Assembly (NCBI GenBank): GCA_951406725.2
Contig: OX597830.1
Location: 57,412,001 to 57,476,000, forward strand
From: Octopus vulgaris
Taxonomy: Eukaryota
Direction: 5' to 3'
DNA: 64,000 nucleotides
Within the stretch, counting starts at the first letter, position 1. Each line of letters begins with the position of its first letter. A program made the position numbers and the translations under genes. The notes under the pieces were generated by a model. It saw only the letters and a list, made by a program, of their open reading frames with translations. It did not search any database and was not told the DNA's origin. Positions 1 through 64,000 of this stretch are shown piece after piece.

Positions 1-129
1 GGGTTAATTACCTTATACATTATGATGATGATGATGATTATTGTGGGGGGGGGGGGGTTAAACAACCAAAGCCCCTCCACCAACATATGCATCATTGGAC
101 TCATAACTGTGTGGCAGGCAATGCTCTCT

Positions 130-385
130 GCAGGTGGATGAAGATACATGAAGGCTTAGATGTATGTGTTTGTCTCTTTGACTTGACATCAAATGATTGT
201 AGTAAAAGAATGGAAATCATTCATTTCCGATATTTTGCATAAACATGTCTGGTTATGGAGAAATATTAGCTTGCTTGGAACCAGGTAAGGGTTGGCAACA
301 GGAAGGGCATCTGGCTGTAAAAAATTTGCTTCAATAAACCCCATCCAATATGGACAGTTAAAAAATTATGATGATGATGATGATG
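130..385 (+). mobile_element. Old retroelement 3' end with (GAT)n tail
   Basis: GGAAGGGCATCTGGCTGTA motif shared with the RTE 3'UTR family; ends in (ATG)n. Related decayed copies near 11.8, 15.0, 18.9 and 21.4 kb. Confidence 0.55.
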
Positions 386-687
386 GTATACACATACACA
401 ACCTGGAATCCACATTCCTACCCTGCATTATGGAAGCAATACTTTCCTGAAAAACTTGCCTTAGCATCAAATTTCATAACATGAAATTAATTTTACTGTT
501 GATTTTTCATGTTATAAACTGACAAACTGATGTTACTCCATGTTTGTGGCACATCGTTTCTTTGGACAGCCAAGTATAGGAACTGAACTCATTATAAATT
601 GTTCTTGTAATTTTTATGTTACGTTCACCAGCAGGTCGTTATCACTAAAAACTTAAAGACCTTTCCCTATGTGCCAAACGTTATCTT

Positions 688-1296
688 CATCATCATCATA
701 ATCATCGTTTAATGTCTGCTTTCCATGCTGGCATGGGTTGGACGATTTGACTGAGGGCTGGTGAGCCAGAAGGTTGCACCAGTCTCCAATCTGATCTGGC
801 AAAGTTTCTGCAGCTGGATGCCCTTCCTAATGCCAACCACTCTGAGAGTGTAGTAGGTGCCACCAGCATGAGGGCAGTCAGGCAGTACTGGTATTGGCCA
901 CACTCAAATGGTGCTTTTAACATGCCACCTGCACAGGAGTCAGTCCAACGGCACTGGCAACGACCACGCTTGAATGGTGCTTTTTTTACATGCCACTGGC
1001 ACTGGAGGCAGTCAGCAGTCCTGCCAAGGATCACACTCAAATGGTGCTTTTAATGTTCCACTGGCATGGGTGCCAATCAGGCAGTATTGTCATCGACCAC
1101 AACAGCGATTTCACTTGCCTCAACAGGTCTTTACAAGCATAGTTTATTGTCCAATGATTGAAGGGTACTCTTAAATGGGCTGGTTATACAGCACTGGCAT
1201 AGGCCACAGGTTATGGTCTCACTTGGCTTGCCAAGTCTTCTGAAGCACATATCTCCAAAGGTCTCAGTCACTTGTTATTGCCTCAGTGAAGCCCAA
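688..1296 (-). mobile_element. RTE LINE 3'UTR fragment ((GAT)n tail)
   Basis: (CAT)n-GTTTAATGTC-CCATGCTGGCATGG...CTGGATGCCCTTCCTAATGCCAACCACTC plus internal ATGGTGCTTTT..ATGCCAC modules. Same family as 52811-53440, which retains RT coding sequence. Confidence 0.8.
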
Positions 1297-1299
1297 ATA

Positions 1300-3300
1300 T
1301 TCTTTATTGTGTTGAAAAAATTTCTGTATTCTCAATTATATTCTCGTTTGAACAGCATTATCTCATTAGATAAATGTTCTCTATGAGGATACTAGCAACT
1401 CAACCACATCATACTCAATGACTTCTTCAAACCCAACACCCTTTGCAAGTGTCACAATATCTTTCTGAATTTCTGTTTGAGGAAAACTTGTCATGTCAGA
1501 GATACAGTCTGGCCAAATATGGTTTCAAGCACCATTCAAAGTTAAAGGTTTCACTTCATTTCATGACTCGGCTATATTATCCACACCATTTATTGTGTTG
1601 AACTTCTTCCAGAAGTCTCTAACAATTGCCTTCATTAGCTGTTTAATTGTTCTTCTCAGATAATATGCATTGAAGTTAACTATCACCCCTCGATCCATTG
1701 GCTGAAGCAAAGAAGTTGTATTCTTGGGGATATACATTCTACTCTCACATAACCAGAAAGTTAATCTAAGTTCACTGGGTGGTTTGGTGGGTTGTCTAAA
1801 AGGAGCCATTCTTTGTTGGAAATATGCCTGGACAAATTATGTTTGTACAGCACTTTTTAGAAAAGCTCTTTCCTACCCATTCTTTCTTATTTGAAGAGCA
1901 GCACAGACATAAATTTATTTTTGTATAACCCTTGAAATCCCTTGGATTTTTGGAGTGACACATTAGTAGGAGTTTTTATTTTATATCACCAGCAGCATTT
2001 CTTCCCAGAAGAAGTATCGGATATTTTTGCAAGTTTTAAATCCTGGGTTTTTAACTTTTTGAGAAATAGAAGTTCTCGTAGGCACACACTTCCAGAAAAG
2101 AGCAATGCCATCAGCACTGTATACTTTCTAGGGTATGTAGCCCCATTTAATAGACACTTTCGTTTTTCTATTCTTTTTCTATTGCTCAGAATAATTAGTA
2201 GCAGCCTGTGAATCGGCACAGGCAACTTCACCAATCATTTCATGTTGTACAAATTCAAGTGCTTCTTTAACTTTTCAAGGTAGCCATCAATAACCAGAAA
2301 AGGTTTTTCATTACAAGCTTTGGACCTTTACCTTTTGACCAACAGATTTTTTAAATAATTTTTTGTAACTAAACACTTTCAAACTTCAGACACTGGTAGA
2401 ATGTGTCATATAAAACATCTTTTACTCTTAGCTTTTTGAGAAGAACTTATATTTACGAAGTTATTTCACATTAAAGTATTTCGGTAATTTCAACCAATCA
2501 ATGACGTGTATTCAGCTGAATAAAATTACTGCCGTTGTTTGTCAACAACAATTATCAGCAGTGGTTTTTTCATTTGTCACTGTTATTTATGACATCATTC
2601 GAGAGTTTGTACTGGTTTTAGCTTTAAGGTTTTAGGGTTAGGGTTAAGGTTTTGGGGCTAGGGTTGTCATAAATAACAGTGACAAATGAAATATACACCA
2701 CTGGAAGTTCTTGTTGACAAAAATAGCAGTAATTTTATTCAGCTGAATACACGTCATTGATTGGTTGAAATTACTGATTTACGAGAACTTTAACGTGAAA
2801 TAACTTTGTAAATATAAGTTTTTCTCAAAAATGCTAAGAGTAAAAGATATTTTATATGACACATTCTACCAGTGTCCAAAGTTTGAAAGTGTTTAGTTAC
2901 AAAAAATTATTTCTTAAATCTGTAGGTCAAAAGGTAGGTCATCTCCCTTTTTCTACAAATTGTCACAGAAACTTTTGGCCTCCCTTTTTTTTTTAATACT
3001 GGTTATTAGCACAATGTGTTCTATCTGATCCTCAATTCATGCACCCAAGAGTCATCCAATTTTAAGCAATACACAGGTCTATGAAAAATAAGGTCCAAGC
3101 AGTTAACAGAGTAACCTCTCGAGTACTTGGCTTAATTGTCTCTCCATTATCATAAATTGTTCTCACTGTAGATGTGGCAAGCTTTAATGTTTCAGCTACA
3201 TCACTGATTTTTATTCTCTCCCACATCAAGCCTTCTTAAAACATCAAGTTATATATCCAGTATAATCTTTTTATGGTTCTTTTTCACACAACTGAATTCA
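1300..3300 (-). pseudogene. Decayed pogo/Tigger (CENP-B/DDE_1) transposase
   Basis: ORF 1561-1809 contains IPKNTTSLLQPMDRGVIVNFNAYYLRR, the DDE_1 C-terminal motif. Frameshifted and interrupted by a palindromic MITE. Boundaries approximate. Confidence 0.8.
2329..2936. mobile_element. Palindromic MITE with ~265-bp TIRs and a telomere-like spacer
   Basis: TACCTTTTGACC... (2329-2594) is the reverse complement of 2665-2936 (...GGTCAAAAGGTA). The 70-bp spacer contains TTAGGGTTAGGGTTAAGG...CTAGGGTT. Flanking TA is a possible TSD. Confidence 0.85.
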
Positions 3301-3817
3301 ATTCCACTTGAGAACTTTGAATTGCAAGTAAGTCCAACAGAAGCAGAAATAAAATAACACCAGGAAAGAACTGTTTGAGGAGAGCAAAAACATTCTTATT
3401 CCAATGGATGTAAGAAAGGAAATGAAAAGATGAAACTGAAGGAATAAGGAAGGCTGAAATACTGTGTGATTAATTAGTTGAAGGGTTAACAGATTCAAGG
3501 GCACATTGTCCCTTGCACCTCTAACTTGAGCTATAAAATCTCCACAGTTACATACACCAATGTGCTAACATACAACATATGTAGCTACAGACATGCTGAT
3601 ACAATTAATATTGTTGTCAGTTGGTTATTCAAAAGCTGGTGGGTTTTTAGTAATGGTGGTATTGGTTGTACGTTGGAGACATTGTTGGTGGTGATGATGG
3701 TCATATTGTTCTTGCTGTGTCCATGCGACTTAACATTTTGTCGGTTTCTTTCTTACAGAAACCGACAAAATCACATTAGGGCCAAATCAAAGTGTTTTAA
3801 GTAATAATAATAATAAT

Positions 3818-3860
<43 letters not shown>

Positions 3861-5139
3861 TAGAGAGAGAGAGAAAATGAAAGAGATTCCCTGTGACCCA
3901 AGAAAATATACACAAACACACAAATATTCAGTCAATGTGTTTATAGTAATGCATAGAAATGCATTGTAATTTTTTTTTTTTTTATCAAATCGTTAGAATT
4001 TATCCAAGTTCCTGTAAGGGCAAAATTACAGATTGTATCCCGAAATTAGTGGCTCTACTTGACAATATCCTTCAGTGTAAAATCATGTAACCTTATGTTG
4101 CTGTAACATCAGTGATGCTTTTGTGCGTGTATATGTGTGTGTATACACACACATTTCATGGAATTGAAAAAATAATTCTTAAAAAAAAAGTCCCTTGAAC
4201 ATAGTAAAGAAGAGTGAAACGACAAACACTAAGACAAGGAGTTGTGAATGACATTAGAGAAGCAAAATGGAAAATCTGGTCTCCACTGTGAAATCTAGTT
4301 AACAATTATGATTAATAGATCAGCCCAAGTACGACCAACACAACCGAAAAGTGTTTGGGTGGAACAGACAGGGAGTCCCTCAAGTACTAAGGTTTAAGTA
4401 GATCAAATCTGCTGTGAACCGACCCCCACCTCACTGTTAAGTGGACCAAGTGTCCAATAAGTGTTAAGGTTAAGTAGATGAAACAACCTACTAAATATTA
4501 GGGTTAAGTAGGCTTAACACCAGCCCCCTCCACCCTCCCCCTACTTGTCATTCCTTATCTTTTTATTATCATCAACAACAAATATTTATCAATGTTGACA
4601 TTCAAACTATTAATGTAATAAGCAGTGTAACAGGAAAGAGGAGTGAGTTTTTGATAATTTCACACTTGGTGTACAACATACTTGTTATTTACAGCAAGGA
4701 GTTGACTGCTTGGTTAATAAATAACCTTTTACACTTTAAGATCTATTTCACACTTTGAGTTTCCAAGAGACATCTCAAAGAGCTACAAAGCTGGTATAAC
4801 AAGAACTATTATCATTAAAAAAAAAACCCATTGTTTGAGAACAATAAATAACACTTCAGGTTTTAGTTTGTTTTGTTTTCTTTAAAATTGGCTGGCATTT
4901 TGAATTTGCCATTCATTACAGCCAAAGTCTGCAAGAAAAAAAAGAACAGTAGATTGATTGGCAATTTTGAACATTTGTTCCTTCTCTCCAAAGAAGAAGA
5001 AATGTCCGAAATGTTGGGTTTTTCACTCCCCACAAGTAAATCAACTCACTGAAATCTATTTTTCTGCCAATTTTTATGGATTAACTTTTGTCCATGCCAA
5101 CTGCCATCAATTTCCTTGGATTCCAGATCTAATAACAAT

Positions 5140-5314
5140 CAAATACTAATGCATCGCATTCACCAAACACTGGTACATCACTGACACCAAACACTAGTTT
5201 ATTATTTACATTCATCAAACACTAATAATACATTAAATCCATCAATCAAACACTAGTACATTAACCACATTAATTAAACACTGGTATGTCATTTAGACTC
5301 AACAAACGCTAGTA
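5140..5314 (+). repeat. Degenerate minisatellite, 7 x CAAACACTAGT core, 24-31 bp period
   Basis: Cores start at 5140, 5164, 5188, 5216, 5247, 5275 and 5303, with diverged linkers. Confidence 0.7.
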
Positions 5315-6185
5315 TATTGATCATACCAATCAAAAAGGAAGACACTAAAACTAGCTTATGAATATTAATGTAGCAAATCTACTTTGGCACCAGACAAATA
5401 ATGGTAACGAATACTAGAGTTACAGCTAGACAATATTGTCATGCTAGTTTCTTATAGCATGGCACTAACATGTGCATTAGTACTTACTTCAAATACCAGT
5501 TTCTGTTTCAGGTGTCAGGTTGTTGAGATAGATGACACTTCTCACCTGCAATATCTTCTGCATATTCTGGCATTAACAAAAAAATATCTTATTTTTATTC
5601 TATGAGCCTTAACAGAAGTTATCAGCCTGAGGAAATTATGTTATTACCAGAAATGTGGCACATACAAACCCACTTCAATAATGAAAGTATAAATACTACT
5701 AACAATTATGTTTCTGGACAAAAACGTATTCTGTCTCTAACACTGGAGTGATTTCTCATTGCTTTCTCCAGTTAAGTACAAGGCCAAATAAGGTGGCAGT
5801 GTAACACACTTGCCTTTCGCAAAGACATTAATAAGTAAAACAGCTGCAACTTAGATTTGGAACCAGACTGCAGACTTCTTGCATGGAAACTTGTATTCTA
5901 CTTTAGAGCATCACAAAAATGAAGTGGAAATCACGTAGAGTGAACTGGTTTCAGCTACCAAATTCCAGGGCAACAACCACATTCATCACCAAACACTAGT
6001 CACGTCTAGGAAATATATTAAATGTCCCAGCCAACAGACAATACTAGTAGTAATAGTAGTAGTACCAATTGAAATTTCTAAAAGGAAGCCTCTGTACAGT
6101 CACATGATCTGCTAGGAACAACATCCAAATAATCCAGGAATCACATCTTACCATCTTTAAAAAAATAGAACACACTGTAGTATAA

Positions 6186-6403
6186 CCCTTTATCATTTAA
6201 ACCAACCATATCTGGCCAAAATAATCTACCTTTCACAATGTTCAAACTGGTCAGATTTGGCCTTTCACACCTATCCTACAATGCCATTTGAAAAATAAAC
6301 ACTCACATCATCGGAATCTGAAAACTACAAGATAATGCCTGATTAATTCGAAAGAATGGAAAATGAGCATTCCATTTGACAGAGTAATCAGAATGCTAAA
6401 GGG
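6186..6403 (-). mobile_element. piggyBac-like MITE (CCCTTTA...TAAAGGG)
   Basis: Same family as 17918-18126 in reverse orientation; CCC/GGG termini. Confidence 0.65.
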
Positions 6404-8494
6404 ATGCTGCTGCCCTGGAATCATTGCATCTGCAAAATAGGATAGAATGGTCAGAGCTGGAGTACTTCTAATAACAGGTCTGACCATTGGCTGAATGACA
6501 TAAATATAGCAATTTTTGTTGCAACAGGATACCATCAAAAAAGGTCAAATTACAGAATAATGACCTGAGCTCGTGTCACTGTAACCCAAGCTGCTCTGCA
6601 CTTTAACAAAGCCATGACACTTGGTTCAGTCTACCTAGCTGTAAACAGGTGCCATGTGCAGGTAGGTAAATGTGAATATGGTAAGAAGCAGGGAAATTAC
6701 TAAAATTAGATTGCAATGTTGAGTTGAAGTCCTCTGGAAAAAAGCAAAGGAAAATCCTTTCCAGACCAAAATCCTCCAAAGAGTTTGATGGGAACAATTG
6801 AATGCTACCCTAATGGTTGGCCCTAGACAAGGGACCCCATCCTCTTTGTCTATTTTGCCTTCAGTTCCAATACCAGACCCTGATGCAAACAACAACAGCA
6901 ATCATAACAAGATCCATCTTATATTTCATTAAACTCCTCCCAAACGGGTGTCCACTACAAGATAAATACCTCACTAAAGCACAACAGATACAACAACAAC
7001 TACTACTACTACATGTATTTGTTTTGGAGAATATCAGTTTTCAGCTGTAGTTGTTATGATTCCATCCAACTTTCTCAAAGTGTTGCTACACTGGAGTGAT
7101 ATCCTGTTACTTTCTGCAAGTAGTCATGAAACTTGTTGGGTTTTTTTTCTTTCGGTGGGGTGGGGGGGACTTGGGAATTGATAATATTCATACATTTCCC
7201 CAGTGCATAGTAACAATATAGCTGAAGTGAAATTAACAACTGGGAAATGAAACCAGGTCAAACACTCAAGAGACCTGAAACTTTCCTTCCACACTAAGGC
7301 ACTTTTCACTATAACTGCTATTGCTAACACTGCTATCATTATTACATTACTATGACAACTACTATTATTCTACTACTGCCACCACTACCCAACAATTGGT
7401 AAAGTGCCTGCAGGTATGTCTTCTCTGTAGTATAACGATCTACTTTTAAGCATCTGTCTCTCATTTTCAATTCCTCAGGCCTGATACCCAAACCCTCCAA
7501 GTAATATTTCTGGTGAGAACTTAAACAGTAGGAAACTTATATTATGGTGAAATCTGTGCCATTTTAATTGTTTATTTTTGCATAACAGATAACGTCTTCC
7601 TTAGCACCATTATTGTTGACTTGCAGGTAACCAACCGTCAACTAATAAACATACCTTTCTCCTCCTTTTCATAAGAAACCCACAACCACCTCGCTGCCCT
7701 AACCATATTCAAATTCTGTCGATATTGTTGGAGTCCATTACATCATAATTTCCAATCAACCAATAATTTCCATGAGTGTATTGATTTGGACATGAAATGG
7801 TAATTAATGATGCATAAGGCATGAGAAAGTGTTGTGGATTTAGCTGTGGTAGGAGAAAACTTGAAAAGAAGTAGTTCGAAGGAACTAAAGAACAATGAAA
7901 ATTGCATGATAGAATCTGCACCATTTTATTTTCTTATCATCATCACCATTTAACGTCTGCTTCCAGAACAGATAATGATATTTCTCTTGGTATAGTAATT
8001 AGTAGATAACCAACCCTGTTATTAGAAAACACAGTTCAAATCAAAAGGGTTCTTGTAAGAACTCTGCTCCTGCTTAGGTTTTATACATTGTTTCACTCAA
8101 GTCCCTAACCAATAAATATATTTTCTATTTCCAAGGCACCAAACTTCTCTAATTATTGATCCTTCATTCTTACCTCACTTTCATTTCAGTTTCCATTCAA
8201 GCTCAGCCATGCTCATATATTTTTGGTTCTTAATCCAACACTGTGACCTTTGGGGGCCTTCATAGACTGGAGAGGTCAAATCAGCTAATGATCATCTTAA
8301 ATTTCTGCAAAAGTGTTCCAGAGAGTTGTAGTTCTGGGAGTGTTTGGTGTAGGGTTTTGATGAGTGAAGCACAATAGGAATTACAAGAAGAATGGATATA
8401 GTTTACAACTAGCCTAGTTCAAGAGTCAAGACTTTTGTAGTAACACAAGAAGAATAAGATGGAGGATACAACCAATAGGTGGGATTACATGTAT

Positions 8495-8746
8495 TTATTT
8501 CTTTATTGCTCACAAGGGCCTAAACATAGAGGGGACAGACAAGGGCAGTGACCCCAATGTGGTTTGAAATTTCCCCATGACAACAAACAAGATGAGGACA
8601 AATATCCTTATTTAATCGACCCCGAAAGGATGAAAGGCAAAATTGACCTCGGCGGAATTTGAATTCAAAACCTAACGGCAGACAGCAGACAAAATACCGC
8701 CAGGCAGTTCGTCCGTCCTGCTAACATTTCTGCCAATTTGCTGCCT
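8495..8746 (-). mobile_element. tRNA-derived SINE (family 3) carrying a hammerhead-less family-A fragment at about 8561-8606
   Basis: Matches 24866-25087 and 39181-39406; B-box-like GAATTCAAATTCC on the minus strand. The insert GGTTTGAAATTTCCCCATGACAACAAACAAGATGAGGACAAATATC matches 9584-9629. Confidence 0.8.
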
Positions 8747-9278
8747 TATTACATGTATTGGTAAGTGCAAGTCAATGACCTTTTAGGGGAGTATGCAGTC
8801 AACAATGCCTTCATGTGTAACTCAGATGGGAGCAGTATTTTTATGTAAGTTGTACCTGTATTTTGCACAATACCTGCAAACATTCAGTGTGTCTTGATGC
8901 AGTTGCAAGAGACTAAGTGGTCACATCGTCATTGCATGACATTACTCATGAGGTTAGCGCACATCAGTCGTGAGGTGTGTGGGCTGTGAGTGGATAGTGA
9001 CATAAAAAGTAAAGGGCTGTATTATTTGCATAAGAGTGTTGCACAGAAACTGGTTGATGCCAAGTTGGAAAGAGCGTAAGTTGAAGAATGAGAAACACTT
9101 ATGATAGACAATCACCAATGGAGATTTGAAAGAAAAATACTTTGGAGGAAACCTTGAACCTCAACACTGAGACTATGGAAAATCTAGACTAAGAATATGA
9201 AGAAAACCAACAGCAACCCAAAGACCTGGGGAAAACATGCAACAGATCGCAAGTTCCACAGAGAAACCATTTCAACTA

Positions 9279-9649
9279 GTACAGTTTTATATTTAAAAAA
9301 TGAGGAATTATGTACATTATTTACATTTGACAGATATTTGTCCTCAACTTGTTTGTTGTTAGCACAACGATTCGGCTGATATATCCTCCAGCCTTCATCC
9401 GGTGTCTTGGGGAAATTTTGAACCTGGGTTCTTATTCCTAAGGTATTTTTCGATGTTATTATAATTACTATTATTATTATTATTATTATTCAGGTCACTG
9501 CCTGGAATCAAACTCGGAATCTTGGAGTTAGTAGCCCACGCTCTTAACCAATACGCCATATACCTGTGGGCATATGGCATAGTGGTTCGAAATTTCCCCA
9601 TGACAACAAACAAGATGAGGACAAATATCCGTCAAATGCAAATAATGTG
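9279..9649 (-). mobile_element. Family A tRNA-head/hammerhead element, fold-back insertion with 11-bp TSD
   Basis: Full copy on the minus strand (9279-9565) and an internally deleted inverted arm (9566-9649). CATTTCAACTA is repeated at 9268-9278 and 9650-9660. The hammerhead core is mutated (CGGATGA/GAAT). Confidence 0.8.
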
Positions 9650-10259
9650 CATTTCAACTACTGTAAAACAGTTTGTAAAAATCCTATAGAAATGAATTGA
9701 AGAAATGAGAAAGACGAGAAATTCAGCAAAGCCAACTACATCTAAATCTGACCATCAAATGCAGCTTGTGCACTGTTTTGTGCAATGATCAGTTATGTCA
9801 GTCATCAGAAATATTAAGCACAATGAATGGTTTGTCTGAAGAAAACTAAACTTACATGGAAAGCTGCAATTTGATCAATGAATCATAAGCAGATAACACG
9901 CATATATGAGTGATTGGGGCCGCATTTGGTTAACAATCTGAAATTGTAACAACAAACTACGAGTGGACTGTGCAACATGTCTAATATGTGCTGAGAGAGC
10001 ATGCATGAATGGTGTCCTAAATGAACAAATTGTATAGTGAGTGAACAGTTTTTCTGAAGAAAATTATATTCAACCAACAAGCTGAAATTCAAACAACAAA
10101 CCACAAATAAACTATGCATGCATATAAGTGGCTGCAAATACCCAAGTACGCATTTCATATAACTTGCAAATCTTTATATTTTATAGGTGAAATAAACATC
10201 AGAGATGCTTTGCTACTCAGAGGTTTTGCAAGTTCTTCTAAATCCATTGCAATGATGGA

Positions 10260-11700
10260 AAGCCTTCTGCATCAAAATTAGGTTAAGTATTATTTGTTAA
10301 ATACAGTTGCTTTGAATTTGCTTCAGAAAGATGTTTATGGTTGTGATGGCTAGTTGGAGTGGGAGTGCTGGGAATGTGGCCTGGGTGTCAAAGGGGCAGC
10401 AACCCGAAAATATTTGGGAACCACTGGCACAAGTGAAGCGATAATTTGTGCAGAAGCCAAACAGTTGTCTGATGATCTTAGAGTGAATTCTGCCAGTGGA
10501 AGTGATACTATGAGTACTGAATTTTCTTGCTTCGAAGAACTGGTTTACCAGATTCCATGCCATTGTGAGGTGTGGTGAGTCTGCTACTGCAAACACTAAA
10601 CCAACTCATGAGTACCACATTGTGCTTTTAAACATTAGTGACAAGGGTAGCTTTGTTTCACAACCAAGATAAAACACCAGCTGGTTTACAAAACAAAAAA
10701 TATCAGCTCTATTATTTAAAAAAAAATACGGCTGGTTCTATGCCTCATAGAACACAAGTCATATTAGAGAATTTGTGCAAGGCCACAAAGTGATGAAAGA
10801 CCAGCTGACCTTACTTTCTATACAAATGCTTCTGAGGATTTGTAAGCTAAAATTTTCCCCCATTTACCATTCAGGAACCCAATCCCACTTCCCAAGAATT
10901 CAAAAACATTCATAAGAATCATCTTGATGTTTTCTGGCAGCTGAATTACAAGGCTTTGATGACTAAGAATCTTTTCACTGAGTGGTTGTTTGAAGTGTTT
11001 GGCCCTACTGTGCATGAATACCTTAGGGACAATAATCTTCTCCTCAATGCCCTTTTGGTCATAGATAATATCCCAGCCTACCTTCCATATTTTGATAGAC
11101 CAATTACTGGAACAGATCAGATTTGTAAAAGTGCCTTTCCTGCCTCCCAACACAACTTCCTTTCTCTGGTCCAAAGGACCAGTAAGCCATTTCTAATATT
11201 AAAAAAAAAACTCTATAAAGGCTCTCTTTAGAAAATGTTTTCAGGCCACTGACCCTTGGAAAAGTCAGTTTAATATTGCTGATGCAGGGAAGCTTGGAAA
11301 CCAGTTTCAGTGTGCTGTTTGCATGCTACTAGGTGGTCACTGTAGCCTGAGAACATGCTTCTAAGAAACTTTGGTAGGACCCTATTGTGCAAGAAGTTGT
11401 CAGTCTGAGAAATTCCAGGAATCTGGAAAGGAAAATATTCTTACTTAGTATCACAGAGATTTGTCTGGTTGTTGGAATAAAATCTCTAAATTAACCATTG
11501 AATATGTCCCTGACAGAGCTGCTGTGGAGCTGGGCTTGAATCACTTCAATGGCACAGTAATGTGCCATTCAAGTAATGGCCTAACTTTTGGAAGCAATCA
11601 ACCCTGGATGCCTTTTTTAGGAAGAAGATAATCTTCGACCATTCAGAAGAACCAGAAGAATGTGTACACAAGATGTCTATGAAAGAGGGCACTTCTCCTC
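10260..11700 (+). pseudogene. Decayed pogo/Tigger transposase
   Basis: ORF fragments EAIICAEAKQL (CENP-B HTH-like) and MTKNLFTEWLFEVFGPTVHEYL..LLVIDN (DDE_1), with many frameshifts. Confidence 0.8.
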
Positions 11701-13019
11701 CAACCTTTTCTCATTAATGTCCTCCTCCTCTACCTTTTCTTTGCATCCTCAACACTTTGCTACACTCAAGTAGGATACATTTATTTACAGGCATTATTAC
11801 TTTATTGATTTATTCCTTATGTGTTTGTTCATTTGTTCAGCATCCATTTTCCCATGCTGGCCTGGATTCGGACAGATATTTCATTAGGAACAGGATTTTA
11901 CAGCCAGGTCTTTCCTGTCACTAATCTTTGTTTTCAAGTAAGGGATATCATTTTATTCTACAGCTTTAGGATTTTCCTTGTCTATGAAACAACGGTCAAC
12001 CCAGACGTCCCTTCATAAAGAATTACAGACAAGTTGAAGCCAAATATACATGTAAACATAAACAGTTCATTTACAATTATTGCAAACATGTTTAGACAAA
12101 GAGAAAAACAGACACACATGCAAACATACCCTTATTTATATGCTTAGGTATTTTATGCATTTGTTACTGATGGAAGGATGATGAGAAAAAAAACACCATT
12201 TCATGCCTCTATGTAGAGTTTGGTTGCAGCTTTGAATAGATTACTTCTACTTATATGTATTTCAATTACTGATGTAACGAATAATATGGCTAATGAACAA
12301 GACTCCAGAATGGATTAACTTCATTTATAGAGACTTCCCTGCAATCACAAATGAAGAAATGCCGTCACTGACAATAATTATATTTAAGTCCAAAACGCTT
12401 CTGTACAGTTTCCGTCTACCAAATTTTGCTGACAAGATTATGGATGGAAGATTATTAATAAAGTGCTGCTGCTTGGTGAGACTGAACTTGGAACCACTTG
12501 GTTGCAAAGTAACCATTTTGAGTGGAGAAGGCACAGCTGGTCGACACAACCCTTAAAATGTAATAAGTACTCATTTCATTGCTCACCCACCCCCCTCCTC
12601 CCCAACCAACCCAATACAACCAAGGATGAAAATCAAAGTCAACTGCAATAGTAACAGAACTCAGAGTGCAAAAGAATGGAGTCCAGCACTTCACTGATTC
12701 TTCTAACTTGACATCAAATAATAAGGACAGCTTTTACAGGGTCACTTAACAGGCTAGAAATAGCAACCAAATCTCTCTCATATAACACTCAAACACCTTG
12801 GAAAAAGGAGACTTTGGAAAATATGGTTCTGTGTTCTTTGCACATAAATAAAAGATAGGAGACTGACATCTCTAAAGTCTTTAATCACAGATCTGCTGAA
12901 GTTAGAAACCAGAAATAGTTTCTAACATAAGCATAAGACCAGAAACTTGGATGAGGGGTTGGTTGAGTAATTCAACCTTAGGTATTGCACTGGTACATTA
13001 AGACAGACTCACAAACAAA

Positions 13020-13330
13020 GCCTTGTGGGAAGCAGGTGAACCAGGAATCAATTGAAACCCAGAACAAGAGGAGGAAAATGGAGGGTCTACCTTGTAATGC
13101 TTCCAACATTATAAGGCAAACAAAACCCTCTAATGGACACCCCCAAGGGAGATGGAAGCATGGCAAACCAAAAACAATATGGACCAAAGTTCACAGAAAC
13201 TGAAGCATTGCCAGGTGATTACACTTGGAGACAACTGCAATCTGTTGCCAAAAGACCAACACAGATGGAACTCTGCTGGTGCCATATGTTTCGCATGGAG
13301 CCAAAAGAGTAAGATGAAGAGAAACATGAA
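13020..13330 (+). mobile_element. RTE LINE ORF2 C-terminal remnant
   Basis: Translates to ...HPQGRWKHGKPKTIW and DQHRWNS..AIC, resembling the RTE W.PQG.R.RGRP..TW...DR..W C-terminus. Confidence 0.55.
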
Positions 13331-15084
13331 AGGGAAAGGTGACTTCAGCAGGATTCTGCAGCAAAGCAAAAAAAGACAAAAAAAAAAGGGCAGTGAGTAT
13401 TTTTAGATTCCCCTGCTTTATTAAGAACAGGCAAAATAGAGAATGCATTCACATAATTCACTCTGCCTTGGTGCCAGATCATCATCATCACCACCACCAT
13501 CACATGTTTACCATGCTGACATGAGAGTTGGACAGTTTGACAGGAGCTGGTAAGGCCAGGATCTACATCGGGTTCCACTGACTGTTTTGGAAAGGTTTCT
13601 ACAATTGGATGCCCTTCCTAACACCTATCATTTTACAGAGTGCACTGGGTGCCTTATACATGGCAGCAGCAGCACCAGTGCTTTTTATAAGGCCCTAAAG
13701 AAAATAAAAATGAATACAAAAAGTATGGGGCTCAAACCCACAACATTCGCATAATTAGCAGAATGCTCAAAACAACTGAGCAAACCAGCCAGAGATATAC
13801 CAAGATGGCTGTAAAGAATGGCAGTAAGTGGAAGCGCCAGAAAGCTGTGAAGGAAACAGAAACATACTGGAAGCAATAAGTGATTGTTGGTTTATGTTCC
13901 GAGTTCAAATTCCGCCAAGGTCATCTGAAGGAAGCCAAACAGCAGGACTTGGAGCTTTCCCACAAGATCCGTCTGCTATTTCCAGCAGAAGATTGGTTTA
14001 AAGCTCATACAACTGAAGACAGTCACCAAGGAGATAGGTATAGCAGCTGAAACAAGCTCAAGGTAACTGTGGGTGACAAGGAACTGCAGAAGGAACCATT
14101 CTGCAGGAAAAGGCTAATCCATTCCTTGTTGCCCCACATGAGTGAAGTGTACAAGCCAAGGGGTGAAAAGCTTGTGACCTTGAGATACCTGATGATACAG
14201 AAGGGTTTCTGGCACAGTATTGGGTTTAATCAGCAGCAGAAGGAGAGCTTGCAATATCTCTCAAATAGCTCCATGCAGTTTCTGCATGGAGCAAAGGATA
14301 TCTGATGTTTATTTCACCTTCAGTTAGTTACCTCCTCACTGCTATTAATCTGTTCAAGCAATGTTGGCCTGGCCTGGGTTATTCCCCAGTTTCAAGGAGA
14401 ACAACAACAACAACAACAAACACTACTGCCACCACCACCACTCTGATATAAAAAATGAGCGTCCACAGAATATAAAATAAAATAAAATCAGAGAGAGAGA
14501 GAGAGAGAGACAGCAATATTTTTCTTCCACCAACCGCTGGAAAGTGATCCATGATTATAAATTATTTAAATATAAAATTAAATGCTTCAAATGAGTTCTT
14601 GATAAATGGAGGAGTTTGTTAGCTAAGTAGGACAAGGCTTAGATAATTAAAAATAAATTAATAAATTATTTGAAATAAAAATAAACAAGTACACAAAAAG
14701 ATGGCTGCTTATAAGTTCCTTTTAACTGAGAGAGAAAGAGTAAGATGCATAAGTGTCTTGTGTGTACATAGGTGTATATAACTATATGTGTGCATATATA
14801 GTTTAAGAGAGAGAATGTGCAGAAATGTGTATCTTGCTCAGTAGTTGTATCATGTCCAACTCAGTAAAAACACGATGCCCTGTTTCATAATCACACCAAG
14901 CTCTGCTTAATAACTGCATCACACTCTCCTCAGTAAGCCTGCTATGTTCCATATTATATTGCTCTCAGTAACCATGGATCGTTATGCATATTAACAATCA
15001 TCATCATCATTTTTCCATGCTTGTATGGGTTGGACAGAATTCACAGAGGCAGATTTTCTAAAATGGGAGATGCCCTTCCTGTTG

Positions 15085-15683
15085 AAATAATACATTTCTA
15101 AATTTCTCATTGAGATTTATGCAGTAGCAGCATGATGAAGTGATAGTATGTCTTCAACTTAATGTGGCAGTCCCATAAAAGGGAAGAATGCTACTGTTAT
15201 TTAGCCCTAGGAAACACCGTTTCCTGTTGGACTTGACACATTTCCTGTGCCCTTATGTTTTCAAAATGGAGTCAAGCACCTCCACCTAGGGCTAAATAAC
15301 AGTAGCATTCTTCCCTTTCATGGGACTGTCACATTAAGTTGACAACATACCATCACTCTATCGTGCTGCTACTTCATAAATTTCTCTGAGAGATTTAGAA
15401 ATGTATTATTTCTATTTTCAAAATCAGTGGATGTATTTCACTTGGAATATATATGTTTTCAAAGGCAGATAGGCATCTCCAGGTAGCAAGCCATGCTACT
15501 CCAGACTGATGATGAGCAATGACTCTGAAACTAGTCTCTGGGTGCTGGCTTTGCTTGGTGGAGGTGCTAGTCTCCACTTTGAAAACATAAGAACAAAGGA
15601 AACAGTGTTTCCTAGGGCTAAATAATGGTAGCATTCTTCCCTTTCATGGGACTGTCACATTAAGTTGACAACATGCTATCACT
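15085..15683. mobile_element. Family B PLE pLTR-like locus: fold-back (15085-15211 / 15285-15411) plus a tandem hammerhead-bearing unit
   Basis: Inverted arms of ~125 bp. A second direct copy of CCTAGGGCTAAATAA..GCATTCTTCCCTTTCATGGGACTGTCACATTAAG lies at 15611-15683, and a further family copy at 44505-44678. Confidence 0.75.
15501..15541 (+). ncRNA. Minimal type-I hammerhead ribozyme (family B)
   Basis: CCAGA-CTGATGA-T-GAG caatga CTC-T-GAAA-CTAG-TC^-TCTGG. Perfect stem I, intact core, palindromic stem III (ACTAGT). Confidence 0.85.
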
Positions 15684-16105
15684 TTGCCCTTCATATTGTC
15701 AACCCTCACTGGTTTCCAAGCAAGATATGTTTCTCACAGACAATTGGGAACAAACAGCACTACTTCTATAACAGTGATGCCTGTTTACAACCATCATTTG
15801 ATGTCAAGACAAAAGAATACACACACACACGACAGGCTTCTTTCAGTTTCCGTCTACCAAATGCTTTCACAAGGCTTTGATCAGCTCAGTGTTATAATAG
15901 AAGATACTTGCTCAATATGCCAGACAGTAGGACTGAACCTGAGACCACCTGACTGGGAAGCAAGCTTCTCAACCACATAGCCATGCCAATACCTTTTAAT
16001 GTATAATCGGCAAATATAGTTTATTAACAGAAAATAAGGGGACATGAATAGGGGGGACTAAAAACAAAAAGTTTTTATAATAACAATAACACATGCCTAC
16101 GGAAT

Positions 16106-16488
16106 GACGTAGGCGTGGCTGTATGGTAAGATTGCTTCCCAACCACATGGTTCCAGGTTCAGTCCTACTGTGCAGCACCTTGGACAAGTGTCTTCTGCTA
16201 TAGCCTTGGGCTGACCAAAGCTTTGGTAGACAGAAACTGAAAGTCTGTCGTATATATGTATGTGTGTGTGTGTCTTTGTGTCTATGTTTGTCCCCTATCG
16301 CCGCTTGACAACCAATGCTGGTGTGTTTACATCCCCCATAACTTAGCAGTTCAGTAAAAGAAACCAATAGAGTAAGTACCAGACTCTAAACAAAAATAAG
16401 TACTGGGGTTGAAACATTTGACTAAAACCCTTCAAAGTGGTGCCCCAGCATGGCCACAGTCAAATAATTGAAACAAGTAAAAAAAAAA
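16106..16488 (+). mobile_element. tRNA-derived SINE (family 1, CORE-like; octopus OR-type)
   Basis: A-box GTGGCTGTATGG, B-box GGTTCAGTCC, CACCTTGGACAAGTGTCTTCT core, internal (TG)n and A-rich tail. Many copies in the window. Confidence 0.85.
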
Positions 16489-17503
16489 TACACAACCCAA
16501 CATGTACAAATACATAAAATATACAGAAACTGTATCGATTTATGTAGAGTAATGTGTATATAACAAGTTGCATGGCAGAATGGTGAGGGTGTTGCACTTC
16601 CAATTTGTAAGATCAGGGTTTCAATTTCTAGTCCAGGCAGTGCATTGTATTCTTGAACGACACATTTCATTTCCCCTTTGCTCCATTACATGCTGCTGTA
16701 AATGAGTTCCAGGAATAACCCAGAAGTTAACCATGCCACAAGCAATCATCCAATTCAACAAGGACTGTCGTAATCTCAGACACTTATACGCCCTGGAACC
16801 CAGGTTAAGCTCCAGCCTTAAGCATCATAGGGCTCACAACAGACCTAATGTCTATGCAACAGAAAATACAAAACCAAACCAAAACACAGACCCACTCAAG
16901 GCCCACACGGTTGTGCTCAGCAGTGAAAGCAGGCAATAAAAATAAGATAATGATAATAATAGAGTGTATCAACAAGAGCACTAAACATTAAATAACTAAG
17001 TGGTTTACAATAAAGGCAAATAACTTTTAAAATGCAGAGAATATATGCAAATAACCTTGGAAAGATATATATGAAAGATTAAACAGTAATAATGAAAGAG
17101 ATATAGGTAGAGCTTAGCGGGCTTTTTTGGAGGATTTTATTATCTTTTTTTTTCTCCAGGACTATTTATTTTATCATTTTTATTTTCCTCTTAATTCTGA
17201 CACAGTAAATCCAAAGTGATTAAAATGGATTATGAGGAAAATAAAGTGATTAATTCACTAATTTACTCATTTAATACACCAACCTCTTTCTCATACAATA
17301 TAAATGTGTGTGTGTGAATGTATGTAACAAAATAAATCAATAAAAATAACTAGATCACTTCATCAGACCCATGAAGCTGTGTGTGTGTGCGTAAATGTAC
17401 ATACATTAGTTCCTGTTTAAAAAAACAAAAAAACATGTGAAAGAACCCCTATATCAATGTATTTGGGGGTTTGTTTCTGAAATTGGGGAAATAATATGAT
17501 TAG

Positions 17504-17767
17504 TACATTATTTACACGGACATATGGTGTAGTGGTTAAGAGTGCAGGCTACTAATCCCAAGATTCCAAGTTCGATTCCAGGCAGTGACCTGAATGATAA
17601 TAATAATAACATTGAAAAATACCTTAGGAATGAGAACCCAGGTTTAAAATTTCCCCAAGACACCTGATGAAGGCTGGAGGGTATATCAGCCGAAACGTGT
17701 TAATAACAAACAAGATGAGGACAAATATCTGTCAAATGGAAAGAATTCCATGTCTCTTAAAGAACTG
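17504..17767 (+). mobile_element. Family A element: tRNA-derived head + (AAT)n + hammerhead + 3' tail, with a short inverted 3' end and 12-bp TSD
   Basis: A-box TGGTGTAGTGG 17525-17535 and B-box AGTTCGATTCC 17569-17579; hammerhead 17660-17700. Inverted TACATTATTTACA at 17504-17516. TSD TAATATGATTAG (17492-17503) / TAATATGGTTAG (17768-17779). Confidence 0.85.
17660..17700 (+). ncRNA. Minimal type-I hammerhead ribozyme (family A)
   Basis: ACAC-CTGATGA-A-GGCTG gagggtatat CAGCC-GAAA-C-GTGT. It carries a small deletion at the cleavage site relative to the 53681 copy. Confidence 0.7.
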
Positions 17768-17917
17768 TAATATGGTTAGGTTCTACTCTGGCATAAATGG
17801 ACGCATTTCAGGTTCCAGGCTCAGTCCTACATTATCTTATCTTCTAAGACAGCCCTAAACCCTTCTTCACTTGGCCTTTCTCTTCTGTTAGGCCTAGTAA
17901 ACCCCAAACTGCTTTAA

Positions 17918-18126
17918 CCCTTTACCATTCAGATTCCTCTAACAAATGTAATCCTTATTTATTCGCACCTTTTTAAATTAATCATGTATTTTCTTGTAGC
18001 GTTGAGATTTTGATGATGTGACTACATATTTTTAGAATGACATTGTAGAGTAGGTGTGAGAGGTCACATTTGGCCAGTTTGAATATAAAACCGGTAGAAA
18101 TTTTGGTCAGATTAAATGCTGAAGGG
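17918..18126 (+). mobile_element. piggyBac-like MITE with TTAA TSD
   Basis: TTAA-CCCTTTACCATT...AATGCTGAAGGG-TTAA. Further copies near 6.2, 21.9, 38.9 and 49.1-50.0 kb. Confidence 0.85.
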
Positions 18127-19201
18127 TTAAATGCTTCCTTTGCCCAGAAAACCTTCCACTCGTCTTCACCCATCATGCATTATCTGCTTGCTTTTCATGC
18201 TCATATGACCAGCAAAAAATATATTGATGACTGTAATTCCTTCAATAGGAACTTCATAATTCATCAGTATCCTGTTCCCTTTCTCCCCCAGCACACACAC
18301 ACACTCTTATATTCTGTAAATGTTTGGTAATGCAAACAGGACACTGTTATCCTCTGTGTGTGTGTGTGTGTGTACTCACAGGTGTATGTAACTGTTAATT
18401 GCACATTTTCATTAACAGCATTTGAAAAACAGTGACTGTTAAGTTCTACAGTAAACCAAAATACCAAAATTTAGTGGTTTCATCAGTTTTGATGTGTGAG
18501 GACAAGTGGAACGAAAAATACAAACATATATGAAAATAAATGTGGCTTAGCAACAGAAAGGGCATCTGGCTATAGACAATGTCTTCGTAAGTCTTAACTT
18601 GTGCCAGCATTAAATTAAGGATATTATTAAGGATATTATATATTGTGTGCATGTGTGTATTTGTCTTTGCAAATCTTCATGCTGACATCATTTCTGTCTC
18701 CTATAAACAAAATATCTGGCAATCATTTAATATGCAAAAGTATGAAACAAAGTGCCTTGCTGGAAAAAAAAAACAGACTCAAGTCAGGAAGAGCATTTGA
18801 GTATAGAATACAGGCTCAAGACAACTCCAATCCATGCCAGCAGGGAAAAGCACATGTGAAAACAATGGTGGTGATGAATATTCTTAGACTATTGTTGCGT
18901 ATATTTATCATCACTGTTGATGTCCACTTTTACTAAACTTGCAAGGGTCAGATGGAACTGTTGAGACAGATTTTCTACAGCCAGATGCCTTTCCTTTCAC
19001 CAACCATTACTTGTTTCTAAGAAAAAAAAATATTTACCCCACCCCAATGGCCAGACATGTTTTTCAAGGAAAACTGGATGTGAATAATATCATTGGTATG
19101 GTGGTGAGGTTTGTTTGCAACCGGCACATGATGTCCAAGACGGTACACAAACACACACACACATAGACGATGGGTTTCTTTCAGTTTCCATCAGTCTAGG
19201 G

Positions 19202-19512
19202 CAAAGGCTCTTAAAGAGAGCGCTGCCATCACCACCACCTCCACCACCCTGGTGGGCATTGAGACGGTCCTAAGGGGGCAGTAGAGAAAAAGAGGTGTTG
19301 GGAGGAAGGCAGTGGTTTGGCTGACACTATGAATTTATGATATTATTACAGTATTGTATATAAATTATATAACATATTAAATATAAAATGATTCAAAGTA
19401 TAAATTAATAAAATATAAAATATTTATTTATACATAAAAGTAGGGATGGGGGTACTGGGGGTATTATGTGGCCATGAGCAGGGCAGTGGCCCAAAAAGTT
19501 TGAGAACGTCTG
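19202..19512. mobile_element. hAT (Charlie-like) MITE remnant inserted in a SINE
   Basis: Ends in AAAAAGTTTGAGAACGTCTG and splits a family-1 SINE (19170-19200 / 19520-19610). Confidence 0.5.
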
Positions 19513-19638
19513 GTCTGGTTTAGTAGAAGACACTTGCCCAAGGTGCATCACAGTGGGACTGAAACCAAGACCTTAGGGTTAAAAAGCAAGTTTCTCAACT
19601 TCACAACCACAACTGAAAATGAAATTGCAAGGTATTAA

Positions 19639-19976
19639 GTGTAGGTGTGGCTGTGTGTTAAAAAGTTTACCTCCCAACCATATGGTTCTAGGTTCGATCC
19701 CACTATCAAGCATCTTCTCTAGCCTCAGACCAACCAAAGCCTTGTGAATGAATTTTATAGACAGAAACCAAAAGAAGTCCTTTGTATGTGTGTGTGTGTG
19801 TGTTTTTGTCCTTCACCACTGCTTGACAACTGGTGTTGGTGTGTTTATGCCCCCGTAACTTAGCAGTTCAGCAAAGAAACCAACAGAATAAGTAACGGGC
19901 TTAAAAAAAGTAAATTCCTGAAAGCAGTGCCCCAGCATGGCCACATTCAAATGACTGAAATAAGGGAATAAAAGAA
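19639..19976 (+). mobile_element. tRNA-derived SINE (family 1)
   Basis: GTGGCTGTGTG, GGTTCGATCCC B-box and conserved 3' CCCCAGCATGGCCAC...GACTGAAA. Confidence 0.8.
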
Positions 19977-22646
19977 TGAGGCTACATTGTATACATTGTA
20001 TAAAATTTCAATCTGTGCTCATGTTTACTGTTGGGTGATTTGGCAACATGCTTTGGTGGCACACTTTCAAACATTACACCCCACCAGACAGAACTCATAA
20101 CTACATGCCTCAGTCTACCCAGCTGACAACAGACACTACACTAAATGGTCAACATGAGGTAAAATACTCTGTTATGAAAGAACATTGACACCAAAGCAAT
20201 ATTTAAAAGACAACATTTACACATATAAACACAATACTCAACCCATGTTAGTAGGAATATACGAATGTAAAACGCTAAAAAAAAAAATAAGAAGAATTAT
20301 AAATAAAATATAAAGTCTAAAGCAGGCAATTGTAATCAGATTTAAAAGAGGCAACATCATCTAAGATCATGGATGAAAATTCATTAAAAAAAAGGTAAAT
20401 ATAAACTGAAGATCACTCATCAAAAAAATCCATACAATTTAATCTTCTTCTTAATATTCATTTTCAGATTTCAAAGAATTTTTCATTCTTACATAGAATT
20501 AATCAGAAAGGTCTCTTCAATTACATGATTAGAAGCAACATGAAACATGCAGGCAGGCACACACTCACAGATTCATACATTCATGTATGCAGAAATATGC
20601 TTACATAGCTGCATGTGTATATGCACAAATATGCATGCATTCATCACATGTGCAGACATACAAATACATGCACATTGTTATCTAGGTCCACGAAAACAAA
20701 TTATTACTCTGTCCAAACTGCCTGAGTGACATTAATGTAATGAAAAAAATGCATAAATGAGGCCATTTTATGATCTGCTGGGGAGTATTTCTCACCCCCA
20801 TACGTAAGTTAATATCAATTACTGCTGCTACATCTATCTATATACTGACCCCTGGGAAGAAAGATAAGCAGGAAAGAGGGATACACAGAATAAAAAAAGC
20901 AAGAGTAGAAAATATAACCATTTCAAATGAGTAACCATAAAAAGAAATTTAGATGAGGGGATGGTGGTCATGGTTGGCTTGAAATTAGAGTCTGGTGCAA
21001 TTCTCTACCCAACCCATGCCAGCATGGAGATGGAGGAGGGGTGGGGGAGGACAGATCATCATGCATTGTATTCAAACTGATGATGCTCAAATCTCAGTAA
21101 CCAAGTCCATCTTGCTTGAGATAGGTACCACAGAATAAGTATACTTTGACAGTAAGCAGGAGAAGCACTGCAAAATGAACAGACGTTCAGTGTTGTGTAT
21201 AACCAATCTTATGAGAAAAAGTGGGTTGGAAGATATTGAACCAGAGACCTTGAAACTGAAAGAGAAATGAATGAGACAGGAAAGTGTACCAAATCCATGT
21301 ATGTCAGTCAGCATGGAAGCTTTTTTGAGAGTTAAAAGATGAGCATTAAGCAAAAGGAATCACCAAAACAAGAGACTCTACACAGTGCATTTGGCTCACT
21401 GTGACCTAGCATAAGCCTGCAAAGCATGGGTTGGACAGAATTTATTGAGACAGATTGTCTACGGCCAAATGTCCTTGCTGTCACCAACCCTCACCTGTTT
21501 CCAAGTAATATTCCTTCATGGTTAGACTTGGTCTCACAGAATATCAGAAAGGAATGCCAATGCTTGCAGGGCAACAGCAGATGACACTTGCCCAAGTGTT
21601 GCAGTAGGTCTGAACCTGAAACTATGAGGTTGCAATGCAAGCCCCTCACCCACAACAGCCATGCATGCACATATAGAAGAAACATGATGCAATGGCTATG
21701 AAGTTCTAAGGAAGACCCCACTTCAAATTGGTCACTTCTTCCTTCAATGATGTAACAGAATGTGCAAAATTGAAGATCAAACCTAGCATCACATATATTC
21801 GTGAAAAAGACTTTTTAACTCCACAGCTCCACTGCACCTAGTGTAACACATATATATATATATTGCGTGTGGCCTTGAATAGAGCTGAAAACGGTGACTG
21901 ATAGAGGCAAAGTGAAGACATTAACCATTTAGTGTTCAGATTACTCTGTCAGAGATAATGTTTATTTATTCACCTTGTTTGGAATGAATCATGGCTTATC
22001 TCACAGCATCAAGATTTCAATGATGGGATTGTTTTAATCTTAGAACGACTTTGTAGGATAGTTTGGAAAGGCTGGATTTGGTTAGTTTGAATATAAAACC
22101 AGTAGAATATTTTGGTTAGATACGGGAGGTTTAAATGAGTTGAAAGGATGAAGGAGAGCAATTATCAGAGTTGTCCATCAGATTTTGCTGGATATCATGG
22201 TTCAGAAGTCTAAGGAGGAACAACATACCATACAGCTGATTCATCCAAACCATGCTAATATAGCAAAACAGATCTAACGTAGGAGAGTTGAGTCCATGAC
22301 AGAATTTAATTTTTATGGAACCATTTGCCTCTACAGAAATTACTAATGCTTTTTGAAAAGGCATTAACATCACAATTTCCAAATCTTCTGATAAAAGGTT
22401 CTGTCTGTAATAAAGAACGACTGAAAACAAGTGATAGACAGTGTATCTATGTAGCCTTCAATCTTACCAATATAATACTGAAACCTGTAAACACTCTCAA
22501 TACCCTATTAAACCCTTTTGATACCAACCTGCCAAAGACCACCTTTGATTCTAAAGTGATCTTGATTTTGAAAACCTTTATTCAAGATTTCCCTGTTATG
22601 TTCCAAACACCAGCTTAATATGATTGTAATGTTTTGGTGACAATGC

Positions 22647-22685
22647 TTTGCTGAAGAGGTTTAATAAGACTGAAATATGTCCAAA
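22647..22685 (+). ncRNA. Minimal hammerhead ribozyme (family C, copy 1)
   Basis: TTTG-CTGAAGA-GGTTT aata AGACT-GAAA-TATG-TC^-CAAA. Confidence 0.7.
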
Positions 22686-23725
22686 TTCTTTACCACAGAT
22701 CTTAATTTTAGGGACAACTGAAATTTCTAGAGTTCTCCCCTTTGCTCCTTTTGATAAATTTCCATCAATACTAATGACTTCCCTTCACATTACAATAATA
22801 TCAGATGAAAGTAAAGATAAAAACAAAAATAAGATTAAAGAGCTAGGATGACCATTTACTTGCTAAATGGTCATCCCAGCTCTTTAATCCAAGCTAAAGT
22901 ATGCATGGTCAAACTTTTCAACTGATTAAAAATCATTTTCATTTCACTACAATAAATGTCAGCCTGCACTTAACTATATGCTTTTTGTGCAGAAGGAATC
23001 CCTGGGAATATACATTGCCCTGAAAATGGCACAACAATTATCCTGTTCAACTGCCCTGGTTCAGCTGTGAATGGAGATCTGAGTGGCTGGCTGTATGAAC
23101 CAACTACCAACAGAATTGTAACACTGGGTTGGAAGGAAAGGAGGAGCAAATGCTGTGGAGCAGTGGGTGGAGGCTGTGACAATGAAGTAGATGTGAAGGG
23201 GTGGTAGAGAGCTAAAGGGAACTTGAAATCTGTCTGTTTATATTTCCCATCTGATGTTTAGGTCTATTGAGGTGACTTACACCTCTCAATCGCAATGACT
23301 TCATATTCTTATAATATAGTCAGAATAAAAACTATTTTTATACTATAAAGAATATGGCACAAGTGGCTCCAAAGAGCCAAAACTAACCTACCAATTCTAA
23401 TGTTTACTGGTCCATAAGTACATTGGGCTGTCAACACTGTATCATTATGTAAATTAGTTGTACTTAATGCAATGCTGTTTGTATTTTAACGAGTGGGCCT
23501 CTCAATAATGCTTGATAGCCTCAACGAAAGAGGTAATAAAAGTTCTAAGTTCAATTTTTATCTAAACTGCAGAAAATAAATAACAAACTGTGGTTTAACC
23601 ATGGATCTTAAATTCACAATGTGACTAAATATATATAACTCAGTAAATATTTATGTAATGAGTTTGTTTTTTATTTCCAGCAAAACTTATATACTCATTG
23701 TGTGATCTGCTGTTTTGATGACTGC

Positions 23726-23764
23726 TTCGCTGAAGAGGTCTAACAAGACTGAAATATGTTCAAA
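23726..23764 (+). ncRNA. Minimal hammerhead ribozyme (family C, copy 2)
   Basis: TTCG-CTGAAGA-GGTCT aaca AGACT-GAAA-TATG-TT^-CAAA. Confidence 0.65.
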
Positions 23765-24865
23765 CTTTCTACTATACCTGCCACAGATCTTAATTTTGGT
23801 GGCAATTGAAATTTCCAGAGTTCTCTCCTTTGATCCTTAAATTTCCATTAATTCTAATAACTGGCTTACCTACTACGATTATAATTTCAACCGATTGAAA
23901 ATCATTTTTGGCTCACGTTAAATATGTCAGCCTGCACTTAACTCTATATTTTTCAAGCAGAAGGCATCACTGAGAATATTTATTCATAAAATTTAAATAT
24001 TGTCCACTGAAGAAATATAACAAAAACGATTGCAGAGATTTCAACAGTGAAAGCATAAAAAAGAGGCGGGAAAACCAGTTTACTTCAAAAGGTTTACTTA
24101 GAAAGACTACATTTAAAAATAGAATTCCTGTGGCGTAGAGGTTAAAGGTCAAACTCGTATTTTGATTCATTTCAAGGCATTTTATGTATCAACAACACAA
24201 AAAACAAATTCCACTCCTTCTCGCTTATTTTTCTCTATCTCCTACTAATACTCATTTCACGGTCGAGTGGGTCGTGTCACAAAAGGCACTCAACTGTTAA
24301 AAATTAACAGAAAAACATCTGCTTTAAGAATACATTACAGAATCAACGAATTTGTAGGAATATCCAACCTCTGAATTTAAAAATCTAGTTAAAATCTTAT
24401 TAATAAAAAATAATATCGGAAAATTATTTAAAAGTTTAATTCCTACAGGCGATTCATTTTTACATTGATACAAGATCTCTGATATAGGATTGGAGGGGAG
24501 TCGGGGTGATTTTTATGCTTTAAAATAGCACAAACACATTTACATAGTTAGAAAATGAGGTAAAACCTTTTTCAACACGAAGTCATATAAGTCATATACT
24601 GTTAAACATGATTTGCGTTAGATTTCATATTTGAAAGCAATACAAACAAATGACCTGAAGGAGCTTATTATGTGATCGCTCAACCTGCTAGAAAAAGCAG
24701 CCAAATTAACCTCAATTTACACTCTGTCGTCTTTAATGAAAACACAACGAGCAATGTAATTTTTGATATACTTAAAAAAAAAAAAGACATGAGTACGAGA
24801 CAAACAACAGATTAGTAGAAGTCGACGTAACGAAGCTTCCACCGTTCAAATAAGCTAAAAATAGC

Positions 24866-25087
24866 TATTTCTTTACTACCCACAAGGGGCTAAACACAGA
24901 GGGGACAAACAAGGACAGACAAACGGATTAAGTCGATTACATCGACCCCAGTGCGTAACTGGTACTTAATTTATCGACCCCGGAAGGATGAAAGGCGAAG
25001 TCGACCACGGCGGAATTTGAACTCAGAACGTAGCGGCAGACAAAATACGGCTACGCATTTCGCCCGGCCTGCTAACGTTTCTGCCAA
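24866..25087 (-). mobile_element. tRNA-derived SINE (family 3, OK-like)
   Basis: Minus-strand head TGGCAGAAACGTTAGC...GAGTTCAAATTCC (A/B boxes). CpG-rich, probably young. Matches the 8.5-kb and 39.2-kb copies. Confidence 0.85.
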
Positions 25088-28000
25088 ATTGACCCAACGC
25101 TCTAACTTCTTAACGACATATAAGATTATGTAGCTCTGTAGACATCCTTAGTTTGGATGGTCACGGCTGATATGACTATGACCATGGAAATTCCTTAATG
25201 GGGGTGTCGTTTAGTCTGAGATCAGTATTGATATGGCACTAAAAACAAATAAATAGCAGTAATATATTTGGGTCGGTTTAATAAACTACGCATCGACAGA
25301 AATTGGGTTTGGGTCACCGGAAGAAATCAATACTAAGTTACACATGCGAACCACTAATGGAGACTTACTGTACCAGGAGAAGAAAAAACAAAAAATTCCC
25401 TCAAATCACAACCAACTGGCTTTATAATATATAGAATTAAAACGGGGTGGTCATGATTAAAATACCAATTAGGTCCGACCGGGATCTAAACAACACATGG
25501 AACCAACTGAAAGTCTCTTTATGCTCGTATTATCTGCTAGAACTAAAAGCCAAATTTCTATCAAAGTCACATCTTCTATAAGACAAAGGAAGTGCATATT
25601 GAGTATTGTAGTCTGAGATAAATAATTTCTCAGAAAACAGAACGAACAAGAACAGAAAGCATTTGATCATAAATAAGGTCTGCTCAATAAGAGTGGACCA
25701 GGTGCTAGAAAGTACAGAACGCTCCGTTGGTGTACTGACGACCATCTCTGGCAGGATAAACCCGCTTTCAATCCACGGATCTAGATACATGTCTCAACTT
25801 CGAAATGCAATCGTTTATCAAATTATTAGTGTAACGGTCAGTGCATGTTGCATTTTCTCTACAGTCTGACTTTCATACACAGTATGTGTATATGTTTCCC
25901 CATTAGTCCCATCGCGACAGTCGTGCTTTCTCCTAGGGAGAGTGGATTGCCCCACCAACGCATTCTTTTCTAAGAAGGTACAGTGTGAATTAAGGAAGAC
26001 TTGGCTGTTATTTCCAGCAAATCGAGTGACTTCATAAGTTGAATATTTTAGTTTCTGGAAATGGCCACAAGTGAAGTAGACATGGAGTGTAGTCGATTTG
26101 AGTCTGTACTTGCTGTGTGTCTAGACTGAGATGTAGGGTTAATGCTTTACAACGGTGAGTAATGTTGTTGGGTGTTAGGGATAAATCAATGTTAATAGTT
26201 GATGGGTCAGAGTTTATTGCAATAACAGTCTCGCATGTTCATGCTGATCTTTCATTTTGAGTACTTTTATTTCATTGTTTGTAGGTGATCGTTGTGATCT
26301 ACAGACAGAAGATGATGATGCGAAGTGCACTATTTTGTTCTTGGGAGTGTGTCCGGCCCAGTTAGGATTGGCATAATCGATGAAGGATAGAAATGTATCG
26401 TTTGTACACTCACTAACGAAAGAGCTTGATAGTCTAGAATTAGCAGCGAAATACTAGTCAAAATACACCTTGGCATCTTAAAAAGAGAAACCTTTGAAAT
26501 GTCTCAATCCTCAAACGAGACGAAACAAGTCACAAAGACAAGAGAAAGCATCTTCACAACAGTTCTTTTCTTTCTTTTTACTTTTAATAAAGCGATCCCC
26601 GACTGCGTGTCTAGACTAGGGTTACTTGATACGTTCTGAAACAAGGAGTGGGCCCCACTTCTATACTTACTTTACTCTTCTGGCACCCCCTACACAAAAT
26701 TAAAATGAGATCTTGCAGAGAAGGGCGATCGACCGTCGGCGGGATTTGAACTAACAATGTATACATGTTCTATCATTCATACCAACAAGCCTGGTAATTT
26801 GATCTTATTGCCGACATACTTCTCTCTAAAATAATTTTATATATAAAAAAAAAAAAGGTCTGATGCAGGAGGGGGAGCATGATGTTTAAATTATCATAAA
26901 GAAGATGAAAAACAACCAACTTATAAGAAATTTCGAAACAAAATTAAAAAACTCTGAATCCCAAAACAAATACAATAACAATTTTCATCAATATTTTTTT
27001 AAAGAAGTTTATGGTTAACCGCTGCAAAATTTGAACTCCAAAACTAAACTGAGGAAGAAGAAAAAAAAGGAAAATAAGAGAAAAAAGAAAAAGTCAGAGC
27101 AAATGTGAAGAGAAAGTTGCGAGAGTAATAAAATAGGCAAAAAGAAAATGAAAATAAAAGTGAATGAATGAATGAACGGCTGGACGGGTCTTACAAACAT
27201 TTTGACAAAAGAGTTGAACAGTTTCAACTGGGAAACTATTGAAACCCACGTGGGACGAACGATCAACAATCTTTCTTTTAATTTCATTTTTAAATAGACA
27301 TGTGGCCTCTAGATTTATACACACACGCGAAGATGGTGGAGATAGGAGGGTGAATCTAGACATCGGTGCCCTTTTGAAGAAAACGATTTAAAGATGCAAG
27401 AAAATTATATCATTTTCCTAATACATAAAACAGCTATTAAGGAGAAAGTAAAAACGAACATAATCCAAAATTCTGTATACGGACCTAAAACACTCAAATG
27501 GGGGTGGACGAATTTTAAATCAATAAAATTAGAATTGATAGAACGACAAACTGTTTTAAGTCCTTTTGGCCGAGATCGATAAAAGCAGTCTCAATCATCC
27601 CCAAATGCTGATTTAATTATCTTCTCACCTTTTATAATTTGAACTTTTAGTGCTTTTTAGATACAATTATTATTATTATTGTTATTCAGATCACGCCGAG
27701 CGCTGTTCGTCCTTTGAATAAAAAGAAGTACCCGTCTAGCAGTGGAGTCCAAACTAACGCATCCCCTCAAAATTACTGGTCTGCGCCTAAATTGGAAGCA
27801 ATTAATTATTAGGGTCGAGGCACGTTCTGAACTCATCGGCAACAACAAGACATGTCTGAGTCCCTTGAGAAAATCCAGAACGTTACATAAATAGACCTTC
27901 CCTTGCTATCGAGAAGTAGAGACAGCAGCAAAGAGCAGAATAATGGGGTTGATATACAATAAATACCAGTAATATACTGAGAAAATGTGTAAGCAGCTAT

Positions 28001-29830
28001 ACTCGCTATCAGAATTGACGTTGTGTCTACCCATAAGAAATCAGTGTCATTACTGTTTATTTATTTATAGAACTTTTAACGACAGATTTAGAACTTGAGC
28101 CAGCATATTCTATGGATATAATAGTAATTAACAAAAGTAGGAGTAAGCTAAGAATAAAAATGTATTCACATGCTTAGAAAATGAGTATATAGTAATTATT
28201 TCCCGGATGAAATAAGTGTGTACGCAATTTCATTTGCGCACGAATATACAAATATAGGTAGGAGGATTCAAATTTTCAACGCATTAATGTAAACTAGATA
28301 GACTATAGTTATTATTATTATTATGGTTGCAACTTTTGCCACAAGGACAGCAATTTGGGAAGAGGGGGTGAGTCGGTTACATCGACCCCCAGTGCTCAAT
28401 AATAAAATGAAAGTATGTAACAAAGTTTGAAAAGAAGCAGCTGACATAACGGAGATGATCTATTTTATGCAGACATATGATTAAATCAAGATTATGTATA
28501 CATACATACATACACACACATTTCTAAGCATGTCTGAAGCGTCATCAACATTGCATGGTGCAAGGATCGGCGCGAAACTGACGGTAATATTATGCCATAC
28601 GCCATAACCAGTAATATACTGCTTGCGTGTGTAATCGATGCAACAGGCTCTATGAGCTGTGTCGCGGATTTTGTGACTATGTCGTTGTTTGGTCCCAGGT
28701 CAGTCCCGATTCAGCAGGCTTGTAATAATTAATGTTCCAGCCATGACCATTCCATATTTTCAATATCCAGGTCATTAACCAATAACTGGAGGTGATGAAA
28801 GAATTTGACTGCTACTTCTGGCAAGTCGAACGACCGCCTGGTTCCCTCCCCGGTTCGTCAAATAAAGTTGCTATGTCATACACAATGTTTCCCGAAATCC
28901 AAGGGCGCCGAAAACATCAGTTTATTATAAAGACAAAATTCCACTTCAATATTCTGGATTGGACGCTAGTCCACCACAGACGTTTTTGGAGAACTTTAAG
29001 AAGCTAAAAACTATTTTCGTAGAAACCGAGGCAAGACGTTAAGTGTTGATCGGCGACGAACTCCGGCGTGTATATAAGCAACATGTGTGTGTAAATAGTA
29101 GTTTGTTTAGCATACTAGTAAAAACTGAACATTCACAAGTAAATAAAAAACAAATAAAGAGTGGAAAAAGAGAGGTGGGCTGATTATTCTGCGAACAGGA
29201 ACTGGCCATCAGCTTTTTTTTATGAATGATTTTAAGTTAAGGTGTTGAGAAAGCAAGCTACTATACTATGTATACTATATAAAAATCAGCAGTAGCTCGC
29301 TAAAACAGCGTGGTTTCACTGAATGAAAATAAAAATTAACTGTTGGAAAATAAGAAGGGCGCCAGGAGGTTATCAACATAATACAAAAAAACATACATCG
29401 CTCCAGTAAATACAGAGATACACACATTATTGTAACTCAATTCTTATTGAGTACTTGACCGTTATGTCTACTGCTAGAGAAAATTGATCGAGCAATACAT
29501 ACATCTATGCATATTATAGTGTGCATCGAGGTGTGTGCAAATTATACACACATCTGGGGTTTACAGGTAGACGAACGAATGAGATTTAAGAAGCAGATGC
29601 TTCAGAAATGGCTACGCATTTCTTTTAAAAGGTAAACGAAGAACAATATGACATTACACAAAACTCGCTTTCTAATAACGAAAGCCTGTGTGAGAGAGAT
29701 GGGACTCTGTGTGTAGGAGTAGGAGAAAAAGTATATAATGTTAGATCACTGGAATTTGTTGGCAAAGAGACAAGCCCTTGCCATATTCCACGTGGTGAAT
29801 GCCAGCCGTAAATATGTCTGTAAACGCATA

Positions 29831-29832
<2 letters not shown>

Positions 29833-29873
<41 letters not shown>
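29833..29873. repeat. (TA)n microsatellite
   Basis: Perfect TA run. Confidence 0.95.
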
Positions 29874-29877
<4 letters not shown>

Positions 29878-31994
29878 ACACATTTGTGTGTATATTTTAT
29901 ATATATGTTTTCCATATAAAAAACTTTTTCGAAGTTTGGGCAAATATCAAAGAAATCGAGAAAAGGATGTCTGAGCATTTTACCTAAAAAAAAAAAAAAA
30001 AGGCTGCACGTACGAAGACAAGAGAAAGAGATATCAATTACATAAGTTAAAAGCTGCACGCATGTAGGATGCAGGCGTGCATGCATGTGTAATAATGATT
30101 CTATGCACAGATTGCAGCTAACATTTTATGCATATTGTTCAGACGTGCTTAAATGAGCTTTGTGCATATTAAGTAACAATGACCATTTTTTTAAAGAAAG
30201 CAACAATCAAAAAAACAAATCTTAGCAAATATTTTTAAAAAGAAAACTTTAGTGCAATCGAATAAAACGAAAATAGATGAAATCTCCAAGAAATTAGACA
30301 AATGTACGTGAAATCAAGCTTAAATTTTTTTTTCGATATTTTTCAAAGAAAAGAAAAATATCAGCTCTGACAAACTCCTTGTGCATATATAGTTTGGTTG
30401 AACTAACCTGTATATTATGAGTGGTAAGTTATTTGCAAGTACCTGCAGATTCACCTGTAATTAACAGTCAGCCATGTTGAAAGCAAACAGGAAGTGTGAG
30501 ACTCGGTGAGAGAGAGATTAATAACACGAAATAAATGAAGTAATTAGCAAAGTTGATTAACGAAGGAAACTGGACTCTCTTTTAAAGCCTGCACTTGTCA
30601 ATGTTGCTCAACGGGTGGACCTGGCTTTTTTACAGCAGAATCATTTATTAAAGATCGCTTCGTCAAGTGTTTTTAAAATAGAAAAAAAAAAAAAACTAAG
30701 TTAATGATGAACGGATGCAGCCGAGTTGGAGCAGACAGTCTTTCTCGCAGAACGATAGGTGGATCGAAGTATTCCTACAGGATCGTGTCATTGCAAGATA
30801 AAATAATTTATATCACCTAACAACTTTTTTTCTTTCTTTATCATGAAAACGTCGAAAGAATCTGGAGGAAAAAAAGCAATGGCGATTTGGAGTGGAATCA
30901 TTCTGTGAGAACACCTGGATCGAACATTCGATTCAGGTGAAAATAGGTAAACGTGATTAAGAAAGATGATTAATTTACATGAAAACTTCTCATCTCAACT
31001 ACGTTACGAGTAATTAATGCTTTTGTTTTCTTTTTTAAGACAATATGGCCACTGTTGATTCAATAAGATCGAGAATTTCTTCTGACGAGACTCAAGACTT
31101 CATATTTATAGAAGAAAGCAAATGAGATTGTGCAAAGGTGCGAGCGGCGTGAGTGGAGTAAAACAACTGGGAATCGAAACCGGGTAAGAGTGTCGACTCG
31201 CCGGGGCAGTTTACCTCTGCTCTACGGCGCACACTGCAGGTGATGATGATGATGATGATGATGAAACAAAATTTATAGGTTTTTTTTGTTTTGTTTTGTG
31301 TTTTAATATACGTTCGTAGGATAGGTATGATAACATTCAACCTGCTACTAATTATTAAAGGTGACGGTAAAAAAAACCTACGTCGGTAGTGGAGCCGAGC
31401 TGAAATTTGAATGGTGAAGCCACCTATTATGGATGAAAAAGTGTAACAACAACAATAATAACAGCAGCATCACTTACCTACCTGCTTCATCTAGGAAGGA
31501 GAATCGAAATCGGTGTTGGATGAGAAAATATTCCTTAAGATTAAAACATCCAGGCCAAGCACTAATTTTTTTTTCTACAGGTAAATATTACCTTCCATCC
31601 CAAGTTAAATCTAAAGAAATTTAAAATCTTATTTAAATATCAACAATTAGATTAATTAGTGATTTTATTTATATATTTCATCATCGATGTATATGAAGGG
31701 AGTAAAACTTAAGAAAAAGCTATAATATACGGGTTTTTTTTTAATATTTGGATCGGAGAAAGAGATGTAGGGAGAAAAACCATCGTTTTGCTTTGTAATT
31801 TAAAATCAAATTCCCCTAAAAACCGAACTACTTTTACATGATGTTGAATATATATTTTGTGTTGTTATTGTAAGTAATTATTTAGGTTTATTTTCGTTTT
31901 CTAAACTAATTTTTACTGATCTAACAGAGCTACATGGAAAAGTTTACAGTCGGTCATAAATAAGAAAAATAAGGGACAGATCGATACATATACG

Positions 31995-32057
<63 letters not shown>

Positions 32058-32095
32058 CATCCACATACGCGCACACACACACATATATACAGTAC

Positions 32096-32233
32096 CTTCT
32101 CTCCGCAGCAAGAGATGATATCCTTTTTCTGAGACAGAGAAACATCAGCTGCAGCAATAGTTGTAGCAGCGAAGGCGGCGGCGACGGGGTTGATGGTGGT
32201 GGCGGCGGCGGTGATCGTTATTATCGTCGTCAT
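32096..32233 (-). CDS. Possible first coding exon of a minus-strand host gene (speculative)
   Basis: ATG at 32233, 46 codons (MTTIITITAAATT...KDIISCCGEK), then AAG|GTACTG. Lies in a CpG-retaining region but is low complexity and has no recognisable domain. Confidence 0.15.
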
Positions 32234-32619
32234 AATAGTGGTGGCGGCGGTGGTGGTGGTGGTGGTGGTGGTGATAGTAATTCCAACAGACAGTACCTGA
32301 ACTATTATTCCTGGTAGCGCGAGAGGAGGGTATAAAAAAATACCCTCTTGTAAATAACAACAAAAACAACAAATTATGCAATCAACAGGAAAACGGAGAA
32401 GTTGTTACATAATTTGGTAATTCTATTGATTCTTACATTAGATCCAATCCAAATAACATTTTATTTATTTTCTCTTACCTCCACACAACATTAATAAACT
32501 GAAGCCGTGAAGAACAGGTGCGTGGGGGGGAGGGGTGCGAAGAAAGAGATGAAGAAAATCAAGTTTTTAAAAATCGCATTTTATTATATAATTACAATAT
32601 TTGACACTGTTGTTGTTTG

Positions 32620-32790
32620 TAGTGTTGTTCAGGTCAGCGGTGATCTAGCGATCCTATGATCAAAAGTGTTCCAGCCATGACCGTCTTTGTTCAAACTTAT
32701 AATATATCCTAAATATCCATTTGCAGTAGGTCAGCAGTGATTTGAGGGAGATTTGCTTCTATTTCTAGCAAGTCGAACGGCGGTACAAGA
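32620..32790 (-). repeat. Old dispersed repeat (family 4; CTAGAAATAGCAGCCAAATCTCCCTCAAATCAC)
   Basis: Related copies near 6.1, 12.75, 24.68, 25.54, 28.7, 33.0, 37.7 and 45.75 kb share the core and GGTCATGGCTGGAA..TTTGATCATAGG. Confidence 0.65.
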
Positions 32791-33286
32791 ATCCCAGCTT
32801 TGCTCATACTGTTGGTGTTGCTGCTGCTGCTGATATCGCTGTCTCCTTTCGCGCATTTGGTTTCGTTTCTTAAATATCAGACAGTATTTTCGTGTTGCTA
32901 GGTTATTCCACAACCAGCTGTGAGGTCGTTGGTTTCAATCTCCTGATCATTAAACCATATTAAGTTCTTGGTCAAGATATTCAATCTAAACAAATCTGTC
33001 TACCAAACTCTATTGCTATCCTTTAGCCCTAGGTCAGCTCTGAGTAAGCAGATTTATGATCAAAAGCGTTTCCCTCAGGCATTTCATATTTTCAAAACAG
33101 TATAGTATAATTTGGAGAAAATTTAGTTGTTATTTCTAGCAGATTCAACAATGCCATAAGACCAATCCTGAGCAACCTACAGTCTTCGAAACTTTTTCAG
33201 TGGCCGAATGGCCTTAATGAGAAATTACTTTGCATTTTATGTGGCACCGGCAACTGTAAAGGACAAGCCTGTACGGGTGGATGACA

Positions 33287-34115
33287 GTGGTTTTACTTGA
33301 ATGATTCTAAAGTGCAGCTCACATGAAGATGGGCCATGTCTCATACAGCCCGTTTCACAAAAACAGGTTGTGGTTTTACTTGAATGATTCTAAAGTGCAG
33401 CTCACATGAAGATGGGCCATGTCTCATACAGCCCATTTCACAAAAACAGGTTGTGGTTTTACTTAAATGATTCTAAAGTGCAGCTCACATGAAGATGGGC
33501 CATGTCTCATACAGCCCGTTTCACAAAAACAGGTTGTGGTTTTACTTGAATGATTCTAAAGTGCAGCTCACATGAAGATGGGCCATGTCTCATACAGCCC
33601 GTTTCACAAAAACAGGTTGTGGTTTTACTTAAATGATTCTAAAGTGCAGCTCACATGAAGATGGGCCATGTCTCATACAGCCCGTTTCACAAAAACAGGT
33701 TGTGGTTTTACTTGAATGATTCTAAAGTGCAGCTCACATGAAGATGGGCCATGTCTCATACAGCCCGTTTCACAAAAACAGGTTGTGGTTTTACTTAAAT
33801 GATTCTAAAGTGCAGCTCACATGAAGATGGGTCATGTCTCATACAGCCCGTTTCACAAAAACAGGTTGTGGTTTTACTTAAATGATTCTAAAGTGCAGCT
33901 CACATGAAGATGGGCCATGTCTCATACAGCCCGTTTCACAAAAACAGGTTGTGGTTTTACTTAAATGATTCTAAAGTGCAGCTCACATGAAGATGGGCCA
34001 TGTCTCATACAGCCCGTTTCACAAAAACAGGTTGTGGTTTTACTTAAATGATTCTAAAGTGCAGCTCACATGAAGATGGGCCCGTCTCATACAGCCCGTT
34101 TCACAAAAACAGGTT
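33287..34115. repeat. 83-bp minisatellite x10
   Basis: Unit GTGGTTTTACTTRAATGATTCTAAAGTGCAGCTCACATGAAGATGGGCCATGTCTCATACAGCCCGTTTCACAAAAACAGGTT; copies are nearly identical. Confidence 0.97.
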
Positions 34116-34912
34116 GCCTATGCCTACCATGGATGCTCTTTGTTGATCTGCTCACTATTGTAGTTGTATAACCCTGGGTCAGCCCTGATCAAGCAGTCTC
34201 ATTATAGGTGTATAATGGTATCTGCCAAACCAGATACCACTATACAACTTTGTTCTTCAATTTAACAATTCTGCCAGTCTCCATCTTAGACCAATATCTT
34301 TTTTTTTTTATTAACCTCCGAGCACAGATAGAATGCCACGAGGTATTTCATCAGACATCCTAATGATTCTACCAACTTGCCTTCATATATATGTATGTAT
34401 GTGTGAAGGCTTGTGGTTTAGTGGTTAGCGTATTCGGCACATGATCAAAAGGGCAGTGAGTTCAATATCTGGTGATGCATTGTGTCCTTGAGCAAGACCC
34501 TTTATTTCATGTTGCTCCAGTTCACTCAGCAAGCAAAAACAAGTCGTACAAGTAATTCAAAAGGGACCAGCCTTGTCATGTTGGATATCCCTGAGAACTG
34601 CATTAAGGTTACATGTGTCTGTGGAGTGCTCAGCCACTTGCATGTCAATTTCACGAGCAGGCTGTTCCTTTGATTGAATCAACAGAAACCCTTATCATCA
34701 TAACCAAAGGATCTTCGGTTGTATGTATATGTGCAGGATTATATAATACCCATACGTGCATCTATACATTATTGCATGTTATGACTATTTAGCTAAGCTA
34801 GCACAAGAATCCACAATAACGGACCTTCTACATGCTTACCTGCTCTGTTAGAAATAGCAGCTGGTGGAGCATAAAAAAAAATCAACCTTTGCATGTTGGG
34901 CCTTACAGAAAC

Positions 34913-35936
34913 AAAGCGGCTGAGTACCTTTCGAGCGTTGGGCCTGACGGAGATAAAGTGGCTGAGTTCCTTTTGAGCATTTGGCCTCATGGAGGCAAAG
35001 TGGCTGAGTTCCTTTTGAGCATTTGGCCTCATGGAGGCAAAGTGGCTGAGTTCCTTTTGAGCATTGGGCCTCATGGAGGCAAAGTGGCTGAGTTCCTTTT
35101 GAGCATTTGGCCTCATGGAGGCAAAGTGGCTGAGTTCCTTTTGAGCATTGGGCCTCATGGAGGCAAAGTGGCTGAGTTCCTTTTGAGCATTTGGCCTCAT
35201 GGAGGCAAAGTGGCTGAGTTCCTTTCGAGCATTGGGCCTCATGGAAGCAAAGTGGCTGAGTTCCTTTTGAGCATTGGGCCTCATGGAGGCAAAGTGGCTG
35301 AGTTCCTTTTGAGCATTTGGCCTCATGGAGGCAAAGTGGCTGAGTTCCTTTTGAGCATTGGGCCTCATGGAGGCAAAGTGGCTGAGTTCCCTTTGAGTGT
35401 TGGGCTAGATAGCTGAGTTCATTTTGAGTGGGCCTCATAGAGGTGAGGTGGAGGTGGCTGAGTTCCTTTCGAGCATTGGGCCTCACGGCAGCATATTGGC
35501 TGCATTCTTGGGCCACATAGAGGCAAAGTGGCTGAGTTCCTTTTGAGTGTTGAGCCTCACAGAGGTAAGGCAACTGAGTTCCTTTCAAACGTGTCTCACA
35601 GAAGTGAGGTGGCTGAGTACCTTTTGAGTGTTGGGCCTCAAGGAGGCAATGACCAAAACCTTTGGCATTATGTCATGCTTGAGAAGAAGATCCATCAAGC
35701 TAAGCAAAACCACAGTCATGGTAGATACTGGTCTCATGCAAATTGGCATGCATGCCAGTGGCACGTAAAAGCACCTGTTACATTCTCAGAGTGGTTGGTG
35801 TTAGGAAGGGCAGCCAGCTATAGAAAACCATGCCAAATCAGACTGAATCCTGGCACAGCCTTCCAGTGTGCCAGCCCAGTCAAACTGTCCAACCCATGCT
35901 GGCATGGACAGCAGACGTTAAATGATGATGATGATG
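34913..35936 (+). mobile_element. RTE LINE 3'UTR with an expanded 42-bp module
   Basis: Ends with CCATGCTGGCATGG..GACGTTAAATGATGATG; its 5' part is the 42-bp array. Confidence 0.75.
34955..35374. repeat. 42-bp minisatellite x10, with degenerate flanking units
   Basis: Unit AAAGTGGCTGAGTTCCTTTTGAGCATTKGGCCTCATGGAGGC. It explains the 14-aa-repeat ORFs in three frames. Confidence 0.95.
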
Positions 35937-35940
35937 AACT

Positions 35941-36805
35941 GGTCTGATTAATAAGTGTCTGGACTGTTGCCATAGTAACGAAGCTAAAGCACAGAAGGTG
36001 AAGCTGCTTGGCACAGATTGACGTTGAACTCTGTTGTGCATGCATACATAAGTTTCAACATTCTAGCTCAGTTGCACTGTTTACAGTAGTGCTTGGAAGG
36101 AACATGTGTAGCATGTGATTGTTGCATTGACCCTGACAGAGAAAGTTGAGCAGAGAATCTGCATCATATTTTGCCAAAAGCTTGGTGATACCTGCTCAAG
36201 GACCTACGCAAAGTTTTCATCATTCTCAACACAATCAAAGAGATCTTGTGCAACTGAAACCCAAGAGTCTTTTTGATCAGCCGAAAGTAGTTTTGGCACA
36301 AACTTGGCGGACACGCCTCTCATACCCAAATCTTCAGTGATAATGGAATGAACTGAACCGTAACTTATCTGCACATCCTCTGATAACTCACAGATAGTGA
36401 TTCGACAATTTCCCTTCACTGCTGCATGCACACCTGTGATATTTTTCTCAGTTCAGGTCTCACAGAACATTCATCAATATCAACAGTCTTTCAACCATCT
36501 TGGAAACGTCTGAACCAATGGTGTGTAGCTCATACACTCTTCTCCATACACTTTCTGCAACTTTGTGTAGGCTTCTGAGCAGGTGTTGCCACGACAAATT
36601 TCTCTGTCATGGACAATACTAAGATCACACGCTACACCCCTTCCTTCCAAGCGCTGCTGTAAACAGCGGAAGTGAGTCTAGAACATTAAATCTTAGTACA
36701 CATGCACAGCAGAGTTCAAGGTGAATCTTTGCCAAGTGGTTTTGCTCTGCAAGTTTTAGCTTTGTCACTATGGCAACAGTCCAGATACTTATTGATCAGA
36801 CCTCA
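35941..36805. mobile_element. Rearranged mariner element with two transposase 5' ends
   Basis: TIR GGTCTGATTAATAAGTGTCTGGACTGTTGCCATAGT (35941-) matches 36755-36805, followed by TA. Plus strand TEKVEQRICIIFCQKLG; minus strand RITICELSEDVQISYGSVHSIITEDLGMRGVSAKFVPKLLS (mariner HTH/WVP linker). Confidence 0.85.
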
Positions 36806-37476
36806 TATGTATCATTTAATATTTGCAATTTACAAAAAAGGTACAAATAGTTTCATGCTAATTTATTGTACTTCTAGAGCATGAAACTCTTCGTAGCTCC
36901 TTTGTAAATTGTGAATGTTAAAGGATATTTATCTCTCACTGGATGGAGGTCTTACACAGCTGATCCTATATATATATATATATGAGTGTCTTTGGTCATC
37001 AGACTGCTTAGTAAGGGCTGGCGTAACTAGAAAATCTTTGATCATGAGTCTACCCAGAAAAAGCAGACATGTGACTCAACAACAACATTCTCATTAATAC
37101 AGTTTGCTAATTAATTCAAATGAAGCTAAACATATTTTGGGACTTTCGTTCATGCAATAGGGTTCACAATGAATATGATTATTTGTAATATTTGCAACAG
37201 AATTACAGTAGCAGAATGCTATGGGCTGCAGCCCATGCTGGGGCAGAGCCTTAAAGATAACTGTTAGACTAGTGCAGGGTAATTTTATATAAGTACACCC
37301 AGGTTAAAGGTCATACATAGTCTCACTGTGTCGTTCTGTTTCACTTGATTGCAATTTCATAATTTCCAATTACACTTTAACTGCTGTGTGAGACCCTTAA
37401 ACAACTTACCTTTACTCAGTTTACCTGAGAGGTGAAAAACAAGTTGTACTCCAACTTCAAAGTTGAAGGATTAATA

Positions 37477-37543
37477 CAGAATGGTTCCCAACCTGTGATC
37501 CATGGACCCCCTGGTGGTCCATGAACTAAATTCAAAATTTCAT

Positions 37544-37576
<33 letters not shown>

Positions 37577-37642
37577 CACATAAAGATAGGCAATAGGCAT
37601 ATTAAAAGGGATTGTTGGTAGTGGAAAGGTTGGGAACCACTG
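37477..37642. mobile_element. hAT MITE with 8-bp TSD
   Basis: TIR CAGAATGGTTCCCAACCT / AGGTTGGGAACCACTG; TSD GATTAATA / GATTAGTA. Confidence 0.85.
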
Positions 37643-38269
37643 GATTAGTAATAAAAACAACAATACAGGAGGGAGCTCAATATGGTAAATTGATTCATTA
37701 GAAATAGCAGCCAAAATTCTCATAAATCATATCCTGCCATCTTAAAAACAGGTAATGACACATGGAGTAATGTAGATTTTGAGACAATAATGCCTGAAGT
37801 AAAGGGTAAACAAACCAGGGTGTTTATGGCTCAAATGATTTCGATCATAGGTCTGTTCTAAATACTAACAAATATTTTTTTTTAAATGGCAACAGCTTTC
37901 ACAAAAATCCTATCCAGCAGCTACAAGAATGAGAAGAAGAAGAAAAAACAGATGTAAAAACAATTAAGAAATAATTGTAAAATTAAAAAAGTAATAGACA
38001 TAAAAACACTTAAAAGAACAGCATTCAGCCATTGTTGATTGTTTGCTGGATGAGAAGCTTCAGCATGCTTATTGCCAGATGGGTTCAAGACCTAGGCTTC
38101 CACACTGGCCAATTGTGTGTTTGAGGGTCAGGGGATTAGCTCCAGCCACAGACTGAGAGAATTTAAACTCAGAATGTAAAGAAATGGAATAAATTCCTGC
38201 GCCAGACATTTTTCAGTCTTTGACCCCTTAGATTGTGGCCATACTGGAGCATCACCTTGAAGAGTTTAT

Positions 38270-38453
38270 TTTTTGTCTTTTATGTGTTTCAGTCATTAGA
38301 CTGTGGCCATGCTGGGGCATCACCTTGAAGAATTTTTAGTTGAATGAATCAACCCCAGTACTATTTTTTTTTAAGCCTGATAATTATTTTATCAGTCTCT
38401 AGTGCTGAACTGCTAAGTTATGGGGATGTAAACACACCAACACCAGTTGTCAT

Positions 38454-38487
<34 letters not shown>

Positions 38488-38638
38488 GACAAATTTCTTT
38501 CAGTTTCCATCTAGCAAATCCACTCACAAGGTTTTGGTTAGCCTGATGCCATAGCAGAAGATACTTAGCCAAGGTGCCACACAGTGGGACTGAACCTGGA
38601 AACATGTGGTTGGGAAGCAAGCTTCTTACCTCACAGCT
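38270..38638 (-). mobile_element. tRNA-derived SINE (family 1)
   Basis: Reverse complement of the 16106 family, with internal (TA)n. Confidence 0.8.
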
Positions 38639-39180
38639 AAGCAAACTGAACTCAGTCCATATTCTTTTTCTTAGTCTCATACCCAGTTCATCAAGGTCAT
38701 TTGCTGAACTGCTACATTACAGGGACATAAACAAACCAACACCAGTTATCTAGTAGTGACTGGGACAAACAAAAAGGCATACATTCATATACTTATATAA
38801 GAGGCTTCCACACAGTTTCCTTCCACCAAATTAACTTGCAAGATATTGGTCAGCTTGGGGCTATAATAGAAGACACTCTAGCATTTCAACCAGCCATATC
38901 CAACCCAAATATTCTTTTTCATGTTGAAAGTGACCAGATCCAGCCTCTCACACCTACCCTACAATGTCATTCTAAAAATAAACTTGAAGCTACAGGGTGA
39001 GGCATGATTAATTCCAAACAAAGCGATTAACAAATCATTTTAATTGACTGAAGAATTTGAATGTTGAAGGGTTAAGATGCTATGGGTGGAGGTTGATCCC
39101 CAAAATGCAAGGGGTTGCAAAATAAATTTCCAAGCCACAAAGTCATGCCTTGTCCCCTTGTTCCATTCTCTAACAATTCT

Positions 39181-39406
39181 TATTTCTTTACTGCCCACAA
39201 GGGGCTACACACAGAGGGGACAGACAAATGGATTAAGTCGATTATATCAACCTCAGTGCATAACTGGTACTTATTTAATCGACCCCGAAAAGATGAACGG
39301 CAAAGTTGACCTCGGCAGAATTTGAACTCAGAACGTAGCAGCAGGCAAAACACCGCTAAGCATTTCGCCCAGCGTGCTAACGTTTCTGCCAACTCCTCGC
39401 TGCCTT
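39181..39406 (-). mobile_element. tRNA-derived SINE (family 3)
   Basis: Near full-length match to 24866-25087. Confidence 0.85.
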
Positions 39407-40207
39407 AACTCTCTGACTCTTCTGTCGACCCACAGCCCTGGATGGGTTCTTTATTTATCAACTAAAAACGATGAAAAATAATGTCTAACCTCAATAGGAT
39501 TTGAGCACAGAAAACCAAAATAAAAAAAAACAATTTGCTTCCTTTAAAAAAGAAATGAAATAAATATATTTCAATAGGTGCTGCTATGGCTGTGTGGTTA
39601 AGAGGCTTGCTTTGCAACCAAATAGTTTTGAATTCAATCCTATTGTGTGACACTTTGGGAAGTGTCTTCTACAATGGCCCTGGGCTGAGCTTTGTGAGTG
39701 AATTTAGTAGATGGAAATTGTGTGACAGCTCATCATGTGTGTGTGTGTGTGTGTGTGTGTTTCAAAATGTGAACAGAAACACAACAAAGGAACAAATAGG
39801 GAACTCACGCACAGGAGGGACGTTGCTAGTTCCTCATCAGTTATCATCCAAAAAGTCCTTACAATTTCATGCCTTTAATGATAATGTTCAGCTTCAGTGG
39901 CGTCAGCTGTGAAAAGCTGCTGGGAATAATGACAAAAACAAACTCAACAAAATGTGAACATCACAACCAAAATAAAATTCAAACTATTCTACAGATAAAA
40001 TAAGGCTTTATGGCTCGAAGACAAGATGGAATGATGGGTGACACAAGGAAGATGTCCGATAGGACTGGAAATTTATTATTTAACGAAATGCCATGCATGC
40101 TACTTGTTTCTTTTTTTTACCTATTCAATTGTGTATGTATATATTCTTTTATTCATTTACTTGTTTCAGTAATTTCGACTGTGGCCATGCTGGAGCACCA
40201 CCTTTAG

Positions 40208-41968
40208 TTGAATGGCAAAATTAGTAAACTATCTAAAGAGCACATTAGTAAAAAACACCATTTCGCCTGGAAATCCATCAAAGACCTATCAGTCAAAAAT
40301 TCTGGGTCATTAATTAGAATTAAAGGGGGATCAGCTAAGAAGCGTTTAGAAAATTGGTCAACCCATTTTAAAAACCTTCTTGGGAAGAATGCCAAAATCC
40401 CTGATAACCCCACTCTTCCAAGTGTGCCTATATCAGACACGCTGGACATCAACACCTCCCCTTTTACCATATTTGAACTAACAGCAGCCACCAAGCAACT
40501 AAAAGCCTCGAAAGCATTTGGTCCCGACAACATCCCAGCTATAATTTGGAAGGATGATAGATTTCACACACCTTTGCTCAACCTCTGCAACCACACACTT
40601 TCCACCTTTGTTGCTCCAAAGATTTGGCACCAATCTCAAATCATCCCAATATCCAAAACAGGCAACTTATCCCTCGTCACCAACTACAGGGGTATATCTC
40701 TAATGTCAATTGCTGCAAAACTGTACAACAAACTGATCCTAAATCGTCTTGTCCTTTTTGTTGAACCTTTGCTCCAAAAGAACCAAAATGGATTCAGACA
40801 TGGGCACTCAACACTGAGCCAGATACTATGCCTACGCAGATTTATTGAAGAATCAAAAGCATTTAATCGCGATTTTGAAATGGTAGTTGTAGACTTTTCT
40901 AAAGCGTTCGATTCTGTAGATAGGTACAAGATGTTTGAAATCCTTAAGCTCTATGGGATACCAGACAAAATCATTTCTGCCATCAAGGTCCTCTACACAG
41001 ATACGTCTTCAACCATCTTAACCCCTGATGGAGAAACATCATCTTTCTCAATCAAAGCCGGAATACTGCAGGGAGACACGCTCGCCCTATTTCTTTTCTT
41101 CATTGTTGTTGATTATGTGCTACGTATGTCAGTTGATACCATCTCTGGCAAGGGCTTTGAAATAAAACCAAGAAGAAGTTCCAGACACCCAGCTGAGTAC
41201 TTGACAGACACTGACTTTGCTGACGACATCGCTCTTATCAGTGATTCTCTCTCCAATGCCCAGTCTCTTTTACAATCTCTTGAACAAGCCTCAAATTGTG
41301 TAGGTCTTTACCTCAATGAGGCCAAGACTGAATACATAAACAAGTGCCTGTCCAACAGTGATTGCATCATCCATACTCTCAACAATGCGCCTTTAAATAT
41401 GGTTTCTGATTACAAATATCTTGGGTCATACATATCATCATCTGGAAAAGACTTTCTAACTAGAAAGGGTATGGCCTGGTCAGCCTGTAATGACATGCAT
41501 AAGATCTGGTCATCAAATCTAAGTAGAGACTTCAAACTTGAAATCTTCAAAGCCACAGTTGAACCAATTCTACTATATGGCTCAGAAATCTGGACGTTAT
41601 CAAAGAAGCTTGAGAGGCGGTTGGATGGAACCTACACTCGCCTCCTTATGAGAGCTCAAAATCTCTCGTGGAAGCACCATCCAACCAAAATGCAAATATA
41701 TGGGAAACTACCACTTGTGTCATCTCTTGTGAAAGGTAAGAGAGTCCAGTTTGCTGGACATTGTTGTAGAGCTGAAAACGAGGCAATTTCTACTCTTCTC
41801 CTCTGGAAGCCATCTACTCGCAATACCAGAGGGCGCACACTCTCCTACCCTGATGTAATCTCCAGGGATACAGGCATCCAGCAACAGGACCTCTGTAATG
41901 CCATGATGGACCGTGAAGTCTGGCGTAGCATGGTAAATTGCATTGTCTCGACCACGGTCGAACAATGA
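40208..41968 (+). CDS. Non-LTR retrotransposon reverse transcriptase (partial ORF2, no endonuclease domain)
   Basis: 586 open codons with RT motifs NYRGISL, QNGFR, VDFSKAFDSV, GILQGDTL, DFADDIAL and YKYLGS. The TTG start lies inside the TSD, so it is not a real start. Confidence 0.92.
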   Translation: MNGKISKLSKEHISKKHHFAWKSIKDLSVKNSGSLIRIKGGSAKKRLENWSTHFKNLLGKNAKIPDNPTLPSVPISDTLDINTSPFTIFELTAATKQLKASKAFGPDNIPAIIWKDDRFHTPLLNLCNHTLSTFVAPKIWHQSQIIPISKTGNLSLVTNYRGISLMSIAAKLYNKLILNRLVLFVEPLLQKNQNGFRHGHSTLSQILCLRRFIEESKAFNRDFEMVVVDFSKAFDSVDRYKMFEILKLYGIPDKIISAIKVLYTDTSSTILTPDGETSSFSIKAGILQGDTLALFLFFIVVDYVLRMSVDTISGKGFEIKPRRSSRHPAEYLTDTDFADDIALISDSLSNAQSLLQSLEQASNCVGLYLNEAKTEYINKCLSNSDCIIHTLNNAPLNMVSDYKYLGSYISSSGKDFLTRKGMAWSACNDMHKIWSSNLSRDFKLEIFKATVEPILLYGSEIWTLSKKLERRLDGTYTRLLMRAQNLSWKHHPTKMQIYGKLPLVSSLVKGKRVQFAGHCCRAENEAISTLLLWKPSTRNTRGRTLSYPDVISRDTGIQQQDLCNAMMDREVWRSMVNCIVSTTVEQ

Positions 41969-41977
41969 TGATGATGA
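40215..41977 (+). mobile_element. 5'-truncated RTE-superfamily LINE inserted in a family-1 SINE
   Basis: TSD TTAGTTGAATG at 40204-40214 and 41978-41988; (TGA)n tail. SINE halves at ~40150-40214 and 41978-42150. Confidence 0.92.
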
Positions 41978-42382
41978 TTAGTTGAATGAGTTGACCCCAG
42001 GACTTATTCTTTGTAAAGCTAGTACTTATTCTATGGTTCCTTTTACCAAACCGCTAAGTTACGGGAATGTATACACACCAGTATCGGTTGTGAAGCAATG
42101 GTGTGGGACAAACACAGACACACAAATACATACATGTGTGTGTGTGTGTGTGTATATGTTTTTACACAGGAAGCTGAATTTGGACTATATCCTACAGTCC
42201 CTTAATACTTTTCTGAAATAGCCGTTTGGACTGATCCTTTTTAATCACCTCCTTTAATATACTTTCTACTTTCATGATACCCCTTATATACATTTTCATG
42301 TTTTTTATGTTTATTTTTTATTTTTTATGCTTTTTATTTTTATTTTTCATTTTTTTATTTACATTCTTATATTTTTATGTGA

Positions 42383-42827
42383 GAGCACCATCCGAGCATG
42401 ATTGTTGCCAGAGCAGCTAACTGGCATCCGTACCAGTGGCATGTAAAAGGCACCATTCGAGCATAATCGTTACTAGCGTCACCTTACTGGCACTTGTGCT
42501 GGTGGCACATGAAAAAAACATTTGAGTGAGGTCGTTGCCAGTGCCGCTGGACTGGCTCCTGTGCAGATGGCACATAAAAAACACCGTTTGAGCGTGGTCA
42601 TTGCCAGTACCACCTGACTGGCCCTCGTGTCAGTGGCACGTAAAAGCACCCACTATACTCTTGGAGTGGTTGGCATTAGGAAGGGCATCCAGCTGTAGAA
42701 ACTCTGCCAGATCAGATTGGAGCCTGGTGCAGCCCCCTGGATTTCCAGACCCTGGTCGAACCGTCCAACCATGCTAGCATGGAAAGCAGATGTTAAACGA
42801 TGATGGTGATCATGATGACGACGACGA
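42383..42827 (+). mobile_element. RTE LINE 3'UTR fragment
   Basis: GTGGCACRTAAAAGCACC modules, GGAAGGGCATCCAGCTGTAGAAAC, CCATGCTAGCATGG and a (GAT)n tail. Confidence 0.85.
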
Positions 42828-43004
42828 TTTTTATACTTTTATATTTCTACATTCTTAGTATCTAACTCTTAATATAAACATGTGAATATTTGTATGGAAT
42901 AATGCTTCTTGTCAGACATCTGAATTGTGAATTTGCTTGTCTGAATGTTTAAGACAATTATTTGAAATTATCATCATATACTAAATTTTATATGTATATG
43001 CATA

Positions 43005-43165
43005 TATGATGGGTTTCTTTCAGTTTCCATCTACCAAATCCACTCACAAGGCTTTGGTCAGCCCGAGGCTATAGTAGAAGATATTTGCCCAAGGTGCCAT
43101 GCAGTAGTACAGAACCCAGAACCATGTGATTGGGAAGCAAGTTTCTTACCACACAGCCACTCCTA
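43005..43165 (-). mobile_element. Family-1 SINE 5' half
   Basis: CACACAGCCAC head and CCAAGGTGCCA core in reverse. Confidence 0.75.
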
Positions 43166-43561
43166 TAATATATGTAAGATTTAATTGAATAAGGTAATTA
43201 AGTTGATGCACCTAGTTAAGGCGGAATAATATACATACACAACAATAATTTGCAAATATCAACCTTGGTATTTAAGTACCGGCAGAATGAAATTCCTGTA
43301 GGGCTTGCAGAAAATCAGATTCAGCCGAGTCTAGAATCCCCTCTTGAGCCATTCAGACATGGACACTTTATTAAATGTACAGTCTATAATAAACTTCAGA
43401 ATATGTGGAGGGCACATTCTGAGACAGGTGAATGATATATAAATAAATAACAAATGAAGGACAGGTGTCAATCCATCATATGTATATTGGGTCATCCTAT
43501 AAATAATGCAATTTTTTATACATCTTTTATATTTCAAAATTAAGATAAACAAAGTTCTTTT

Positions 43562-43648
43562 TTAATCTAAAATATACTTTCCTTCATTTTCTACAATGCT
43601 CTTCCATCTATCTGGTAGACTTGCAAGGCCCTTCTTCCAAAATTCACT
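43562..43648 (-). pseudogene. Mariner transposase C-terminal fragment
   Basis: Translates SEFWKKGLASLPDRWKSIVENEGKYILD*, matching the mariner FY..GI..L..RW..C....G.Y C-terminus. Confidence 0.75.
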
Positions 43649-43903
43649 TATCCGTGACAACAAATATTTACATTAGGATACATTTGTAATACTCAGAATA
43701 TATAGACATGTGTATTCCAAACGTATCCTAATGTAAACTTTATTGTCCATTGTACACCCTGATGATTTTCCATACAAGGTAATTAAAATGCAAAATTATA
43801 TATTTATATATATTTTGTAATTTTAATTTTGCTTGTGAAATGAAACAATTGTTGGGGAATATGATGATTAATTAATAAATTAATTTGTATCCATTAGATC
43901 TCA

Positions 43904-44502
43904 CTGTTTTCTAACTTAATAATAATGTTTGATATTTTATGATATTTTATATAATATATTCATTGAAGAATCGTCTCTTCGAAATTTATTTTATTAAACC
44001 AGTGTATCTTAGATAAATATCCTTATAAGAGGTTTGAATATCTTCATTCTGACTAATATATATATATATATTCTTTTATTCTTTTATATGTTTCAGTCCA
44101 ATGACTGTGGCCATACTGGAGCACCGCCATTGTGATCATCTTTCCACTTTCCACCTTTGTCGGAGCGGCTTTTGGTGAAGGATGGAGTTCAATGCTACTG
44201 TCCTCTTTTGAGTTTCTTGCTTAGATATTGGTTCATCCTGGATCTCGGTGAGCCAGAGGTCAAGTTCATGTTTGAAAACATTTACATCCACTCCATGAAG
44301 GCTCCTCAGATGCTTCAGCAGACAATTAAACAGCTGTGGGCTCCTGAAACATAATATATATTAGTCACAATGAAGATATTCGAACCTCTTATAAGGATAT
44401 TTATCCAAGATACACTGGTTTAATAAAATAAATTTCGAAGAGACGATTCTTCAATGAATATATTATATAAAATATCAAACATTATTATTGAGTTAGAAAC
44501 AG
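43904..44502. repeat. Inverted repeat, ~150-bp arms (43904-44060 / 44355-44502)
   Basis: TTCATTGAAGAATCGTCTCTTCGAAATTTATTTTATTAAACCAGTGTATCTT and its reverse complement; the inner ends are (TA)n. Confidence 0.9.
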
Positions 44503-44504
44503 AA

Positions 44505-44678
44505 TAATATATTTCTAAATCACTCAGGGAGATTTATGCAGTAGCAGCACGATAGAGTGATGGTATGTTGTCAACTTAATGTGACAGTCCCATGAAAGGG
44601 AAGAATGCTACTGTTATTTAACCCTAGGAAACACTGTTTCCTGTTGGACTTGACACATTTCCTGTGTACTTATGCTTT
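44505..44678 (-). mobile_element. Family B pLTR fragment
   Basis: Colinear with about 15092-15260. Confidence 0.8.
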
Positions 44679-44685
44679 ATATATA

Positions 44686-45219
44686 CACAGACATGCAGGA
44701 AGTAGACACCTTCAATTTTCAAAATCTTTTATTTGATATTAATTGGTTGAAGGAGAGGGTTTCTTCTGGCTGCTCGTTAATAATACTCAAGATTATGCAC
44801 ATATGTAACACATGTTCTTGGACTAACTTCTAGCTGTTTTGCAATGTCAGAAGCCTTCAAATGGGGTTTGTTTTCCACAGTTCTCTTCAAACAGCAAAGT
44901 TCCTTTCTGAGGGCCCACGTCAGCTGGACAAGAATCTGTTGATTCTTTTCCTTGGCTTTTGAATTGCACTATAATTCTATTAACAATAGCAAGAGGGATT
45001 TGAAGATTGCCCAACAATACAGCCTCTTTGAAAATCTGACAGTTCTGCTGAATTTTTTATGTGTGGCATGGTTACTCTTCGGAAATGTTTAATATAATGG
45101 CACCTGGAATGAAAAAGAATAATTACATTGTAAATTCTACATCGCTGAAAACATAATAAGACGATTAGATCAGAAATTTTGAAAATTAAAAATGTCTATT
45201 TACTTCCTGCATGTCTGTG
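44686..45219 (-). mobile_element. Internally deleted Tc1-like element
   Basis: TIR CACAGACATGCAGGAAGTA / TACTTCCTGCATGTCTGTG. The minus strand gives a Tc1 HTH-like IPLAIVNRIIVQFKSQGKES...LKRTVENKPHLKASDIAKQL. Confidence 0.8.
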
Positions 45220-45235
45220 TGTATATACATGTGTG

Positions 45236-45312
<77 letters not shown>

Positions 45313-45600
45313 ATGCTGGTGCCATGTAAATAGCACCCAGTAGACTCTGTGAAGTGGTTGGCATTAGGAATGGCATCCAACTGTAGAAACAATGCCAAAA
45401 CAGAGTGTTGAGGTTTGGTGCAGCTACTCAGGTTTGCCATCCCTTGTGAAACCATCCAATCCATTGGACATGGGAAACAGACATTAAACAATGATGATGA
45501 TCATCATATTTTTGTATATGTAAATGTGCGTGTGTGTGTGCGCACGCCTATAGATGGATGGATGGATGGATTTTCCCATTTTAACTGCCTTTTTCTCTTT

Positions 45601-45642
<42 letters not shown>

Positions 45643-45944
45643 CCTCTCGTTCTCATGCACCCTCTCTTTCTCACTTTCTATCCTCTACATATATTTTGAT
45701 TGCTAAACCAACTAGGTAGCCTCTGCATCATAACTCAGTCTAGTTGAAATAGCAGCAAAGTCTCTCTCAAATAACAGTCAACCAATATATAGAAGGACAC
45801 AACAAATAACTTTGTCCAAGATAGACTAATCCAGAAAAAACTTGGACATGATCATGGCTGGAATGGTCTTTGATCATAAATCTTTTAACTTCTGTCAGTG
45901 CTGACCTGGGGCTAAACAACAACTGAAATGAAATGACCAAATAG

Positions 45945-46350
45945 ATGCATATTGAAGCATCAGATCATGGGTCTGAAGTTGGCTTTCATTGCCAGCAATT
46001 GTTGCGTATTTGTCGAGTGTTGGGCCTCACAGAGGCAATGACCAACACCTTTGGCATTATGTCGTGCTTGAGAAGAAAACCCATCAAGGCGAGCAAAACC
46101 GCAGTTGTGGCAGATACTGGTGTCATGCAAATGGTGCCCATGCCAGTGGAAAGTAAAAGCACCGATTAAACTCTCAGAGTTGTTGGCATTAGGAACAGCA
46201 TCCAGCTGTAGAAAACCATGCCAAATCAGATTGGAGTCTGGTGCAGCCTTCCGGCATACCAGTCAAACCATCCAACCCATGCCAGCATGTACAACAGACA
46301 TTAAATGATGATGATGATGCCGATGCCACCGACAACGACAACGACGATGA
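45945..46350 (+). mobile_element. RTE LINE 3'UTR fragment
   Basis: GGGCCTCACAGAGGCAATGACC..., CCATGCCAGCATG and a (GAT)n tail. Confidence 0.8.
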
Positions 46351-46539
46351 TGATTTTGAAGTGCAAATAACCATTGTATCTCTTTGCTGCCTCGAATAGA
46401 GATCAGACAATTTGAAATATTACCTAAAACAGACCAATTTACATAACTATAGTTTGTATATATCTTCCAGTCGTTTAATGTTATTAACCCATATTTAAAC
46501 TGCACCATCAGTCATCGAAATTCGTTTGGGCTTTCACAC

Positions 46540-47243
46540 ACATACATACACACACACATACATACACACACACATACATACATGTATCTGGGACTATAAA
46601 AATCTAGAAAACCTTCTTAAGATTCAAAGGAAGATGAATAAAGCAAGATGTTTTCCTTTTCAACCTTGCTGGCGAATAGGTGGCCAGTCAAAATTTATTC
46701 TAAATTAAAAAGAGAAACAGAACACACACACACACACACACACACACGCACGCGCATACATACTTTTAATAATGTACATACATACATACATATGCATACA
46801 ATATACACACATACGTACAAACATTTATATACACATTCACACACCCATAGATGCACACACACACACACACATGCATTTATGTACCCAGAGATCCACAGAC
46901 ACATTTTCAGTCTATCTTCTCCACCCCACCCTCACTACCTTCTTATTCTCAGATATATACAATTATACTCAACATATACACAGGTTCATTTCTCATATGA
47001 CTACATACAAGTATATTTATATAGAAACAACAAAAAGAAACAACGCATATACATACATGTATATATACATACATATACATACATGTATATATACATACAT
47101 ATACATACATGTATATATACATACATATACATACATGTACTTATATTACAACAGCCTTTCATAAGCTTATCCCCCCACACACACACACACACTTAAACAT
47201 GTTACACATGTATACATATACATATATGTATTCCCATTACTTT

Positions 47244-47274
<31 letters not shown>

Positions 47275-47967
47275 CACCCTTACAGCTTCCCTACACACCT
47301 ACACTAATTTAATCATAACCCATATTTATGCATACACCTGGTTTTACATACCAATAGACAAATACACATACATGTTCACTCAACACACATATACAAGCAT
47401 GAAGATACACCCTTAAAGCACTTATATACACTAATTCCATTCTACAAACACATATACACACATAAACTATTATGTATATACACAAGTTTTATCCACTCTG
47501 TCATAAAATGCACAAAACATGCAGATACCTCTGCACATTCATTAGAACCAGAAATCACAGCATTCATACACCCACACGAAATCCATCACAGATACATTTT
47601 TCAAACTACACACACACACAAACACACACACACACACAGAGGCATGCCTACATGCACACACATACAGTCTACCTGAAGACACAAACAGTCAATAAATAAT
47701 GCAAACACATGTTTAGCACTTCATATCCACACAGACATTTTCATAAGGTATGCATATATACACAAAGTTACACACATGTAATAGATACAGGCACACTGAT
47801 GTTAACCTACATGAACGAGCAACCACACATGTATACTGATTCTTTGATAAGGTGCACATGCATACACACACACACACATACAGACGCAAATACGCACATG
47901 TATAACTGCATACCTACATGCCATACACACATTGAATCTTCCAGCAGACAGATATATATATATATAC

Positions 47968-48005
<38 letters not shown>

Positions 48006-48800
48006 ACATACAATGTGTATATATATATACATATAATGTGTATATGTATATATATATATATATATATATGCACACACACACACACACTCACATAGGTACA
48101 CTTACGTACATATGTATTGTAACATGCCTATACAGCATGAATCGTTCATCAGACACACACACACACAGCCACATACCCACACCAACACTGCTGTGCACTT
48201 TGGTAATTCCCCACGTATAACTTCCTGTACAGCTTCGTATTGATTAAAACGCAAGCAATATATCCTTTCTAAAACTCAAACTATTGATTGCACGTCTTTT
48301 TTTTCTCTTTTCTTTCTATAGTTTTGCTTTGTTTTTGTTTTGTATTTATGTGTGTGCTCGTGTGCGTATGTGTGTGTGTGTGTGGTTATGCATAATGTGT
48401 ATTTGTATGTATGTATATACATATTACATATGTATAACATATGAATATATACATATATATATTTGTATGTATGTATTTACACGTGTGAGTGTATGCGCGC
48501 GTGTGTATGCGCGCGTGTGTATGCGCACATGTGTGTGTGTGTGTATTATATGATAGTCTTTTAAAGAGTGAGACTTGAATTTTTCTAAATTGATTCTCTT
48601 CAAAGTCTCAAAGACTCAATTCTTTAGTATTGTTCTTCCTTTCGATGAAAGACAGCAAGAAATAGCATTTTCTTTCTTGCACATACATACACACACATAC
48701 ATTCCTACCTACCTACTTACCTACCTAACTACATACATACATACATACATATATACATATTGACATACACATACACACACACATATATATATACATACAT
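46540..48800. repeat. Degenerate (CA)n/(TA)n/(TACA)n low-complexity field
   Basis: Dense microsatellites that produce spurious H/T/Y/I ORFs. Confidence 0.9.
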
Positions 48801-49067
48801 ACATTCTTAGATTTAGAGTCACATTCATACGAACTATTCTACTTACTTCCATAGCTACGCATCTTTTCAGTAAAATTAAATAAAATGATTTTCCTGTGTC
48901 TGGCTGTTAGCAGTGGGGTGGGGATGTGTCCCCTTTAGTTTATATCTTCCCATTTGAACACCAAAATCTAAATCTAGGCTCAGGGTTAATGTCTCAGGGA
49001 TAACTAGGGCTAACCTTAAGACACGTAAACTAATTTTCCCTTTCATGCTCCAAATACCAAACCTTAA

Positions 49068-49257
49068 CCCTTTACCATTCAGATTATCCTTTCAGATTAT
49101 CCCTTACCATTCAGATTATCCTTTCAGATTATCCCTTTACCATTCAGATTATCCTTTCAGATTATCCTTTAGCATTTGTATTATCCTTTCAGATTATCCC
49201 TTTACCATTCAGATTATCCTTTCAGATTATCCCTTACCATTTGGATTATCCTTTCCA
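49068..49257. repeat. ~32-bp tandem repeat at the terminus of a piggyBac-like MITE
   Basis: About 6 x CCCTTTACCATTCAGATTATCCTTTCAGATTAT after TTAA. The MITE continues at 49820-49983 after an RTE-3' insertion. Confidence 0.85.
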
Positions 49258-49279
49258 ATGTAATCCTTATTCACCCACA

Positions 49280-49815
49280 TTCATCATCATCAACATTTAA
49301 TGTCTGTTGGATGGTTCGACTGGGCTGGCATGCTGGAAGGCTGCACCAAACTCCTGTCTGATTTCGCACGGTTATCTATGGTTGAATGCCCTTCCTAACA
49401 CCAACCACTCCAAGAGTGTGATGGTTGCTTTTACAGAACACCGGGGTGCGTTTACATGCCACTGGCACAGGTGCCAATTTGTGTGACACCAGTACCTAAC
49501 ACGACTGTGATTTTGCTCAGCTTGACAGGTCTTCTTCTCAAGCATGACATAATGCCAAAGGTTTTGGTCATTGCCTCTGTGAGGCCCAACACTGAAAAGT
49601 CACTCAGCCACTTTGCTTCCGTGAGGACTAACGTTCAAAAGATGTTCTTTACATGCCATCAGCACAGGCTCACTTGGCTTGATGGGTCCTCTCGAGCACA
49701 GCACATCTTCAAAGGTCTCGGACACCAGTCATTGCCTCTGTGAGGCTCAAGGTTCGAAGATCATGCTTCACCTCGTTCCCATGTCTTCCTGGGTCTACCT
49801 CTTCCTCAGTTTCTC
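49280..49815 (-). mobile_element. RTE LINE 3' end (3'UTR plus last codons)
   Basis: (CAT)n tail. CCATGTCTTCCTGGGTCTACCTCTTCC reads GRGRPRKTW on the minus strand. Confidence 0.8.
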
Positions 49816-50119
49816 TCCTGAATTAATCATGTTTTATCTTTTAGCTTTGACATTTTGATGATTTAATTGTTTATTTTTTAGAATGACATTGCAGAGAAGG
49901 TGTGAGAGGCTGGATATGGCCAGTTTGAACATAAAACAGGTAGAAGATCTTGGACAAATACGGCTGGTTTAAATGCTAAAGAGTTGACTTGTTGATATAG
50001 ATTAAGTCCAAGGTGGTGAGCTGGAAGAATTGTCAGCAGACTGAGCGAAACACTTAGCAGCATTTCACCTGTCTTTATGTTGTGGGTTCAAATTTCACCA
50101 AGGTTGACTTTGCAGTCAA

Positions 50120-50183
50120 ATAGATAGATGGATGGATGGATAGAGGAATGGATGGACAGGTAGAGAAATGGATAGATAGATAT

Positions 50184-50228
<45 letters not shown>

Positions 50229-50237
50229 GAGACAGAC

Positions 50238-50288
<51 letters not shown>

Positions 50289-50360
50289 CAGACGGACGGA
50301 CGGACGGACAGACAGACAGACAGACAGACGGACGGACGGACGGACGGATGGATGGACAGA
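50120..50360. repeat. Compound (GATA)n/(GACA)n/(GACG)n/(GATG)n microsatellite
   Basis: Read directly from the sequence. Confidence 0.95.
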
Positions 50361-51490
50361 CAATCTCCCGTCACACATATAAAACTTCCCCCATCTACCT
50401 CCCATATCTCTCTCTTCTCTGATACCTTCTTATATCTTGAGATGCTCTGGCATCTCACCACCACAACCATTTCTATTTCCTTTCCAGCTCCTCTTACCCA
50501 CCCTCATATAATGTGGGGTAGCCTTCTATCTCATTTCCCAGACATCTGGGCTTGTCCTATCATCATATTCTACCTTTTCAGCTCTTGGCAAAGAACCATC
50601 GCCTCCACCTCCCATTTTGTCAAGGAAGCTTTTCCCTTTTTGCCCTTTCTCCTAATTCCCATTCTTTATTTGTTTTATCATTTGGGATCTCATTATTGGC
50701 AGTGACTCAAAAGAAAGCACACAGGAAATGGTTGGCATTAAGAAGGGCATCCAGCCATAGACAATCAGAGCCTGGTGCAGCTCTTGAGCCAGCTAACTCC
50801 CGTCAAACTGTCTGTCCCTTGCCAGCATGGAAAAATAGACATTAAATGATGATGATGACGTACTCTGTCACTCTCTCTCCCTCACTCTTCCTCCCTCACT
50901 CTTCCTCCCTTGCTCATGTGGCTCCCACCTGACCATCAACCATCTTTCTTTGTTCTCCTAACATGTGTTTCTTTCTTTCTCTCCGTTGTAGCTCGAACAA
51001 GGACGTGTTCATCTCTGTCTCCTGTCCAAGCCTGATTTCTGCGTTTGCCACAACAAGCTCATTTAGGCTTAGCAGCCCTTCCTGTTTGTTTTCACTGTCC
51101 TGTTTGTGTTACCAATTTTGAACCTCCACAAAATCCCAAATTTTATTTAATTTGCTTTGTGCGAACAACTGTTTTATCGAAAGCGTATATTGTTGTTAAA
51201 TGCTCGAAATACAAGAGTAGAAAAATAGCCAACAACTGATGAAGGGTCGTTCTTTATGTTGTTTGTCTTGTTTTCCATTTGTGTCTTACATTGTTCGAAA
51301 AAATAGTTCATATTCCATGTACTCGTGCTTCGTACTTTTTTTGTTGTACACATTTCATGATATCCTGTGCGCACATATGCATCTATATATATTAGAAGGT
51401 TTGGAGATGATGTACAGGTATTATATACTAGAAGAAATAAGGTACTCAGAAATCTGGATAGTTTTATATTTACAGATATTTATTAATATG

Positions 51491-51528
<38 letters not shown>

Positions 51529-51930
51529 ATATATATATAACTCCCAGAAAGTTAGAGGTTGTGAATCCAACCCACTAAGGGATAATATCTATCCAATATA
51601 CTGCTGGTAGAATACCCAATTATTAATGCACAAGTTTTTTTTATTGCATTACAATTACATTACCAGTGTACTAAATGGGTGAAGGTAAAGAGATATTTTA
51701 CCATTAATTTATAGAGCAATAAGAAAATGGAGGGGATCAATAGGTGGTTCATCAACTTTTAGAAATTATATTATGTTAACTTATTTATTTATTTACTAAA
51801 CTGATAATTACAATAATATACATACATATTACATATTATGCTTTACATATAAGATATAAAATATAGTATTATATAAGGATACCAGTAATTATTATAAAAT
51901 AAAATAACAAACATGGATATAAATTGGGAA

Positions 51931-52060
51931 AATAACATACAGCTGTTTCAGCTAATAGATAAAAATACCTCATTCTACCTTTATTACTCAAGTGGAGTGA
52001 AGTAATAGGTATATGAAAATAAGGTACTTGGGTATATCTCTAGGCTTTGTCAGAGATTAT
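51931..52060 (-). ncRNA. Degenerate hammerhead with a long stem II (family G)
   Basis: Minus strand CTGACAA (consistent with CpG decay of CTGACGA), a ~95-nt hairpin, then GAAA-CAGCTG-TA. Palindromic stem III ACAGCTGT; stem I decayed. Confidence 0.45.
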
Positions 52061-52810
52061 AAAGTACATAATGTTAAGTTATAAATAAATATAAATATAA
52101 ACATAAATATAAAATAAATAAAATACACACACGTTTGAATACTTATATATATAGACATACATATACATACATATATAGATATACATAAATACCTATATAT
52201 ATACTGAAATATACATACATATTTACATCTATAAACATATACAATAATATGTTATTACAAATATTGTTAATATTAGATGCATTCTGTTATTCACAATAGA
52301 TATAATATAGTATATAGAATATAATATATAAACAGATATTTTTGAAAGTTATAAGGATAGTCATTTTACAATCAATATATCAATGTATCATAAAGTTATT
52401 ACAGTTGTGTCAAAACTAACCTGCTTACACATGAGAATATAAAAAAACAACAAAAGCATGGAAAACAAACTTTCTTTTGGACAACGAAAGCACCAAATAG
52501 AGAAATGAGACAGGCAACATAAAGAACAATCCCTTCATCAGTTGTCCACTGTTTTATCTAATCCGTGTTTCGAAGGTTAGGACAAGATACGACTTCATTA
52601 TATATATATATATATACACACACACATACATATATGTGCCCGTGTATATTATATGTATATTATATGTATATTATATGTATATATATGTATATTATATGTA
52701 TATTATATTATCTTTTATCTTGTTGCTTGTTTCAGTCATTAGACTGTGGCCATGCTAGGGCACCCTCCTGATGGTACATATTTTCTTTTGCCTGAGACCT
52801 TGGGCAAGTA

Positions 52811-53440
52811 TCATCATCATCTAGCATCTGCTCTCCTTGCTGGCATGGGTCAGATTGTTTGACTGGAACTGGTAACCCTGCACCAGGTTTCAATCTGATT
52901 TGGCATGGTTTCTACAGCTGGATGCTCTTCCTTCTGCCAACCACTCCAAGAGTGTAATGGGTGCTTTTCACATGGCACCAGCATGGCTGCCAGTTACATC
53001 ACACCGGTAACGGCCACGTCTATGACTTCATGGGTGCTATTTATATATCACTGGCAATGGCCATGACGACAATTTCACTTGGCTTGATGAGTCTTCTTCT
53101 CAAGCACAGCATATTGCCAAAGGTCTCGGTCACTGGTCATCACCTCCATTTGTCCCAACATTCAAAGACCATGCTTTACCACCTCATCCCATGTCTTCCT
53201 GGGTCTACCTCTTCCACAGGTTCCCTCCACAGTTAGAGGTCAGCTCTTCTTCACACAACTGTCCTCATCCATACACATCACATGACCATACCAGTGCAGT
53301 TGTCTCTCTTGCACACCACATCTGATGCCTCTTATGCCCAACTTTTCTCTCAAGACACTTACGCTCTATCACTCATGCATACTAACAGTGCACATCCAGT
53401 GAACTATACAGGCTTCATTTCTCTCAAGCCTTCACATGTC
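52811..53440 (-). mobile_element. RTE LINE 3' end with ORF2 C-terminus
   Basis: Minus strand LREKLGIRGIRCGVQERQLHWYGHVMCMDEDSCVKK...EGTCGRGRPRKTWDEV, followed by the modular 3'UTR and tail. This identifies the (GAT)n-tailed family as RTE. Confidence 0.88.
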
Positions 53441-53548
53441 CAGTGTGGTAACTCTGAGCAGACCAAAGCCTTGAGAGTGAATTTGGTAGGTACATTATTT
53501 ACATTATTTACATTCAACGGATATTTGTCCTCATCTTGTTTGTTGTTA

Positions 53549-53592
53549 ACACAACATTTCAGCTGATATACTCTCCATCCTTCATCAGGTGT
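53549..53592 (-). ncRNA. Minimal hammerhead ribozyme (family A, minus arm)
   Basis: ACAC-CTGATGA-A-GGATG gagagtatat CAGCT-GAAA-TG-TT-GTGT; stem II has mismatches. Confidence 0.6.
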
Positions 53593-53680
53593 CTTGGGGA
53601 AATTTCAAACCTGGGTTCTCATTCTTAAAAAAAAAAAAAACACCTTAGGAATGAAAACCCAGGTTCAAAATTTCCCCAAG

Positions 53681-53728
53681 ACACCTGAAGAAGGCTGGAG
53701 GGTGGGTATATCAGCCGAAACGTTGTGT
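53681..53728 (+). ncRNA. Minimal hammerhead ribozyme (family A, plus arm)
   Basis: ACAC-CTGAAGA-A-GGCTG...CAGCC-GAAA-CG-TT^-GTGT; palindromic stem III AACGTT. Confidence 0.8.
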
Positions 53729-53789
53729 TAACAACAAACAAGATGAGGACAAATATCCATTGAATGTAAATAATGTAAATAATGAAAAT

Positions 53790-54536
53790 GTTGTACTGCT
53801 GGCATTCACAGTGGAAGCTCCAATACAAACATTTCAGAGTGTTTGGGTGTCAATCTGAGGACATGTACCAAAAGTCATAAAAATCAAACATCCAATCAAC
53901 ATCATGGTGTTTGGAGTGATCACTAGTGATGTTGATGTTATGCCTCCATTCATCTTCCCACATGGCCTCAGACTCAACATGGAGGCCTACATCAAGTGCC
54001 TGGAGGAGGTAGTGCTGCCTGGGTCAAGAGGGTGGCTGCTGGAAGACCAACAGGACTCTGCACCATGCCACACAAGCAGGAGAACCCATTCATGGCTTTC
54101 AGACAATTTCTGCGACCACGCCACCTCTAACATCTAGCTACCAAACTCCCCAGACTGCAACCCCCTTGATTATTATGTGTAGGGCGCAGTTGAGTGAGAG
54201 ACCAACAAAACTCCTTTGTAACACCAAAGATGAACTGAAGGAAAGGGTTATGGCAGCATTCACCAACTTAAACAAGGAGACTGTCCAGAAGAGTTGCAGG
54301 AGATTTGGAAGTTGTCTGGAGGCCATGGCTAAAGCCAATAGCGATTTTATAGAATAAATTTACTCTTGAGTATTTCAAGATATTTTTATGCAATTTTGGT
54401 AAATGCCAGCATCGTCCAACCCATGCCAGCATGGAAAGAAGACGTTAAACAATGATGATGATATCTGTTAAAATGAGATGTCAGTGTTATTTTCATTTTT
54501 GCATATTTTAGACAACAGTTTATTCACCACACCCTC

Positions 54537-54538
<2 letters not shown>
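53790..54538 (+). pseudogene. Tc1/mariner DD37D (maT-like) transposase remnant
   Basis: MVFGVITSD...QQDSAPCH...PNSPDCNPLDYY with 37 residues between the 2nd and 3rd Asp; internal stops. Confidence 0.85.
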
Positions 54539-54593
<55 letters not shown>

Positions 54594-55019
54594 TCATCAT
54601 CATCATCGTTTAGCGTCTGTTTTCCATGCTAGCATGGGTTGGACGGTTCTACTGGGGTCTGTGAAGCCAGAAGGCTTCATCAGGCCCAGTCAAATCTGGC
54701 AGTGCTTCTACGGCTTGATGCCCTTCCTAACGTCATATATATATTTATATATATATACATATATATATTTATATATATATACATATATAAAGATATACAT
54801 ACACGTGCTAGCACGGAAAACGGATGTTAAACGATGATGATGATGACATATATATATAATTGAGATTCAGTTGAATTAGGTACTGAAAATGAAACACTAA
54901 GTCAGTCCAGTATTATCTATACAGTTTGAAGTAAGGTGAATAAAATCAAAATAAGCAACAGGATATCAAGAAGTGATGCAGTATGACCATCTCAAGCAGC
55001 TGCATTTAATTGAACAATG

Positions 55020-55495
55020 ACGGAACCGCCTGACTGGCACCCGTGCTGGTGAGACGTTAAGAACACCATCCGAGCGTGATCATTGCCATGGCCGCTGACT
55101 GGCTCCGATGCCAATGGCACATAAAAAGCACCATTCAAGAGTGATCGTTACCAGCATCGCCTTACCGGCATTGTGCCAGTGGCACGTGAAAAACAACATT
55201 TGAGCGACGTCATTGCCAGTTCCGCTGGACTGGCTCCTATGCAGGTGGCACATAAAACACACCATTTGAGCATGGCTGTCGCTAGTACTGCCTGACTGGC
55301 CCTTGTGCCAGTGGTATGTAAAAGCACCCACTACATTCTCGGAGTGGTTGGCGTCAGGAAGGGCATCCAGCTGTAGAAACATTGCCAGATTGGATTGGAG
55401 CTTGGTGCAGCCATCTGGCTCACCAGGCCTCAGTCAAACCATCCAACCCATGCCAGCATGGAAAGCGGACGTTAAACAATGATGATGATGATGAT
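55020..55495 (+). mobile_element. RTE LINE 3'UTR fragment
   Basis: Five ~60-bp GTGGCACRTAAAA.CACC modules, the conserved 3' end and a (GAT)n tail. Confidence 0.85.
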
Positions 55496-56616
55496 TTTAA
55501 CAGAGCAAGAAAATGGAAGAAATTCATGTTGTAGCTAAGAATAGAATACATTTCCAAGAATTGCATGAAGCCTATTGGGGTCATAGTGTTGTTCCATGAA
55601 TACATGACACATTCAACCAGTATCCAAAGTTTCAAACTGTTTAGTTAAAAAAATTAAGTAAAAAATCTGTGACAGATTGAATAGATCCGAAAGCGATGCC
55701 CCAGCATGGCCGCAGTGAAATGACTGAAACACGTAAAAGAATAAAAGAATACACACACACACACATATATATACCAGGCTTCCATGTAGTTTCCATCTTC
55801 CAAATTCCCTCACAAGGTATCAGTTGGCCCAGGGCTATAGTAGAAGACACTCACTCAAGGTGCTGTGGAGTGGAACTGAACCCAGAATTATTTGGGAAAA
55901 GAACCAGCTTCTTAAGCACACAGCTAAGCCTGCACCTAGAATAGCATTGATAACTTTAAGGGTGAGTCATGATGGCCACCATTAAAGAGGGTAATGACCA
56001 CCATTATTACTACTACTACTACGATGATGATGATGACGATGATGATGATGATGATGATGATGATGGCAATGCTGGTCACTGCTTTTCTCTAATTCTTCTT
56101 CCCATCCCCATCTTTTAGACTAAGCTTTTTTTCTTTATTTCTTTCCATGAAGCTGGATACTTGTTTACACCATGTTCAGTCATGCATTTCCACCCACCCC
56201 TCCCAACACCATCTATGTATTTTAGCTTCTCCATTTGACCTTTGTGACCTTCCTCCCTTCTTATTTCCATGGACCCTTTTCTTGTTGCACCCCCCCCCCC
56301 CCCGCACCACCACCACCACTACCACCATGCTAACCCTTCCTTTCCTCTTTAGCTCTGACCAGAAACATATTCAGGTGGGTCTCAAGGATCTCAATCAACC
56401 TTTGTGTGTGTGTGTGTGTACATATATTCATACATACACACACACCCACAAACATGCATACAGATACACACTTACACACACACACACATGCATACATACA
56501 CACACACACACAGAGAGTCAGGCAGACCAATGGAGAGATTCTATATTAATCTTTATGTGAAAAGTGTTCACTTATGGATGCCTTTATACATGTCTTTGAC
56601 AGTGCTTCGCTCTCTC

Positions 56617-56655
<39 letters not shown>

Positions 56656-56695
56656 ATATATATATATATATACTCTCTCTCTATATATATATATA

Positions 56696-56908
56696 CTCTT
56701 TACTCTTTTACTCTTTTACTTGTTTCAGTCATTTGACTGTGGCCATGCTGGAGCACCGCCTTTAGTCGAGCAAATCGACCCCGGGACTTATTCTTTGTAA
56801 GCCCAGAACTTTTCTATCAGTCTCTTTTGCCGAACCGCTAAGTGACGGGATGTAAACACACCAGCATCGGTTGTCAAGCAATGCTAGGGGGACAAACACA
56901 GACACACA

Positions 56909-56949
<41 letters not shown>

Positions 56950-57371
56950 TCTTTTTACTCTTTTACTTGTTTCAGTCATTTGACTGTGGCCATACTGGAG
57001 CACCACCTTTAGTCGAGCAAATCAACCCCGAGATTTATTCTTTGTAAGCCTAGTATTTATTCTATCGATTTCTTTTGCCGAACCACTAAGTTACGGGGAC
57101 GTAAACACACCACCATCGGTTATCAAGCGATGTTGGGGGACAAACACAGACACACAAACATACACACACACACATACATATATATACATATATATATAGA
57201 GATATATACGACAGGCTTCTTTTAGTTTCCGTCTACCAAATCCACTCACAAGGCTTTGGTTGGCCTTGGGCTATAGTAGAAGACACTTGCTGAAGGTGCC
57301 ACACAGCGGGACTCAACCCAGAACCGTGTGGTTGGTAAGCAAGCTACTTACCACACAGCCACTCCTGCACC
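56696..57371 (-). mobile_element. Two adjacent family-1 SINEs (3' half 56696-56910; full length 56949-57371)
   Basis: (TACTCTTT)n tails, GTGGCCATRCTGGAGCACC and head ACCACACAGCCACTCCTGC. Confidence 0.88.
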
Positions 57372-57734
57372 TATAAATATATATACATATATACATACAC
57401 ACACACATATATCATCATCATCATCATCATCGTTTAATGTCCATGGGTAAAATTAATTAATTAGTAATTAATAATTCCACCAAATAGTATTCAGCATGTT
57501 AAAAGGACCATTTTCGGTATATTTAAACAATGTGTTTTTATAATTATGAGTATAATTATAATTAGGGTTCAGCAAAAAAATTTGCTTAACCACATACCGA
57601 ACTTTAGAAATAGCAACCCAAAAACTTAGCTATTTCTTCTACTATAAGAAGCAACTCCCAGACAACATATACTTAAACCAACCAACGTAGGCATAGAGGA
57701 AAAAAACAAAAAAAATTCACTCAGTATTTGATTA

Positions 57735-57815
57735 TCTGTGGACGCGTTTCTGAGTTAGATATGGAAATGCAAAATTCACATTTTACATTCAATCATTCTC
57801 TTCATCAGCACAAGA
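57735..57815 (-). ncRNA. Minimal type-I hammerhead ribozyme (family D)
   Basis: Minus strand TCTTGTG-CTGATGA-A-GAG...CTC-A-GAAA-CGCG-TC^-CACAGA; GAAACGCGTC is a typical PLE-type palindromic stem III. Confidence 0.8.
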
Positions 57816-57876
57816 TTTCAAGCTTTTAAATTTGAGAGCACTGAAAATATTAAACATACCTATATATATATATATA

Positions 57877-58676
57877 TATACAATAATATGTTACATTACT
57901 CGATAGTCAAGATAAAACTCTGAGTTTCAGATGCCGAAGTGGAAATCCACAACACCATCTCTTCGGTTATCTGGCTATTTGAAAACGCTATGAAAAAATA
58001 CCGTTATATAAAAGGAAATTACTGTGTTATAACTCTGCTTGCCTGCGTACTTATACATCGCTCGCATTTTTCGTCATAAAGATTATATAAAAATACATAA
58101 AAAATATATAAAAATATATAAAATCTTCTTGGGACATAACATAGAAAGCATGTTCTATCTGTTTTCTTTAGGGGACCAAAAACGTAACAGAAATTTAGTC
58201 ACATGTGGGCATGATCCGAAAAGCAGCTTAGACCCTACTACATGTCTAAATACAAGGACAGAGCTTTTCGGATCATGCCCACATGTGACTAAATTTCTGT
58301 TACGTTTTTGGTCCCCTAAAGAAAACAGATAGAACATGCTTTTTATGTTATGTCCCAAGAAGATTTTACATATTTTTATATATTTTTTTATGTATTTTTA
58401 TATAATCTTTATGACGAAAAATGCGAGCGATGTATAAGTATGCAGGCAAGCAGAGTAATAACAGAGTAATTTCCCTTTATATAACGGTATTTTTTCATAG
58501 CGTTTTCAAATAGCCAGATAACCGAAGAGATGGTGTTGTGGATTTCCACTTCGGCATCTGAAACTCAGAGTTTTATCTTGACTATCGAGTAATGTAACAT
58601 ATTATTGTATAGATAGATTTCCTCTATTTACATAATATTGAGGTCTCTTTCTTTCTTTTGTTATCTTACCGTTTTA

Positions 58677-58680
<4 letters not shown>
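57877..58680 (+). mobile_element. Family E Penelope-like element 3' end with inverted pLTR (arms 57877-58224 / 58263-58611, plus a ~70-nt tail) in (TA)n
   Basis: ~348-bp near-perfect inverted repeat. The right arm reads LNTRTELFGSCPHVTKFLL, resembling the PLE GIY-YIG C-terminal LN.R.E....C.H..K motif. Hammerhead in each arm. Confidence 0.85.
58517..58577 (+). ncRNA. Hammerhead-like motif (family E, CCGAAGA core variant); mirror copy at 57911-57971 on the minus strand
   Basis: GATAA-CCGAAGA-GATG..GTGGAttTCCAC..CATC-T-GAAA-CTCAGAG-TT^-TTATC. Confidence 0.6.
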
Positions 58681-58711
<31 letters not shown>

Positions 58712-58715
<4 letters not shown>

Positions 58716-59050
58716 TCATCATCATCATCATCATCATAGCGTCCGTTTTCCATGCTAGCATGGGTTGGACGTTTCAACTGGGGTCTGTGAAGCCGGAAGG
58801 CTTTATCAGGCCCAGTCAGATCTGGCAGTGTTTCTATGGCTGGATGCCCTTCCTAACGCCAACCACTCCGTGAGTGTAGTGGGTGCTTTTTACGTGCCAC
58901 CCGCACAGGTGCCAGACAGAGCTGGCAAACGGCCATGAACGGATGGTGCTTTTACATGCCACCAGCACGGGGACCAGGCAAGGCTGGCAACGGACACAAA
59001 CGGATGGTGCTTTTACGTGCCACCCGGCACGGAGGCCAGACGGGGCGGTG
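58712..59050 (-). mobile_element. RTE LINE 3'UTR fragment (CpG-rich, probably young)
   Basis: (CAT)n, CCATGCTAGCATGG and TTTTACGTGCCACC modules. Confidence 0.85.
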
Positions 59051-59562
59051 CCGATCTGTAGCTCTCCTTTCATCTCCTTCTCTCATACATTAACCCTCAC
59101 TTAACATAAAGACACCTACCCACCCCTACCCATGTATGGTTCTCTTACAAGCTGTATGGCTACCTCAGCAGTGTCAATGGCATGAATAAAAGCATCCAGC
59201 ACATGCTGTGGAGAAGTCAGCATTTGGAAGGGCTTCCAACTGTAGAAGCTCGGCATAATGCAGCATCATGTAATGCTAGACTCATTGGATCTTTGTCTAA
59301 ACCGTCATGGAACATAGGTAACATAGGATGATGATGATGATGATGATATATGTATGTATGGAGGTATATATATATATAATATATATCCAACTGTAGAAAT
59401 ACTGTCAGATCAGATTGGGACATGGTGCAGCCTCCTGGCTTCCCAGACCCAAGTCGAACCGTGGAACCCATGCCAGCATGGAAAATTGACATTAAACGAT
59501 GATGATGATGATGATGATGAATATATATAATAAATAATATATAATCTATATATATATAATTT

Positions 59563-59610
<48 letters not shown>

Positions 59611-59613
<3 letters not shown>

Positions 59614-60135
59614 TCATCATCATCATCATCGTTTAACGTCCGTTCTCCATGCTAGCATGGGTTGGACGGTTCGACCAGGGATCTGGGAAGCCAGAAGGCT
59701 GCACCAGGCTCTGGTCTTATCTGGCAATGTTTCTACAGCTGGATGCCCTTCCTAACGCCAACCACTCCGTGAGTGTAGTGGGTGCTTATTACGTGCCACC
59801 TGCACTGGTGCCAGACGAGGCTGGCATCGGCCACGGTCGGATTGGTGCATTTTACGTGCCACCTCCACGGAAGCCAGTCGAGGCGGCACTGGCTTCGGCC
59901 ACGATTCGGATGGTGCTTTTTACGTGCCACCGACACGGAAGCCAGTCGAGGCGGCGCTGGCATCAGCCACGATTCGGATAGTGCTTTTTACATATCTCCA
60001 GTCCAGGGGTCCTGGCATCTGCCGGGTGCCAGTCATAGGATTGGTTCAACGGAGATGTACTTGCATAGCAAGTGACCTGATTCCAAGATGCAGCATGGAA
60101 TTTTGTCAGTGAACAGGTCGTGGTCTCAAAGCGAT
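59611..60135 (-). mobile_element. RTE LINE 3'UTR fragment (probably young)
   Basis: Same motifs as above, with four ~60-70-bp modules. An opposite-strand 3' fragment lies at 59390-59520. Confidence 0.85.
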
Positions 60136-60308
60136 GAAAATGTTTTGACAAATTATATTTAAATGTGGAAGTTAATCTAATGGATTTTGTGTGTCTCTTA
60201 AATGGCTTACAAACACCTTCCACTCTGCAGCTGTTTTCGTTCCAGCACACGATCTCAGATCAGGTCACTATGCAAGTACATCTCTGTAACATATATATAT
60301 ATATTATT

Positions 60309-60384
<76 letters not shown>

Positions 60385-60388
<4 letters not shown>

Positions 60389-60650
60389 GTAAATGTAATA
60401 TGTGACAATTATTCGGTAGCCATGATGAAACTCCGAGTTTCGGATGTCGGGGTGGAAATCCACGCTGCCATCTCTTCAGTTATCGGCCAACTGAAGAGAT
60501 GGCAGCATGAATTTCCACCTCGGCATCCGAAACTCGGAGTTTTATCATGGCTACCGAATAATTGTCACATTATATTACAGATAAATTCCTCTATTTACAT
60601 AATATCAAGGTCTCTTTCTTTCTTTTGTTGTCTTACCATTTCTATCAATA
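60385..60650 (+). mobile_element. Family E fold-back pLTR (arms 60385-60481 / 60489-60582, plus tail) in (TA)n
   Basis: Inverted repeat with a 7-nt loop. The tail TTCCTCTATTTACATAATAT..AGGTCTCTTTCTTTCTTTTG matches 58619-58680. Confidence 0.88.
60424..60484 (-). ncRNA. Hammerhead ribozyme (family E); mirror copy at 60489-60546 on the plus strand
   Basis: GATAA-CTGAAGA-GATG..GTGGAttTCCAC..CATC-C-GAAA-CTCGGAG-TT^-TCATC. Confidence 0.72.
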
Positions 60651-60658
60651 TATATATA

Positions 60659-60828
60659 TATAAGTATATGAAAGAATGGAGTTGAACGACTAGTTAACAA
60701 ATATCCTTTATTCTTGACATATGTTTCGAAGGCTGCATATTCCTAATTCCGCAGCCTTCGAAACATATGTCGAGAATAAAGGATATTTGTTAACTAGTCG
60801 TTCAACTCCATTCTTTCATATACTTATA
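60659..60828. repeat. Family F fold-back (78-bp arms, 14-nt loop) carrying the 3' half of a hammerhead
   Basis: 60659-60736 is the reverse complement of 60751-60828. GAAA-CATATG-TC at 60760-60771; no CTGANGA. Confidence 0.85.
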
Positions 60829-60980
60829 ATTTTAAAATAAACATACAAATTTCCGCACGAAGACACGTAGTCTATGCCCTAGCGACGTAGCTTCAACTGT
60901 GTTCTTTCTTATGTGAATTTGCTACCCAGGTATCGGTTATCTTTCGAATTATCCTTAATAAGATAATTCATTCAATTACT

Positions 60981-61059
<79 letters not shown>

Positions 61060-61110
61060 ATGTATGTATGTATGCATGCATGTATGTATGCATGTGTGTA
61101 TGTATGTATG

Positions 61111-61150
<40 letters not shown>

Positions 61151-62014
61151 AATATATGACGATGTCTTCGCCTAGCAACAAATTGCCCTCATAAGGTATC
61201 AGCCAACCCACATGATGCTGAACAAATGGAATCGGATTGCACGGCTGCCTTGGTTGTAAAGCAAACTGCTTCTTGTCATCACAGCCATTTCAGAGACAAG
61301 CAAAACGTTGTGAGGTTTATTCCTTTCTCAACGTTGTTACTGGTGAAGTATATATAATCTCCAATAAACCATTGAAATCGCGGCGACAGGTTCAACCTCG
61401 TCGGTAGATAATTCTTTGTCGACGATCTTCACAGTTATCTCCCTTGCTCCTATTCTGAGACATTTTTAACTTTCGCTCAGACGTTCGCTTATTCCAAAAC
61501 ACCTTTCTACAATTTCTTTCTCTTATTTAATCCTTCCTTCTTTCTTTCTTTGTTATTCGTTTCTCATTCGTTACCTCTTTCTGTTTGTCTCTATTTTTCT
61601 ACTTTATTTCCCTATCAACTGTTTTTCCTTTATTCTAAATTTCTTTTCCCTTCCTTTTTTTCATTTGTCTTACGTTTTTTTCTTTCTTTTTCACTCGTCT
61701 CTTTTCTTTCCCTCCCAACTATTTTATTTCATTCTTTTTTTCGTTCCCATTTGTTTTTATTTCTTTTTCACTTCTCTTTTTCGTTTTCTTTTCAAGGCTT
61801 TTATTGTTTGTATAAGAAAACAATTTTCCCCTTCAAGTTCAATCTTCACCCGAATTTGGAAGTTACCCCCCCCCCCCTCTCTCTCTTTTCTTTTCTTTTA
61901 TAAGAAATTAAAAAAAAGAAAGACTTGTCGATTTAAAATCATTACAATATTTAAACCTGAATTCAAACTGTCACGATGAAAAAACATGTTTGAAATGTAA
62001 AAAAGAAATCTTTT

Positions 62015-62371
62015 ATCATCATCATCATCGTCATCACTGTCACTACATCCATTCATCACCGCTGTCATCATCATCATCATCATCACCGCTGTCATCATGA
62101 ATCTCCTCCTCGTCATCAGCATTGCCATTCTTATCATCATCGCCATCACTCTTACTCGTCACCACCACCACGACCGCCATCACCACCACCACCAGTACCA
62201 CCACCACCACCACCACCACCACCGCCATTGTCATCATCATCACCATCGCCGCCTTCGTCACTACCATCGTTACCATTCCCATCACAATCATTGTTGTTCA
62301 GCATTTAAAAACTTTTTTTTTTCAGTTAAGACAGACACGAATAGAGCTACGGACATACTGACATAGTTAAA

Positions 62372-62436
<65 letters not shown>

Positions 62437-62466
62437 ATACACACACACACACACATACACACACAC
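62015..62466. repeat. (CAT)n/(CAC)n trinucleotide field and (CA)n tract
   Basis: Read directly; it is the source of the poly-H/T/M/D ORFs. Confidence 0.9.
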
Positions 62467-63531
62467 TCGTGTAAAGTTGAATAAAATTACCTTTTATTTC
62501 TTTATTTTATTTATTGAAATGTGAAGAGAGAAATGAAATGAAACAACAACACAAAAGGAAGAAAAGAGACAAAGAGAAAGAAAAGAAGGCAAACTGAATG
62601 AGTAAGGGTGGTGGCGGGCAGGAGGGTGGCGGTGGAGAGAACGGGAGGGATTGTGGGGGCGGAGATGAAGGTGGCGGCGGCGGCGGCGGTGGCGGTGGAG
62701 GATCTGAAATTGGGCCTTTGTTGTGATAATGGGGAATCAATAGAATGAATGTTACAAGACAGACAAGCGACTACAAATCTAAACTCAACAGAAGCTGAAA
62801 GCGGAGACACGTGACATGGTGTCTGATGTGGTGAAGACCCGGCTTTTCAGTTTATCTCTAAAAGACCCTGCTTTTTATTTCTTGACAAAAATATAAAATA
62901 TAGGACTAGTTTGTTTTATTTTTTATTTTTATCGCCGTGAAGTTCATAACTCTCTCGATATAATTCTACTCGAGCGTCTGGACATGTGCATTAATTATAT
63001 TTCCCCGTGTGGTGGGTGTCCAGAGCCAGAAGCCATTCCCCTTCGTCTAAGTTCAAAATCCTTCAAATGCAGAGACTTCCTTTCTCTTTTCTCCTTGAAA
63101 TTGTTTGCTACAAAGGATACCAGTCATGTACTGAGATTGATCCAATGTTATAAACTCCTTTACAAATGTGTTTTGTACCAACATGAAAAGTTATATTTGT
63201 CGATGTTATTGTCTTGTAGTGCAAGGAAAGGAAAGTGGTGAAGTGATAGAACTTGGAAACGGACATCGAAAACGATTTTTCGGGAAAGACAGAATATACA
63301 GTGAGAAATACTGTGCGAAAGCAATAGATGGGAGGCAATAACCCGTCCTGTGGAGAAAGCCGTTAGAGGTTCTATTGGAACCAAGGTTCATTTGATGCTC
63401 AAGAGTGTTGGACTAACTGCGAAGGAGAGAAATGATGTCGGCGGAAAATTGTTAGAAGTCACTTAAAAACCAAGCCATTACATCTGGTTCCAGAGAAAGG
63501 ACGTCTAGTAGAACAAAAACGAACACTGAAG

Positions 63532-63751
63532 ATGACAGAAACATCTGGCCCAGAGTCACAACATCTGACTCAACAAAACTCGTGTTGCCGTGCAGGAGTT
63601 TTGTCGCCTCCATCGGTTGGTGGCTCCGGGGGAAACTCTGTTGTAGCAGAAACATCTACAGAGTTGCTTCATCGCTTGATGAGACATCGATTCCAAGATT
63701 CAGAGGGGCAGTTACAGCAACGCCATCAGCACTCCAGTGTTTACTCTAAAT
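63532..63751 (+). CDS. Probable first coding exon of an unidentified host gene
   Basis: AAG-ATG is the first ATG after an in-frame stop (63433). It gives 73 non-repetitive codons MTETSGPESQHL...STELLHRLMRHRFQDSEGQLQQRHQHSSVYSK, then T|GTATGT (phase-1 donor). CpG-retaining, repeat-free leader from ~62.8 kb. Confidence 0.55.
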
Positions 63752-64000
63752 GTATGTATTTAAAATATTTTTCAGGAATAGCAAAATTCTCCATTTCTGG
63801 ATCTTGAAATTCTTTTGGTTTGAATTTCCCTGAGTTCAGTTTTCATCTCCCATTTTGATAAAATAACTACCAACAGTATATTAATTCACTGGGAGGGAGC
63901 AACTTCACATTATCACCTTCTGTTTTTAGTAGTCCTTGGTATTTCTTTAATTATTCCTTGTTAATGACTATATTTTCACAGGGGCGAGTTGCTGCACTCG

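Follow-up and report, generated by a model that had tools for sequence, protein, structure and literature searches.

A hammerhead-bearing short repeat with a tRNA-derived head is the terminal repeat of a Penelope-like element in Octopus vulgaris

Introduction

The described retroelement closest to the one reported here is Poseidon_Ac of Anolis, a Penelope-like element (PLE) whose published account gives one open reading frame (ORF) for a reverse transcriptase (RT) plus a GIY-YIG endonuclease (EN) at the C-terminus, terminal repeats (pLTRs), an optional tail and an inverted 5' arm, with the ORF starting inside the hammerhead-bearing repeat (PMC11167929). The octopus element resembles it in all of these features. 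Unlike Poseidon_Ac as described there, the octopus pLTR starts with a tRNA-derived head, containing A and B boxes, followed by an (AAT)n linker (PMC11167929).

Short hammerhead repeats with tRNA-related sequence have been reported from schistosomes (PMC2770079, PMC8293314, PMC8490949). Among them, Sm-alpha and Sj-alpha share with the octopus unit the combination of tRNA-related sequence and a type-I hammerhead in a short repeat, and are presented as SINE-like, with a canonical active ribozyme and no PLE ORF described as attached in those accounts (PMC2770079, PMC8490949). An earlier note on this DNA, made from the sequence alone, left open whether a short repeat with a tRNA head and a hammerhead had been described; as a combination it had, for Sm-alpha (PMC2770079). 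Unlike that of Sm-alpha, the octopus ribozyme is minimal, and the unit is the end of an autonomous element. From octopus itself, Ohshima and Okada reportedly described in 1994 the tRNA SINEs OK, OR1 and OR2, which are said to be linked to tRNA-Arg. OR2 has since been cited as a CORE-SINE. All three have tRNA-derived heads like that of the octopus unit and were compared with it by description, so that one of them may equal the unit.

A Pol III promoter derived from a small RNA and located in a terminal repeat is also a feature of the TRIMp3 elements (Cassandra, Helenus and Ajax), where it has been proposed to derive from a SINE inserted in the repeat (PMC10886601). TRIMp3 are described as non-coding LTR elements of 0.3-1.3 kb whose autonomous partners are argued to need Pol II, whereas the octopus repeat belongs to a protein-coding PLE of ~2.9 kb (PMC10886601). 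The same source assumes that protein-coding retrotransposons rely on Pol II or on read-through from the host and that only short parasites without coding capacity carry Pol III promoters (PMC10886601). Finally, non-LTR retrozymes and MRC1 are, like the octopus unit, short pLTR-derived units that are likely moved by PLEs; retrozymes are tandem and are said to be without promoters, in contrast to the octopus unit, which is dispersed, arranged head-to-head and equipped with promoter boxes (10.64898/2026.07.22.740005, PMC7761336, PMC8557442).

In the literature searched, we found no autonomous PLE with a tRNA-headed pLTR, and the available text and supplement of a curated octopus repeat paper make no mention of ribozymes (PMC13282606). 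The parts of the octopus element have precedents in Sm-alpha and in Cassandra and Helenus; their combination in a tRNA-headed PLE appears new, and Repbase, Dfam or SINEBase may already list the family.

Results and Discussion

Anatomy of the unit and its copies

We analysed a stretch of 64,000 nucleotides of Octopus vulgaris DNA, hereafter the window. For positions 17492-17779, the earlier note had described an A-box, an anticodon-like arm, a B-box, an (AAT)n run, a hammerhead, a tail and an inverted stub, and every one of these parts was found in its place:

17492-17503, + strand: left TSD, identical to the right copy at 11 of 12 nt
17503-17516, - strand: inverted stub, 14 nt of the unit's 3' region, without tail; the smallest form of the head-to-head inverted arm
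17518-17592, + strand: tRNA-derived head, a predicted Pol III promoter; closest to tRNA-Arg among the tRNA genes compared, with boxes at tRNA spacing
17525-17535, + strand: A-box TGGTGTAGTGG, in the tRNA-like head
17549-17555, + strand: anticodon-like loop, in the tRNA-like head
17570-17579, + strand: B-box, in the tRNA-like head
17593-17614, + strand: (AAT)n linker of variable length; elsewhere it adjoins or contains other (AAT)n-tailed retroelements
17630-17769, + strand: first ~55 codons of the PLE ORF, opening with the ATG at 17630; in this copy, codon 6 is a stop and there is a 3' deletion
17659-17701, + strand: minimal type-I hammerhead (stem I, CUGAUGA, extra A, stem II, GAAAC); GUU triplet deleted here
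17740-17769, + strand: PLE "tail", an optional 3' extension of 30-40 nt as described for PLEs (PMC8557442, PMC11167929); in this copy on the direct arm only
17768-17779, + strand: right TSD, paired with 17492-17503

The claim that the head is tRNA-derived is borne out by its best alignment, which is to tRNA-Arg genes (TCT, TCG) of the same genome, at a score of 64 versus a shuffled maximum of 49, within a partial isotype set made up of the tRNA genes of 30 fetched loci. ARAGORN and Rfam, run on the window, recognised neither the head nor the hammerhead. The TSD announced as 12 bp is present and matches at 11 of its 12 positions. Two points of the earlier description need amending: the focal hammerhead is defective, as set out below, and the statement that the unit has no ORF is misleading, given that from 17630 it encodes the first ~55 codons of the PLE protein; at this copy the coding part gives a tblastn match of 94% over 34 aa.

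The family members noted at 9.3, 17.5 and 53.5 kb and the fragment at 8.56 kb are all real, those other than the focal unit being as follows:

9268-9660, - strand: second insertion, with a full unit at 9277-9570 (-), a partner at 9561-9652 (+) and an 11-bp TSD at 9268-9278 and 9650-9660
53491-53789: third insertion, a headless head-to-head pair whose + arm carries a descriptor-complete hammerhead (53680)
8560-8607, + strand: fragment, with an internal deletion identical to that of the 9561-9652 copy

The partner at 9561-9652 is short, head-to-head and internally deleted. The deletion that it has in common with the fragment at 8560-8607, 1 kb away, removes the hammerhead and reflects either a local duplication or a small deleted subfamily.

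Genome-wide, the hammerhead 26-mer has 3794 exact matches versus none for the reversed control, far above chance. Twenty arbitrary 10-kb stretches contained 3 insertions, and two further unselected sets, of 92 kb and 203 kb, contained 0 and 2, from which we estimate, with wide error, roughly 30,000-40,000 insertions in the 2.8-Gb genome. Near-identical sequence is present in sequencing runs under six organism labels.

Insertion footprints

Footprints were scored at the first 60 distinct loci of the hammerhead 26-mer on one contig (C1), a sample that was taken regardless of head and flanks and in which young copies are over-represented. Of the 60 loci, 31 have an inverted copy upstream, in head-to-head arrangement. 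The 3' ends form two groups ~30-40 nt apart, and the longer end, which includes the tail, is found on exactly one arm in 28 of the 31 inverted pairs and on both arms in none (P about 2e-6). TSDs of at least 8 bp accompany 17/60 loci versus 12/200 mismatched flank pairs, and 15 of these 17 belong to the inverted class. An inverted 5' arm together with a one-sided tail of 30-40 bp has been described as the PLE signature (PMC8557442), and the tail as the mark of two internal RT start sites (PMC11167929). The proposal of the earlier note that PLE enzymes inserted these copies is upheld by the inverted arms and the one-arm tails.

Head and hammerhead occur together on one arm in only 23 of the 60 loci, and a head on either arm in 29, which counts against the reading preferred below; the remaining loci are 5'-truncated or joined at the linker to other (AAT)n-tailed elements. 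At least three such retroelements adjoin the linker (one at L118, L119, L123 and L169, one at L130, L140, L152 and L153, and one at L135 and L151). At L130 the head lies ~530 nt upstream, which shows insertion into the (AAT)n linker. At a separate locus (L099, G000:C2:2733000-2738500), about nine headless units stand head to tail in an array that also includes a short inverted arm; the cleavage triplet is missing from most of these units, and two retain a variant of it.

Linkage to a Penelope-like element

Coding sequence for RT and endonuclease was found upstream of the head in 5 of the 60 loci, plus one (L025) among the first 30, and searches with that coding sequence returned 4980 and 7461 candidates. 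Among the best 30 C-terminal (endonuclease) loci, 28 enter the unit, 27 with the head, and 2 stop at the head's first bases; the distance from stop codon to tRNA head in these C-terminal loci is typically ~33 nt. At the other end of the ORF, 6 of 30 N-terminal loci extend far enough upstream, and in all of them the unit's tail leads into the ORF; L257 begins at the head itself. The junction between tail and ORF has 66 exact matches in the genome. The autonomous PLE sharing hammerhead and tail, which the earlier note had recommended looking for, is thus found, with its ORF lying both before and after the unit, and the unit in its entirety, with the tRNA head, is the terminal repeat of this PLE.

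The column majority of natural copies is a single open frame of 831 codons, with an ATG inside the unit, 5' of the hammerhead. Its RT domain was matched (PF00078), and GIY-YIG is covered by a profile alignment that runs from RT through GIY-YIG to Neptune-like PLE proteins bearing PF01541, a direct PF01541 match being obtained in only 1 of 12 relatives (E 0.0098). The Cys-rich zinc-finger linker between RT and EN is missing, leaving a gap opposite the Neptune-like linker. As the lack of this linker is given as a criterion of the Penelope/Poseidon clade (PMC8557442), the predicted protein points to membership of that clade. The hallmarks of EN+ PLEs were found together in the family, namely an ORF with RT and GIY-YIG, a pLTR on both sides, an inverted arm with a one-sided tail and a minimal hammerhead. 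In our judgement the unit is quite probably a pLTR of Penelope/Poseidon type, composed of head, (AAT)n, minimal hammerhead and first ORF codons, with the head likely serving as an internal Pol III promoter.

No intact ORF was present among the 300 best-scored matches, in which the longest open frame is 569 aa, so the family may be extinct. The PLE protein has relatives: P0121, P0141 and P0151 are 72-75% identical to it, and the set P0121-P0131, P0141 and P0151, at 54-75% identity, is encoded on long assembly contigs. Horizontal spread is one possible explanation of these relatives. Searches of prokaryote, viral and plasmid collections did not turn up the DNA of P0121, P0141 and P0151.

Neptune-like families, which a partner search by PF01541 had brought up, were rejected as the partner because none shares the unit, and they served as controls. 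One of these families (L095:1439-3781) is young: it has (TA)n flanks, its 781-aa frame is intact at many places, and a variant hammerhead of U3-A8 type lies close to its 3' end.

Short copies and the possibility of a separate SINE

The majority of copies have no ORF and show a sharp start at the tRNA-Arg-like head. A 22-mer at the start of the head has 3155 exact matches versus 404 for a 22-mer 16 nt upstream, the two patterns differing in degeneracy. Of 30 heads in the 60 loci, 25 start no more than 7 nt away from the first base of the head, 3 were scored as continuing and 2 more continue with small deletions.

[quoted passage not shown] In keeping with such a lineage, the short copies contain promoter boxes as well as RT start sites, non-autonomous PLE derivatives have been described (MRC1, PMC8557442; retrozymes), and a variant with a 3-nt deletion is widespread, with 474 matches. 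However, divergence outside CpG sites is 5.1% in short and 5.3% in ORF-linked copies (n = 28 each, P = 0.71), and none of 30 sites tested is diagnostic, the best three being CpG sites in this small sample of 28 versus 28. Moreover, the deleted variant is present in ORF-linked copies as well (L211, L218, L230). An apparent younger age of the short copies (5 versus 14 copies) was gone after CpG masking and the addition of more copies. In view of this lack of any age or diagnostic-site difference, an independent SINE lineage is not shown; we regard it as unlikely, if still a serious contender. The distinct SINE parasitising a PLE that the earlier note had envisaged gives way to a unit that is wholly shared with the PLE. 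If the unit is the PLE's own pLTR, as we prefer, tens of thousands of PLE ends would be entered as SINEs in repeat annotation.

Possible transcription by Pol III

Many of these heads begin at a G six bases 5' of the head's first base, ~13 nt before the A-box. Pol III is expected to start ~13 nt before an A-box, at a pyrimidine-purine step, and it terminates at runs of at least four T. On the sense strand of the 2916-nt majority sequence, there are 0 such T runs versus 30 A runs. The number of TTTT expected is 2.9 under synonymous shuffling (P 0.03), 4.3 from base composition (P 0.015) and 2.3 from dinucleotides (P 0.10); among all 4-mers, TTTT shows the strongest depletion, and CCCG and GGGG are likewise absent. 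Four ORF pieces of the Neptune-like controls, from the same genome, contain 19 T runs in 5.9 kb. In 25 metagenome PLE relatives (those of 65 fetched with at least 900 nt of match), 113 T runs occur in 34.9 kb versus 87 expected, and 1 of the 25 is without any; relative to their rate, adjusted for T content, the absence in the octopus sequence has P about 0.002. A set of 38 natural copies, which are not independent of one another, has 22 T runs versus 120 expected. This absence of TTTT, seen in one family and with P ranging from 0.002 to 0.1 by null, suggests Pol III transcription, and the tRNA-derived head is likely the element's internal Pol III promoter, a prediction made from sequence.

A tRNA head directly behind the ORF, sought by A/B-box pattern or ARAGORN, was found in 0 of the 16 metagenome relatives for which DNA downstream was at hand; at a distance of 690 nt, a tRNA-Trp that is unrelated lies in two loci that overlap each other. 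In two sequencing runs under a related species label, of a long-fragment library whose strandedness is not stated, RNA reads run equally in both directions with coverage that tracks copy number; they neither pile up at the head as at a start nor end at the cleavage site, a pattern compatible with Pol III transcription as well as with its absence.

A palindrome at the head's 5' edge could instead set the boundary by fold-back, and the head could then be a passive relic of a tRNA SINE in the PLE 3' UTR, with short copies that are 5'-truncated at the palindrome and owe nothing to Pol III. The resemblance of head plus (AAT)n to a simple SINE with its tail would agree with this, as would the usual 5' truncation of PLE copies (as described in PMC8557442), the use of the 5-bp palindrome at the boundary by many inversion joints, and the lack of a start in the RNA data. 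Still, a 5-bp hairpin seems small for an 8-fold step within 16 nt, the boundary coincides with the expected Pol III start in both its distance from the A-box and its pyrimidine-purine step, both promoter boxes, A and B, are preserved and spaced as in a tRNA, and TTTT is avoided in the ORF. We therefore consider a passive head improbable and retain the reading in which the head acts as a promoter of the pLTR.

A bolder version of that reading, which we put forward tentatively and with less than even confidence, is that the element would be an autonomous protein-coding retrotransposon transcribed by Pol III from end to end, with an ORF purged of terminators and an uncapped RNA that is translated, and that it would shed solo repeats resembling SINEs, so that a SINE and the partner it depends on would be united in a single element. 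If true, a tRNA-headed PLE with a TTTT-free 2.5-kb ORF would break the split between Pol II and Pol III elements, and would open a direct path for a SINE-like family to originate within its autonomous partner. How an uncapped RNA gets translated would then become a question.

The hammerhead ribozyme

The minimal type-I hammerhead of the earlier note stands as to its type, which is that of PLEs, and 32 of 60 family loci, picked on the hammerhead 26-mer, pass the full minimal-hammerhead descriptor. The copy for which it was claimed is, however, defective: it is without 3 nt that include the GUU cleavage triplet, fails the full descriptor and, owing to the loss of the triplet, is predicted to be inactive. 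Within the window, the descriptor is passed by the 53680 copy alone, with 0 matches in 30 shuffled windows. Across the family, the hammerhead is of the minimal type-I form, has an extra nucleotide after A9 and a palindromic 15.2-16.2, and lies within the pLTR; the metagenome PLE relatives L292, L303 and L310 have the same layout.

Stem III of the family ribozyme consists of a palindromic ACGU only. Folded as single strands, the ribozyme cores are unremarkable (z -0.65 to -2.29), as is expected because stem III is absent. Minimal hammerheads with such a short palindromic stem III are reported to cleave weakly and as dimers only (PMC4209133), and cleavage in Poseidon_Ac is reported to require protein and to be dispensable for insertion (PMC11167929). 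This dispensability fits the spread of the triplet-less variant, of which there are 474 exact genome matches versus 3794 for the intact 26-mer. With ~1 copy in 9 lacking the cleavage triplet, the family provides a natural test of the role of the PLE hammerhead.

A retrozyme-like cycle, in which tandem units self-cleave, monomers circularise and reverse transcription proceeds by rolling circle, much as in the circular-RNA route that the earlier note had entertained, could draw on the L099 array, on 51 exact head-to-tail junctions and on a palindromic ACGU stem III suited to dimer cleavage (PMC4209133), but is highly improbable, given that tandems are rare (51 junctions versus 3794 + 474, or 4268, hammerhead matches), that copies end at the head and tail sites rather than at the cleavage site, that most units of the array are without the cleavage triplet, and that the focal copy fails the cleavage descriptor.

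Proposed mechanism

For the unit as a PLE pLTR with an internal promoter, we propose the following course. By analogy with the origin suggested for TRIMp3, a small tRNA SINE whose tail was (AAT)n may have inserted into the 3' UTR of a PLE. Transcription by Pol III would start ~6 nt before the head, and the PLE protein would, as in Poseidon_Ac, bind the RNA within the first codons and cut both target strands. Reverse transcription primed at two nearby internal sites, one giving the tail and the other not, would produce the head-to-head arms and the TSD. Short copies could arise by two routes: RT may begin in the 5' repeat of the full RNA and run off its 5' end, or the RNA may come from solo repeats, which contain both promoter and binding site and would in this way behave like SINEs. 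The hammerhead would be passed on as part of the pLTR, would need dimer formation or the aid of protein for cleavage, and is likely dispensable for insertion.

Other repeats in the window

Several other repeats were observed in the window. A nested long inverted repeat at 57870-58618, with 235-nt arms at 97% and 126-nt arms at 98%, is either MITE-like or a head-to-head insertion. Tandem arrays occupy 33204-34167 and 34812-35525, with periods of 83 nt and 42 nt. An abundant short repeat with an (ATG)n end is found at 59423-59706 and in other copies (D13, D19); at 59423-59706 it forms a tail-to-tail inverted pair around (TA)n, which mimics a miRNA precursor in Rfam.
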